A DNA stretch of 63,982 nt, filler included, from Perkinsus olseni (Eukaryota): the NCBI GenBank assembly GCA_013115125.1. It is 4 parts of 4 records of this genome, joined end to end, with 100 filler letters (N's around TTAATTAATTAA, not from the genome) between each part and the next. Parts side by side here need not be neighbours in the genome. Positions count along the whole stretch, not along the records: positions 17,609 to 35,070 come from JABANN010000644.1; 3 more parts are not named here. One strand, given 5' to 3'. This document shows positions 1-63,982 of the stretch, one piece after another. Within the stretch, counting starts at the first letter, position 1. Each line of letters opens with the position of its first letter. A program made the translations under genes and the position numbers. The notes below the pieces were generated by a model that was not told the origin of the DNA, did no database searches, and was given only the letters and a program-made list of their open reading frames with translations.

Positions 1-595
1 TACAAAAAATTAATGTTGGGTTCCACTAGCGCTAAGCTGTAGATACCAGATCCTCATCACAAACTGGTCACAAGTAACAGCGAAGCGAAGCTGGGTGAAA
101 CAGATAATCACAGATTATCACAAACCGTCGCGGACCGTTGTAGATGAACCCGGAGAAATACGGGAAAAAGCCCGAGCTGGGGTTCGAACTCAATACTTCG
201 TGCCGAGCTATGCTTTTTCGTCACGGAGGCCTAGTAGTGATAACTCAAGGGCTGCTCTCAACCACTCCTGTTGAGAACTCATATCAAGCGATTCACAAGG
301 CAGCGAGAACAGTTTAAAATATCTCCCGGCAGCCTAGCTCTTCGGTCCTCACCCGGTCTCCGACGCCAAGCTGTGGCCAAAACTATCGTCAACGAAAACC
401 CAACTCGAGTCACAGGCCAACAACTCCAAGCTCCGTAATACTGTTGAAACAGCAGAAGATGAACTTCTCGTAATGGTCGATGAATAGGACTGGTAATTAT
501 GAAGATGCAGTGGTTGGCAGCTAGTGTTTGATGATGATGATGCTACTACTGCCGCTGCTCTTGTCGTTAACTAAGCTGAGAAGAACGCCATGAGC

Positions 596-3500
596 TTATG
601 GCATGCCCCTAGGGTTACTCACCAGATCCAGCAAGTCGAAGTCACCATTGTTAGAAGGCGCCTGCTTCTTCCGCGAATCCTGTGACGAACCTCGCTGTGG
701 AGCTTGCTTCTCGAGAGACGCATCAGTGCCGTGCGAGTGAGTCCCGAAAGTTGGCCCGAGGAGATCGGCGAAATCGTCCGGAGTGAAGCGAACCTGCTGC
801 TGCTCCTGCTGGGAGGTCCCGGGCGTTCCTGTCAATGGTGGGCCTTCTCGCGAGCTACTTGTCGTCGGTACCGTAGGAGGATGGTACGAACCTCGAGAAA
901 ATTGCAGCAAGATACGCTCTCTCCTATCATCTCCATAATAAATTATTATCATTAATTCTCATCTTAGATTCTTATCGCTACTCTCATAAGGGAATCGTGT
1001 GATGTTCCGGCATTTCGCTGATGTTGCCTCTTATTATCACGTAAATTGTACACGCCTGTACAATACTGCATCATGATTCACGACTTTCCTCGCCTGGTGG
1101 ACCCCTCAGCCCAAAACTTACTGTTTCCACCCGTCCCCAGAGTGATGACGGCATCAGCTGCTGCTGGTCGTGGTTGCGTGGAAGAGTGATGCAGGCCCTG
1201 TCTCCCTGCCGCGATTGACGCCGCTGCGCTAGTGAAGAACGACTTCATCGACTGCCGCCCACCAGTCCTTGCGTTGATACTGGAGGAGAGGGAACCCCAG
1301 AAGGACGAGGACGACGCCTGGCCGTTCTCGTGGGGTGGCGGAGGCGGCGGTGGTGGTGGTGGAGACGGTGGGGTCGTCGTCCGAGCGAGCGGAGGGGCGC
1401 TATGAACACCGGCAATAACCGGCGGCTGATAGGCTAGAAAGGATAAACCCTTGTGCTCATCATTGTAGACCCAGCCACGAGTCTCGTTCCCATGTGGCGC
1501 TGTAGAGTGCTCCCCAGCCTCGATTGGTGGAGGAGGAGAAGCGACCTGAGCGAGATCGTGATAGAAAAAAATATATTCACGCCAGGCCTTACACTCTCGG
1601 CGTGAAGATTCTTTTCCGGTGCATCCGTCTCGAAGGGCGTGGTCCTCGATCTCGGCGCAGACAGTCCGGTGGCATCGCGGGGTGAGTTTACCTCTCCAGC
1701 GAGTGCGCCCTTCTTTAAGGTAGCGGCATCGCTCCGTGCACTCACAGTACGAACAGCGGGAGCGACAACAATAGCGGTATCAAGAGGGGCAGCGGTACCA
1801 ACAGGAGCAGCGGTATCAACAGGAGCAGCGGTATCAACAGGAGCAGCGGTATCGACAACAGTAGCGGTATCAACGGTAGCAGTAATATCCTCGCTGGGAG
1901 CCGTTACTGGCGCAGCAGTCGTTATCGCGCTTTCCTCTCTCGAGGGCCGCAGTGCTGGTGCCTCAGCGCGAGCCTCCCTGCTGACCACGAAGGAAGGAAA
2001 TTCCCGCGTCGTACTAGTCTCAACAGCAGAGGCATGGACATCCTCTTCGGGTGCTCTCACAGTAGCAGCAGGGGCAGCGTCGGCGGCCGTTACTTCGGTG
2101 GTCACGCTGTTCTCAGGAGAGATGGTAGGAGGAGTTGTTGCTGCCAACTGCGCCCAGGCGACATCACCAGCTTCTGTGATCGCATGAGTAGCCTCGCCAC
2201 CCGCATTCTCAAGTGGCGTCGCGAGCTCGGTCCGGACACCCGCAGCCGGCCTCTCCTCACCGAAGGCTTGAGGTGAGCCATCACCATGGCCAACTTGTGC
2301 TACATCAACTGATGCTGAGTGGTCTTTTCTGGTGCTGGCTGTTGCCGTAACAACAGCAGCAGCAGCCTCGTCAGCGGGCTCTGCCTCCTGCGATATGCTG
2401 AGGGCTGAAGTAGCGCATGGAGCGGTTGTCTCCGGCTTTGCGATGGGCTTGTCATCAGAATTCAATCCGACTGTATCATGGGAGCATTCCGGAGCAACAG
2501 TCGCTGTTTTCTCATCACATGCTGCAGCAGTATCATCGACGGTGATAAGGACCTCTTGACTGGAGAAGGTCAAAACTCCACTAGGGGCGAGAACATCGGT
2601 ACTCGAGGGTATCAGCGGCAACTCACTGCTAGCGACGGTGTCCCCGCCCGAGGAGGGCTGTGGCGCAGTGGTGGTGATCTCGGACACCACAACAGCCGCT
2701 GACTCACCGTCTGGGCTCTTCCTCATGCCACCCACCACTTCCGCGGCCTCAGGAGTAGTCTTGTCAGTTCGGGTACTAGAAGCAGTGGTAGCAATTCCGT
2801 TGAGCGCAGCGACGGCAGCGGGAACAGGAAGTTGCTCCTCATCTCGGGACGCGGTACCGATAGAAGCAGTTATCTCAATGGACACAAGGTCAGGAGTACT
2901 GACCATCCCGTCGGATGGTACTCTTTCGGCTACCGTGATGTCTTCACGACGAGCCGTCGCACTGGGAAGGGTAGAGGGCCCCTCGCCGAAAGTTACTGAT
3001 GGTGTGATAGGAACTGGCCCCGTAGCAGCAGCCGTGGCATCCTCTGCACTTGGAGGAGCAATAACATCCACTCCGGCTAAAACTCCCTCGGTTGCAGTAG
3101 AAGCAGCCGATTGCGTGGGTATCACAGCGGTTGCTTGATCAGTAGCAACGACTAGTGAGTAACTGTCAGCGTTGTCCTCTGCACTGAAGATAGCTTCCTC
3201 ACTCTCGGTAGTCGCGCCCGTAGGAAACCCTTCGTCTGCTTGCATGAATCGCCTCACGGGAGTGTCATCATCAGCAGCATCAGCCCCATCCTGTTCACTA
3301 GGGGGCTGACCACCAGCAACAGCAGAGGCCTCCTCCCCTGCAGCCACGAGGGGCGCCGTGGCCCCGGCCTCAGGAATGACAGGCCTATCGCCAATCACAA
3401 CCTCAGTGGCTACGGAGGTGGCGTCGGAAAGGGTGACAGAAGCAGTTCCCAAAGGTTCCCCGCCAAACCCTTCAAGGGAGGGGACCCGCTCACCTCTAGC

Positions 3501-5267
3501 GGCCACAACTGAGTCCTCAGAGACACCAACCAGTGGCGTAGCGGAGGCAGAACTCGGAGGTGCGCCATGACCATCTGAAGGGGACTGTTTCGATACACCA
3601 TTGTCTCCGGAGAGGGTTCCAGCTTCGCCATAGTCCGGGGTGGCGGCGGGCCCAGCAGCCGAGTATTCACCACTCAAACCACACTCAATAGGACTGGTCA
3701 GCGGCGTTGTAGCATCACCAGAAGAAGCACCGGCATCCGGAACGGCGCAGACCTCTACGGGAGTTGATACAGGAGTCTCATCGCTCTTGGGAAGGCCCCG
3801 CTCACCGGAAGTAGACAACAGCGACGCCGTCGGCCCTTCTGCATGGGTTGTTGTAGTGGCAGCGGTCGACCCCTCCTCCAGCTGCCCACTGGGAGCCCTG
3901 CGTCTGGGTGAGGGGAGCAACGCCACAGGTGTTGCGCTAGTAACAGATGACGCCGACGACGAGGAAGAGCTATCTACTGACGAGGTCCGCTCCTCTGCAG
4001 TCTTCAAGGACTCGGCCGCCGCTGGTACGGCAGCAGCGAACGTGTCAGCCACCATGGTCTTAATATCAGCGGTGGGGTTAACCCCAGCAGGGGCTCTTTC
4101 TGACACCCCTAGCTTTTTCATCCATCCCTCCACGGAGGACTCGCTACTCGTATCGTCAGGGCGTCCCTCAGGAGGAGGGGGTGGGGGAAGCGGCATGCCT
4201 AAGCTGATGCCCCCGCCACGCGTTCTCGTGCTACTCTGCCCCCCGGCCGCGACGGCTGCCGAGAGACCCCCGACGAAGGAAGAGAAGAACTTGGTGGACG
4301 ATTCGCCCAACTTCGAGGAAATCCGAGAAGCTGTTGCCGCTGTCGTGTCCATCACCTTCCTCAGGATATGGTCATCATACGCACTCGCTGTCGCTGATTC
4401 TGACTCCTCCGAGACTTGCGCCTGCGGTGGTACGAATAGACTATGTCAAGCACAGGTCCCTCACCTCGCCTTGCCGAACCTTCGGGCGGTAGTGTTTCCG
4501 TAGGGTCGCACTGGCCACATCAACCGCAGGCATGTTCTTCTTGATAAGTTCTACTAGCGATGATAGCGATGGTCGACCTGGTGGACACCTCCATCACTGA
4601 GCGTGGCAGCAGCGGCTTTCACCTACCGTCCGGATCGCCGCTGTGCATGGTGACACGCAGGACGAGGCCCTCCAAGATCTCTTTGGAAGTTTCTAATACA
4701 GCGGACCCCTCGTCATCATCAGAATCTATACAGGAAGACCTCGCACGCGATAACAAGAAACTGGAGACGTTTCGGAATAGTAGGGGGAAGGGAAATGTGA
4801 AGAGGAGTCCTCGAGCCCACTCGAGCGTCGTCGTCGACACACAACAGCCGTGACCGGTGAATTGATGAGGCGAGGTTGAAATAGTGAGGCGTGCGCGATC
4901 GAAATCAAGTGGGGGCGATATGGCACGAGACCTCAGTGCCACCACGTGCCTACGAATGTGGAAGCGCGTCCAACGATATTTCAATTGCTGCCCAGACGGT
5001 CCCAGAACCAAGGCTCACCAGTCCTGGCATGACGAGCATCATGAGGCGGACCCTCGACATCTCCACCAGTGTTGAGGATGTGCTTGATTCGGTCACTCTG
5101 TTCCTTCAACCTCCTACCATCATCGTAGGCTAGCAGCAGCGATGGTGGCCGCCGGAGGCGATCCCCAGCCCGGGTTGTGAGGGGCAGAACCGCTAGGAGT
5201 GCCGACCACTGAAAATATCGAGGAGATGACAAACGCACCGTCCAAAGCGAGCGAGTTTGAAGTCCAT
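596..5267 (-). CDS. Large multi-exon hypothetical protein with a long Ala/Thr/Ser/Pro-rich low-complexity region
   Basis: 973-aa ORF 1434-4355 is one large exon. Flanking short exons have GT-AG boundaries: ATG at 5267 (MDFKLARFGR), a poly-Pro exon at ~1140-1430 and a terminal exon at 596-905 (...DFDLLDLVSNPRGMP*). Joining them into one gene is inferred. Confidence 0.6.
1755..1882. repeat. 18-bp coding minisatellite (TAAPVD-type units)
   Basis: Units like acaggagcagcggtatca repeated several times with divergence. The minus frame reads VDTAAPVDTAAPVGTAAPLDTA. Confidence 0.85.
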
Positions 5268-5520
5268 TCCTATACGGTCTTGATCAGACCGTATGCCGAA
5301 TTTTGGGCACGTAATCGCAACAAATGAGAAGAAAGGGGTGAAATTCCGTTGGATAATTTACATGCCATAGTTCAACTATGCAATAGCTTCGTCATACTAG
5401 CGGACCGTTATTGCCTACCACTCCCTCCCCTACTCCTGATCTTCTCTATTCTATCTTGCCCACTATGAGCCCGATCTAATTGTGTTGTGTTCTACTACTA
5501 TCATAGTATTACCAGTAATA

Positions 5521-6438
5521 CTATATTCCCGGCTGCGAGGCGAGCAACAAAAATATCGCACCAGAGCCATAACAAAACGAATGAAAAACTGCCTTCCCCG
5601 CCACAAGATAGCGCACGAAGCCGAGCCCTACCTGTGCCAGAGAGAGCTGCTCAACCGGCTGGTCCCAGTCCCTGAAGGCAGCATTGCCCCCTTCCCGTCC
5701 CACCGACACCCCGTCCTCATCATCATCCACAACAGAGGTCTCCGCAGCCACTACAGGTGACCAGCTCAGGTAGTGCACTATAGCAGCCACGGACCAGACG
5801 TCCGAGGCCTGGCCAGTCTGGGGTCCCTCGACCCCCTCAGAGTGGAGCAGGGCCATCAGGGCTGCTGTGATCGCAGGGCCGAAACATGCCTGCAAGGCCG
5901 TCTCGGGAGCCCACGTCCGGTATATCGAAGGCCCGCCGACGCCATGCAGTGTCTCTGGGCAGGCTAGTTGCGGAGGGAGACAGCTAGAGGTGTCAGAAAG
6001 CAAGGCGGCTGTATCGAGATAGTAGTCAGCGGCACGGACCGTCGGGGTTACCCTACAGGAGAGCACGTCATGATCAATCCCAGGCTGTTCCTGCTTACCT
6101 CAACCCATCCTTCCCCTCCCTGATGAGGATGTCCTTGAAGGACAGCTGCCCGTTGAAGGTGACCCCACCGTGATGGTGGACATACTGCAAGGCTGTACTC
6201 AGTCTGTATGTAAATATCAGAGCATAATCGGCGTCGGTGTTGACACCATTCCCTCGGGTAATCGCCTTCCCGTACCTCTCCTCGCCCAACTCATCCCTCT
6301 TGTCGCCCTCATTAGCAATCGCCGTGGATGCCCTGTGAATGTCGTCCAGAGGCTGCCCGTTGGCGTCCAAGATGCACTGCGTGACCAGATAGAAAGAGCC
6401 GCCCGAGTGGCGATAAACTCCGTAGATCCTCACTACAT

Positions 6439-6472
<34 letters not shown>

Positions 6473-7906
6473 TTCATCATCATCAGTCGGCATACGGCAC
6501 AGTCGAGTCAGACAGTTCACCCACGCCGAGGAACGCTTCACGGTGATGTTGTTGCGCAGATGAATGACACCCTTGGGAGGCGCGGAGGGAAGGGGCACCA
6601 GCCGCACATAAAAACTCGCCGCGTCGGCGTCGAAAGCGTGCAGCCTGGCCAGAAGAGTCCGATCAGAGAGGCGCTTAGGGGTGCCGTCCTCCGTCAGTAT
6701 CAATTCTATACTCCGACTGCCACTTGAAGGTCCCTCTACGATTAGGAGATGGTGTGGTATGATATCCTCCCAGGCCTCCTCCTGCCGGCACTCCTGGCGG
6801 AAGGCCTCCTGACTATCCTCGGCAGCCTCTACCACCGAGGCCAACAGGTGATTGTAGTCGTAGTCATACCAGTAGCCCTCATCGTCTTCCTTCCCACACA
6901 AGCCAGCGCGATCATCGATCCCCCGACCGCCTCTCCTCGCCACCACCAACGGCTTCCCCGGCGAGCCTTGGCGTGCAGCCAGAGTGATACTGAGACTGTC
7001 GTCTTGCAGCCGTCCTGCCTTGAAAGTACCAACACACAGAGCGAGCCCCTCGGTATCATGGCCGTTGATGATGAGCATACCCAGTCCCCACGGGCAACCA
7101 CACTCCACCTCCCCGATGTAGCAATCGCCGTTGGAGTAGAGGAGAGCACCAAAACCTTCCGGCACCTGAAAACGACTAAACTACAGGGTGTTGCGAGAGG
7201 CCAATGACAAAGGCCAGCACCAATGACGTGGTATTGCAGTTTTCTCAAGTGCAAACGAAATTTACCTTCTTGACAGGGTACATTATACGGATCGCACACG
7301 AAACGTTTTCTAACAGCCTCACTCAGCCAAAGAAACAAAAAGCGCCACTAACACAGGCAGGCCAAATTCCAGTGTGCGTCGATGCATTAACGATCAGGTC
7401 CATCAACATCAGCAAATTTGATCCGCCGTTTTACTCGACTGAGGGCGCAAAAAAATCCAGTGGCAGGAGAAGCCTTGGCGCTTAGTTAGGCAACACAGCT
7501 CGTTCTAGCAGCCCCGGCCCTACTACCCCGTCCACTGACCACTCCCCTTCGTAGGCGATCGGGAAGTATCTTATCTCCTTATCAGTTGCATGGGTCAACC
7601 TCCGCTTCGCTTCATAGTAGGCATCGTCAAAAACTAGTATTTCCGCCCGACAACGCGGGTCGTCTCGACGCCATGCCTGCATGCGGCATCTCGGAAGAAT
7701 ATCTATTTTTCTGCCAACTCCTCGCGTCAACCTCGCCCCCTCCTCATCTATCGCGCTGTAGTAAGTCCTGCACAATACCTGATCAAGTCCACCGCAGAGT
7801 ACGGAACAATCCCAATACTGAGATGGCTATCAAGCCCGTCCGATGGTCCACCAGTGAACTCAGCAGCCACCGCTGGCCCACTTCGGCAAGAGTCAACCCC
7901 TTCCAT
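5521..7906 (-). CDS. MORN-repeat protein with a C-terminal degenerate protein-kinase-like domain (multi-exon)
   Basis: MORN-like segments YEGEWSVDGVVGPG and GFGALLYSNGDCYIGEVECGCPWGLG. Kinase-lobe-like segments VVRIYGVY..FYLVTQ, ALQYVH..GQLSFKDILI, VRAADY, WAPE and SDVWSVAAIVHYL. Confidence 0.6.
6439..6472. repeat. (CAG)n microsatellite encoding poly-Ala on the minus strand
   Basis: About 11 consecutive cag units; the ORF shows an Ala run. Confidence 0.9.
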
Positions 7907-8469
7907 ACACCAATTACGGACGATCAGAGCGTATACTCAATCACAACCTCTTCTACCTCCCTCTACTACCCGTCTTTCCGAACTTCTCCAAACAAAATTC
8001 ACGGTTTCTTCCCAAATTTTCCTGTATTTTCCCCAACTTTTCCGCGCGATGTGTACTACGAGCTCGAAACAAGCTCCCGAAATGGCTGATGCCACTCGGC
8101 CACTACGGTTGGAAGATTTTTACGAGCAAAAAAAGCTAATATATACCGAATCTTAGGTCGACCATAGCTCTCGACAAAATCCATGATTGCTTCCCCACGA
8201 ATGCTCCTCGCCCTACAGAATCCACACCCCCACCCTGCCCAACCTATTACATCGTCTTCTAGCGCAGCGGCACTCGGGCGTGGTGGGCATTCGATCTCCT
8301 TTATCCTCACCGCACTAGGACAGGCTCCCATACCAAAACAAACGCTACTCCCAGCCACTTCGATACAGTCTGTCCCACCAAGAATTTCCGCATTGAAATT
8401 TTCCCAAATTTTTCGTGAGACAAAGTGCATTACTAACAACAACTCAACACCATCACCCTCGAAAGGAAA

Positions 8470-9312
8470 TTATACCAGAAAAGCGTCGTGCAGTTTTTGC
8501 CTGAAGGGATAGTCCGGCAGGAGGCCCACTCGAACGCTCCCTCGCAGACCACCCGGGCCGCCCATTCCCACAACTCCGCCAACTTCCACCGGAAAATACG
8601 GTACTTTAAAGCCGAACCCGAGCTCACGAGGAGGGACGCTATGCTGCTGCTCCAGAAGAATATCTTGAGCGTCCAAATCCTTCCCTGTGCGTGCTGCCTC
8701 CTCCGCCACTATAGCCGCGCCAAGGCGTATCCTTTCGAGTGCGAGTTGCTCATCGTCCGACCTCGCACAGAGTAAGAGATACCTTTTCCAGTCCCGCTCT
8801 AACTCCCGCAACTGTCCCCTTATAATTTTCTCATCCTCCGTCAAAAGCCGACTTCTTTTCGCAAACCATTGAGCCAGCTTCTCCCAGCCATCGCCTTGGC
8901 AATCCATATTAAGTATAGCTCTCCAAGCCTGGCGTCGTAGTGATCGCAGCTGCACTGCCAGCGCCGTGTCCAGCAACGCTTGGCCATTACCCTCGTCATC
9001 ACGCAAACCATCTCTACCCATTACTTCGGCGTAGCTGTCCAGAGGCTGATCGAGTCTTATCGCCCTCCTCGCTAATTCTTCTGCTTCCGACCGGCTGGAC
9101 GACCACAGGAAGAGTCCCCCGCTGTGGATGACGACACAGAGGGCGCATAAAACGGCCATCACCATAATGATGAGGGTTCCTCGATGGCCTCTCTGAAGAC
9201 GTCGTCCAGGAGGACCCCGCGATGAGGATGGCATTAGTGGCGAAAACCGTCTATACCGATGAATGCCCCTCCCGGGAATCGAACTCGGGTCGTCGGATAG
9301 AGAGAGAAACAT
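8470..9312 (-). CDS. Hypothetical type II membrane / coiled-coil protein
   Basis: 280-aa ORF with one hydrophobic segment (TLIIMVMAVLCALCVVIHSGGLFLW) followed by a charged helical region. Confidence 0.5.
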   Translation of the reverse strand: MFLSLSDDPSSIPGRGIHRYRRFSPLMPSSSRGPPGRRLQRGHRGTLIIMVMAVLCALCVVIHSGGLFLWSSSRSEAEELARRAIRLDQPLDSYAEVMGRDGLRDDEGNGQALLDTALAVQLRSLRRQAWRAILNMDCQGDGWEKLAQWFAKRSRLLTEDEKIIRGQLRELERDWKRYLLLCARSDDEQLALERIRLGAAIVAEEAARTGKDLDAQDILLEQQHSVPPRELGFGFKVPYFPVEVGGVVGMGGPGGLRGSVRVGLLPDYPFRQKLHDAFLV

Positions 9313-9949
9313 GGACGAGGTACATTCATGTCACACCAGATGGACTGTTCCCCAGCACACATTCGCACAGCTCCGGAAAGCCCGTTTCCCGTTCTCTATT
9401 ATCATCCACTTCGACGTGGTCTTCCCTCTCCTCAGAGTCCTCTAGCGTTATAAAAGGATCGAAGCCCCAACGTGTCGTGTCCGCTTCTATCCGACCATCA
9501 CTACTCTCACTGTAGTACCTGGCAACCAATGACAATCTCCCAATGATAGACACGACAGAACTATCAGCAACCACAGTATCACTAACGACAAGTCTTTAGT
9601 TCCGGCCAAAGACAATAACACACTACAACCTTATACAACCTCTAAGAGAGACGATAGCTCGGCTGCTGAGCTGTCGTCATTGCCAACATTGTCAACGACT
9701 AGTTCACAATTCTCGAAACCGGATGGATGGTATAGCGCCCTGTGAGAAGCAAGAACATAGTGAATGAAATCAATTCAACGACTGCGGCAACGAATCTTGT
9801 AGCCCATTTTTCGGGTTTGGGTGGGGCAGGGATACAGTCGAATAGCGGAAAGCTCTGTCATTTATTGAAGACACCACCATAACTAGCAACGAGCTCGTGC
9901 GGAGTACGAACCCCCTTCCCAAAAATGACGGATTAATACAAAAATATTA

Positions 9950-12900
9950 TCATTCAGACACCGTAGCATCCTCCCTGTGCCAACTACTACCCCTCCTCCC
10001 AGTCCCTCCCCCACATGCAACCCATCTCCTCAGCACCAACATGATGGACCACCCACGATCCGGGCTCGATCGAACTCCAGGTCTTCTCGCAGACAGGTTC
10101 CATGGCGAACCTACGCACTCTGAGGAGATGGCCAAACCCCAGTAATACCTACACTGAGTAGCTGCCAAAGTCGTCCACAATGAGGGAGGGGAGGAGCCTC
10201 TCGCCCCCCATCCGAGTGTACACGGCTTGACGCAGATGCACACCGAGACAGGGATCGTCGCCAAAGACCATCCGCAGCTCGCCGAGGCTACGAAGAGAAG
10301 GTGTCCACACAATTCGTGTGAGGACAGTATTACTCCTTCATAGTGGATATCTTCCGTACGACGTCCATGGACATAACTCTGACCACCCCCCTGAAGAGAC
10401 GTAGCAGCTGCTCGTCTTTCTCTCCTCCACCACATGATGCTCCACCATAAACAACCAAGTTCGCTGTCATTTCGGTTCAAGATCCAGGAGTGCTTGCGTG
10501 GCGGCTTTTGCTGTAATTGAACTCGATCGGTGGACCGTCGGCGTGGTGGTGAATCGAAGTCGATGAAACTTGTATTTCAAAATTCGAAATTTCATTCTCA
10601 TCATCATAATCCCGTCTCCTACGGCAAGGCACTCTTTGCTGCTGCTACCGCTCAGTAAGCGGTTACATCCCTCAAAGAACGTGCGCTACTCGCATCAAAA
10701 CCATTATGCTGGGTTCTTAGCTACTACTATCACCACCATCACTGCTACTACTGGTATTACCGCGGATAAGTCGGGAAGGTCTCATAAGGATAGATGTCCC
10801 AGGTGTTATGGAAATTGTGACCCTCCTCCCGAGGAACCGGCGATATATAGTCAATAAAGCCCCAGAGATACCCAACAGCAGGCCTGACACAAACCCATCG
10901 ACCCACCCAAACCACGGCCGCGCTACTACCTCTGCCGGACCATTCGGATGAGCGGCTCAGGTCGCAGGTAGATGTCATCGTCTGCCTTGATGAGCATGCG
11001 TGCCGCGGAGTTTCGGGCGACCCACTCCAGGAACAGGAGCCCTTTCTGGGAGTTGTATCTTAACAGGAACAACAACAGTTCTGGTCGAGGGTGTTGATGA
11101 ATCAGCAATTCATGGTTAATAATCATCAATGATGACGAACGTTTCACCTGCGACTCTTATAAGCTACCATGACAGGCGAGTATAATCCTACAGTAGGATT
11201 CCTACTCGAAAACGCAAATATTCATTCTCACCTCTCCCAACGCCAACAGCGGATGACTCAACAAAATCTCGCAGATCTACGGACTCCTATCGACGTCTAT
11301 GAAACGACCCTGTTATAACCTGTAACCCTCCGGGACGTCCAACATTACGATATCATCATGAGCAGCTATTTCCCGCCTGATCCTCGGGCCAACCTCGGAT
11401 CCGTTAGCAGCCCCAACTCGCCCCAGAAAGAACCTACAGCCCCAGCCACCGATCGAGCACTCGTTCGAACTGCTACTTGTGTCTGATCCGGGAATCGTTT
11501 CTGAAGATCCTCAGCCAGGAGTCCCTTATCGCCTGTCTCTTCTCAAAGTTACCATTAGAACTGTATATACCCAGGAATATGTCGTTGGCTGAACAAAGAA
11601 CGCTATCAAGCGCCGAGAACCATACTCCACTACTCGTGAAGAAGACCCGTGTGCGTGCGTGCCTTGCACACTCATGTAGCCACACCATCAATCATTGTGG
11701 TGTCCTCTGCTACAGTCCCCCGTACCATTCGCGTGGGGTCTGATGCGACTGTACCACTGTACAAGCTAACGATTGTTGCTTCGCTAAGCATACACAGGGT
11801 TTGCGGAGAGCAAGTTCCTGGCTTCCTTCATCCTCTGTAGTGGAGCTGGGCAACCGTGCTAGGGTCGAGGAAAGTACGGTACGAAGTACGTTTCGAAATG
11901 TCAACCAAGTACGGGTACGGAGAACTAGTACGTATTAAATATATTAAACAACGCATAAGCGTATTAAATTACGCCCTACTTCAAGTACGGCGTACTAGTA
12001 CGGTACTTGGGGACCGCTGCGACGGGTAGTACGGGTACGGAGCCGTACTCGTACCCGTACCCTACTCCGTACTAGACCGTACCCGTTCTGTCGCCCACTT
12101 CTACTCTGTAGATTTTAAAGTCGGGGTCTGCTCATTTAAGTGCATTAGCTGTCGGTCTTCTAGCAGCAATGCACCACTACGCTACTACGTGTATCTCTCA
12201 AGAGTAGACTTAGCATCAGTGTCCAACTGCGAAAGGCTTTTCAACGGGCTCCTACCTTCTCCGCCCTCCCCTCCAATACCCTCACAGAGGGTCTCTACAG
12301 TAGACCATAGACGAACGGGAAATGGCTGATTATATCTGCCCATCCATTGCCATCATCCATCCCCCAACCAGCTTCGCTCCGCTCACCGATAATACAGTAC
12401 GTCAAGTAGCATATCCTGGTAGCTCCACAGGAACTTCATCTGCTTCTCCAAATCACGCAGAAGATCCAAAAACGACCCTGACTATGACACCCTTCCTACT
12501 ACCACTACCACCCCTACCACACCAAGCTCAAAATGCGTTTCATTGAACGCTGCCACTGCGTTGGCAAACATAGTAGATACCCTATAGTAGCCATTATAAG
12601 CCGGTACTGTGTGCCAGGCCAGTGCCTACCCCAAAGCCTTAAAAAACACCAATACCGCGCCCTTATTACATTGATCATAGCCTCGCTGAGGTAGTCCCGT
12701 CTTCGGCGGTCGTCCAGGATGATCGTGAACCGGTACCGTTCAAATGCCCTCTTATACAGACTCATCCTCCGCTCTACCGGGGCTTCCGGACTCTCATCGA
12801 AGAATATGTGCTCCGCGGTTTCAGGATGCTGATAACATTTTATCTGACACCTCTAGCTTTCACTCTTACCGCGGCCGCCTGAGTGTAGATAGTCATCCAC

Positions 12901-13488
12901 TCCTTCGGCCAGTTCGTCGGCGCTCCAGAAAAAGACAACTCCTCCACAGCCGGAAACAGCAAAGATACAAAATTATTTTTCTGCGAAAAATTCGTTCCGC
13001 CCATCGACAGAATTTTTTCTACTACTCTGAGTAGGAGATCCTCAACGCTCTCTCCTTGCACCTTAGTATCGCCAGTATCAGTCGGCAACGAAAATTCAAC
13101 TTCGTCAATGTGGACGAGTACCGTCCCTCGCCCAACACGCTTGGTCTGGCCGAACGGCACCCAACTGAGGTTGTTGGTAAGAACGTAACTGTCCCGAAGA
13201 GCCCTTCGTCTGCGGCATCCCTTCCGAGTAGTACTCAAAATTCCCAAGAGAAAAATTTGTAGGGGCGTGAAGGTAGGCGACCCGGCAACCTCCCGCCAGC
13301 CTACCTGAGCAAGGCAACCTCGATGATGGTCGCGGATCTTAGGTTGAAGCATGGGTAATACAAAAAATCGCTCAATTTAGTAGGAATCCCCTAGTACCTC
13401 TGCTAGAGGTCACGTTCTGTTCCGTGTAGAACTCGAAGCTCGCAGCTTGGACTGCTCCTATGATACCGCTATACCAAAACTTCCTCAT
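9950..13488 (-). CDS. GT31-family (beta-1,3-galactosyltransferase-like) glycosyltransferase with a long N-terminal extension, many exons
   Basis: Exon peptides IFLGIYSSNGNFEKRQAIRDSW, HDDIVMLDVPEGY, LLFLEWVARNSAARMLIKADDDIYLR (DxD motif), YLWGFI..YPYETFPTYPRG, VMSMDVVRKI, GDDPCLGVHL and WVVHHV. Upstream exons run to a signal-like MRKFWYSGIIGAVQAA start. Both ends are uncertain. Confidence 0.75.
11841..12103. mobile_element. hAT-type MITE (263 bp) with 8-bp target-site duplication
   Basis: CTCTGTAG flanks both sides (11833-11840 and 12104-12111). Imperfect TIRs TGGAGCTGGGCAAC / rc TAGAAGTGGGCGAC match 10/14. The interior has many GTACGG/CCGTAC motifs in both orientations. Confidence 0.75.
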
Positions 13489-13641
13489 CCGAAAATAATG
13501 AACTGGTGAGACCTCAAACCATCCCCCATGCCCTATACCCTCCCTCATCAAAATCAAATTGATCAAGTCCGAGCCACTAAGCGCTTGAAACCGCCTCAGA
13601 GGGGCCTTAGCAGATGCACACTATTCTTAGAACAGGTCGGT

Positions 13642-14633
13642 CTAATGACTCACGCCACTTTGCTGAGCATTTTCCTTGCTATATACGAAAAACGGGTTGG
13701 GAGTATCTTCAGAAATGTCAGCCCAAGTATGGTTGACATCCCTGTGCCGGTCTTCATCCGCCCTCATGCAGACAAGCGCGTCCAGGAGCGTGGCGTCCGT
13801 AGGCAAGTAGTAGTACGACCGAGCATAATACGGCGCTGAACGCTCGAACTCGGGAATCTTCCCGTTCTCAACATCCTCGATGATTGCCGTGTAGGTCTTG
13901 AAAGCCTCTTCCTCCAAGTACCCGACAATCCTATGGCAGAACCGTGGAGAGATCGAGTACGCTGTAGCATAGAAGACAAAGAAAGCTCCCTGCGCCGCAG
14001 TGATCAGGCTACGCAGGACCCAACCATGAGAAATAAGGGATTGCGAAATCAGTAGGTGCATTCTCTCATCTTCGGCCTCTTCGATAAGGGTTGGTATCCA
14101 GCCGTGATCTCTGTCCATCCTACGCAACGACTTCAAATGGCGATTCAAAGCAGCCACCATGCCTGGTATGCCCGCAATCGTTTCAACGAAGATGAGGCGA
14201 TGGGCGTAGAGTTTATAACCGCGCTTGAGAAAGTCGTAGCCAGAGAAGAAATCGTAGCCAGAACGACAGAGCCACACTAAGGAGTAGGCCAACCTATCCT
14301 GAGCATTCTTCGGTTTCAAGTGTTCCGAAGTCAACGCACGAGCTTCCGGGATGTTCCACCGGGCATGGAAGATACTACCGATGCCGTTGGGGGAATCTGC
14401 GAAAGGAAAAATTGAACGACTTCAAGTTGCACACTGAATGACAACCCACCATTGACTTTAGTCGCTTCCCTGTACTCAACTTGGTCCTTAACGTCTTCGG
14501 TGAAGTCCACCGGCTGACTGGTGAATCTACGGAAATGTGGTACTGTGTTAGCACAGAGTGTTGCTGTAACGGAGGGAAGGGTAGAACGAAGCAGGGGCGT
14601 CAGAGAACGACTAACTGATAATGATGATAACAT
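13642..14633 (-). CDS. AOX: Alternative oxidase, mitochondrial (2 exons: 14450-14633, 13642-14396)
   Basis: Di-iron motifs VETIAGIPGM, EEAEDERMHL, GYLEEEAFKTY and RADEDRHRDVNH. Ser/Arg-rich N-terminal transit peptide. GT-AG intron 14397-14449 joins the exons in frame. Confidence 0.95.
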
Positions 14634-15395
14634 TATTGTAAAAATAAACTGGAAGAAGATCGTCGACTTCGAAAGATAAAGCCCCCACCCGGCAGGATGC
14701 GCAAGGGAGTGAGGGCCAAAATCCAAGGAAGCGCCTGTTGATACCGTTCCACGCCCAATTCAGGCGAGCTCCACCCACCCTCTGAAAGGGCCCAGTTCGG
14801 GAGTCATTCTGAATGGAAAAATGCCGGTAGCCAGCGAGAACGATGAAAAGCCTGAATACTGAAATGGTTTGCCCGCATCCTATAAGCACGATGACAGGCA
14901 GGCGAGCTCGTGGCCCCTCGTCGAGCGGTGGTGGCGTCTTTGGGATGCGGAGAGATTGTTCGCGCCAGGTTGAAGTCCTAGTACCCAGGGGCATTGAGAC
15001 ATCAGCACGCAAGCAGCACGGGAATTGATCTCACAACGGCAACTTGCACACGGACATGAATCAGATACCGTTGAAGGAGCGTCTAATGTAAACACAGGAT
15101 GTTGATAAAATTATCATGGCTGCCGATTCAGCCATGCGCTGCAAAGACACGGAATCACAAAAAATGACGGACGTTTTCGTTAAGGTAGGAAAACTCCGAG
15201 AAAGTGACCACCACACGAAGGTGAAAATAAAACAGGTCGTTACTTGCCTTCTGATAGCAAATTGATAACTATGTACCATCGATCATTAAAGGTACACAAC
15301 CGTATTAATCCACCGAAATTAAGCCTAGCAAGGTTACTGGCACAACCATAAGGGAATAACGAAGAAGCTGCAAAGTCTTCTATCGCTGCAGCATA

Positions 15396-16367
15396 CTAAT
15401 GCTGATTTCCGGGAAGTCGTAAGAGTTGGTATTCCGTTTTCTCACCTCGTACATTGAGCCTGCCGGGTTCGTCACACAGGCAGAATCTCAGTGAAGATTC
15501 TGGCTCATCAGTAGTCGTTTGCAATCTGAAGCAGCCAGGTGTGGTATGATCTGGGACGATTCTTCCCCTGGTCCGCGCCAACATCGTAGCTTCTCCGTAC
15601 GCGTGTAGCGCAGCGCGAGGAAGACCTCCATTCATTGGGGTTTGGACGAACAAGTGAACCTCAACTGAACCGGGAGCCCAACCAGCGTAAGCCCCATCCA
15701 TTATGGTCGTACCATCAGCGACGCTTTGTCCTTTCAACGGTCGCGGTTGAGCCTTGTAGGTTGGGGTAAGAGATGCCGAGGACTCTCCAGTAGAAGCAGA
15801 GAGATGGTCGCTGCGTATCAGAGGTACCGGTAAGTTGAGCTTGTCGAATGGTTCGTAACTGGAAGGCTGGTGCGCGTCCAAGTACAGGACCAAATCTGGT
15901 ATCCTTCCACTTGACGCATCGCTGCTGGCCGTGGTGCAGAGGACCATTCTTTGGCGATTCACATCCCACACCTTATTAAGCAGGCCATAAACGACCGGCA
16001 TGACAAGCTGTGTAACGTCCGAGCCGAACCTGTAGCACTCCGTGACGGGGTGGGTCATGACTCGTTGCAAGAGGTGGGGACCGCAGAGCTTGATCAGGTG
16101 GGGACCCTCAAGGTAAAGCGAGGAAAAATAGTCCAAGAGCCCATTGCCGAAATATATGCTCGCGTACGTCCTCGCCATGAGTTGGATTATTTCCAGACGA
16201 ACGGGCGCCAGGAAGCTCAACTCAGAAGAAATGAGTCTTCCATCGGATAGGTACACGCCATGAGGGATGCCGCTGAAGAAGGGGAGACCACCGTCAGGTT
16301 TGTTAGTAACAGAGCCGAGAGAAGCTCCGAGTAAAAGACTGCTTGTCAGGAGACCTCCAATGGGCAT
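15396..16367 (-). CDS. Intronless hypothetical secreted protein
   Basis: 323-aa ATG-initiated ORF with a signal-peptide-like start (MPIGGLLTSSLLLGASLG). No family recognised. Confidence 0.65.
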   Translation of the reverse strand: MPIGGLLTSSLLLGASLGSVTNKPDGGLPFFSGIPHGVYLSDGRLISSELSFLAPVRLEIIQLMARTYASIYFGNGLLDYFSSLYLEGPHLIKLCGPHLLQRVMTHPVTECYRFGSDVTQLVMPVVYGLLNKVWDVNRQRMVLCTTASSDASSGRIPDLVLYLDAHQPSSYEPFDKLNLPVPLIRSDHLSASTGESSASLTPTYKAQPRPLKGQSVADGTTIMDGAYAGWAPGSVEVHLFVQTPMNGGLPRAALHAYGEATMLARTRGRIVPDHTTPGCFRLQTTTDEPESSLRFCLCDEPGRLNVRGEKTEYQLLRLPGNQH

Positions 16368-16527
16368 GTGGTAAGCCGATAAGGGACGAGACGTGGATTG
16401 CTTGACGGCAAGTTCGGCGCGCGCCCAAAAAATTTCTGCGATCGCCCCGAAAATCTCTCAGTCCGCCCTCAATCTTTCTGAAAGCACCCCAAGTTGGGGT
16501 CCCCAACTCTTACAATGTCTGTGTCGT

Positions 16528-16736
16528 CGTGAAGAACCCTGCTGCACTGGACAACGTGACTGTTCCGTGGCTCGAGGTCGTTGTCTCCAACGCCGAGGTG
16601 TTGCCCTACGACTGTTTTGGTCCTTGTGAACCCTGTCACCGTGAAGAACCCTGCTGCACTGGACAACGTGACTGTTCCGTGGCTCGAGGTCGTTATCTCC
16701 AACTCCGAGGTGTTGCCCTACGACTGTTTTGGTCCT
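16528..16736. repeat. Direct tandem duplication, 112-bp period, two copies
   Basis: cgtgaagaaccctgctgcac...ttttggtcct starts at 16528 and 16640; the copies are near-identical. Confidence 0.9.
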
Positions 16737-17330
16737 ATTCTGACCTCATAGTGAAAATAGGATGTGGAAACTGCCAATTCAAGGACGGAAGGACCTCTCG
16801 AAGAGGCGCCGATCCGGGTCGAAGGCCAGAGAAGAAGATCCGCCACTATCAGAATCACTACTCCAACCTCGTGATAAAAATGAGATGTGGAAACTGACTT
16901 TTCATGATCCATCACTATCAGAGTTACTATCCTGACCTCAGAGTGAAAATAGGATGTGGAAGCTGCCAATTCAAAGACGGAAGGACCTCTCGAAGAGGCG
17001 CCGATCCGGGTCGAAGGCCAGAGAAGAAGATCCGTCACTATCAGAGTTACCACACTGACCGCGCGATAAGAATGAGATGTGAGAACTGACTTTTTATGAG
17101 CTGTAAGAGCTCTCTGCCAGGAGCCCATCAGGGTCGAAGGCCAGAGTTGCCGATCCGCCACTATCAGAGTTACTACACTGACCGCGTGATCAAAATGAGA
17201 TGTGGAAACTGACTCTTCATAAACGGGAAGAGCTCTCAGCCAGGAACCCATCCGGATCGAAGGCCAGAGATGCCGATCCATCACTATCAGAGTAACTACA
17301 CTGACCGCGTGATCAAAGTGAGATTGTGAC
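16735..17330. repeat. 123-bp tandem repeat array (about 5 units, one internally deleted)
   Basis: Anchor cactatcaga at 16844, 16913, 17036, 17159 and 17282 (spacings 69, 123, 123, 123). Confidence 0.9.
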
Positions 17331-17508
17331 GGTGTGAAGTGTGGGATTTCGGCCGGAATCGGGACAGCGCTCCACAAGTGCGCAATTGTGTAGTGACGGG
17401 TGCTTCAAGCTAAGCTTAGCTAGATCGATTTCGTAGCCGTTACTCCGTACAGACTCGGTTGTCTGACGTGGTTTACCGACGTATCGTATAGCTTTGGTGA
17501 CTCGTGTC

Positions 17509-17607
17509 NNNNNNNNNNNNNNNNNNNNNNNNNNNNNNNNNNNNNNNNNNNNTTAATTAATTAANNNNNNNNNNNNNNNNNNNNNNNNNNNNNNNNNNNN
17601 NNNNNNN
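17509..17607. other. Artificial scaffold linker (N-TTAATTAATTAA-N)
   Basis: N runs around a six-frame-stop 12-mer; the same structure occurs three times in the window. Confidence 0.97.
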
Positions 17608-17680
17608 NGGGATTCGAACCCTCGCGGGCATAGCCCAACGGCTTAGCAGGCCGCCGCCTTAACCACTCGGCCAAAGTGTC
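17608..17680 (-). tRNA. tRNA-Ser(GCT), 3' end truncated by the gap
   Basis: GACACTTTGGCCGAGTGGTTAAGGCG GCGGC-CTGCTAA-GCCGT, a long variable arm, then GGTTCGAATCCC. Confidence 0.9.
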
Positions 17681-19033
17681 TGAAGCACATCAGCATAAGG
17701 ACCGATATAGAATTTACCCATGGTACACTATACAGGTTCCGCGTAGGATACCCATACGAACGCAGGCCCACTGCAGCTTCCCATCCAAACCTCGCCGAAC
17801 TAGAATCCTTTCGCCCTACTGATGATATCTGTGGCTAAAGGACTACGAGGCAACAACAACCAAGTCTTTGCGATGAGAAGTGAGAGCTGTTCTTTTGGGA
17901 AAAAATCATCCGAAAGCCCTAGAAATTTCCGATCTAGTGAGGCCGGTCTCGTCCCAACATTCACACTTTGAATGCTTCAGCTCAGCTGTGGACGTTTTTT
18001 GACCGGACTGTACCAACAGAATGGTGACAGCAACACTTCCTGCTTCTCCGCTAAAGTGCAACGCTCTAGACCTCGCCAGTTCCGTGTAGTCCGTCAGTTA
18101 ACACGACCCGAAGATGAGACGAACTAGAGAAACCGTGTGTGCTATTTCACAACCGAAATGGAGGGCACTCTGATAATACAGAAAACAATAAGTATGACAA
18201 GATACGGATTACAACTTGGCAGCAACAGATAGAGATAACGATAACGTAACCAGTATGCACTCTCAATAGGAAGTTGTGAAACATAACAACCGTCGCAACC
18301 ACGTTATAGTGGCGGTGATAATGGTAGTGGTGGGAGTACTTCTCACCAGTGACCAGTAATATGCGAGAATATATGTGAATACAAAATCTAGTACTTCAAC
18401 GGTATGACAATTAAATCACAGTGAATATGCCAATGGAAGCTTCTGCTAGGTGACCACCAAAACAAGGTGTTTTCTCAGTGGCCACGCCGATGTGTCTGAG
18501 GACCGACACAGCACTCCCCAGTAGAAGGAACTGGGGCAGAACACGTCACTGTTTTATCAAAAAGAGCAGTAGTAGTGACAGCAGAATGCAGTACTCGAAG
18601 CTGCTAACATAACTTCTCTCGCGCACACTACAGAACAGTCTTCCGGGTCGCTGGTCACTCGCGACGGTTTCACAATGAAGGAACGATGAGTCTGCTGGTA
18701 CATTACTGTTAGCGAAGGGTGGAAAACGACGAAGGTTACGATACTATAATAGTATTACTATTATTATGGTGATTTAAGATAAGATACGCAACTGAGTGAA
18801 GACGAAGCTAAATGAAAGCCGACGGGCCGTCAGCGGTGGCGGCGATTGTCTTCTCTCAGGGATTCCTGACGGTAATTTCAAGACTGAAAACGACGGCTCC
18901 AGACGGACCTGATGGTGGCTCAGTTCTGAGACGAGCAGATCGAGGCGGTGGTCTCGAAGGAGCTCGAACTAGCTTTAAGCAAATCCAAGCACTCCGGTGT
19001 ATTGACGTAAACCTGCGATGAGCAAGCTACAAC

Positions 19034-20161
19034 CTAAGATACGCTCGGATACGCTACATCATGTGCCATGGTGATTGCCATCTGATAGAAAGGGCGTTCA
19101 TCACCCAGCAGAGCAACCGCCTCGGGTATCGTACACCAGAGACGATCGCGGAAGCGCTCCTGATAGACAGAAACGAAGACTACTGTGACCCCGAGGGTGG
19201 CTGAAATGCCGTGCTGCACTCAGGCAACACGACTGGAGGGTGGATAAGCATTGTTCTTATGATGAATGGAAAACGGTCTACTCTCTTGAGGAGCATAGCG
19301 TCTACTACTGTTAATACTGCCAATAATAATACTCCTTTTAACACTACTACTTCTAATACTCCCCCCCCCTTAATGAGTAGTTGAGGATGATGTTGAGGGT
19401 GGTATTACTGTCAGACATAACAGGCTATAGTTACATAGACGTGACTGTGAGTTGGCTGTTAGTTGTGAAATTACATGAGTCAATACTAATACTGTGAATG
19501 GTAGTACTGTTAATATTACTACTACCGGAAATATTAGTACAACTGTGAAGAATACTACTGCTACTACTATTGATACTACTAGTACTGTTCATACGGTGAA
19601 CTCCCCTAAGCCTCTGGTCATAGGGTCGCTCATTATCACCTCGCGCCAGTTGTCCATGACCTCATCACATCGACCGTAAAAGACACGAGTCGCCTTGGGA
19701 CTGCCACTCTTATCGTGGGACTTGACCCAGCCTAGGTCACCCAAGACGGTGCATACCACACCAGCCTGAACTCATGGGCGGTCTTGACCGGCAATGAGAA
19801 GTACTGACTACCTCTTCGAGAGTCTCCCGTACTGCAGCTGCTTCCAGTGATTGATCGAAGCCTTCTACCTTCCCGCTGGGTATTGTATGTGTCATCGCAC
19901 CATGACGACGGGAGTTCACAAGAAGCACTGAGTCGCCTGAACATGATTTAATAGGGTCGCCACCCCTTTCGAAGAGCCCTACCGGTCTCGTTAAAGACAA
20001 CACAGCCCGCACGCTTCCTATACCTGAGCCACCAAAAGCGTGAACAGAGAGGAGCGTCATCACCATCTATCGTACTCTTCCGTAGGCTTCCACGACCCCG
20101 CTGGGCTAAACCCCGACTGACCTCGCCGCAGGCTGTTCCCGGCGGCAGTGGCAGTACTCAT
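19034..20161 (-). CDS. Nudix hydrolase, diphosphoinositol-polyphosphate phosphohydrolase (DIPP/Ddp1)-like, multi-exon
   Basis: Spliced peptide ..VLLVNSRRHGAMTHTIPSGKVEGFDQSLEAAAVRETLEE|AGV (Nudix box) ..VMDNWRE|ERFRDRLWCTIPEAVALL. The VLLV-S-R and W-E..R-R-W..EA patterns resemble the DIPP subfamily. Last intron is 19160-19639. Confidence 0.8.
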
Positions 20162-20401
20162 TTTTACAGAATTCATGTATTGATAACAAGCTGATAACAA
20201 GCTGAGGGTACACGACTTACCCAAACTCGAGGTCCTCAGAAGGGCGGTAATTATACAAATTTTGACTGCACAGGACCAGAGAACACTAACAACTGTGCTG
20301 TGGTGAAAGAGAGTATGAACACCCGTGAGATGATGACCAATTATACGACGGACCACGACGGTTGCCCGCGAAAAGTTGGTCGAGGAGTGGTATTAGAGTA
20401 A

Positions 20402-22503
20402 CTACATGGACGGCATGACCGGCGGTGAGACCTGCTGTTGCCGCTGCTGTTGAGGTGCTGTTGCTGCCGTGGTGGCAGCAACCCCGCCAGAGTCCATGAA
20501 CTCCTTCTCAGCCAAGTCACGACGACGATGTACGCTTGCCGTGACCAATTCAATGTCCTTAGTAAATGATGGCAGCGACCCACAGGAGGCAAAATACGCG
20601 CTGTGGTCGTCCATACCGCAGACGGAGTCGCAATAGCTGCTACTGGAATCGCTACTGGAAAGATCATCGTCCTCATCAGCACCGAAATGGGCGTGCATGA
20701 TGCCGCCATCGCTGTAGCTCTCCAGCGGGCTCACCTTCGACCAAGCGCCTGCTGGAAGAAGATGTAGGTAGCTTGTCATGACACCTGTAACGCCGTAGAG
20801 GTTGTTCGGTGGTGGCGAATGCAACCGCCAACCGTGACAGACCGAGCAGGGCCCGTCCGGGAAAACGTCTTGACTCTGACTCTCACAGGAGCACACTCGC
20901 CAGTTACCGAGAGCCTTCACTTGAGCTTGCATATGGCGTGGCATGAAGAGATCCAGTGGCAGGTCCTTAGCTCCGCAAAGTGGGCAAGTTGTGGTAGTCT
21001 GGCGTTGAAGGCAATGACGATGAAAGTGATGTTTGCAAGGTGTGGTAACGACAGAGTCCAGCAGGAGCGGTTCGCAGCAGAGGGAACAAAATTGGCTGTA
21101 CATCCCCTCGCCGGAATTACCAGTCCAAGCGGCATTCTGCTGTGAACTCTTCTCCGAAGAAACGCTGGACTCCGGCGACTTGTGCACTGCCGGCGGCAAG
21201 GTAGAAAAGAAGGAACTAGTACTGGGCTCATTTTTTTGTTGCTGCTCTTGTTGCTCCGGAGACGCAGCTTCTTCACTCGGGTGGTCATCGACCTCGACAT
21301 ACTTGGCCATCCTCAGCAACATATTGGTGGTGGAGTTGCTGTTAGTGTCCGTCTTGAAGTTGACAGTCGGGTCCAGTGGCTGCTCCCTTCTGCAGATCGG
21401 GCACCGGTCGAAGCGGTACTCTCCCGGCGCGAAGGCGATCGGACCCAGGACGAAGCACTTCCAGCAAAATTTGTGCTCGCAGGTCGACAACTCCACCACG
21501 TCGCTGCACTTCTCCAGACAGATGGGACAGCGCTCGTCTCGGAACATTCCCACCGGGCAATCATCATCTTCGGCCAGAACCAACTGGGAAGGCAGCTTTT
21601 CTGGACCGAGTTCGTGCAGCCTTTCACGGCAAAGGGCGTTCGAGAGGGACTCTATCGACGCCTGAGAAAACATCATGATCGATCTCAGAGATGATTTTGA
21701 AATCGGTTCGCTTTGAGAGTAAAAAAAGATTCGATCCCGAATACATTCTACGATCGTTCAACAAACAGAACAGAACAAGTCTTCTGACCGGGCAACAGTG
21801 TTACCTGCAACTCGGCGAAGTCGGTCCCTGTAAAAAATTTCTGCCTGCGCAACCAACGTGCCCTTTCCTCGTCCATGTCCACCGGGTCGCGAGCACCGTT
21901 CTGGCCGTCCATAGCAGCTCTGAGGGGGACGAGGATGTGATCGATCATACCACAACTCCCGCAAATCAGACTCACCTCAGTTTGTTTCGCTTTTTAAGAA
22001 TCTTCACTACTCCCACGGCGTTCCAAACCGCGAATTTTCGCAGCTCGTCCACCGATCTACTCAGACTCATCAACTGCCGCAGCCGATCCGAAGAAGATTC
22101 TTCCTCTGAGAAAACCCAATTGGTAATAGTGAAAGATTTTCTTTTCACGTACGTGGACCCTCCGAGCTGAGGGCAGTGATTTTGTCTTGCACGGCATGAG
22201 CGTGCTGACTGAAGGAGCTGTTGACCTCGTCAATCTGCCATAACATGCCAGCTTCAACCTAAGATACTCCCCTTCGTCGTACCTCATTCTCCAGCATTCG
22301 TTCGAACGACTGGCTCTGGTAATCGTTACTGCTGCTGCTACCGTTAGTCTGCTTGTTCCGAGCGGACCGCTTGAGTATCTTTTTTAACGGTTTGTACCTA
22401 GCTTCGACCTCAACAACAAACACTGGTCACACTGGTAGTACTGCAAGTAATGGAGGTCCGGCCGCTGCTCCTGTTGGACTGATATGTTCTTGCCAAACTT
22501 CAT
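20402..22503 (-). CDS. SPX-domain protein with two RING fingers (putative E3 ligase)
   Basis: Spliced N-terminus MKFGKNI..HYLQ|YKPLKKILK and LRKFAVWNAVGVVKILKKRNK are SPX hallmarks. RING1 is CPICLE..CEHKFCWKC..CPIC; RING2 is CSLCCE..CKHHFHRHC..CPLC. Confidence 0.88.
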
Positions 22504-22694
22504 TGTGACGGCAAGCAAGATGACGACGCCACAGTACTGAGATTGAAAATGTGTATTCGTGAATCGCTTCGCTCCGCTAGAATAGCTCATTTTGATATTT
22601 TCGTAGTCGGTAATATTGACGTATGCGGAAGGACCTACTGGAGTACCGCAGACCGGCCACAGCATCGCCTGAAGCCAACCTCAAGCGAAATGGT

Positions 22695-23990
22695 AGTGGA
22701 TGGGGGTGTTTTATGAACTAATTCTCAGCAGAACTGTATTTGAGACCGCATCATTTTACGTGTAAAAATGGACAACGCTAGAGCAGTCCTCGGGTCGCCG
22801 AACCTTGTCCGACCTTGACGCAGGCGACTGTATCGCTACTGTGTTTGATACGAGCAATACGGGCGCCCACCATCCGCCTGATGCGCCCATGAAAATCAAT
22901 TCCAGGATCGAGTCTGAGTCTCACAATTAGTGGGGGGTGTTCAGTAGACCTCTTCTGAATTTCACGGGGCTCCCAGAATTGTATTTAACGTGTAAAAGTA
23001 TTCTTGAGAGCGCTGCTCGAACTCAGGGAGGGCAGTAGTCTATTGAGCCCACAGAGACGTTTGAAAGTGGGGAAAGGCTGGCGTTTTGGGAGCGCTCCTG
23101 AAATTCTTCAGAGGTATATTGAATATCCTCATGGTTAGTGCCCCATAGACCTCGCAAGCACTATATTCACCGTGTAAAGAGCGGTCTTGGACAGGCAGTC
23201 TATTGAACCCACGTGGGAGGAGGCTGACGTAGGACTGGTCGAAGGCAACTTCCTTCAGGACCGCGCGATGGCAGCAAAGCTCTCCATAGATCAGAGAAGG
23301 TATCTCGGCGGAGCACCAACAGGAAGAGGAAGGAAGCTGTATCCGGGAGGGTGTTAGATCGGGCCAACCTGGTGGCTGAGCAAGGGACAGAGATGCTGCG
23401 GGCGATGCACCGATGGGAGGCGGGAGAGGATCGTGGTGAGTGACGCAGGCATGCGGACGCCTTTCGATGCTTTCGCAAACTCTTGAAATAAAGCGGTTTT
23501 ACGCCCCTTCTCGTTGGAGTGGTCTTCTTGAAAAAATCTCGAGATCTGAGGGAAAATGCTGACAGCAGGAAGCCGGGCAAGTGGTCAGAAAATGAAGAAA
23601 AATATTGCAGATGTTTTGCCTCTACGATTACCCATCAGGGACCTCTCCATCGGGCTGGGGGTCAATGACCTCTCTGGGGCTCACCACCTCCGCCAGTTGC
23701 GGTGGCCTTGGAAGTGGTGGTGGCGGCCCGAATCTGGACGCCCGACGCGAAGTTCAATCAGTTGAACGAAGGACTTACAAGAGGCCCCCTTCTAGGAAAA
23801 ACGGAGCTGCTGCTGGGGTAGCGACGGAGGTGGTTGCGAGTGACTTTGGGAGATCGTTCAATAGACCAGCCCTGAGACTCAGATTCTGATCCCGCATTTT
23901 ACGTGAAAAATTCGGTTCTGGAATCGCATTTTACGTGGAAAGATAAGTTCGATTCAGATTCGATTCTGAGTTTCGGAATTAGTTTTTTTG
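22695..23990. mobile_element. Cluster of degenerate short inverted-repeat (MITE-like) elements
   Basis: Recurrent GGG.GTTCAATAGAC / GTCTATTGAAC motif in both orientations (22934, 23038, 23115, 23198, 23856). About 45-bp imperfect inverted repeat 22934-22978 vs 23084-23130. Repeated TTTTACGTG(T/A/G)AAA core. Confidence 0.55.
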
Positions 23991-25310
23991 AATGAAGGGG
24001 GTAAGTTTAATCTCCATTCTGCTTAGTTATTTAATATAGAAAGGATTACTGATGCATTTGAGAGAGAGCCGAAGCATTCGCCATTGACCCCGGGAACGCC
24101 AGCAACTCTAGCGAACAGACCGCCTAGTAGACGGGGTTGTTCCGCTAGGAGAAGCAATCCGGCGCTGTTGGCCCACATCAATGGTCAGGTGGTCACAGGG
24201 GTAGGCTGGGCAGGGCCGCAGGAGCGCTGAAAGGGTGATGGTGTTTAGGGGTCATGGGCCGCTCCACGGTCGAGACGCTCAGTGGCAGAGGGCAGTGCAT
24301 CCCAGAGGCCCGCAGTATCCTCAGGTAATGGCTAGGAGGGGTTAGGTAGACAAGACCCGATGTTGTTCAAGAGGGTCGTAAATCTCTTCATGAGTGATCG
24401 TCATGAGGATCATCGGGAGTTCCCGAAGTTCAGGAGCGTCCCCAGGATTGAATTTAAAAGACTAAAACACGATCCTGGGAGTGTTCGTAAAACTCAGGAG
24501 AGGCAGTCCGTAGAGCACCCGAGCCGTTTCGCACGCTTTATCTTGTCGTACGGGTATTATATACGATAATGTGCTCTATTGTTGCTGTTGAGCCCTCCGG
24601 TTTAGTCATACCCGTGGAAAAATCTGTTTTTTCTCATAAAAAATTGAAGGTTCACCCGCCTCTGGTGGACGAGTCGGTTGATTTGGTCAGATGTGGGTGC
24701 CTACATATCCGATGACGAGGGAGATGATGATGGCATTCTGGTGGAAGACTGTCCGACGAGGCCTACCACTCCGAGTAGCAACGCGGGCACAGCGACGTAT
24801 CGCCGGCCCTCGGCGGGGGTCTCTCATGGTAGGGTATCTTTTGTATTGTCTGTTGCATGCTTCGACCTTAGATACCGGCAGCAGTCTGAGGTCTCACCGG
24901 TCCTGTGGGTCCATTCCAACGGCTCGTAGGTGGATGCTATCCTCGAGAGCGTCAGGTAGTGAGAGAAGGAAGGTTGGCGGCGCTTGATTTCAGCTCGAAC
25001 TGGATGGCTCCGGGGCGTTTTGTATAGAGTTAACAAGGAATTTTTTTCATGTCGAGCAGGCGGTCGTCATCAATTTTGCATGCTTTCCGTGGGTCATGAT
25101 AGCAACATCACTATAACAAAATATAGTGATATAACATCACTTGCGCAAATCTGCGTAGAGAGCTGGACTGGTTTTCCATGGTCGAATTAGGACTGTCGGG
25201 ATCCAAGACAGAAAAGAGCCCCCCTTTCTCCGTTCATTGACCTGGGCGCCCGCACTGCCCAGAGGTTGACGCCAGTAATGCACAAAAGAAAAGATTCCCT
25301 GCTACTCGCA

Positions 25311-26774
25311 ATGGCGCAGGAAACCCTGCACGCATATTCTTTCACGACTTCGGAACATCTGAATCGGATAATTGCCAGTTTCCGTCTGAGTTGGATGAGA
25401 GATGGTACGGTATGCTGAGCACAGAGGGGGAGCGAGGGCCGACACAATCGTGTCTCCCTAGGCTCTCCACTTGGCACGACCGTTACTCGGCGTACGTAAT
25501 TCCGAAAGAATTCTTGGTTGATGCATGCAGTGCACGCACGCTCTGAGGAGATGAAGTTGAACCGGTGGTGGAATCTTTGCCGTGCAGGCACTCTGGTCGT
25601 GGAAGATATTTGCCAGAATGGAGTGGCTCCCGGGGGTGGCAACGCGGTGGAAGAGGAAGGGAATGAGATCCCTCCACCAAACTTTTGCGCAGACGTGGGT
25701 TCGATCCCTGGGATATGTATTTTTACCGTCATTATTTTCTATCAGGAGAACGAGTTCTCTCCGCCATCCGGTCGGTCATCATCATCCTCCTGCGGCGAGA
25801 CTGTACCGTTGTCTGTCACCACCCGTAATGGTGTAGAACCTCTCACTCTACCTCTGAGGTTTTCTAAGGAGACACGATCACATACTCGACCGCGATCGAA
25901 GCGAAGCTCGACACTACTCAGCGAGGTAGTATTAGTGGTAGGAGCGCAATGGTATAAATTGCTTATTGTTACTTGAGGCGCGCGCGTCCCCTTATGCGCT
26001 TCCTGACTGACTGAGGTAGTATTAATGATAGTAGAAGTTGTGCTAGTACCTCTGAGGCCTTGTCATCTTTCTGCTGAGATTCGCTGGAGCTCTGTGGTAG
26101 AAAGCTGTACGAGGTGGAAGGCCTACCTCCCCTCAGGAGTCCAATGTGAGGCCTCGGTCGACTGCTAAGGGTAGCAAGCGGAGCGAAGGAGCTAGAATAG
26201 CATCTACTGAGCAGGCCATGGTAAAACGGGACATCGCTTAGCGGTGTGATTTTTTTTTTTGAAATCAGATTTTGTGGGAAATCTTTCTTTATTTGGTGCA
26301 CCACTCGTTGATGTCGGTGGTGGTTCTATCACTAGGAGTGTCGCGCCGCTTCGCTCCGCCGTTCCATTTTTTGCTTCGAGCGTTTTACCAGTGTTGACAC
26401 CTATGAGATGAGGAGAGTATAGCCCTGCGGTACTTACTGTTTTGTAGATCTCGGAAGTGCAGCGGCAGTCCAGGCCGGACACCAGTGCTGGTAGTAGGGG
26501 CGTCCGGGATGAGCATTGGAAGAGGGACGATGTGAGTGTGAGGGTTCGGCAATCTCCGAGGCCTGTTGGGTATCCGAGGTTGAAGCTGGCTTTAGGTGAA
26601 ATCAAGACCCCATTCCCGCTCATCTCGAGGCGGTGGTCGGGTGCAGAAGCCGCAGAAAATGAAGACACATTCGGCGAGCGGCTCTTGCGCTGCGGAGATT
26701 GGTGGATGGTCATCGTCATCACCGAACCGAGGGAATCCTCAGGCCCTTACGGTGCCCTTCAGTACCAGTCTTGA
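25311..26774 (+). CDS. Possible multi-exon hypothetical protein
   Basis: Chain of short plus-strand open segments bounded by plausible GT/AG sites. No family recognised. Confidence 0.3.
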
Positions 26775-26918
26775 TAAGCAATTCTTGAGCTTGTTCGCTA
26801 CATGATACCACTCCATGCATGATTGTGGGGATCAGTGACTTGGCCGTTGGTAAAATTATTGCTCTGAGGGATTGCGTTTAGTGGTGGGTGATTGTTCCTT
26901 GGCTGCCCTTCTTACTTT

Positions 26919-28778
26919 ATGGCGGCGAGATCCACAGCAGCTCGGGTGTCCTCGGGTTTGCTTCACAGGCTGTTGACACCGACGGCTGAGCATGCCGCAT
27001 TGAGGGAGATGATGAGAGCCTTTGTTGCTAAGGAGGTTGGAAGGCCCTCATGCTGCGTCTGCCTGGCTCGATCCGAGGTCAGGTAGAGCCCCAGGCCCTG
27101 CATTATGACCGATTGGAGAAGTGCAATTTGTCGTTGCTCAAGAAACTGGGAGATCTCGGTGAGATGGCGTCCTGGTTTAGTTTACTGCGCTCTAGGATCC
27201 TGCCGACTGCGGAGTATTTGCTGGTAGGGCTGCACGGAATCTGCGTCGATGAGGAGTACGGAGGCAGCGGGATGGATGCAGTGGCGGCCGTTATTGCCCA
27301 TGAGGTAGTGGTAGAGGTGGTGCCAGGCTTCAGTGGTTGGACTTCTTCTTGCTTAGGAGCTCTCCTACTCTGACCCAGGCTTCTGCCTTAGTTATTTGGC
27401 ACATTCAATGCTGTTTGTTAATAACCTATTTCATAATGGCTCGGAGCAACAGAAAAGAAGGTATTGCTGTACTTGGCGGGATGGTTGTGAATCTTCCGTT
27501 GCTCGCTTCGTCGCAGGCTACTGCCTTCGGTTATCTCGGGCGAGCTCATTGGTAGCATGGGTATGAGTGAGCCGGGATGCGGGACGGATGTGTTGGCGAT
27601 GACTACTAAAGCTACGCCAGATGGGGATGGATGGAGGTCATCAATCGGATGGGCGGGAGTTCGATCCTCGGCGATGGCGCTCTTTATGTACAGGTTGGAT
27701 GGCGCTAAAATGTGGATCACCAACGGCTGTCTGGATACTGAAGAAGAGGGTGTACAGCTGGGTGACTGTTGCCTGGTGAGAGCCCCTGCCGTCAGGGAGG
27801 TGGACCCTCTTTTCTAGGTCTATGCCAAGGCCCCTGAAGGGCTCTCCCTCTTCCTTGTGGAGAAGCCCATGGAAGGTGGTCGCCGCTGCTTGATGGTATC
27901 GTAGGTGACTTTCGTTGTCTAGGGTTCAGGGTCGGGCAGAAGATTCGGGATAAGTGTGGCATGAGGGCGTCCAGTACTGCAGAGTTAATTTTTGATGACG
28001 TTAAAATACCTCGGGAAAATCTGGTTGGAGAGCTAGGTAGTTGCGTTTTGGTCAGTAGGCTCGCGTCCCGGTTGCTGACGATTAGGCAAAGGTGTGGTAC
28101 CAATGATGCGGAATTTAGAGATTGAAAGAGTTACCTTGGCAGCGATGAGCTTGGGTATAGCACGCAGGTAGTCACTTAAGGGAGAGGCCTAGCTGGCTTC
28201 AAGCGTTGCAGGTGCCTTGATGTGATGCTGAAGTACACGCAGGAACGGAAGTCGTTCGACAAGCCGCTGGCGGATTTCGGTCAGATTCAGCGCCACTTTG
28301 CGGAGTCCTACGCTCAATGGGCTGCTGCTCGGGCTTATGTGTGAGTCTTTTTCATCAGAGGTGTCCACTCGCGAGGGCGTTTGGTAGTTACTCGGTGGCT
28401 GCGCAGCTGAAGCTGGACAGTGCTAGTGGGTCGAGGACAGACTCTGATGGCGTGAAACTCTTCGCCACAACGATGGCGAAGGACGTAGCAGACCGAGCGA
28501 TGCAGGTAGTGGGATTTGTTTGCTCAGTGACAGGTAGAGTATCGGATGGTTTCAGTGCCTTGGTGGGTACGGCTATGTGGGAGAGTACGCGGTAGAGCGG
28601 TTGTGGCGTGATGCTAAGCTGCTGGAGATAGGCGGTGGGACGTTGGAGGCTCATCAGAAGAACATCACGAGAGATCTTGGCAAGGTGACAGACTCCACAT
28701 GTGACTCAGTCGTCCGAGGTGCTAGTGATTCAGGCTGGCGCTTGCTTGGGTGACTACGATCCAGTTTTCGAGGGATGA
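26919..28778 (+). CDS. IVD: Isovaleryl-CoA dehydrogenase-like acyl-CoA dehydrogenase, mitochondrial, many exons
   Basis: Exon peptides EEYGGSGMD, ELSYSDPGFCLSYLAHSMLFVNN, MGMSEPGCGTDV, GAKMWITNG, DKCGMRASSTAELIF, YTQERKSFDKPLADFGQIQ, GGYGYVGEYAVERLWRDAKLLEIGGGTLEAHQKNI. Confidence 0.9.
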
Positions 28779-28934
28779 AGGAGACTTTGGAACCTTGGTA
28801 ATTTTTCACTGCTGCGATGCATGTGACGGTGGTTAACTTGTTCTCGATTGGTTAGAAGTACCTTGTGGTTGTATTTTTCGATCCTCGGCCGAGAGGGTAG
28901 TGTTCGGTGGGCCAAAAAGAGGACTGAATAGAAA

Positions 28935-29016
28935 TGAGTGCTGTGGGGTTCGAACCAACGCGGATCGTGTCCATTGGATCTCAAGTCCAACCCCTTAACC
29001 ACTCGGGCAAACACTC
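28935..29016 (-). tRNA. Type II tRNA with TGA (Ser) anticodon on a tRNA-Leu-like body; possibly anticodon-shifted or a pseudogene
   Basis: GAGTGTT TGCCCGAGTGGTTAAGGGG TTGGA-CTTGAGA-TCCAA TGGACACGATCCGC GTTGG-TTCGAAC-CCCAC AGCACTC A. Full cloverleaf, discriminator A73, G37, and one T-stem mismatch. Confidence 0.88.
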
Positions 29017-29094
29017 CGGTGGCACGGTGGACATTCTTCAGGCTTACTTCTCTTCGGCGCATTTTGCCATCCATAGTTCTTGCATAATTTTCTC

Positions 29095-30093
29095 ATGACT
29101 GCTACTACTAAGTTATCTCCGACAGCCTCAAGCAGGGGCGACAGCGCGTCCGCTGCCACCACAACTTCTGACATCTCCGTGGAATCCTGCACTAAGGTCC
29201 AGAAGATCCCCGGTATCACTAGGAACAGACGCCACCTGTTGTTGAGCCGCGTCACTAGTCATGTTAACTCTGATTCCTTTTGGTTGGTCGAGGAAGAGAT
29301 TTCCAAAGACGCTCCCTATGCTGGTCTGCTCATCGTCCTCATACCGGGTAACCCCTCTGTGGTGTCTGTGTATCGTGAGTTCGCTATGATGTTGGTCACG
29401 AGGTTCGAAGGTGCTGAGATTTTGGTGGAAGGCAATGCGGGTCACTCCCAGCACAGCCAAAAACTATTCAACAGCCTACAGGAGCAAGTGGACCACCATG
29501 TGAGGTTGCTCTCCAGACGAATCGATCCCACCAAGCACGGAAAGGTCCTTCTACTCGGCCATTCTATCGGTGCTTTTATCCTACTCAATTTCATTGACCA
29601 ATTGCGATACAACTTTCCAACGGTGAAGTTCCAGGTGGGCCTGTTGGCCCCCACGATCTGTCGGTTCTCCAACTACAACACACTTCGCTATTACACTCGC
29701 CCTGCTCTCTCTGTCCTTGCTTGCTTCCGTCCGATTCTGAGCGGCATTCTTTCCATACTGCCATCCACTGTCCCCATGCGGGACGCGGGTGTAGAGGTCT
29801 GCCACGGTAAATTCTTGAGCAATATCGAAACGATGCTCTCTTGGGAGCTTCGGGACATGCCAGTCGAGCCGAATGTGGATTCCTTGGCGAAGCTAGAGAA
29901 ATCTTTCTGCATACACGTCACCATTGATAAGTACACAAACTCTGATCTACGAGCCCGAGTCCAGAAGAAGTTCATGGCGAGCATTCCTGAAGGACGTGGT
30001 CAAGTACGAACCATAGTTGCTAGACACAACTTTCTCGATGAAGAGGATTTGCCTAAGATGGTTGACGCTATAGCCTCTTGTGTCGAAGCATAG
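29095..30093 (+). CDS. Lipid-droplet-associated hydrolase (LDAH)-like alpha/beta hydrolase, intronless
   Basis: IVLIPGNPS..Y.EF, GHS, SLQEQVDH, nucleophile elbow LLGHSIGA, LLAPTI, and a late His (RHNF). Confidence 0.82.
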   Translation: MTATTKLSPTASSRGDSASAATTTSDISVESCTKVQKIPGITRNRRHLLLSRVTSHVNSDSFWLVEEEISKDAPYAGLLIVLIPGNPSVVSVYREFAMMLVTRFEGAEILVEGNAGHSQHSQKLFNSLQEQVDHHVRLLSRRIDPTKHGKVLLLGHSIGAFILLNFIDQLRYNFPTVKFQVGLLAPTICRFSNYNTLRYYTRPALSVLACFRPILSGILSILPSTVPMRDAGVEVCHGKFLSNIETMLSWELRDMPVEPNVDSLAKLEKSFCIHVTIDKYTNSDLRARVQKKFMASIPEGRGQVRTIVARHNFLDEEDLPKMVDAIASCVEA

Positions 30094-30300
30094 GTTCAAC
30101 CTCTTTCCTCGATAATTCCTCTTTTGCGTTGGCTAGTAGTGGTTGTGCAGAGCCCTTGTCACCACCCATACGCTTCTCACTCCGTCGTTCTAACGAGCAA
30201 CATGTGATGGAGCGCGGTGCATCACGAAACCGCTCGAGTATTGGTACAGTGTAAACAGGGAAAGCGCACAAGGGCGTTCAACTAGGTAAGTTCATTAATA

Positions 30301-31846
30301 ATGTCAACATACGGGAAAAGCGTCCCTTTACTAGAGGCAGAGCGTGCCAAAGGTAGCAGGGCCGGCCAGCTGTCTGGAGGGTCAAAGATATTCATAGATG
30401 CGCCCTCAACGTCCGGGTCGCCAAGAACGTCTCCGGTCTTTTTGATGGTAACCGTGGAGGTTGTGCTGGTGGCAGGCTGGGTGCTCATGGGTGAGATCAC
30501 GCAGGTAAGCAGGCAGTGGCCGCTCCCGAGTAGTATGAACTTCACCCTCCTCAGGCCTTCCCGAATCTAACACACTACCCAGCCATGTTCGCGGGTGTGT
30601 CCTGCGCGTCGTATGTTATATTCCTCATCCCGTGGGCTGTGCTACGGAGGAGCCGCGGATTGAGGCTTCCGAGCAAGGCGTCACTGATACATGTTAACAA
30701 CATCATGCTTCCTCTGGGTGAGCAGCACCATTCAATTCACTATAAACATCTTCTTTCATAGGCCTGATGTGGCTGGTACAGATCTGGTTCTGGTACATGT
30801 CCTTGAAGGGGATGTCAGTTTCCGTGAATACCATCATCTATCAGACCACCCCCCTTGTTGTCTTTTTCTTCGACCTCTTCTTCGTAAGCACCCCCTCTCT
30901 ATTATCATAACGATTTCAATGCTACTGTCAGAATGGCCCTAGTCCTGGTTATGTTCTCAAGCTAGGCTGCATAGTGGTTGCAGTGTTCGGCATCATAGTG
31001 ATGTCTTCCTCGGGTGAGCATCAGAGGTCTTCATCTAGTGACGGCGCAATGGTCTTTCAGATACGAAGGAGTCCAACGGTGTGACCAACAGCCTGAGCTC
31101 ATGTATCGAAGTGTCTGTTGCTACTCTATTATATGGTCTGTTTGATGTCCTCTATGCTCAATGGGCGGCACCAGTATGTGATAAGATATCCAAAAAGGGA
31201 GAGCGTATCACCTACAGCAACAGTAGGAAGCCTCCACAGTCTCCATCAACATGCAGTCCTTGTAGGTTCCGATAATCTATCATCCCAGATTGAGAGTATG
31301 TTCCTCCTACTCGGCCTCCGTGCTGTTCCGGCATGTATGTTCCTCATCTGTACCCTCCTTGTAGGGTTATACGATCAAGACTTACCGTAGGCTTTGTTCA
31401 CTATACTCACTACCGTAAATTCCCCTCTTCAGAGACTATTCCCGAGGTGACCTCCTCGCGATGTTGTCCGTAACTGTCGCAGATTGGGCCTTCAACATCG
31501 CCATGTGTATCGGCTTGGTAACTCTATCTCCCCTGTGGGTGACCATGGGTAAATCTCCTGTTTTCGTGAGCTTCCGGTGCCCTCACTCATGTCGCAGGCA
31601 CGATCCTCTGCGTTCCGGCCGCCTTGGTCTTCGACATGCTAGTGAAAGGCCTTGTTTTGTCCCTAGGCGCGTGCATAGGTAAGGGCCGCATTCTTCCCGA
31701 TTTTTCTCTAGTTCTGAGCGTATCCTAAGGTTGACTCACCTCCGATCCACGTAGGTGGCCTCCTTACTGCTGCTGGTTTCATCGCCTACAACGTCATCTC
31801 CGCGAGGACAGAAGAGGGCAGCAGCGAGAACTCGGATCCCTCTTGA
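30301..31846 (+). CDS. DMT-superfamily (SLC35F-like) transporter, copy 1
   Basis: Hydrophobic exons WVLMGEITQ, WFWYMSLKGMSVSVNTIIYQT, ATLLYGLFDVLY, ADWAFNIAMCIGLVTLSPLWVTMG separated by short GT-AG introns. Confidence 0.75.
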
Positions 31847-32385
31847 TAATACCTCGAGTCTTAGTATGATTGCAAACAGTTGTTCCTTTCATAATTCAGT
31901 AATTTAATAGTTTGATTACAGTGTGATCTCTCATTTTCATAGCCATCACAGTATCTGTAGCGTCGTAAATATTCTACGTAGCTGGGCCACCCGGTGTGTA
32001 TACTAAGGAAAGGCTCGCCGAATCGGTCGTCTAGCAGTGCGCATGTGAGCTCGCCGATCCTTAGCGGGCAATGATCCACGTTCACATACGACGGTTCGTG
32101 GATGATTATGAGTATGTATCATGAATAGTGATGGTTTGTCGTTTCCTCAACCCGCATCTTCACCTTCTTTGATACTCAGTCCCCATAGCAATAGCCGCAC
32201 TGGGCGATCTTCTTGACACAGGGTGACGACGACTGTCTGCGTGCCCACACAACCATCGCTAGCTCTCGAAACCGCCAGGTCCCATACGATGTAGGGGTGG
32301 GTGCCATCCCCAATCCTGGATTCATCTACTCAGAGTTGCCTCTTAAGAAAAGGGGATAATTTTGACCGTACAACATACTTCTCTG

Positions 32386-33910
32386 ATGCGATCAAACGAC
32401 AGGAGTGTTCCTCTGCTTGTTAACGTATCCGACTCTCGAGGTATGCGGGAATCGATCGATCAGTGGTGTTATAGGTGCGAAGAAGAGCGCCGCGGAGCCT
32501 GTGGCCGTGGGCCGGCTCGCGGCGATCGCAGTGCTGGAGTTGGTTCTCGTCACATCCTGGGTGTTGACTGGAGAGATTGCCCAAGTAAGGCTGGGATGCC
32601 GAGCATGTTTGAGGACTTCGTCTGTCGCCAGGCCTTCCCGAATCTGACACACTACCCAGCCATGTTCGCGGGTGTGTCCTGCGCGTCTTATGTTATATTC
32701 CTCATCCCGTGGGCTGTGCTACGGAGGAGCCGTGGATTGAGACTTCCGAGCACGGCGTCACTGATACATATGAATAACATCATGCTTCTGTTGGGTGAGT
32801 TCTTGTACCACACCATCACCTAATCTACTGAATGGCCTGTTTAGGTTTCATGTGGCTCCTGCAGATGTGGGCATGGTACATGTCCTTGAAGGGGATGTCG
32901 GTCGCGCTGAACATCATCATCTATCAGACTACGCCGCTGGTCGTTTTCTTCATAGACCTTTTCATAGTGAGCTTCGGTATAGTATAGCCGACTGTTGATG
33001 CCTTTGGACAGAATGGTACCACTCCAAGCTACATACCGAAACTGCTGTGCATCCTCCTAGCGGTCCTCGGCATCATCGTCATGTCAGCGTCAGGTGAGAA
33101 AGTCAAGTGCAGAGTGTCATTGACTATTCCTTGGTTGTTAGATGCGGAGGAGTCCAACGGTGTGACCAACAGCCTGAGCTCATGTATCGAAGTGTCTGTT
33201 GCTACTCTATTATATGGTCTGTTTGATGTCCTCTATGCTCAATGGGCGGCACCAGTATGTGATAAGATATCCAAAAAGGGAGAGCGTATCACCTACAGCA
33301 ACAGTAGGAAGCCTCCACAGTCTCCATCAACATGCAGTCCTTGTAGGTTCCGATAATCTATCATCCCAGATTGAGAGTATGTTCCTCCTACTCGGCCTCC
33401 GTGCTGTTCCGGCATGTATCTTCCTCATCTGCACCCTCCTTGTAGGGTTGTACGATCATGACCTACCGTAGGCTTACTGCACCAGCGGTCCCGTTTGTTT
33501 CTGATTTGTTCTTACAGTGACTACTCCCGCGCGGACATACTCGGTATGGTTTGGGTTCCTCTGGCTGATTGGGCCTTTAACATCGCCATGAGCATCGGTC
33601 TGGTGCTCTTATCGCCCCTCTGGGTGACCATGGGTAAGCTCGCTTCAGTTCTCCACTGGTACTCAGTTTTTCCCAAATTACAGGAACAATCCCGTGCGTT
33701 CCAACCGCACTGATATTCGACATGCTTGCGAAAGGCCTAACACTCTCTGTTGGAGCGTGGATGGGTAGCCGGTACATACCGAAGCCAAGAATTGTACAGT
33801 TGTCCCTGATTTCAGGTGCTCTATGCACAGCCGTTGGGTTCATCGCCTTCAACGTTATTTCCTCTCGAGAGAAGGATAATACACGTCACCATTGTGATGA
33901 ATCAGGATGA
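32386..33910 (+). CDS. DMT-superfamily (SLC35F-like) transporter, copy 2 (tandem paralogue)
   Basis: Similar exon layout and motifs to copy 1, offset by about 2.08 kb. Confidence 0.75.
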
Positions 33911-35070
33911 TTGCTTTCTCTGACTGTGCTATCTTGTCACAGACGTAAATGTTAATCGATCATAGCGTCATGCCTGCTACGTCGTCTTCACTTGTATAAC
34001 CTCATGGAGTTCTCCTGCCCCTTCATTCAGCTTCTGATTTTGCCGTAACGTTTCTCACTTTTCATGAACTTTTTGACTCCATTCCATTGTTTACAAATTC
34101 TTTTGTTGCGTTCAGGGTGCGGAAATTCAGTCATCTCAACCCAGACAATCGCCGCGTTTCCGCATGACGATGGTACGAAATTTTGTGATAACTTGACACT
34201 TCACGAGCCTCTGGTTGTTAACGAATTGCGTGTTTATCATGATAATGAATATAATTATACCGTTTTCTCCTATCAGTTTTATCACCGAAGAACCTGACGT
34301 CAGTGACCTCTGACTTGCCACCTCAGTATTATCAACGGATAGCTCTCCCTCCTCGATCTTAGAAGTGGTCCGTCTACGAGCAAGCCATAGCAAAAAGAGT
34401 GTTCCACTCGGGTGTGGGTAACTTTGGGGGCGCTGGAGTGCTTAGCGATGATCTTGGCCTACGCAGGCCCAATGACATGGAAAAATCGACACGACAGTTT
34501 CGTAGATTGCCGAGTGATTTGACAGCGGCTATCGAGCCAAACGGCATCCCAGTAACTCCTCTACACCCTGTGCTTTCCCCTGTTCGGCAATGAGCAACTC
34601 CCTCACCAATGGTGAGTCACCATACCAAGCAAGCGGCTGAGTTCGGGTTGATGATACCTACCGTGACGGCCAGGACAAATGTTTTTGGGGCATACACTGC
34701 AACCCGCAGTATACATGTATCCGAAACCCTGATAGGTGAAGTGAGGTCTACTGAGAGTGCAGTTGTCCCTACTGAGTGAGCGTTCATGTTCTCCCGCATC
34801 GCATGAGGGCCCTCATTAAGGGTGTATCTCAACTCATCCAGTACAATTCCGTCTAATGATCGTTTCACTCGAGAGTGCAACTCGTCCATCTCGGTGCGTC
34901 AAGTATAAATTCCGGTATAATATCATCCCGCGTGACCGGTTCAAGCATGTTTTGTCCCCCGTTGTAAACCTAGGCCCGATCGCAGCTTCCCACCCAGAAC
35001 TCGTCAACTCGACTCGTCCCGCCCTGCCGATCAAATCTGGGCCATCGGACTGCCATCCACCGACAGCTGT

Positions 35071-35170
35071 NNNNNNNNNNNNNNNNNNNNNNNNNNNNNN
35101 NNNNNNNNNNNNNNTTAATTAATTAANNNNNNNNNNNNNNNNNNNNNNNNNNNNNNNNNNNNNNNNNNNN
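35071..35170. other. Artificial scaffold linker
   Basis: N-TTAATTAATTAA-N. Confidence 0.97.
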
Positions 35171-35310
35171 TGGCGCGGGACGCTTTCTACCCGCCCTCTC
35201 CTCTCGGAGCTTCTCCTTTTGTTCCTGAAGAGTGGGCGCAGGCGATACCTACCGGTCGTACGTCGATACCTTCCGGTTGTGTTCCATGTTTAGTGCTCAA
35301 CATCATGCTT

Positions 35311-35444
35311 GGCGTTATAATAACGCGTTACACATACCGCGTTATGAGCCCATTTCGCGTTTTACGCGTTATACCCTAAATTTATGCTCATAACGCGTTG
35401 TGTTTTTCGTAACGCGTGAAACGCTCGCGTTTTACACAACACGG
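35311..35444. repeat. Cluster of (A)CGCGTT / AACGCG motifs; MITE subterminal-like or regulatory
   Basis: At least seven CGCG-centred motifs in about 130 bp, in both orientations, ending in ACACAACACGG. Confidence 0.55.
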
Positions 35445-35537
35445 GTGCATCTTCATTGTGTCACACAATTTGTGTGCGGCTCGTACAAGTTTCTCCGTAG
35501 TCTCAACAGTTTTCCTGTGATCAATCCTACAACGGTA

Positions 35538-36683
35538 ATGACCATCATCTGCCGTGAGCCTGCTCTGCTCATGCTCCTCGTCGCACCTTCACTCAAGGCC
35601 ATGCACAGTAGTGGAGAAGACCTCAAGGCCTCAGATGTGAGTACCGTTTAGCGACATTTGATAAGGTTCATAGTCGTTAGTTTCTCTGAATGTGCCCGCA
35701 GGTGAAAAAACAGACTGTGGACTTTAGCGATCTTCAGCACTCCGCAGCTGAAGTAAGCTTTTCCGCTAACGAGGGACTCGATTTCCTGGTCCTGTGCGTC
35801 AGACCGAAATCAGCCATGTTGTGGAAAAGCAGGATGGAAGTCTCTGTGTTCTCGACTGGTACGTCTCCCTGCAGCACGAGGAGGCCGGGTTGTGGATAAC
35901 TAAGCGCGAAGAAGTGCGGGTCATGGCTCGCCTGGATCCAGAACAGAAGGCTTTCACTTTTATGAAGGCCTTCGCCTACAAGAACCATGGTTGGCGCGAC
36001 ATAATTGTAAAGTAGGAAGCACGAGTTACTCGTCACGAGTCGGCCGCTGCTTCTTTGGAATTGCTGTCATCTACACTCTCGGTTTCAGAGACGACAAGGA
36101 TGAGCTAGTCGTGAAAGCCTATGAACACAGTGAAGACCTCGGGACGCTGGTGTATCCAGAGATCAAGGCGGGGCCGGTGGGCACAGACGAGAGGAACCAT
36201 ATCGAAAAAGTGCTCCTTAAAGAAGGTCCCTTCTCACCCTTGGGCCATCTGAAGGGAAATGTTCTGAATCCTCTCATCGATAGTATTGACTGGCAATCAG
36301 ATAATGACCAACTCAAATGCGAGAAAATATACCATTTTGCTGCCCTTCACGGACCTGTTCGTTGTAAGAGCGAAAACTTGGATTGGTTGTTTTATTTTGT
36401 ACATGAGAACACTAAGAGAATCGAGAAGCAAGTTCGCGAATTGGAACGTGAAGGAAGAGCGAATAAACCTGATACTGAGAAACAAGATGGCCTCTTCAGC
36501 ACGTAGGAAATAATGAGGGATCTGATGCTGCGCTTAGAAAAAGGAGGCCAGGCACCTGATGCGTCGAGGGGTGATGATAAGGAAAGAGCTCGTGCGCTGG
36601 AAAATCTGGCGAAAACTGGTGAAGGGAAAAGATTTGGTAGCGTGAGGGAGTTCTTCAGAAAAACCTTTGGAAGATCGCAATGA
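35538..36683 (+). CDS. Hypothetical secreted protein, multi-exon
   Basis: Signal-like MTIICREPALLMLLVAPSLKA, GT-AG introns, a 171-aa core ORF, and a terminal exon ending FFRKTFGRSQ*. Confidence 0.6.
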
Positions 36684-38731
36684 TCATCCTATTTCTTTGA
36701 TTTATTGTATCGATGTGTTTATGTGTTTATAAATGATGTATGTATATCATGTTGTTGAAGGTGTCCGGAATAGCAAATTACAGCTTCGAGTTGCCAGTGA
36801 GTTAGTGATGGCCGCTCTGTTTCCGGTGGACCGAAGAAGAGTTGAAACAAAAAGAGCGATGTAGAATGTGGTTGCCAAGGCCAACCGTCCATCTCTGTTG
36901 TTCCCACCGAAATTTGTCCTGACGTGTTACCCCCTTCCTCGGGCAAAGACCATCTGTGCTACCAACGGGCCAGCTCACAACGGGTCCGCTGAGAATGCTC
37001 TGCGGGTGCGGCCGTTTGCACCCAAACTCCCAAATAGTAGGTCGGCTGAACACATTACCCGTGAGGAGTTTCTGCAGCCGCCCAAGGACTATATGTCTGT
37101 CTATTGCTAGAAATAATTGGCGTATCTATCTCTGCACCCCATCTCTGAGGTCCGTTTCTACCACGCCGACCCTGACGTTCTGCCAGCGCATGGGTCCCTG
37201 AGCAACATTGCAGCCTTAGTTAAACCCTTTTCGACGAACCTAACTAAGCCGTTATCTAACCGAACCGCAACCGGCGTTAAATTATCACCGAGACTTCGAA
37301 ACTCGATGCTCGATGAAGATTGACTCTGATATCGATGACAGATCCTATGTGCATAGCGACGTTCTTCCGAGGCTCGCTATCTTGGAGCCCGGAGAATTAC
37401 ACCGAGTTAAGCCCGTCGAGGTTTACTCCCTAAGTGACGTAGGTTACATCTCCCTGCAACTATCAAATTCATCAACTGCCTGCGTGAATCTCTGTGTGAC
37501 ACTGTATGGCGAAGGAGAACGACACTGGGCGGCACTGAATTGGCGGCCGCGAAATCGAAATCTATACTTGAGCTATTCAACAAGCTCTCCACGGCAGGCA
37601 AGGATAAAATCGGATGACTATATTTTATGAGCTGACTACTGAACGGTTTATCGTTGGCAGTAGCGGATGAGCAGTCACGAGAGGATTTATATCGCTAGAA
37701 CCTGACCTTCTGTAACAGCTGGGCACTTCTCGGCGGCCTAGGACAACTTGCGCCTTCGCTGCGGTTCATAGTCATTGCGGGAGTGGGGAAGTAAGGGAAT
37801 CGATGCAAAAAGATTATGAAATTTCGGGAGATTAGGCCATATGAACCGCAGTTATTGGGTTGGATAATCAATGGTCATTCACCTGTACAAGCATACTCGC
37901 CGTGTATGGCACATGGTGAGCAACATTCTCCGGTCCGACTGGCGGCCGAATTCTGGTCTGCTCACCCTTATGGCTAGCACTCATGAACTAGCAGTCATCC
38001 TCTCTAAACCTCGGGCTCTTGGAGTGGGACGAACTGGAGCAGGAATTCGGATCCTCTCCACTACTCCGCTCAACTCAGTTACGGGCAAGTCTGGTGCACA
38101 CTCTCCCGGTTCATCTTCCTGTACATATTGATACTGAATCAAATCTCGCCGTCCCATAGTTCCCTGACCGGCTCCCTGACTGCAAGGAGGGTTAGAAGAG
38201 TTAATGCATCGTCTTCATCGAATGCAAGAGAGTGTTCGCGCGAAGTGTGAGAACGCGCAATCAATTTTCATCGAAACAAACCAAAGAATAAAACAGATAG
38301 CATCGCAGATTCTGGATCTACGCACAATTCTCTATCCTATAGTTCTGCCCGTCTTCCCTGTCAGTCTTGGATACTTCACCAGGAATATCGGTCACCTGTG
38401 GCCCGGCCATCATAACGCAGAACCAGCGAATCGAAAGGACAAGTCGTGTGCAGGGACGCCTCGGCACGACAGGTCAGTGATGACTATGATATCTCTTGCG
38501 ACATGAGGTTGCGTAAGACTGATGACATTGGGTAACATTCGAAACTTCGCCAGACCACAGCACATAGGGCACTGCCCGAAAATAAATCTAACGGCACCAG
38601 AGCACGTGATGGTGCAAGGGCAACAACAAAAGATGCAGCAACCGAAACATCAACGACGACTAACTGCAACCATTCCTCGCTCATCAAAGGTGAGGGACGC
38701 AGCTTTCTTCTCTCCGCTGTCAGCAGAGAGG

Positions 38732-41020
38732 TCAAGTCCCGGGCCTCGCTCGCTCCATCCACCGCAATGTATACTTAATTCCACGATCCACTAAACCACC
38801 TGGGATGACAATCTGAGCCACAACCCATGCTAATAATCGTAACTGGTCACTCACAGCAAAGTGCGGCCAAAATCGATACGACTAGAGAGGCATAAAATGG
38901 GTAAGCCCTTCGGCCTGGATCGGCATCATAAAGAACACCACTGATGATGGGCCCACACACAGCACCTGGAAAGTAAGATTTGCGTGGCGTTTCTGAAACG
39001 AGAAATCCGGAAAAACTCGGGGCGAGATCCTTCTATACGCAAAACTCACCAGCATTCGAAGAAGTCATAACAAGAGAGCCGCGTAACCCTCTTCTGCCCC
39101 CCGGAGAGACGATGTTGATAAAGTAGGCGATGCCCGAGAAGAAGAGGAAACCTGAGGTAAAGAGAAGGGGTCCGTCACATGGACTGTGCTAGAGAAGAAC
39201 TTCTTTGGCCATCGCATGAGCGCTGAGAACTACCCCTTCTCGTTACTCAGATATTCAGACTCGGAAGCAAGCAGGCTGCGGTGACCCACTGGAAGTTACT
39301 CACATCCAACGCCCGCGACTGTCCCGATCGCCGTCGTCCAGTAAATACTATGCAGAAAGGAGACGATGATGAGGAGGGAGCTCACAGCCAAGCCCACGGC
39401 CGCGGTCAAAGCCGGGCTCAAAAGGTGCTCTGAAATGCCGAGTCACTGCATTGTAATCATTGATTACTAATCAAGCGTGACTGAGCTAAACTTGCTCAGA
39501 GCTGGTCGCTCACTAGTGATAGGGATGTAGCAGATGCAGAGCAGAATCATGACACATCCTTGAACGCCGAAGGCGAGTCCATTCTCAGCAGAATTCAGGC
39601 CGTATCTCGTATCTGCACCGAGAAGGCCAAATACGGTGGACCAGCCCGTAAGCATGTATCTGGGAGGACGGTATCAGACGAACCCGACGACTTGGGACCG
39701 AGACGGGCCGTTCCAGACGGCGACGGCTAACTCTGATGCCCCCTCAGTAGAGTCGAGTATACATACCAGGCTGATGATGCAACTGGCGATGCGAAGAAGG
39801 AGTGCCCCCTGAAACTAAACCGGGCGATTCTTTGTTCTTGGTACGATCGAATGCAACCCGATGGGTCGACTCTCGGTCAAAGCTATTCTAACTGTCTCAC
39901 TTAGGACGAGCATCAAGTTCTCGAGTTCCACCCAATTCCGCAAATGGACGACCCCCCCCCCCCTCCAGCGACTTACTGTGCACAGAACGCGATGAGCGCT
40001 AGCAAAGTGGTTGTTGGCATCAGCCACTTGTTTGGAGGCACTTGCTGTCGATGTTCATCTGACAGAAGAACTTTTATATTCCAGGTCGGATACTGTGGAT
40101 TTTTTTACATGTGGTATTATTGGCCATAGAACGACCCGCATCAGTTGTGGTATTCGTAGACCGATTATGATGAGACTCTCGAAGGGTGAAAAACAACAAA
40201 ATGAGTAGAACGGATGAAACGCCCCCGAAAAGGTAGAGGGGGAACTCAAGTTTCACCAGAGCAAGAGCACCGCCTGAAAGGACAAGCGAATCGTCGAGGG
40301 GTGGATGAGCCCAAAATGGATATTGCTCACCTATCATCGGTCCTATACAGATACCTACGTTGACTGATATGGAGAGGAGGGCACCATAGAAAGTTAAATC
40401 CCTTGGATCAGATGTGTCCACTAAGAACGCGATAAAAACAGGTCGATTGCCTGAGAAAATACCGAAACTGCGTTGAGGGACTGTGGATGAGTCTGATACC
40501 TGCTGCGCCACCGCCGAGCGCTCGGAAGCAGGCGAAACTTAAAAGATTCCAGGCATTGGCAGCGAGAAAATACGATGTCGCATACAGCATGAGCCCAGCG
40601 AGGAAGACGGGCCGACGGCCGACTCTGAAATGGGAAGGAAGCCCTAAGAGCACAACAACCATCCACGACAGCCCTCATTGGACTTACCTATCAGATAATG
40701 GTCCTGAAACAAGGGAGCCCAGTGTGGTACCAGCAGCGTAGGAGGCTATCATAATAGAGGCTGCTGCGCCTTCGTCCATATGCGGACTCAGCTTTTCTAT
40801 GAACCTGCGAATGTCGCGTGCTAATTGTGGCACTGGATGGGACTCACCATGGCGTGAGAGGCGCTATGATGGTTATACCCATCCATTCAACGAGGATCAT
40901 GAGTAGCAATAAAGTGACCTCAGCCACCCGGCGAGGATGATGTCTGAGACTGTACCAGAAACGCTGCCAGATACCGAGACTATGATACTCATCAACGGGG
41001 ACGGGATCTTTAAGGGCCAT
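38732..41020 (-). CDS. MFS transporter (DHA1/TetA-like), paralogue 1
   Basis: Motif A GPLSDR|VGRRPVFL, FRALGG, YDADPGRRAYPFY, and multiple TM exons. Confidence 0.85.
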
Positions 41021-41586
41021 CGAACATGAAAGGGATGATCCAATAGAGAGTTTAAGATAGACACCAATCATGAAGACGTTTCGGGTAGCGGCTCTCGAGG
41101 GTTTAACCCCTGCATCAGGTTACACGTTAGCAGGCACACAGAGAAAACTGATACTGACTAACGCCCAGCTAAGACTCCTCTCGCCAACCTCCCCGATATA
41201 TGTTGTTACGGCTATAATTCAAACGCCCTGTGCCGCTTCGATACCCCTCCCGATTTAGCGATCATAACACAAACCTGACTATCAGACTATAAGCCGTCAA
41301 AGCGGCCATTGGAAGAGACACGTGAAACTCACAACAACAAAAGAGATAAGACTCATACTACAAGTATCTTCGTACGGATACGGACGTATGTATAACATCA
41401 TCGAGTATTGTTTGCAAATGCTCTCAACACCTCCGAGCGGAGATTCCAACAGCGAATCAACAAAAGGGACAAGCATCAAGACACCACTGAGGATGATCGT
41501 GAACTCCGAGAATTTCTCAAGAGGGCTAGTCGAAGAGAACGCCAATTGGGATGACCGTTTGCCTTGTTGTTATCAGGCCTCTCGAG

Positions 41587-43763
41587 TCAAGTGCTGAGCC
41601 GGCGCAATGTGTACTTGATACCACAATCCACGATACCACCTGAGATGAGCATCAGAGGCGCTATCTGCCAGCATCGTCTGCGACTTACAGCAAATAGTGG
41701 CCAGAAAAGATAATGCTACTGTAGAAAGCAGTAGAACGGGTAAGCCGGCATCACGGGCTGAATCGGCACACACCTCATCATACAAGATACCACTGATGAT
41801 GGGCCCACAAATACCACCTGAAAGAGCTAATGCGGAGCTCCGTGGAACTCCTTCCCTCGTGAAAGGGAGGAGCCTATGTACCTAAGTTCGAGGAAGTACA
41901 GTATACAGGAGGAGGGAACTGAGGAAGCCTTTACCTTCTACTGCCAGGAGATACTGTATGATATTGACGAAGTACGCAATGCCCGAGAAGAAGAGTGAAC
42001 CTAGGGTGGAGCAAAGAGGGATCTCATTCCCAATAAAGACGTCGTCTTTATTGGGAATGTCTTTAAGACGAATTATCCAGATGTGGGCTCTCTCAAAGAT
42101 GGCTGCGGAAGCAAGAAGATGAGCACTCTAATCTGACGCGGGTGCACCAGAGAGTGATAACTCACATCCAACGCCAACAACCGTTCCAAGAACCGCTGTC
42201 CAGTAGACGTTATGCAGGAAGGGCACGATGACGAGGAGGCAGCTGATAGCCAGGCCAACCGTCCCGGTCAAGGCCGGGCTCAGAAGGTGTTCTGAACAAT
42301 TGAGCTATCGGCGGTTGGCAAGCCTGACTCTCACCGGTGATGGGGATGTAGAGGATGCAGAGCACAACTATGACACAGGCTTGCAGGCCCAACGCGAGTC
42401 CATTTTGGGCAGAATTCAGGCCGTATCTTTCCGCACCGAGGAGGCCAAATACAGTGGACCAGCCAGTAAGCAAGTATCTGAACGACCATATGACATATGT
42501 CACAAAAGCCCAATTCTTTGTTCAAGTCTTCTTTCAAATCAGTTCCCGACCAGTTACGGGCCCTACCGAATATGAACGAACGGCTCGGGGGAGTTGGGCA
42601 GTTTTCTGACTGATAACTCGATTCAGTGGGCGTCTTTGGTACTTCGAGGCGCCGACCACAGTAGACACCCGCCTGTCAACCCCCTGAACGTCTTACTGTG
42701 CACAGAACCCTATGAAAGCCAGCAGGGCAGTCGTTGGTATCAACCATTTGCTCGGATGGACTCCTTGATGGGCATCTGCAATGGAGGACCAGAAAATCTC
42801 ATTCCCGAATCTGACACAGTATTTGAACCCAAGATCCTTACAAAGAGAACTTGACGTCGGCCGTCTATCCTCATTGGTGGCATTTGCAGGCAGCTTCTGA
42901 CGAGATTCTCGAAGGATGACGAACAACAAAACGAATAGAGCGGAGCAAACGCCTCCGAAGAAGTAGAGGGGTGCCTCGATAGTCACCAGAGCGAGAGCGC
43001 CACCTGCAGAGGAGCGCGGGATAGCGAACAACAGATGAGCTGGGCAGCGACGGTTACCTATCATGGGTCCTATACTGATGCCTGCGTTGACTGATAGAGA
43101 AAGGAGTACACCATAAAATGTCAAATCTCGAGGATAAGATGTGTCCACTAAGTATGCGACCAAGGCTGGTCGATTGCCTGAGAACATCAAATCACACGAT
43201 CATGAATGAAAGGTCTCGGACAATTGTGAATACCTGTTGCCAAGCCGCCAAGCGCTCGGAAACAGGCGAAGCTTATGATGTTCCACGCATTCGCAGCTAG
43301 GAAGTACGAGCTGGCACACAGCACGAGCCCGGTAAGAAGGACTGGGCGACGACCAATCCTGAAGGAGCAGCAACAGGTTGAGAGTTCAGTAGTTGCAGTC
43401 TTCCCTCGACTTGCCTATCAGATATCGGCCCCGAGACTAGGGAGCCCAAGGTGGTACCAATGGCGTAGGAGGCAACCATGATAGAGGCAGCTGAGCCTTC
43501 GTCCATATCGGGGCTCAGCTTCTCTATGAACCTAGACACATACTCTCAGCACGATCACCCGGCAGATCTCACCACTACGAAAAAGATTACCATGGCGTCA
43601 GGGGAGCTATGACCGTAATACCCATCCATTCTACGAAGACCATGACGAATAACAAGGTCACTTCGGCTACTCGCCGAGGGTGGTGTCTGATACTGAAGCA
43701 GAAACGCTGCCAGAAACCCAGACGATAATAGTCATCAACAGGGAGGGGATCTTTGTGGGGCAT
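41587..43763 (-). CDS. MFS transporter, paralogue 2 (3' exons carry several small insertions; may be variant or pseudogenising)
   Basis: Exon-by-exon similarity to paralogue 1 (GPISDR|IGRRPVL, GNRPALVAYLVDTS). Indels at 41700-41970. Confidence 0.8.
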
Positions 43764-45140
43764 CGGACATGAAAATCCGAGGGACTGTGAATGGTGGGAG
43801 TTGAGGCAATTATCATATGGGTGTCTTGGGGATGCTGATGATCATCAGACCTCTGCCATGGGCAGCTGACATGTTTGAGGACTGCAATTTGAGAGGCATC
43901 CAACTCCGAGAACCACTATCCCATCCCTACTGGTAAAGCATTGATCCTTGGCATATGACAATTGATAATAAACTCAACATCGACTGCATGAGAATCCACT
44001 GAGAGCAAATTTTCAACACACGGCGATAGCTGGTCGGAAATAGTCCGAACGCAGGATCCTTGGGAAATCATGATAATCGATTCTCAAATATGACCACTAT
44101 AATGATGGCCAATGGAGAGAGAACTGTTACGGCTGCGGCATCGCTGTCGCGCTCGTTGGCGGCGATGACTGCTTCATAAGATTGCAGCGAACCGCCATCG
44201 AACACCTGACAGATCGAGCCGGAACTCCTGGCACTATCTTACCAACGTGGGGGCACAACCAGGGTACGAGATGTCCCGCTGTGCGCACAATATGACAGCA
44301 TCTCTCCGCGCCGGTATTAACTCAAATAACCTAACAGTGTTCGGATTAGTAATGCTGAGTGCGGAGCGGATGGCATCATTGGCCGTCCTGAGGAGTATCA
44401 ATAAGCAACAACACGACAACGGTTGCGAAAGTGACGCACGAAACTCCACTGGGACTGCTGTTTAGGGCGTCCATTGGGTCTACTCGAGTCAACATAAGAA
44501 CACTTCAAGACCTCGGTTGAGAACATGATTGCCGAGTCTTACAGTCTAACACTCAAGCACCCTCAGGTGCGACTCGCGGCCGCTTCCGTGGACGGCGATA
44601 CCTACGGGATCAGCCTAATACGCACCTCCATCCCGCCTGTCGTTCGATGACGTAATCGGCACTCAACACAATCAACTTCTATACGCCCATAGAAACGCGA
44701 CAGTACGAGAAACTACGCCAGGTAACTGCGATGAGCCAAGGACGTCGACAAGGAGGAGTGTAGTTGTACTATCCCCGGTGAGGGCACGGACGGGCTCCCC
44801 CGAGATGGAGGCGGACTCCCACCGCACACGAAAGGCGGAAAACGGGGTTGATATCGATTCTCAGAATCGAAGCAAACAGCAGCAGCCCTGACTTTACAGG
44901 GGAAGGGTGTTTTGGTGGAGCGATGGTACAAGACTGTGCACTACTAAAGTAACGATAATGGTTGACAACCATACCGTTATGGCTAGACACGCTCCTACGA
45001 AGGATGCAACGATCCATCGAACGCAGGCATTGACGAGACGACCACGAATGAACTACTGTAATGACGATGATGAAGACACAGAGTGAGTAGCCCGAGAAGC
45101 TGTAGAACAAAGAAGTCTGATGCAGAGCTGTACGGCGAGA

Positions 45141-47142
45141 CTAGTGACCCTCCCTCAATAACTTCTCCGTGTATGTGGAACCAGCGGTCATCACTAGACC
45201 TGAATAACGGGGAGAGATACGATGGTCGATACGGATCGAGAGCCTACTTGATGCTATACCGAGAACGCCCAGGCCACACATCACATAATAGGGATCAGCA
45301 ACATTGAGATCATAGAGTTGACCTCCCACCAAAGGCCCCAAAACACCACCTAGAAGAACGTACGGCAGAAATCATCCCACCCAGCCCAAGACCGAGCTGA
45401 ATCAGCTCAGCTGATTCGCTTACCAACATTAGTCATGCCCATCGAAATCGAGTTGATAAGCCCACGGCTCCTTGGTGGTGATATCAGTGCACTACAGTAA
45501 GCCATGCCCGCAAAGAAGAAGGTAACTACAATGATATCCATGGTGATACTGATCGCCCAGGGAGCTGCTGCTTACCTCCAACATAAACGCACATGCCGAT
45601 CACGATAGTACCCCATATTGAGTAGATGAAAGGCACAATGACAGCTAGGACTACCAAGCAGAACCCGAAGGCAGATACCAGGCCTGGTTTGATCTTATCT
45701 AGGGAAGCAGTAGCGGAGTGTTCAAGGACACAGTGTGAGCCCCTCCTACCTGATACGTATATGTATATAATAGTGCAAATGATGACGACCACTGCCTGGA
45801 TTCCCATGGCTTCACCATTCTCTTGCTCAGAGAGATTATACCTGTCAGCTCCGAGTACACCGAACACTGTGGACCACGAGTTCCCAGTGTATCTGAAGGC
45901 ACAGTGCAGTAAACTCCGACGTCGCCTCGGCTCGTGTTGTCAGTTCCCGATCATGAACAAAGAACTGTGGTTATTACTGTCCAGCAAATGACGCCAAGCA
46001 CAGACAGACGAGCGTTGGTATGAACCATTTATTCTTCTTTGACCATTTCCCCAGGCTCATATCCTTAGCCTGGTCCGTTGGCGACATAGCCTTCTCCGGA
46101 GTCTGCTCAGCCGGAGTAGGCTGTCTATCACTCGAGGCTAAAGTCGCACCATCGCTAACATCTGCTACACAAACACTACCTCAGCACTTGCTGCGTCCGG
46201 TATTACCGTCATCATCGTTATTCCTTTGTCGCCGATGCTGAGGATGTTTCCAACACTCGTAGTATTCCAGTGTGAGCCACTTAGGTTTGTCTTCCCAAGG
46301 TTTGGTCTCTCGCAGGAACAAGAATTCCAGAACGAATATTATAGCAGCCACAACTCCCATAAAGTAAAATGGGAATGACATCCCAACACTGGCCAACCAA
46401 CCACCTGTAAGATTAATCACCCACAACAGCAGCATCCTGTATACCGTTATTACCTATGGTGGGCCCCAGTGCTCCCCCAACAGTATTGCATATGGATATA
46501 CAGGAGCCATAGAATCTCATATCCTCTTGACGGCTACTATCCGTTATGAAGGCGTATAACACTGGCCGTGTACCTGCGATAAATCGGCTGCGTCTTGACA
46601 GCCCGGCCCTAGGCATTACCAGCAGAAACTCCACCTAGAGCACGGAAGCCAGCGAAACTTGCGATACTCCAAGCATTAGCAACGAGGAAGTAGGATATGG
46701 TGTAGAGGAACATAGCCAATATAAAAACTGGGCGCCTACCATACCTGATTGGGGAGAATCTCTAGGGAAGTAAGGACTGTGTGGTATAGCGACCTATCAG
46801 ATAGTGGCCCCGTGACTAGTGAGGCTATTAGAGTGCCGATAGAGAAGGAGGCCATGAAGATAGACGCAGCGCTTCCCTCATCCATACTGGGGTCGAGAGC
46901 TTGCACCAACCTGAACTGACGATGGACCAAGGAGCGGGGAGGCCGAAGTAGCCATGCTACTACCATGGTGTTAAAGGGGCCACTAATGCTGTGCCGCACC
47001 ATTCAACGAAGAGACTAACTAGTAGGAGAGTGAGGTCCAGCACTCTCCGTGGATCGTATCGCAATTGGTATATTAGACGCCTGAACCTATTCATCTTGAT
47101 GTAATCATCAAGACTCATGGGTCCTTTATGTACGTATCCCAT
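45141..47142 (-). CDS. MFS transporter, paralogue 3
   Basis: MGYVHKGPMSLDDY.., GPLSDR|YGRRPVFI, GTRPVLYAFITDSS, GPLVGGQLYD. Similar intron positions to the other copies. Confidence 0.85.
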
Positions 47143-47396
47143 AGGAACGAAGAGAAAGAAGAAACACAGAAACTGAGGAAGAGGTGAATGGAAGGAGAAC
47201 TGTCTCAGAAAGTACGGACACCACATGAAGAGATACGCCGGAGCAATATAGTGACTAACGTACTCAACACCATGCCTAATATATAAACACCAATAGCCCA
47301 TCATGGATGGTATGGAGGATACTCCGGAGGCCACTTTATGGCTGGAAGCACCACACCAGTCGACGTCTGATGCCACTACATCAGCATCCTGTCATG

Positions 47397-48923
47397 CTAG
47401 CGATACAAACTTTCGATGACTGAGGCACTCACGATTAGTGCCGCACCCGCGACATTAGTAGCTGTGCTTGGATGATGCTGAATGAATATCTGCACCCAGG
47501 ATGCGTCTACCAGGGATCGACCCCGGGATCTATCGAGTACCAACCTGGAAGATGAACCCGAACACCACGTCCATCTGACGCACTATCGAGCTGGTCACCG
47601 CGGACGATGTCAACTGGAGGCCTGAAAAAATCGAATATGAAACTGGATAACTTTCAATAAATGGCCTCAAATCAACATTTATCGGACAAGGCTGAACGGC
47701 AGCCTCGTGCTACGGTAGACGCTAATACCCCAAAGGTGGAACAACGAATAGAATGACGCTGCTGACGGCTGTCTATAAAGATACTCTAAGGATTGAGATT
47801 CGAGAGTGAACCTGCTTTGCATTCCTTGAAGACCAACAGCCTCGGACCCGGATACTACCGATGTTGAAGAAGGTCTGTCCCGTGAAGGAGATGCATCCAA
47901 CGAGGACCAGCATGAACATAGACCATGAGTTAGCCTCTCGTAGATAAGGCAGAGTCGACCCCCGACAGCCGACCAGCAATACAATCAATGAAACTGCTAT
48001 ACCACATATACCATACCACAGCGTCAGCTGCGACCAATGGACCTAACAGCACGACGACGACAGGGATCATCGTGGATCTCAATCAAACATTATAGAACAC
48101 TGAAAGCCAAACTAATACAGACAGAATAACGCAGACAGGAGTACTATAGCAGTTTCCCGCTCCCCGTTCTACCTTTTCCCCTGCCTTAGTAACTGTAATG
48201 TAAACCCAGGAGGCCATCAGACTTCCACACAGCGCAGCTCCGATACCGCACAATCTCGAAGTTTGATGCACTGATGTGCTCGATACCTCACTAGACTGGG
48301 CTAAGAGTAGGACCTGCGAAGACCCACCGTGATGGACGACGCCATCCGTCACTCCCGCCTACTCCGCAAGTGACGGCGATGACGGTGATGACTTGTTGGG
48401 CTCTGATCGGCTGTTTCAACAGTACCCACGACAATAGCAATGAAAAGACCGAATGAGTCCCATGGATGCTCAGCGACTCTCCTAGTGGTATCAGCGATAC
48501 TGATAAAAATCTAATAAAAAGGACAACCTCAGTTGTGTTGCTCGGCGGTGTGAAGGCCCACCGCATCAATGTAGATAGAGCTCCGCCAAGACCTCGCGAC
48601 ATAACCAAAAACCGTAACTCGTTGTTCTCGAAATCCCACATAGATTTCCGCAGTATTCTGCATCCTACCGCTGCCATCGCAGTCTGTACCACACTTCTCG
48701 CTAATAGTATGAGGGTGATAGGCACCACCAGAGCCAAATGTGCAGCCAACAGGCTCATCAATGAGAATGATAAAGATGCCACCAAGAGGCATACTGCACC
48801 CCGTCTCCATTGCTCTGCATCAATGGTTGACGACTCGAGCTCCTTCACGACGGCGGCAATTTCGAGATCCTCGCCCTTCCCATCTATAACGACGCTACCA
48901 TATAGTATGATATTGGACGCCAT
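47397..48923 (-). CDS. EamA/DMT (SLC35G-like) transporter
   Basis: GAVCLLVASLSFSLMSLL, ILLARSVVQ, SRGLGG, SLIPLGESLSI, LSWVLLKQPI, SFTGQTFFNIG|LQL, RQMDVVFGFIFQ. Confidence 0.8.
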
Positions 48924-49217
48924 CAACGAGGACTGACGAGCAACCAAATGTACACCACCGTCATTCAGGAGGTCGCAGGTTCTATTCCCAGCGAGTACAC
49001 AGACGTTTGTCCTGTTTGATAAACGCAGTCCTCAAAATGAGTCGAAACTTTTCCGGCCAGACATGAACAACCACTAACAACGTTAAAAAAGAGATACTCC
49101 CTGGCGATAGGATGGCCAAGCGCCATCATCACCAATAGTATTGGCAAATGGAAAAAAGGAGTTAAACGAATAGCAATGGCCCTAATAGTAGTGGAAAGTA
49201 ATAGCTGGACAGCGCCA

Positions 49218-51052
49218 TCATCTCGTGTAGTTGTTCTCTTCTCCTGCTTCAGCGCGCTCGGAAGACGACTTGGCCGGCTCGAGCGGAAATAACAGCGAAA
49301 GGGCGTGTAACAGTGCCCGGTGAATTCCCAGACCTGACAGGAGAGGCGCTCCACCGTCAAAGGTAGGTGACGAGGGTCGACTTACAGGCCGTACTGCCGA
49401 TAACTGAAACACCCGCGCTCATATAAAACGGATAAGCACGATGTTCAGGATCCATGTCGTAGAGCTGACCGGCGAGGAGAGGTCCAAAGATACCACCTGA
49501 CAAGCAACACTGATGACGATCGGACATGAGGATATCTATACCCAAGTTTGCCATGCTCATGACCAGAGAGTTGATGAGACCCCGTTTCTTAGGCGGAGCT
49601 ACAACCGAGTTGAAATAGGCCATCCCAGCGAAGTACAGGCCACCTGATGAGGAGTTCTCCATAATGTTGCATTCCCACTAGACAGTACATCCAACATTCA
49701 AGACCATGCCTAGAGCGACAGTAAGATAAAGGTTGTAGATGAAGGGAACTATGACTAGTAAAGTACATAACATATGGCCAACACAACCAACAAGAGCAGG
49801 GGCGATGTAATCTGAGAATGGCAGTGATGATGGTTATGAAAAGACGGATTGCAATTACGAGTGATCGGTAAGTAAACAAGGTTAATCAAGATGACCACGA
49901 CAGCTTGGACGCCCAAGACCGCACCGTTCGTTGACGATGATAGGTCGTAGCGATCTACACCTAGGAGGCCAAACACGGTATTCCAACCAGAATACACATA
50001 CCTACGGGAACGAACAAGCTACGTCCTTGCAACGCTGGAAAAGCAAGGACCAGACGTGGGGAGGAGAATGTTGTGAGAAGGCCGTAAACTTACTGTCCGC
50101 TGAACGATGCTGTCGCCAAGCAAAGCACTGTCGGGATAAGATACTTGTTCTTCCTAGGCTCCGCAATGCCATTACTCCAGGTGGCCCTGGGCCGACCGTT
50201 GGCGTCCTTAATGAGGGACTCCCTCAGAAAGATAATCTGTAGCACTAACAGGACTACTGAGACTCCACCCAGGAAGTAGAAGGGGAAAGAAAGAGTTACA
50301 CTTGCCAAGACTCCACCTAAGGATGAACTTTCAACCCCCCGACTCCGAACGAGGTTGCGTACCAACCATTGGTCCCAAGGCCTGGCCTGTAACAACAAAG
50401 AGACCCATCAATACACCATACAGTCTCATATCATCTGGTCGGCTGGTATCAGTCAGGAACGCCATGATCACAGGCCGTGTACCTACACACGAGTGGTGGA
50501 AGAGAGCAGGGTGAGACTCAGCAGGTTACCTGCCGATACCCCTCCGATTGCTCGGAAGGCCGCAAAGCTAGCAATGTTCCACGCATTAGCAGCAGCGAAC
50601 TGTGAAGAAGTGTAGAGAAACATAGCCGCCACCAAAACAGGCCGTCGACCAATCCTACTAGTGAGAAGGATGATACAGAGTAGATGATCGGATATCGTCT
50701 TGATAGGCCTACCTGTCCGATAGAGGCCCAGTGAACAGAGATGATAGGAAAGTTCCTACTGCATAGGATGCCATCAGAATAGAAGCTGCTGAGCCTTCGT
50801 CCATGTCCGAGGCCAGTTTCTCGATGTACCTTGGGCAAGTGAGCGTGGTAAGAAGGCTTGTTCAGCTGTGTCTACTTACCATGGAGTAATGGGAGCCAAT
50901 AAGGTATTACCCAACCATTCAATGAAGATACTTATGAAAATCAAACTCAGATCAACTATTCTTCTCGGCTCATATTTCAGCCTATATCGCAACCTTGCGA
51001 GTCTCTTCAAGCTGTAGTACTCTTCGGCTGACAACGGACCGGAATTGTTCAT
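49218..51052 (-). CDS. MFS transporter, paralogue 4
   Basis: MNNSGPLSAEEY.., GPLSDR|IGRRPVLV, GTRPVIMAFLTDTS, GPLLAGQLYDMDPEHRAYPFY. Confidence 0.85.
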
Positions 51053-51559
51053 TGATAGAGCAACGAACCGGAAGGCTGCCGCAAAAAAGACTGGGTAATG
51101 AGGACCAACATCGCAGGAGTACGGATTCAAAAGCAGTGAAGATAGAACATCGTCCTGTCGCTGTACCGGGATGAATCATGAGTGAGAAAAGAAGTTTCTC
51201 ACTACTAGATTGTGTCGAGTGTCCCCGGTGTTTGAAGCTAGGACATTGCACAACGTTCGACCGCAAACGTCTGAGAAGGTGGATCTTCGATTCGGCGCCG
51301 ACTGCTGTTCCCCCACTGTCAATAACACGATTCAGTGTTGTCAACAGCGACTGGATCTGTGGAGAATGATGCAATGATGGCCATCTGTGGAACAGTGCCA
51401 TCAAAAGTTCACGCTGTCGGAGTAGGCAGCATCCAGGGAGTCGGGAGCAGGTTTTTTACTGACGTCGAGTATGCCTGTGGAGAGAATACCATAGCTGATA
51501 CATTCAAGATGAGGTGTCCTTGTTTGATGGTGATCACCTAGTAGTCGTTCGCTGATTCT

Positions 51560-52480
51560 ACGTCGCTCGAGATGATTAGACGGGAAGTCCGACTCGCCGA
51601 TTCCGAGTATCTAAGAATTGCGAGGTCTCGGTATTCTTAAGGGCTCCGACTCAAGGCAGAGAGTGACCTTCATCAAGCAGTGAAATTCCTCTTCGCTAAG
51701 GGGCTCATCGCCGAGACTCGTCAAAGCGTCCTTCAGTCGTGATCGAGCAATGCGACCAGAGCCCGATGATGCTTGTGGGTAAGTAGAAGACGCAGCTCTT
51801 GGCGAGGAGAGTGCCTACGTGTCAGATCGTTGCCTTTTATTAGCAGTCTTCTCGTGTTCAGAACTCTGGCCAGGTTCGCGGGAGCAAGTACGTTCATTAG
51901 AGCAGCCCAGCGCGAGTGGCTTGGGCCGTGAGGCGTCATGACAGACCACCTTCTCCATGGTACTCACTGTCAGAGCGTCTTCCACACTTCCCATGTTAAA
52001 GCCATGAAATTTCTGGCTTTTGTCCGCCGCTTGGAGCATCTCGCGGAAGTTGAACCTACGAGAATTGATAGACTCGAGAGAATAGCGCTTTCAATACTTG
52101 CTAAGACTGTGGTTTGTAACAATACGAGAGAGGATGAGGCTATCGATAGCGGCTGTGGTCATACAAAAGCCCACTGTTCGGAACCAATCAGCCTGAGGAC
52201 AATGAAGTCGAATATCAACTCAGTGATGGCTGTCTACCGCTTGAGGTTTCGTCAAATATCCATCGCCGTCAGTGTCAGCCAGTTCGAAGACTGTTCTCAT
52301 ATCTTTGAAGTGATCTATTATGAACTGGCTACTGCCAGGGGGCGGATGTGCTAAGGCAGAAGGATTTGTGCATGAAGAGAGGCTGTGATTCTCACCCATG
52401 TGCCATTTATGGACCCCAGAAGGCTTCTCCCGTCGATGAGATTTCAGTGGGGGCTTGTCGGCGCCAGCCATACTCATCGA
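51560..52480 (-). CDS. EF-hand / calmodulin-like protein, multi-exon, boundaries uncertain
   Basis: MRTVFELADTDGDGYLT is a canonical EF loop; LKDALTSLGDEPLSEEEF is a calmodulin-like linker. Confidence 0.55.
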
Positions 52481-52618
52481 ACAGAAGAGCTGGAGGCTCT
52501 AGCCTGACATCACAGCGACGGAAACCTCATCATTCTTTATGGGTCTGTCGCAGGGCGAGCGACGATTGAGCGGAGCGCAGCCATCTAGATTAACTATTCT
52601 CGATGATCACTTTGTATA

Positions 52619-52718
52619 NNNNNNNNNNNNNNNNNNNNNNNNNNNNNNNNNNNNNNNNNNNNTTAATTAATTAANNNNNNNNNNNNNNNNNNNNNNNNNN
52701 NNNNNNNNNNNNNNNNNN
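52619..52718. other. Artificial scaffold linker
   Basis: N-TTAATTAATTAA-N. Confidence 0.97.
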
Positions 52719-52999
52719 GGCCCCTCTTTACTTGGCCTCCCGACTCCCTATGTCGAGTTCCGAAGTTAGAACTGAGGAGAGACGACTACACCCCCCGAAC
52801 TCAGAAACGAGACCGGTTTCCTCATTCTTTAACCTCTGTCTCAAATAACAACACTGTCCTGAATTATAGGGCATGTGCTCTGGGGTGCGCGTTAAGGACC
52901 GGAAATTCTTGCACGAACCGTTTATACAGGATCGGGGAATCGTTAGACGACGGTTTTTGGGAACGAAGCCAACCCGGACAGATGTTAGAGATAATAGTT

Positions 53000-55900
53000 T
53001 CACGCCTGGTGGGCTACTCGGCAATAACTCTGACACGGGCGTGTCTCATGTGATACGCTATACGAGTCGCACGTTAAACCTCAAACAGTCGTGAGAGCAG
53101 TTGCTGAGGAGGAACGCCGCATCCGCAAGTCCGAGTCCACAAGTCTCTGCTTGAATGTACCCCAGATGAAAGCTTTTGACGATCCGCCTCATTGCACTGC
53201 ATATCAACATCACAGAGAGTCCCTACCTGAGCACATCGGCAAGGGTCTAACCAAGCCGACCCAACGTTGGACTATAAACTCACACGCACAAGTCCGCGCC
53301 CATAGACTGGGAAAAGTAGTGGAGGGGGTGCTTGCTAACCGCGCTTGATGTCCTCGACCACGCATGCTATGGGCACTGCTGACTCATAGTACTGGGAGGA
53401 TTTGCGTACCTTGCCTCGTGTGCTGAGAGCGGCTTTGGTCGCAAAGTTGTTTCTGTCAAGGCAGGGCGAGCGAGATGAACGAATATGACCACCGCGGGGC
53501 ACTCGTGTTCTTCTAATCTTCGTCATGCCAGTGCGGGAGGGTCTCTTTCCCAACACGTTGGCTGACGTTAGTGATCGGCATGAAAGCGCCACATTTTGAA
53601 CTCTAAGCTGTAGATCTGGTGAGAGACATCACCGTCGTCTAGCGCGCAGGCCTACTCGTAGTGAGCCCGATTATGGGAGGTTTGCATTGAGAGTGGTTGA
53701 CTCGCCATGTCGTCCCACTCTGTCACCAACAGGAACACGGAGAACTGTTCCAAACTCGCTGCCTACTCCTCAGTAGCTTTGCGGAGGTTGCGTCAGAACG
53801 TAAGCGAATCCCCAAGTTGCTTTGAAAACCCCAGAGTCAAATTCAGGCGGTTGCTGGTGGCGGGGGCGTTAACACTATAGAGCAGTTCCTGGACACGCTT
53901 TTGGAGTACAGCAAGGCCTTGCATATCCTTCCGCCAACTGTCGAACTCAAAGATGATGCGCTGAAACACATCCGGTATGATTTCGCAAAGGACATACCGT
54001 TATCGTCTCCGGAAAGGCAAGCGAATAGTATCACGATCTAGTAAACTCCACCGCACAGCGGTACCGCAGGAAACTTACCGTGAAGGGGATCTACTGATTA
54101 CGTCGGTGTTGGCGGCATCGCCGATAATGTGGGGCCTTCGACTTCCTCAGAGTAGAATACTATCCCCCTCAAGCCCGAGAAGCTCTCGATCTAATACGAG
54201 ATCGAGTCGCCGAACCAGATGTCACCGAGTCGCTCAAGCGTTGGGCCACAGCGGCGGCTAACTCGATGTGCTCGAGCCAGGGAAATTCCGAAGCGTCAGT
54301 GACGGTGAGTGGCCCCTTGGAAGGAGTTTAGAGATCCTAATTTCCGCCGTTCTATTATGTCCAGTTAAGTCCTTCAGCCGGGGAAGCGCCCGAACAAGAT
54401 ACCATTATTATACCGTCGAAGATAGCTCCAGTTCAGGTCGAACAGCAACTGCTCATCACCGAGTTGTTTATAGAAGTGGCGGGTAGCGTTGCCGCCGTAC
54501 AGGACGTCCTCATCAGCGCCCTCATTGACTGCCTTATGGCCCACACTGACGTCGATTCCGACCTCGGCAAACAGCTCGCCACGGGTGAGGGCTGCTCGAC
54601 CTCATACAGAACTAGGGGACTATGAAATGAATAGAACTATGAATGGCCTAGGTGTCCAGCAGGGCGTTGACTGGCAGCCAGCAGCCATGAGCTTCTGAGA
54701 AAGCTTACAGTTTTTAACGCCTGCGTAAGGGTCGTAAATCGTTATTCAACCTGGCCTGTACTTTGAAAGAGGTGGTATGCTTTCTGTGCCGGTTTACTGA
54801 CATGAGTTCTGGGACTTAATTTCGTCGCATTCGAGGGAGCTTTTCGTAGGTCGAACAGCTCTGGTCTGCGAGAGCCTTCTTGCTCTATCTCGAGCGGTCT
54901 ATCAACTCATCCACTTGGCTGTTGACAACAGCAGGTTGTGCTCCCAGGAAGCCGAGCCAGCGTGGATCCATCAACTCGTCAAATTGAAGACAAGATTAGT
55001 TGCCTATCGGCAGGTGATCATCACTGATGACCCTTGAGGCGAGTCCCTCGTTACAGGACTTCCCAGCTGCACCCGGTCTACTCCTCCTCGCTGTCCCTCT
55101 GAGTGGGGCGATCGAACATATCGACAACTGCCGCAATGAAGCTGTGAAGTCTATCATCGTAAGTTTGCCGCCGTTCATCGTTGGGTGGCGCCCGATTAAT
55201 ATCGTCTTCATGGTAGCCCGAGCTTGATTGATATTCTATCCTGTGATGTCATTGTGAGCCTTCCCTCAGGCTGACCGTAAGAAGGGCCGATTGCGATGGG
55301 TGGTCCCTTCCCAAGACCATGGCATTTCCCACGCCCTCAGCGACCATGCGACTCGTCTTCTCAATTCTTTACAGATCGGTCACGACTAGCTCGCCTTTCA
55401 TGATGTTTGCTTCCTCCTCGGTTCACCGGGGCCATTGTAGAGCTACTGTTGTGTTACTCTCTTGCTGGTACGGGGATTGATAAACCCTTAGGCAACGCAA
55501 CGACTACTACTACACTGTGCCGATCTATATTTTAGGGCGAGCGCTAAAAACACTGCGCTGTTCTGTGCTCACGCTGAGCGCAAGATTCATGACTTTCCCG
55601 GAGGTTCCGGAGGGAAGTCGAGTCGCGTTCCGCTTGAATGGGAACTACATCGGATGCCTCCATCGATGGGCCTGAATCAGAGCATCTCGTAGGACAGCGT
55701 CTCGTTGATGCCATCGGAAATTCTGTTGGTATCTAGGAGGTGTCGTCTACCATCTGATGCATCACAGTCAGGTATTGAAATCCCTTATCGTAATTCAAAC
55801 TCCTTCATAGACGAACGCCTAACGCTAACATCCACCTCGATGCCACGTTCTCTCAGAACACCCGTCGCCGAGAAAAGCTCTCAGACCTCCAGTCTGTTGC

Positions 55901-56200
55901 TATTAATCAACATCGTCTGTGCTCTCGACTGGATGATGGTATTGGTCGTTTGAAGGAGGTTATGGTATCACCACAATGGGTTGCGAGTGTGATTATCTTC
56001 ATCCGGGAAAAATTTGGGACGTTCAGGCGCGACCTCGGTTGCAGACAGCAGTTCTTCGAGAGAGCCACGCGGTGATTGAGCTGCTCATTTTCTAAGTATT
56101 TAATCGATGCTTTGGGATAACGACATACTGGGCCCCTGGGAGCCTTCAGGCCGCCTATCGGCGATGCCATGCCTACTCAAACGGTTAGAGTTTGGGCCCG
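53000..56200 (-). pseudogene. Probable heavily degraded LTR-retroelement (BEL/Pao-like) pol remnant
   Basis: No coherent exon structure. Broken frames carry weak motif echoes in pol order: MIDFTASLRQL (RT-like, ~55150), IYDPYAG (Pao YDPLG-like, ~54730), DRNNF (integrase-like, ~53450). Confidence 0.3.
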
Positions 56201-56304
56201 ATACCCCACGAAATGCACTGTGCAGTATGCGCGTAGCTGACACTTGGATCTGCAGGTCGTAGAAGACACCCAATCATCCCCACTTACTGTGGCTCGCCAT
56301 TGCA

Positions 56305-57620
56305 ATGGACTACACCGCTCTCTCCAGCGTGTGGTCGCCTTGTAGGCGATCGATGGTACCCTGCGTGACGGTCGATAATGCTTTCTCTTCCTGGCTCACT
56401 CCGTGTTCCGTGTTGTCAATCTCGAATCGATTACGCCCGCATCCAAAGTTTCCGTTGGATTGTTATCCCACCAGGCCCCTATGGCAGACTCCGAAACGAG
56501 TGGCACTCGTTCGGCAGAGGTCAGCCTCCCTCTCTACATCACCGCCTTGTCGCTGACAGCTAGCATCGTCGTCTTCGGCGTCAACGTGGGGATCTCGAAG
56601 ATCCTGTGAGAATGCACCCAGGTTCGATTCCGGGGGCAGGCTTCTTCCCCCACATCCCCAGGTACATTACTGACGAACTCTCGGCCAAGGTTGGCGTTTG
56701 GAACTTCCCAACTTGCCTCTGCTTGGATTTGACCATCACCACCGTGGTGTTCAGCATTCTCATTTGGACCATCGTCAGCGCATTCGTCGAGATGAACCTG
56801 GTAAGTTGCCCTGCCAGTGCGTTGGCTCAACCGACCTCAGCCTGATTGCCTTCTCTGTCATCCATCGTGGGTGACTCATGTGCCAATCGTCGCTCTGAGT
56901 TCGCGACACGTGAGTTCCCGTTTGTGTATCTTCCACTTCTTTCAGAGGACCAAGTGGCCGTTGATCGTCAAAAAAGTTGCCTTACCACAAATTCTTTCTT
57001 CTTATTTACCGGCAGTGCTCCGCCACTCCTCCGTTCTCGAGGTGTAAGTATTTGCTCCAGTCCGTCAGTAGTAATTGATCATGACTCCCGGTGGGCAAGT
57101 ACCGCACTCATTCAGGCGCGAGAAGGGTCGGACTTGCTGCTCCAGGATGAGCTTCGAGGGCACCATGCAGACGTTGGCTCGAGGTAAGCATTTGGCCCTG
57201 GGAGAAAGTTGTTGGGAGAGTAACCCGTTGAAGGCTGAGCAAGCGTCATGTAAACGCTGCTCCAGTGCAGGTCGCAAAGCGTGTGGCTTGTCGCTTTAAG
57301 AGCGAGAACGCAGATTATGATATTCGCGGAAATCTCTCGCCTCCACCCGTCTTAAATGAAGACCTGAAACCGTCCGAACTGGCGATTCCGGGTTGGTAAA
57401 TTTGATGCATGCCTCTTCGTTGAGGAGAGGGCTCATTTGAACCGCGGCCCTCCGTTCTGCTGTATTGCACTTTCATTGTCTACAGGATCCTGGATAGCGA
57501 TGATCTCCTGGGCATTCTTGACAATGCCCACGTGCAGCTTCATAACGGCTTACGACGGCGGTCAGTGATTAGATTGGCGTCGACTCAACGTATCGATTTT
57601 TCTTGTAGGACGTCACAATG
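56305..57620 (+). CDS. Hypothetical membrane protein, multi-exon
   Basis: Hydrophobic exons (CLDLTITTVVFSILIWTIVSAFVEMNL; WIAMISWAFLTMPTCSFITA) with GT-AG boundaries. Confidence 0.4.
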
Positions 57621-57766
57621 AAGGTCTCGGGTATTCGTCGTGGACTCTAACATGGATCAGGACAACATTTATAGCAATTCAAACTCTTCTGGTGGGACGA
57701 TTGTTGGAACGTTCACTATTGTTGACGAGGACATCTGTCGCTTGGAGAGAAAACCGAATGATGTAA

Positions 57767-57839
57767 AGCCTTCTGCCGGAGTCGAACCGACGACCTCCCG
57801 CTTACTAAGCGGGTGCTCTACCAACTAAGCTAAGAAGGC
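57767..57839 (-). tRNA. tRNA-Thr(AGT)
   Basis: GCCTTCT TAGCTTAGTTGGTAGAGCA CCCGC-TTAGTAA-GCGGG AGGTC GTCGG-TTCGACT-CCGGC AGAAGGC T forms a complete cloverleaf. Confidence 0.95.
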
Positions 57840-58341
57840 TGATATGTGTTATCGTGAAGCCGTGCGCTGCCTAATTATGTCGTTCTCTTTAATCAGTTGA
57901 GTCAAGTGTGCGCTCTCACCACCTACATTTACCATACCCACACAACAGAGGATCCTTACTCGAGGTCCAGATACCCCTCCTTCGTGTCGACGGTGCGTTC
58001 TGCTCGCCTCGGCTATGAGTGTAATACCCTCTTATCAGATATCCACTACTGACAAGACCCTTTCACCGAGCATAGCTAGAAGTGACAGCAAAGATACCAC
58101 GGGTTTAGGCGGGCCCTCGCCGCGGCCGTTAGAAGGTGTAAGTGCATTCGCCTTGCCCAGTGTGGGTCGATTACAGAACGTACTTCGATAGATACCGGAG
58201 GAGGAAATCTCTTCTGACGTTGATGGTGAACATGCGTCGTAAACTGTCCCGATTGTACTGTGTTTTGAGTTTACTCTTGTCCAACTCACAACAAAAGTCG
58301 AAAACTATTAGACACAGACGTTTCTGGTAAAAAGCATATCT

Positions 58342-60905
58342 TCACCAGCAATGCTGCCCAGGGTAACCCTTTCCACCCTTGCGGTAGAAACCTTTGCCGC
58401 CCTTAGGGTACCCTCCCTTGCCGCCCTTACGGTAGCCTCCTTTGCCGCCCTTACGGTAGCCTCCTTTGCCCGTAGCAACCTCCTCGTCAACAGCATTCAT
58501 CAACTAAGGATACACTCATAATCTTTACATACAATCACGTAGCACTCACGATGTCCAAGGCCCGGGTCTGCCTCAATGCAAGCTCTCGGATAGACTGCGA
58601 TAATGAGATGTGGAACTTCCTGTCCGCCTCCATCAGTTGGACTGAAGTGGACGGCAGTCGACGTGCCGCAATGTGGCTACTTACCAGGTACGACGCTCTC
58701 TGGTCCCTCATCCTCACTGAAACAGGTCGAATGGCAAAACTCCATCGCTCTGGTGAGGACGTCGAAGTCGGGGTTCTCGCGACCCTTGAAACCGAAGCCG
58801 ACCAGGTAGCGCTCGGAATTAACCTGAAGGGAGCTGAAAAGGGCGAGTCGAGCGGAAGGGACTTACCACTCTCGACCGCTGAGGTTTTACTATATAGCAT
58901 TTGTCGAAGAGACGGGCTATGACGTAGATAACACTGGCAGTGATGGTGCTGAAGGTGTCGAACAACTTGCAAACGAGGAATCCTCCCTGAGAGCAGCCAA
59001 GAGTTGCGCATGGAGTGGTATGCATCTGGAAACTACCTTAGCACATGCCCTGACCATCGTGAGAATTTCCGATAATATAATTCTCGCTGAGTAAATCTCC
59101 TGATAGTTTTCCAAATGGTTCCCCTCCTTGTCCTTCGACACCTGCACGCGACCGATACAGACGGAAGGCCGGCAGCCAGTCGGCCCTACCTCGAAGCCTC
59201 CATCGCCCATCACGAGATGCGCCCCGCGAGGGTCGACTTGCCCGACAGACTCCTCCAACGCTAACAGGTTGCCCGGCGAGTATACATTGCCTGAAGGGAG
59301 GGATCGAACGGGAGGGCTGGCGAGCCATGGACATACCATCCCCATCAGGACCCCAGACTGCATCGAAATCTTCTGAGTCGAGGAGATGCTGATACCTGAG
59401 CCAAACGAATTTCGTGGCGCGTGACGGTAGAGATGGTTACCAGATGCAGCTAGCTTCCTTAGACTGCGCAGAGTCAATCTTCAAGCTCATCCCTCGGCCG
59501 ACAGTCTTGACATTTTCCCGTTCCCCTGCAGGCGAGGACGGTGGCGCCTCGAACACTCCTACGATCAGTTACCGAGATTCTTCACAAGCTCACTGAAGGC
59601 GCCTGGGCCTCCGCAGACATCGACGTACCGCACCTTCATCTCATCCTACGGAAAGTGGTCTAGAAACACGCTTCGCTCCGCCTACTACCTCTTCGCCATC
59701 CTGAGCGCCTTCTTCTGACCTTGCCAATCTCAAAACCGATGGCCAAATGTCGAGAGCCTCTAAGACCTCGAAAAATGACCAAAATGCACAACATGAAACG
59801 CTTCGCTTCGCTGACCACCTCCCACAGTTTATCTCCCGCCCTATTCGATATGCCGACATTAGCGCTGCCACTAATAGTGGACGGGAAGACCCTCGCGCGA
59901 ACCCGGTGGTAAATTCTGCCCTGCCCTCGGTCGAAGAGTCGGTCCTGGAGGGGACTTGAGGACAGCAGCGACGACTTATGCCAGTACCATCCGAGTCTTC
60001 TCCTCCCACAACTCGTCCACAACCGAGGACTCACAGAACAGGCCTTCACGCATCCGTTTGGGAGCGTGCGTCCGGAGTGTCTGACGGCGGAGCGATGCAG
60101 AAAAGGTGTGGGAGGCATGGCAGCACCTTGGGCTTGTTATCAGGGGTCCAGGGCGGGAAGGGCGGCAAGGCCTCCAATCCTGAGGTTATTTCGAACCTTG
60201 CCGGAGAGACGATAGCTTCCATGACGGATCGGGGGAGGTTACACGTCCGTTCGCTCGAGGTCTGATGCGGGGGTTGGCACGCGGGGATGGGCCGACGACT
60301 CGGTCTGCCGGGGACTTGATGATTCTGCTGCGCACAGTCATACCACTCCATCCACAACTCCTACTCACCTCCTGTCGACTTCCGTTTGAGTCTATTCCTG
60401 AGATACACTCGTCAGTTCTCCTCCCATGATCCTCATTATTACCATGGCGGCACCGGTGCCTCTGCACCAGGGGTAACAGACCCCTGCCCCACCCCTGCTG
60501 CTGGTGGGGTGGGCTCCTCCTGCACCCCTGCTGATGGGGTGGGCTGCTCCTGCACCCCTGCTGGTGGGGTGGGCTGCTGCTCCTGCACCCCTGCTGGTGG
60601 GGTGGGCTGCTGCTCCTGCACCCCTGCTGGTGGGGTGGGCTGCTGCTGCTCCTCCTGCTGCACCCCTTCCGAGATTGCCTGAAAGAAAGAGTCCTGACGA
60701 GCACCTCGGTCGAGTGGTACACAATCGTCCAAGAGTGTAGTTGCCAAATGACGCAATCTCACACACCGACCTTCGCGGCAGGACCATCGGAGGTCGCTTT
60801 CGCCTCTTCCTCCTTCTGGTCCTCGCATGTCGTTGGGTCGATAGCTTCCTCCTCTTGTACCGGCCTTACCCCTTCACCTGTTGCCGTGGACAGTTCTGGG
60901 TCCAT
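58342..60905 (-). CDS. CMTR1: Cap1 2'-O-ribose mRNA methyltransferase (FtsJ-like, CMTR1-type), multi-exon
   Basis: NRAGDKL, YVDVCGGPGAFSE (SAM binding), VMGDGGF, GGFLVCKLFDTFS, IVKPQRSR..NSERYLV supply the K-D-K-E tetrad. Confidence 0.88.
58362..58471. repeat. 24-bp coding repeat encoding (KGGKGGYR)n
   Basis: The minus frame reads GKGGYRKGGKGGYRKGGKGGYPKGGKGFYRKGGKGY. Confidence 0.85.
60487..60667. repeat. 30-33-bp coding minisatellite (QEQQPTPPAGV) x5
   Basis: cacccctgctggtggggtgggctgctgctcctg repeated five times. Confidence 0.9.
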
Positions 60906-61250
60906 CGTGAGAGACCTTGGTCGACCTTGGATACGACTTCCAGCGCAACACTCTCGGAAGTTATTACAAATGCAAGTCTTACGTTATTAATAAGAGTAGT
61001 ATCTAGAAGGGGTGGTGATGGTCCAAGGAATTGTACAATGATGACGATATACCAGAAGTACAGCAAGTGTTACGGAAAAGTTGGTATGGATGATGACGAC
61101 GGAGGCAGCGCCACAAACCCACATTATGCCTTTATGGGAGCATTTCATAAACTCACGACGGAGGGACCCGCCAAGTAACCAACAGTACTTGCCACGATAG
61201 AAAAAACAACAACAATAACACAGCTTCGCTCCGCTAAGAATCTTCCACCA

Positions 61251-63039
61251 CTACCCACCACATTGAGGTGGGCTCTCCACTTTGACGTCAAGATCGTTGC
61301 CAAGCATCACTCCTGCTGTCGGAAGGCCCTGACACCGGTCGATCGAAGAGCAGTATACTTTCACTATCCTCTCTTCCTCCGCCTTCATTGCCTCTGGCAG
61401 ACCCATGCCATGAAGCTGCTGTTCATAAAAGACCTCGCACGATCGAGTCAACAGACCAACCGTACTATCACGTCCATTATACAGATAACTGTTGGAAAAC
61501 ATCTGAAAAAGAGACGAGAATCTAGCGGAGCGAAGCACGAAGACGATCACCCATTACTACCCTTCTGATATCCGCATCGACTTGCTCCGCCATAGCGTAC
61601 TGCCGATGATCCAACTTGTGGCAAATCATACTCAGATCGATCGGGTCCGCCACGACTGCGGAGTAGCCAGGGGCCATGGTGTCATCGGGGACCTTATGAA
61701 AGATCCACCCATTAACATATCGCTTCAGCAGGCCAGCCAGTTGACGGAAGGGACCCCTCCAGGGTTGCCAGAACGGAGACCCGCCCATAGACGCTATGAT
61801 GGGGTAAAGCGTTCGAAAATGACCGGTGGCCTTTTCCCGCATATCTCCACTCGGCGGTTTGGCCTCGTCACTATCCATAGCACCAATTTGCAGCGGCCCG
61901 GGTAGGTACCGCAGCGCTGGTGATGACGGATTGCTATTCCCCTTCGCTCGGACCAACCTGTATACCCTCCGGACGTTCGAGCTCGGCGGGTTGTGTGGCG
62001 CCAGCTTCAACTTGAGATCCTCTCCCGACGACCCCTTCCGTTTTCGCGAGTTGAGTCCATCAACCGGCGAGGATAGTAAACCGCTCTCAGCCCGTTTTAG
62101 ATAGTGGTCAACTTCGCTGTTCGCCGGAGCCGAGGACCGAGCCGTGACCCCGAAGGTGTCCACAGCACACGGGTCGCACCCGTACTCCTCCACCAGGCAG
62201 ATGCAGGCTTCCAACTGCTCCGTTTTGGCCGCATAATAGAGGGCGGTCTGACCGTTACAGTCCCGATGGTTGACTTCACCCGAAGGGGAGGCGTCCAGTA
62301 GACGCCGCATAGCCTCGACGTGACCCTCCCGGCTGCAGTAATACAGAGCCGTCTGGCTGTGCACGTCAGTGAGGGCAGCTCGGACACCAAGGGACAGGAA
62401 GAGATCTATGGTCAGAGCGTGGCCCAGCTGGAAAGAAAGCAATACAATCATCCAGGCCCTCCCTCACTACTACCAAAGCGGCGTAAAACAAGGCCGTCTG
62501 CCGCATAGCTCGGTCCACCACATGCGGGTCGAGTCGGTAGTCTTTGATAAGTCCTCGGCAGACATCCCGGCTGCTTTCATCGTCCACTCTGCGGGCTGCA
62601 TAGAACAGCAAGGTCATGCCGTTAACTGCGTTGATGGCCCCACGACAGTCGATGCCGTCCTCCTTGCTGGCGACGCTGAGAACGGTCAGGGTGGAATAAA
62701 AGGAATGGAGGTTCTCACCATCCACACTTACTCGACGGCCTCCAAGGCCTCCGCAGCAGACGCGGCCGGGTCCATCACTCCCACTATCAACCGGCGCTCG
62801 GCGGACCCCTCTGTGAAGTCCGACAACTCGCCATAGCTCAGCACCTGAGAGCCCCATCATTCTTGGCGACGGAGGGGAGCTTCGCTCCGCCTTTTTAGTA
62901 CCTCTTGGACCACCCTCGCCTCTGGTGATGGCAGAGTGATGGGCTGCCCCGTACCGAGGTCGACTACGCTCGTAGTGGGGCTGGAAACTGCCGAGGTTGA
63001 TTCGTGGTCGTCGCAGGAGGTCATCGATGGAGTCGGCAT
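61251..63039 (-). CDS. Ankyrin-repeat plus bromodomain protein (BDP1-like architecture)
   Basis: Ankyrin units TLLFYAA, QTALFYAA, QTALYYCSREGH and QTALYYAAK. Bromodomain WIFHKVPDDTMAPGYSAVVADPIDLSMICHKL..Y..DIRR|MFSNSYLYN has the conserved Asn. Confidence 0.88.
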
Positions 63040-63680
63040 TAGTACCACGTCAAGGGCGTTGGCGACCCGGGCATAATAAATTCCAGCTGGTCGAGGAAGG
63101 ACTACGCCGTGTTGGTCAATCTTGCGTTGCTGATGAGCATTTTCACCGCGCCACAAATGTCCTGCACGCATGCGCAAAATCGAGCTGCGGCGGGGCGGGT
63201 ATCTTAGCGAATCTCGAGGTCGAGCCAGCATTCCACAAGGAGGTTGATTGATGCCGGTCCCAGCGGAGCATGACCCCCCAAGGCCCTTCGACGTTCCGAA
63301 GCGGAATGGTCATCGACAGATAAGCGATCCTCCTTTGGGCTGTTGGACACGGGACAGTCCGTGCGATAAGCGCTCGCCCGAGTAGTCTGCGCAGCTACAA
63401 CAACGAAGGTTTGCTTCCCGCTTGCCCAATTTTTCCTTCCGTCTTGCCCAAACTTTTCTTCTCTCCCGCCCAAAATTTTCTCCCGCGCGCCCCAAATTTC
63501 CCCGCTTGGTGGTGCTTTTGCCCTGGGCGCCCTGTCCCTGCTCCCTGGCTCGAAGGGAGCCATGAATCACGTGCCTAGCGTGCCGGGATTTCTACAAGCT
63601 TTCGATGACATGTTCACACTCTACGATTTGGGCTCCGCCTTGATGGCTGAGATCGAAGCCTCTGAAGCCGTTCTCGTTAT

Positions 63681-63982
63681 ATATTTAGTTCTAGAATGAC
63701 GGGTTCAGCTGTCATGCTCTAAGATTGCCATTGTGAACCCGCGATAATGCAGCCTGCGGTCAGTGCAAGCATACCAGGTAGTATTACCCTCGTAACGGGC
63801 ACGCATATCGAGGTGGGTTAATTGCAGTTTCGCCGAATCACGGATATTTAGTTCTAGAATGACGGGTTCAGCTGTCATGCTCTAAGATTGCCATTGTGAA
63901 CCCGCGATAATGCAGCCTGCGGTCAGTGCAAGCATACCAGGTAGTATTACCCTCGTAACGGGCACGCATATCGAGGTGGGTT
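63681..63982. repeat. 163-bp tandem repeat, at least 1.8 copies, running off the window end
   Basis: atatttagttctagaatgacggg... starts at 63681 and 63844; the copies are identical by eye. Confidence 0.92.

Follow-up and report, generated by a model that had tools for sequence, protein, structure and literature searches.

A Perkinsus olseni tRNA gene with a tRNA-Leu(UAA)-type body and a serine UGA anticodon

An 82-nt class II tRNA gene of Perkinsus olseni, located on the minus strand at 28935-29016, combines a body of the tRNA-Leu(UAA) type with the anticodon UGA, and it is a lone variant of a multi-copy tRNA-Leu(UAA) family. Its origin as a copy of that family in which A35 was replaced by G, already proposed in the initial annotation, is well supported by sequence comparison, that is by A35 in the metagenome matches, by the identity positions of the molecule and by contigs of sequencing runs of the organism's own. 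Perkinsus is an alveolate parasite of molluscs (oysters, clams). All positions refer to the window, the whole stretch of 63,982 nucleotides (filler included) that was analysed, in which the contigs are separated, at 17509-17608, 35071-35170 and 52619-52718, by N runs with TTAATTAATTAA linkers.

Results

Structure of the UGA tRNA gene

ARAGORN identified a tRNA-Ser(tga) on the minus strand at 28935-29016 with the anticodon at position 34, and Rfam RF00005 recognised the same segment with a score of 50.9 bits against a gathering score of 29 (E 5.8e-08), the alignment spanning the full model (1-71) with one non-standard pair in the T stem. The acceptor stem, GAGUGUU/AGCACUC, is followed by U8 and G9, by a D arm CCC-GAGUGGUUAA-GGG, so that positions 10 and 25 form a C10-G25 pair, and by G26. 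The anticodon arm, UUGGA-CUUGAGA-UCCAA, exhibits U34 (28983), G35 (28982) and A36 (28981), hence an anticodon at 28981-28983 of the minus strand, with G37 at 28980; G35 corresponds to a C on the plus strand of the window. A43 (28974, minus strand) is paired with U27 (28990). According to the sequence and the pair list, the variable region, U-GGA-CACGA-UCC-GC, covers 14 nt (28960-28973, minus strand) and has a stem of 3 bp only, the A at 28965 being opposite a C. The T arm is GUUGG-UUCGAAC-CCCAC with U51 opposite C63, and the discriminator A73 is found at 28935 (minus strand). The minus-strand sequence, together with ARAGORN for the TGA anticodon, thus bears out the anticodon arm, A73 and G37 described initially; base 28982 had rightly been assigned to anticodon position 35, only the strand (minus) having been omitted, and the T-stem mismatch that had been reported is U51-C63.

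An A-box-like stretch, UGCCCGAGUGG, occupies tRNA positions 8-18 (28999-29009, minus strand) and a B-box-like stretch, GGUUCGAACCC, positions 52-62 (28946-28956, minus strand). Both are identical to the consensus of the Leu(UAA) comparators described below; an A/B box consensus is quoted in section 18 of PMC3333845. The T5 run, initially placed about 15 nt downstream of the gene, starts 16 nt after A73 (28914-28918, minus strand) and, judged from its sequence, is likely to be an RNA polymerase III terminator. The tRNA-Thr(AGU) of the window has a T4 run about 13 nt downstream. In the cloverleaf of the UGA tRNA 22 of the 23 pairs are standard, for -21.5 kcal/mol; the minimum-energy fold (-24.9 kcal/mol, z -0.51) is not a cloverleaf, which is usual for an unmodified tRNA sequence and uninformative. 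The marks of a pseudogene, namely broken stems, lost boxes or a lost terminator, were not found in the UGA tRNA, the variable stem of which has one pair fewer than that of its paralogues. Nothing in the sequence marks the gene as dead.

Two plus-strand genes, about 190 bases apart, enclose the tRNA gene. One of these neighbours resembles isovaleryl-CoA dehydrogenase and has many introns of about 50 nt. Contigs of three runs lack two of these introns, 28503-28552 and 28683-28731, and end near 28885. The other is a lipid-droplet-hydrolase-like (LDAH-like) gene (Pfam LIDHydrolase), for which contigs start at 29075 or 29076; its ORF has Atlas neighbours from many phyla, and a homologue search gave 8 distant matches, 6 of them plant-named. 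Elsewhere in the window, an exon at 13645-14421 (minus strand) encodes a whole alternative oxidase domain (Pfam AOX, E 1.3e-76) and is 96% identical to a Perkinsus olseni protein, the next named matches being oomycetes with 45-47%. This exon places the window in Perkinsus and not in a fungus, a placement that the LDAH-like ORF did not provide.

Identity positions of the tRNA body

We searched metagenome contigs with positions 13-42 of the UGA tRNA, positions 27 and 35 being left free, and obtained at least 120 matches. All of the 120 matches listed have A35 (anticodon UAA), and among them position 27 is G in 114/120 and U, as in the UGA tRNA, in 6/120. ARAGORN assigned 117 tRNA-Leu(taa) at the loci of the matches listed, and the contigs of these matches are dense tRNA clusters that also contain 16 tRNA-Ser and 7 other tRNA-Leu genes. 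The same positions 13-42 pattern gave 0 matches in a viral contig collection; the metagenome comparators thus do not belong to recognised viral tRNA clusters. From the contigs of the matches listed, trimming to clean ends left 136 Leu and Ser genes with 57 distinct sequences, and the distinct Ser comparators were 6 (3 AGA, 2 GCU, 1 UGA). This tRNA-Leu(UAA) body, in which C10-G25 is an unusual pair, occurs widely among aquatic microbial eukaryotes.

The eukaryotic leucine set comprises A73, three acceptor pairs, a large variable region and U8:A14, and the serine set G73 and a large variable region, as given in the passages of PMC9976931 on these sets. Among the comparators from the matches listed, A73 was present in 47 of the 48 distinct Leu(UAA) sequences, the exception having doubtful ends, and in 3/3 other Leu sequences. 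G37 was found in 48/48 and C10-G25 in 47/48 of the distinct Leu(UAA) sequences, figures to be read with the selection of the Leu comparators by the UGA tRNA's own positions 13-42, which leaves them unbiased only at 27, at 35 and outside 13-42. The six Ser comparators from these contigs all showed G73, A37 and a variable arm GGGC-UYU-GCCC, and C10-G25 in 0/6; this pair is confined to Leu(UAA) among the comparators from the matches listed. Compared with the serine features, the UGA tRNA has A73 in place of G73, and G37 and the arm GGA-CACGA-UCC in place of A37 and the Ser-type arm, and it shares the serine anticodon. Compared with the leucine features of eukaryotes, it exhibits A73, a long variable arm, U8:A14 and G37, and lacks the A35 of the leucine anticodon. 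One of its three acceptor pairs G3-C70, U4-A69 and G5-C68 matches the human leucine set C3-G70, A4-U69 and G5-C68 cited from PMC9976931, pairs that the Perkinsus LeuRS may or may not read.

A tRNA-Ser had also been reported at 17608 with A37; this gene (17599-17680; Rfam and our own models) proved to be a tRNA-Ser(GCU) with A37 and the arm GGGC-UAU-GCCC, which has lost its 3' end, including the discriminator, in the N run. The 5' strand of its acceptor stem is the same as in the comparator Ser(GCU). On the basis of this one sequence, Perkinsus serine tRNAs look conventional.

Outside positions 13-42 the mean identity of the UGA tRNA to Leu(UAA) was 0.73 for the 5' part and 0.70 for the 3' part, and the identity to Ser was hardly lower (0.58-0.67 and 0.62-0.70, respectively). 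Overall similarity outside the search pattern was rejected as a discriminator of Leu and Ser, only the identity positions separating them. Two covariance models were built from the comparator sets, one for Leu and one for Ser. With these, the cut-off Ser(GCU) scored 43.6 bits (Leu) and 66.6 bits (Ser), and the tRNA-Thr 29.3 bits with the Leu model and none with the Ser model. The leucine-type identity claimed at the outset withstood this comparison insofar as the Ser model did not score higher on the UGA tRNA, but the Leu margin was small (83.0 against 74.4 bits, a margin of 8.6 bits), and our own models weakly favour Leu. The anticodon arm is one change from the Leu(UAA) arm (A35G) and likewise one change from the Ser(NGA) arm (A37G). 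The Leu classification is therefore founded on identity positions 10-25, 37 and 73 and on the variable arm, and not on the total score.

A multi-copy family in the sequencing runs

Logan contigs of runs X7, X8, X9 and X11 were placed on the gene at 80% likeness. Many short contigs cover exactly 28935-29016, with unrelated flanks. Among the differences listed, only three inside the gene are well supported in more than one run, at 28965, 28974 and 28982, and one at 28967 was seen in X11 alone. At 28982 the plus-strand change from C to T, which corresponds to A35, accounted for 39.7/46.5 of the depth in X7, 654.1/808.1 in X8, 1103.9/1137 in X9 and 30.6/30.6 in X11. The change from T to G at 28974 (C43) accounted for 46.5/46.5, 808.1/808.1, 1137/1137 and 13.3/13.3 in the same order, and the change from T to C at 28965, which gives G in the tRNA, for 21.5/21.5, 217.7/230.2, 1111.5/1143.7 and 13.3/13.3. 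With this G the paralogues have a 4-bp variable stem, GGAC/GUCC. The private bases of the UGA copy are consequently G35, A43, which pairs with U27 and is private to it among the contigs of the four runs, and the A at 28965, which opens the last pair of the variable stem. No A-to-C change that fits 28990 (position 27) or 28957 (position 51) appeared in the tally of any run. From this absence of difference rows we infer U27 and the U51-C63 mismatch for the paralogues as well; the mismatch seems to be a family trait and not a decay of the UGA copy.

In X9, a DNA-like run, the depth was about 1100-1700 on the gene against about 35-45 on the unique flanks; the A35 form thus has tens of copies and belongs to a multi-copy family. 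A tandem array is indicated by one X11 contig, in which two units follow each other head to tail, separated by 34 letters. The UGA copy stands singly between two mRNA genes and not in an array. In X8, 154/808 of the depth had G35, but on contigs reading C43, hence not from the UGA copy; they perhaps stem from Ser(NGA) tRNAs or from a further G35 paralogue.

Support for G35 and age of the copy

The base at anticodon position 35 had been flagged initially as a possible assembly error, and it is G in the 31-mers of runs X1-X5. In these runs 122/122 sampled 31-mers of 28400-29600 were present, and in X6 the fraction was 0.97; X1-X5 come from two studies, possibly with the source sample included, and about one 31-mer was sampled per ten bases. 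With this full recovery, an assembly slip at G35 is unlikely.

The X9 flanks differ from the window by between 4/286 and 10/112 letters. One of the X9 contigs with flank differences (28918-28926) extends into the 3' part of the gene, so that the tRNA is present at the locus in X9 too. About 33/1137 of the X9 depth had C at 28982 and about 32/1144 had T at 28965, roughly the depth of a single copy, and rare X9 differences at the locus are masked by the depth of the paralogues. The simplest reading of these contigs, which are not tied to the locus, would be an X9 orthologue with G35 and C43, A43 having arisen later in the lineage of the window. The G35 copy may thus be older than the split of these strains, although the X9 contigs could also derive from other tRNAs. 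The pairing of A43 with U27 makes a better anticodon stem and gives a hint of constraint, as a single event. A43 (T at 28974) was sought in the contigs of X7, X8 and X11 and none was found, and the flanks at 28892-28932 had zero depth in these three runs. As contigs drop rare variants and the libraries are not tRNA libraries, the absence of A43 is not evidence of a silent gene.

Use of UCA codons

In 8 long ORFs (3262 codons), TCA was the rarest serine codon, with 29 of the 316. Codons ending in A are rare overall (TTA 13 and CTA 21 of 3262 codons), so the rarity of UCA is not specific. The two TCA codons of AOX both fall in variable columns of a 121-sequence alignment and are therefore uninformative. 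The TCA at 27405-27407, in contrast, aligns with the serine of the AHS motif of human isovaleryl-CoA dehydrogenase (8sgr_A, 1ivh_A), and at this conserved position UCA would be read at least mainly as Ser. With one informative codon, and hence very little data, UCA usage appears consistent with the standard code.

Discussion

Several rules from other organisms bear on how the UGA tRNA would be charged. In the parts of PMC9976931 that treat leucine and serine identity, A73 of human tRNA-Leu is described as an antideterminant against SerRS, and G18, m1G37, pseudouridine 55 and A73 are said to have a strong influence on yeast tRNA-Leu(UAG) in vivo, whereas A35 and G36 are essential in vitro and marginal in vivo. 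By analogy with these enzymes the transcript, if made, should be leucylated and not serylated. In our favoured reading, the middle base of the anticodon of one Perkinsus tRNA-Leu(UAA) copy changed from A to G, which is an alloacceptor anticodon shift. A73, G37, the long variable arm, U8 and A14 would then make any transcript a substrate of LeuRS but not of SerRS, and the leucylated transcript would read UCA as leucine. The copy would be made little or not at all, and would be short-lived, neutral or slightly harmful, with no measurable effect on the proteome. We hold this picture of an anticodon-shifted Leu(UAA) copy, little used or unused, with a little more confidence than doubt; the charging, the low expression and the lack of effect are the predicted parts of it. 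Yeast tRNA-Leu can reportedly gain serine acceptance through one extra base in the variable arm (attributed to Himeno, 1997), and the altered variable stem of the UGA tRNA accordingly adds doubt on charging.

The same features could belong to a working, weakly expressed mistranslator, charged with leucine, that places Leu at a minor fraction of UCA codons and is tolerated or used, as was originally suggested for the nematode nev-tRNAs. The intact box-like stretches and T run, the near-perfect cloverleaf, the leucine marks A73 and G37, the 27-43 pair that A43 restores relative to the paralogues, the perhaps retained G35 in the diverged run X9 and the low count of UCA (29/316) all fit such a tRNA, and the leucine-charged nev-tRNAs of nematodes decode GGG as Leu in vitro according to the passages of PMC3333845. 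The general rarity of A-ending codons makes that count unspecific, however, the paralogues have a stronger variable stem, and UCA at the conserved AHS serine (27405-27407) indicates a codon read mainly as Ser; moreover, the conserved nev-tRNAs are reported, in the parts of PMC4300185 concerned, without detected mistranslation in the proteome. We regard the mistranslator as possible but rather unlikely. It is improbable, in a stronger form, that the G35 copy is old, conserved and expressed, a Leu-charged decoder that would make UCA mostly Ser and sometimes Leu; this idea is prompted by the stem repair through A43, by a G35 that may be retained in a diverged strain and by promoter-like and terminator-like elements that are intact. 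A misread base is scarcely credible by comparison with what the runs contain. Most of the contig depth at the site does read A35, and repeated tRNA genes are easily mis-assembled, as would be expected if a normal tRNA-Leu(UAA) gene had been wrongly sequenced or assembled at position 35; but some of the 122/122 31-mers in X1-X5 (0.97 in X6) almost certainly span 28982, two further private bases accompany G35 (28965 and 28974), and G35 has a depth of about 33 in X9.

Two other explanations concern the nature of the family and of the tRNA. The whole high-copy family could be a tRNA-derived repeat, tandem or dispersed, in which UGA is meaningless drift, as suggested by the excess depth on the gene in X9 (about 1100-1700 against 35-45), by the head-to-tail joint with a 34-letter spacer in X11 and by the fact that no listed difference cures U51-C63 or 27-C43, so that the family consensus may carry two imperfect stems. 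In one fungus most of the isotype-disagreeing UGA 'tRNAs' are repeats, as stated in the relevant part of PMC8450103. Against a repeat, nearly every base of the body, A73 and G37 included, is that of a widely conserved tRNA-Leu(UAA), contigs of the family were found in RNA-like runs, and the cell needs some tRNA-Leu(UAA), for which no other candidate was seen among the sequences examined. Tandem tRNA gene arrays exist in other protists, and we consider this explanation improbable. That the gene is instead the real tRNA-Ser(UGA) of the organism, charged with serine despite its Leu-like marks, would agree with its anticodon, with an anticodon stem UUGGA/UCCAA that is the same as in the Ser(AGA) and Ser(UGA) comparators, with a 14-nt variable region as in the Ser comparators and with the 74.4 bits still reached with the Ser model; the G35 depth elsewhere in X8 (154/808) also means that G35 relatives or similar-bodied Ser tRNAs exist. 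This is nevertheless highly improbable, given A73 and G37 against G73 and A37 in 6/6 Ser comparators, a Ser(GCU) in the window with A37 and the GGGC-UAU-GCCC arm that the UGA tRNA lacks, the C10-G25 pair found only in Leu(UAA) among the comparators from the matches listed, and the block of human SerRS by A73 (Table 3 of PMC9976931, the part of that paper concerned).

The anticodon-shifted copy that we favour is of a kind already known, from alloacceptor shifts, from nev-tRNAs and from the isotype-disagreement flag of tRNAscan-SE. Among the papers listed for Perkinsus tRNA genes, none deals with nuclear Leu or Ser tRNAs, judged by title and abstract. In alloacceptor shifts a member of a multi-copy family changes type by one anticodon substitution, as in the UGA gene, and position 35 is affected most often (Rogers and Griffiths-Jones 2014, PMC3923123, in the passages on these shifts). 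A tRNA-Ser/SeC anticodon took part in a single one of their shifts, and the same passages contain neither a Leu-to-Ser(UGA) case nor an alveolate. In the UGA gene the identity marks A73 and G37 are kept, a shift without re-tuning. The nematode nev-tRNAs, as presented in the sections of Hamashima 2012 (PMC3333845) on their origin and charging, have a class II body derived from Leu(UAA) with Gly or Ile anticodons, and share with the UGA gene intact boxes and a predicted leucine at another amino acid's codon. They are conserved across nematodes, expressed, leucylated in vitro and about 64% identical to Leu(UAA), whereas the UGA gene is about three bases from its own family, was seen in one genus only and is known here from sequence. 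The relevant passages of Hamashima 2015 (PMC4300185) report that no mistranslation by nev-tRNAs was detected in the proteome.

The tRNA-Ser(CAG) of the CUG-clade yeasts, with its competing tRNA-Leu(CAG), is another conflict of Ser and Leu between body and anticodon (PMC5951914, PMC6041473 and PMC11342251, in the parts dealing with these tRNAs). From these sources, such a nuclear conflict can make a sense codon ambiguous, as the UGA tRNA could. The yeast case is reversed, with a serine body on a leucine codon and a genome-wide recoding of CUG, whereas in Perkinsus UCA stands at a conserved Ser in the one testable case and nothing suggests recoding. In tRNAscan-SE 2.0 an 'isotype prediction disagreement' (IPD) is raised where the anticodon and the best isotype model disagree, as they do here; in the corresponding sections of PMC8450103 more than 95% of typical predictions agree, which makes a small number of disagreeing genes routine, and recoding, pseudogenes and repeats are named as causes of IPD. 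The disagreement described here, unlike an IPD, comes from two home-made models with a margin of 8.6 bits.

Naming by the anticodon alone would lead annotators to call the UGA gene a tRNA-Ser. If it is silent, it is one more case of mutational turnover in multi-copy tRNA families. An expressed and leucylated copy would supply a mollusc parasite with natural Ser-to-Leu mistranslation and would allow the first step of a sense-codon change to be observed, which is rarely possible; and should the reading with an ambiguous UCA be true, it would be the first such case in an alveolate, a mirror image of the CUG ambiguity of yeasts.

Organization of the window and its protein-coding genes

Three runs of N, at positions 17509-17608, 35071-35170 and 52619-52718, each split by the linker TTAATTAATTAA, divide the window, which is therefore made of several contigs in series, so that gene adjacency across these runs carries no meaning. 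An isovaleryl-CoA-dehydrogenase-like gene with many introns of about 50 nt was located at 26900-28885 on the plus strand, and spliced contigs from three sequencing runs showed two of its introns, at 28503-28552 and 28683-28731, both with GT..AG borders. On the minus strand, a single exon at 13645-14421 codes for an alternative oxidase (AOX) domain, which matches a protein of Perkinsus olseni at 96% identity and AOX proteins of oomycetes and other protists at 45-52%.

tRNA-Ser(GCU) and metagenome tRNA clusters

The tRNA-Ser(GCU) gene at 17599-17680 (minus strand) is incomplete, being truncated by the contig end, so that N stands in place of the discriminator and the 3' strand of the acceptor stem. 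Its body is nearly identical to that of marine metagenome Ser(GCU) genes and scored 66.6 bits with our own Ser covariance model, built from metagenome Ser tRNAs.

Eukaryote-type tRNA genes were found densely clustered on marine and freshwater metagenome contigs (L001-L120, loci matching the Leu(UAA) pattern; for example L023, L029, L060 and L078), with up to 5 genes per 830 bases among the matches listed. The gene order Ser(AGA)-Thr(UGU)-Leu(UAA)-Phe(GAA)-Ser(GCU) was repeated among these clusters. The Leu(UAA) pattern used to find them gave no match in the viral collection. ARAGORN also reported tRNA-like genes with a four-letter "anticodon" (gtag or taga) at L011:11-96, L017:727-811 and L018:727-811; each resembles a tRNA gene interrupted by a short intron adjoining the anticodon.

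Probable tandem array and possible stem oppositions of the tRNA-Leu(UAA)-like family

One contig of sequencing run X11 covering 28935-29016 links the end of the tRNA unit to its own start through 34 intervening letters, which indicates that the 82-nt tRNA-Leu(UAA)-like units form a tandem array with short spacers. The depth of run X9 suggests that the unit is present in tens of copies. The paralogue contigs read C43 (window position 28974), and their comparison with the window listed no difference at position 27 (28990) or at the 51-63 pair (28957/28945); the high-copy family may thus have U27 opposite C43 and U51 opposite C63. If true of the family, these two oppositions would be odd in a functioning tRNA.
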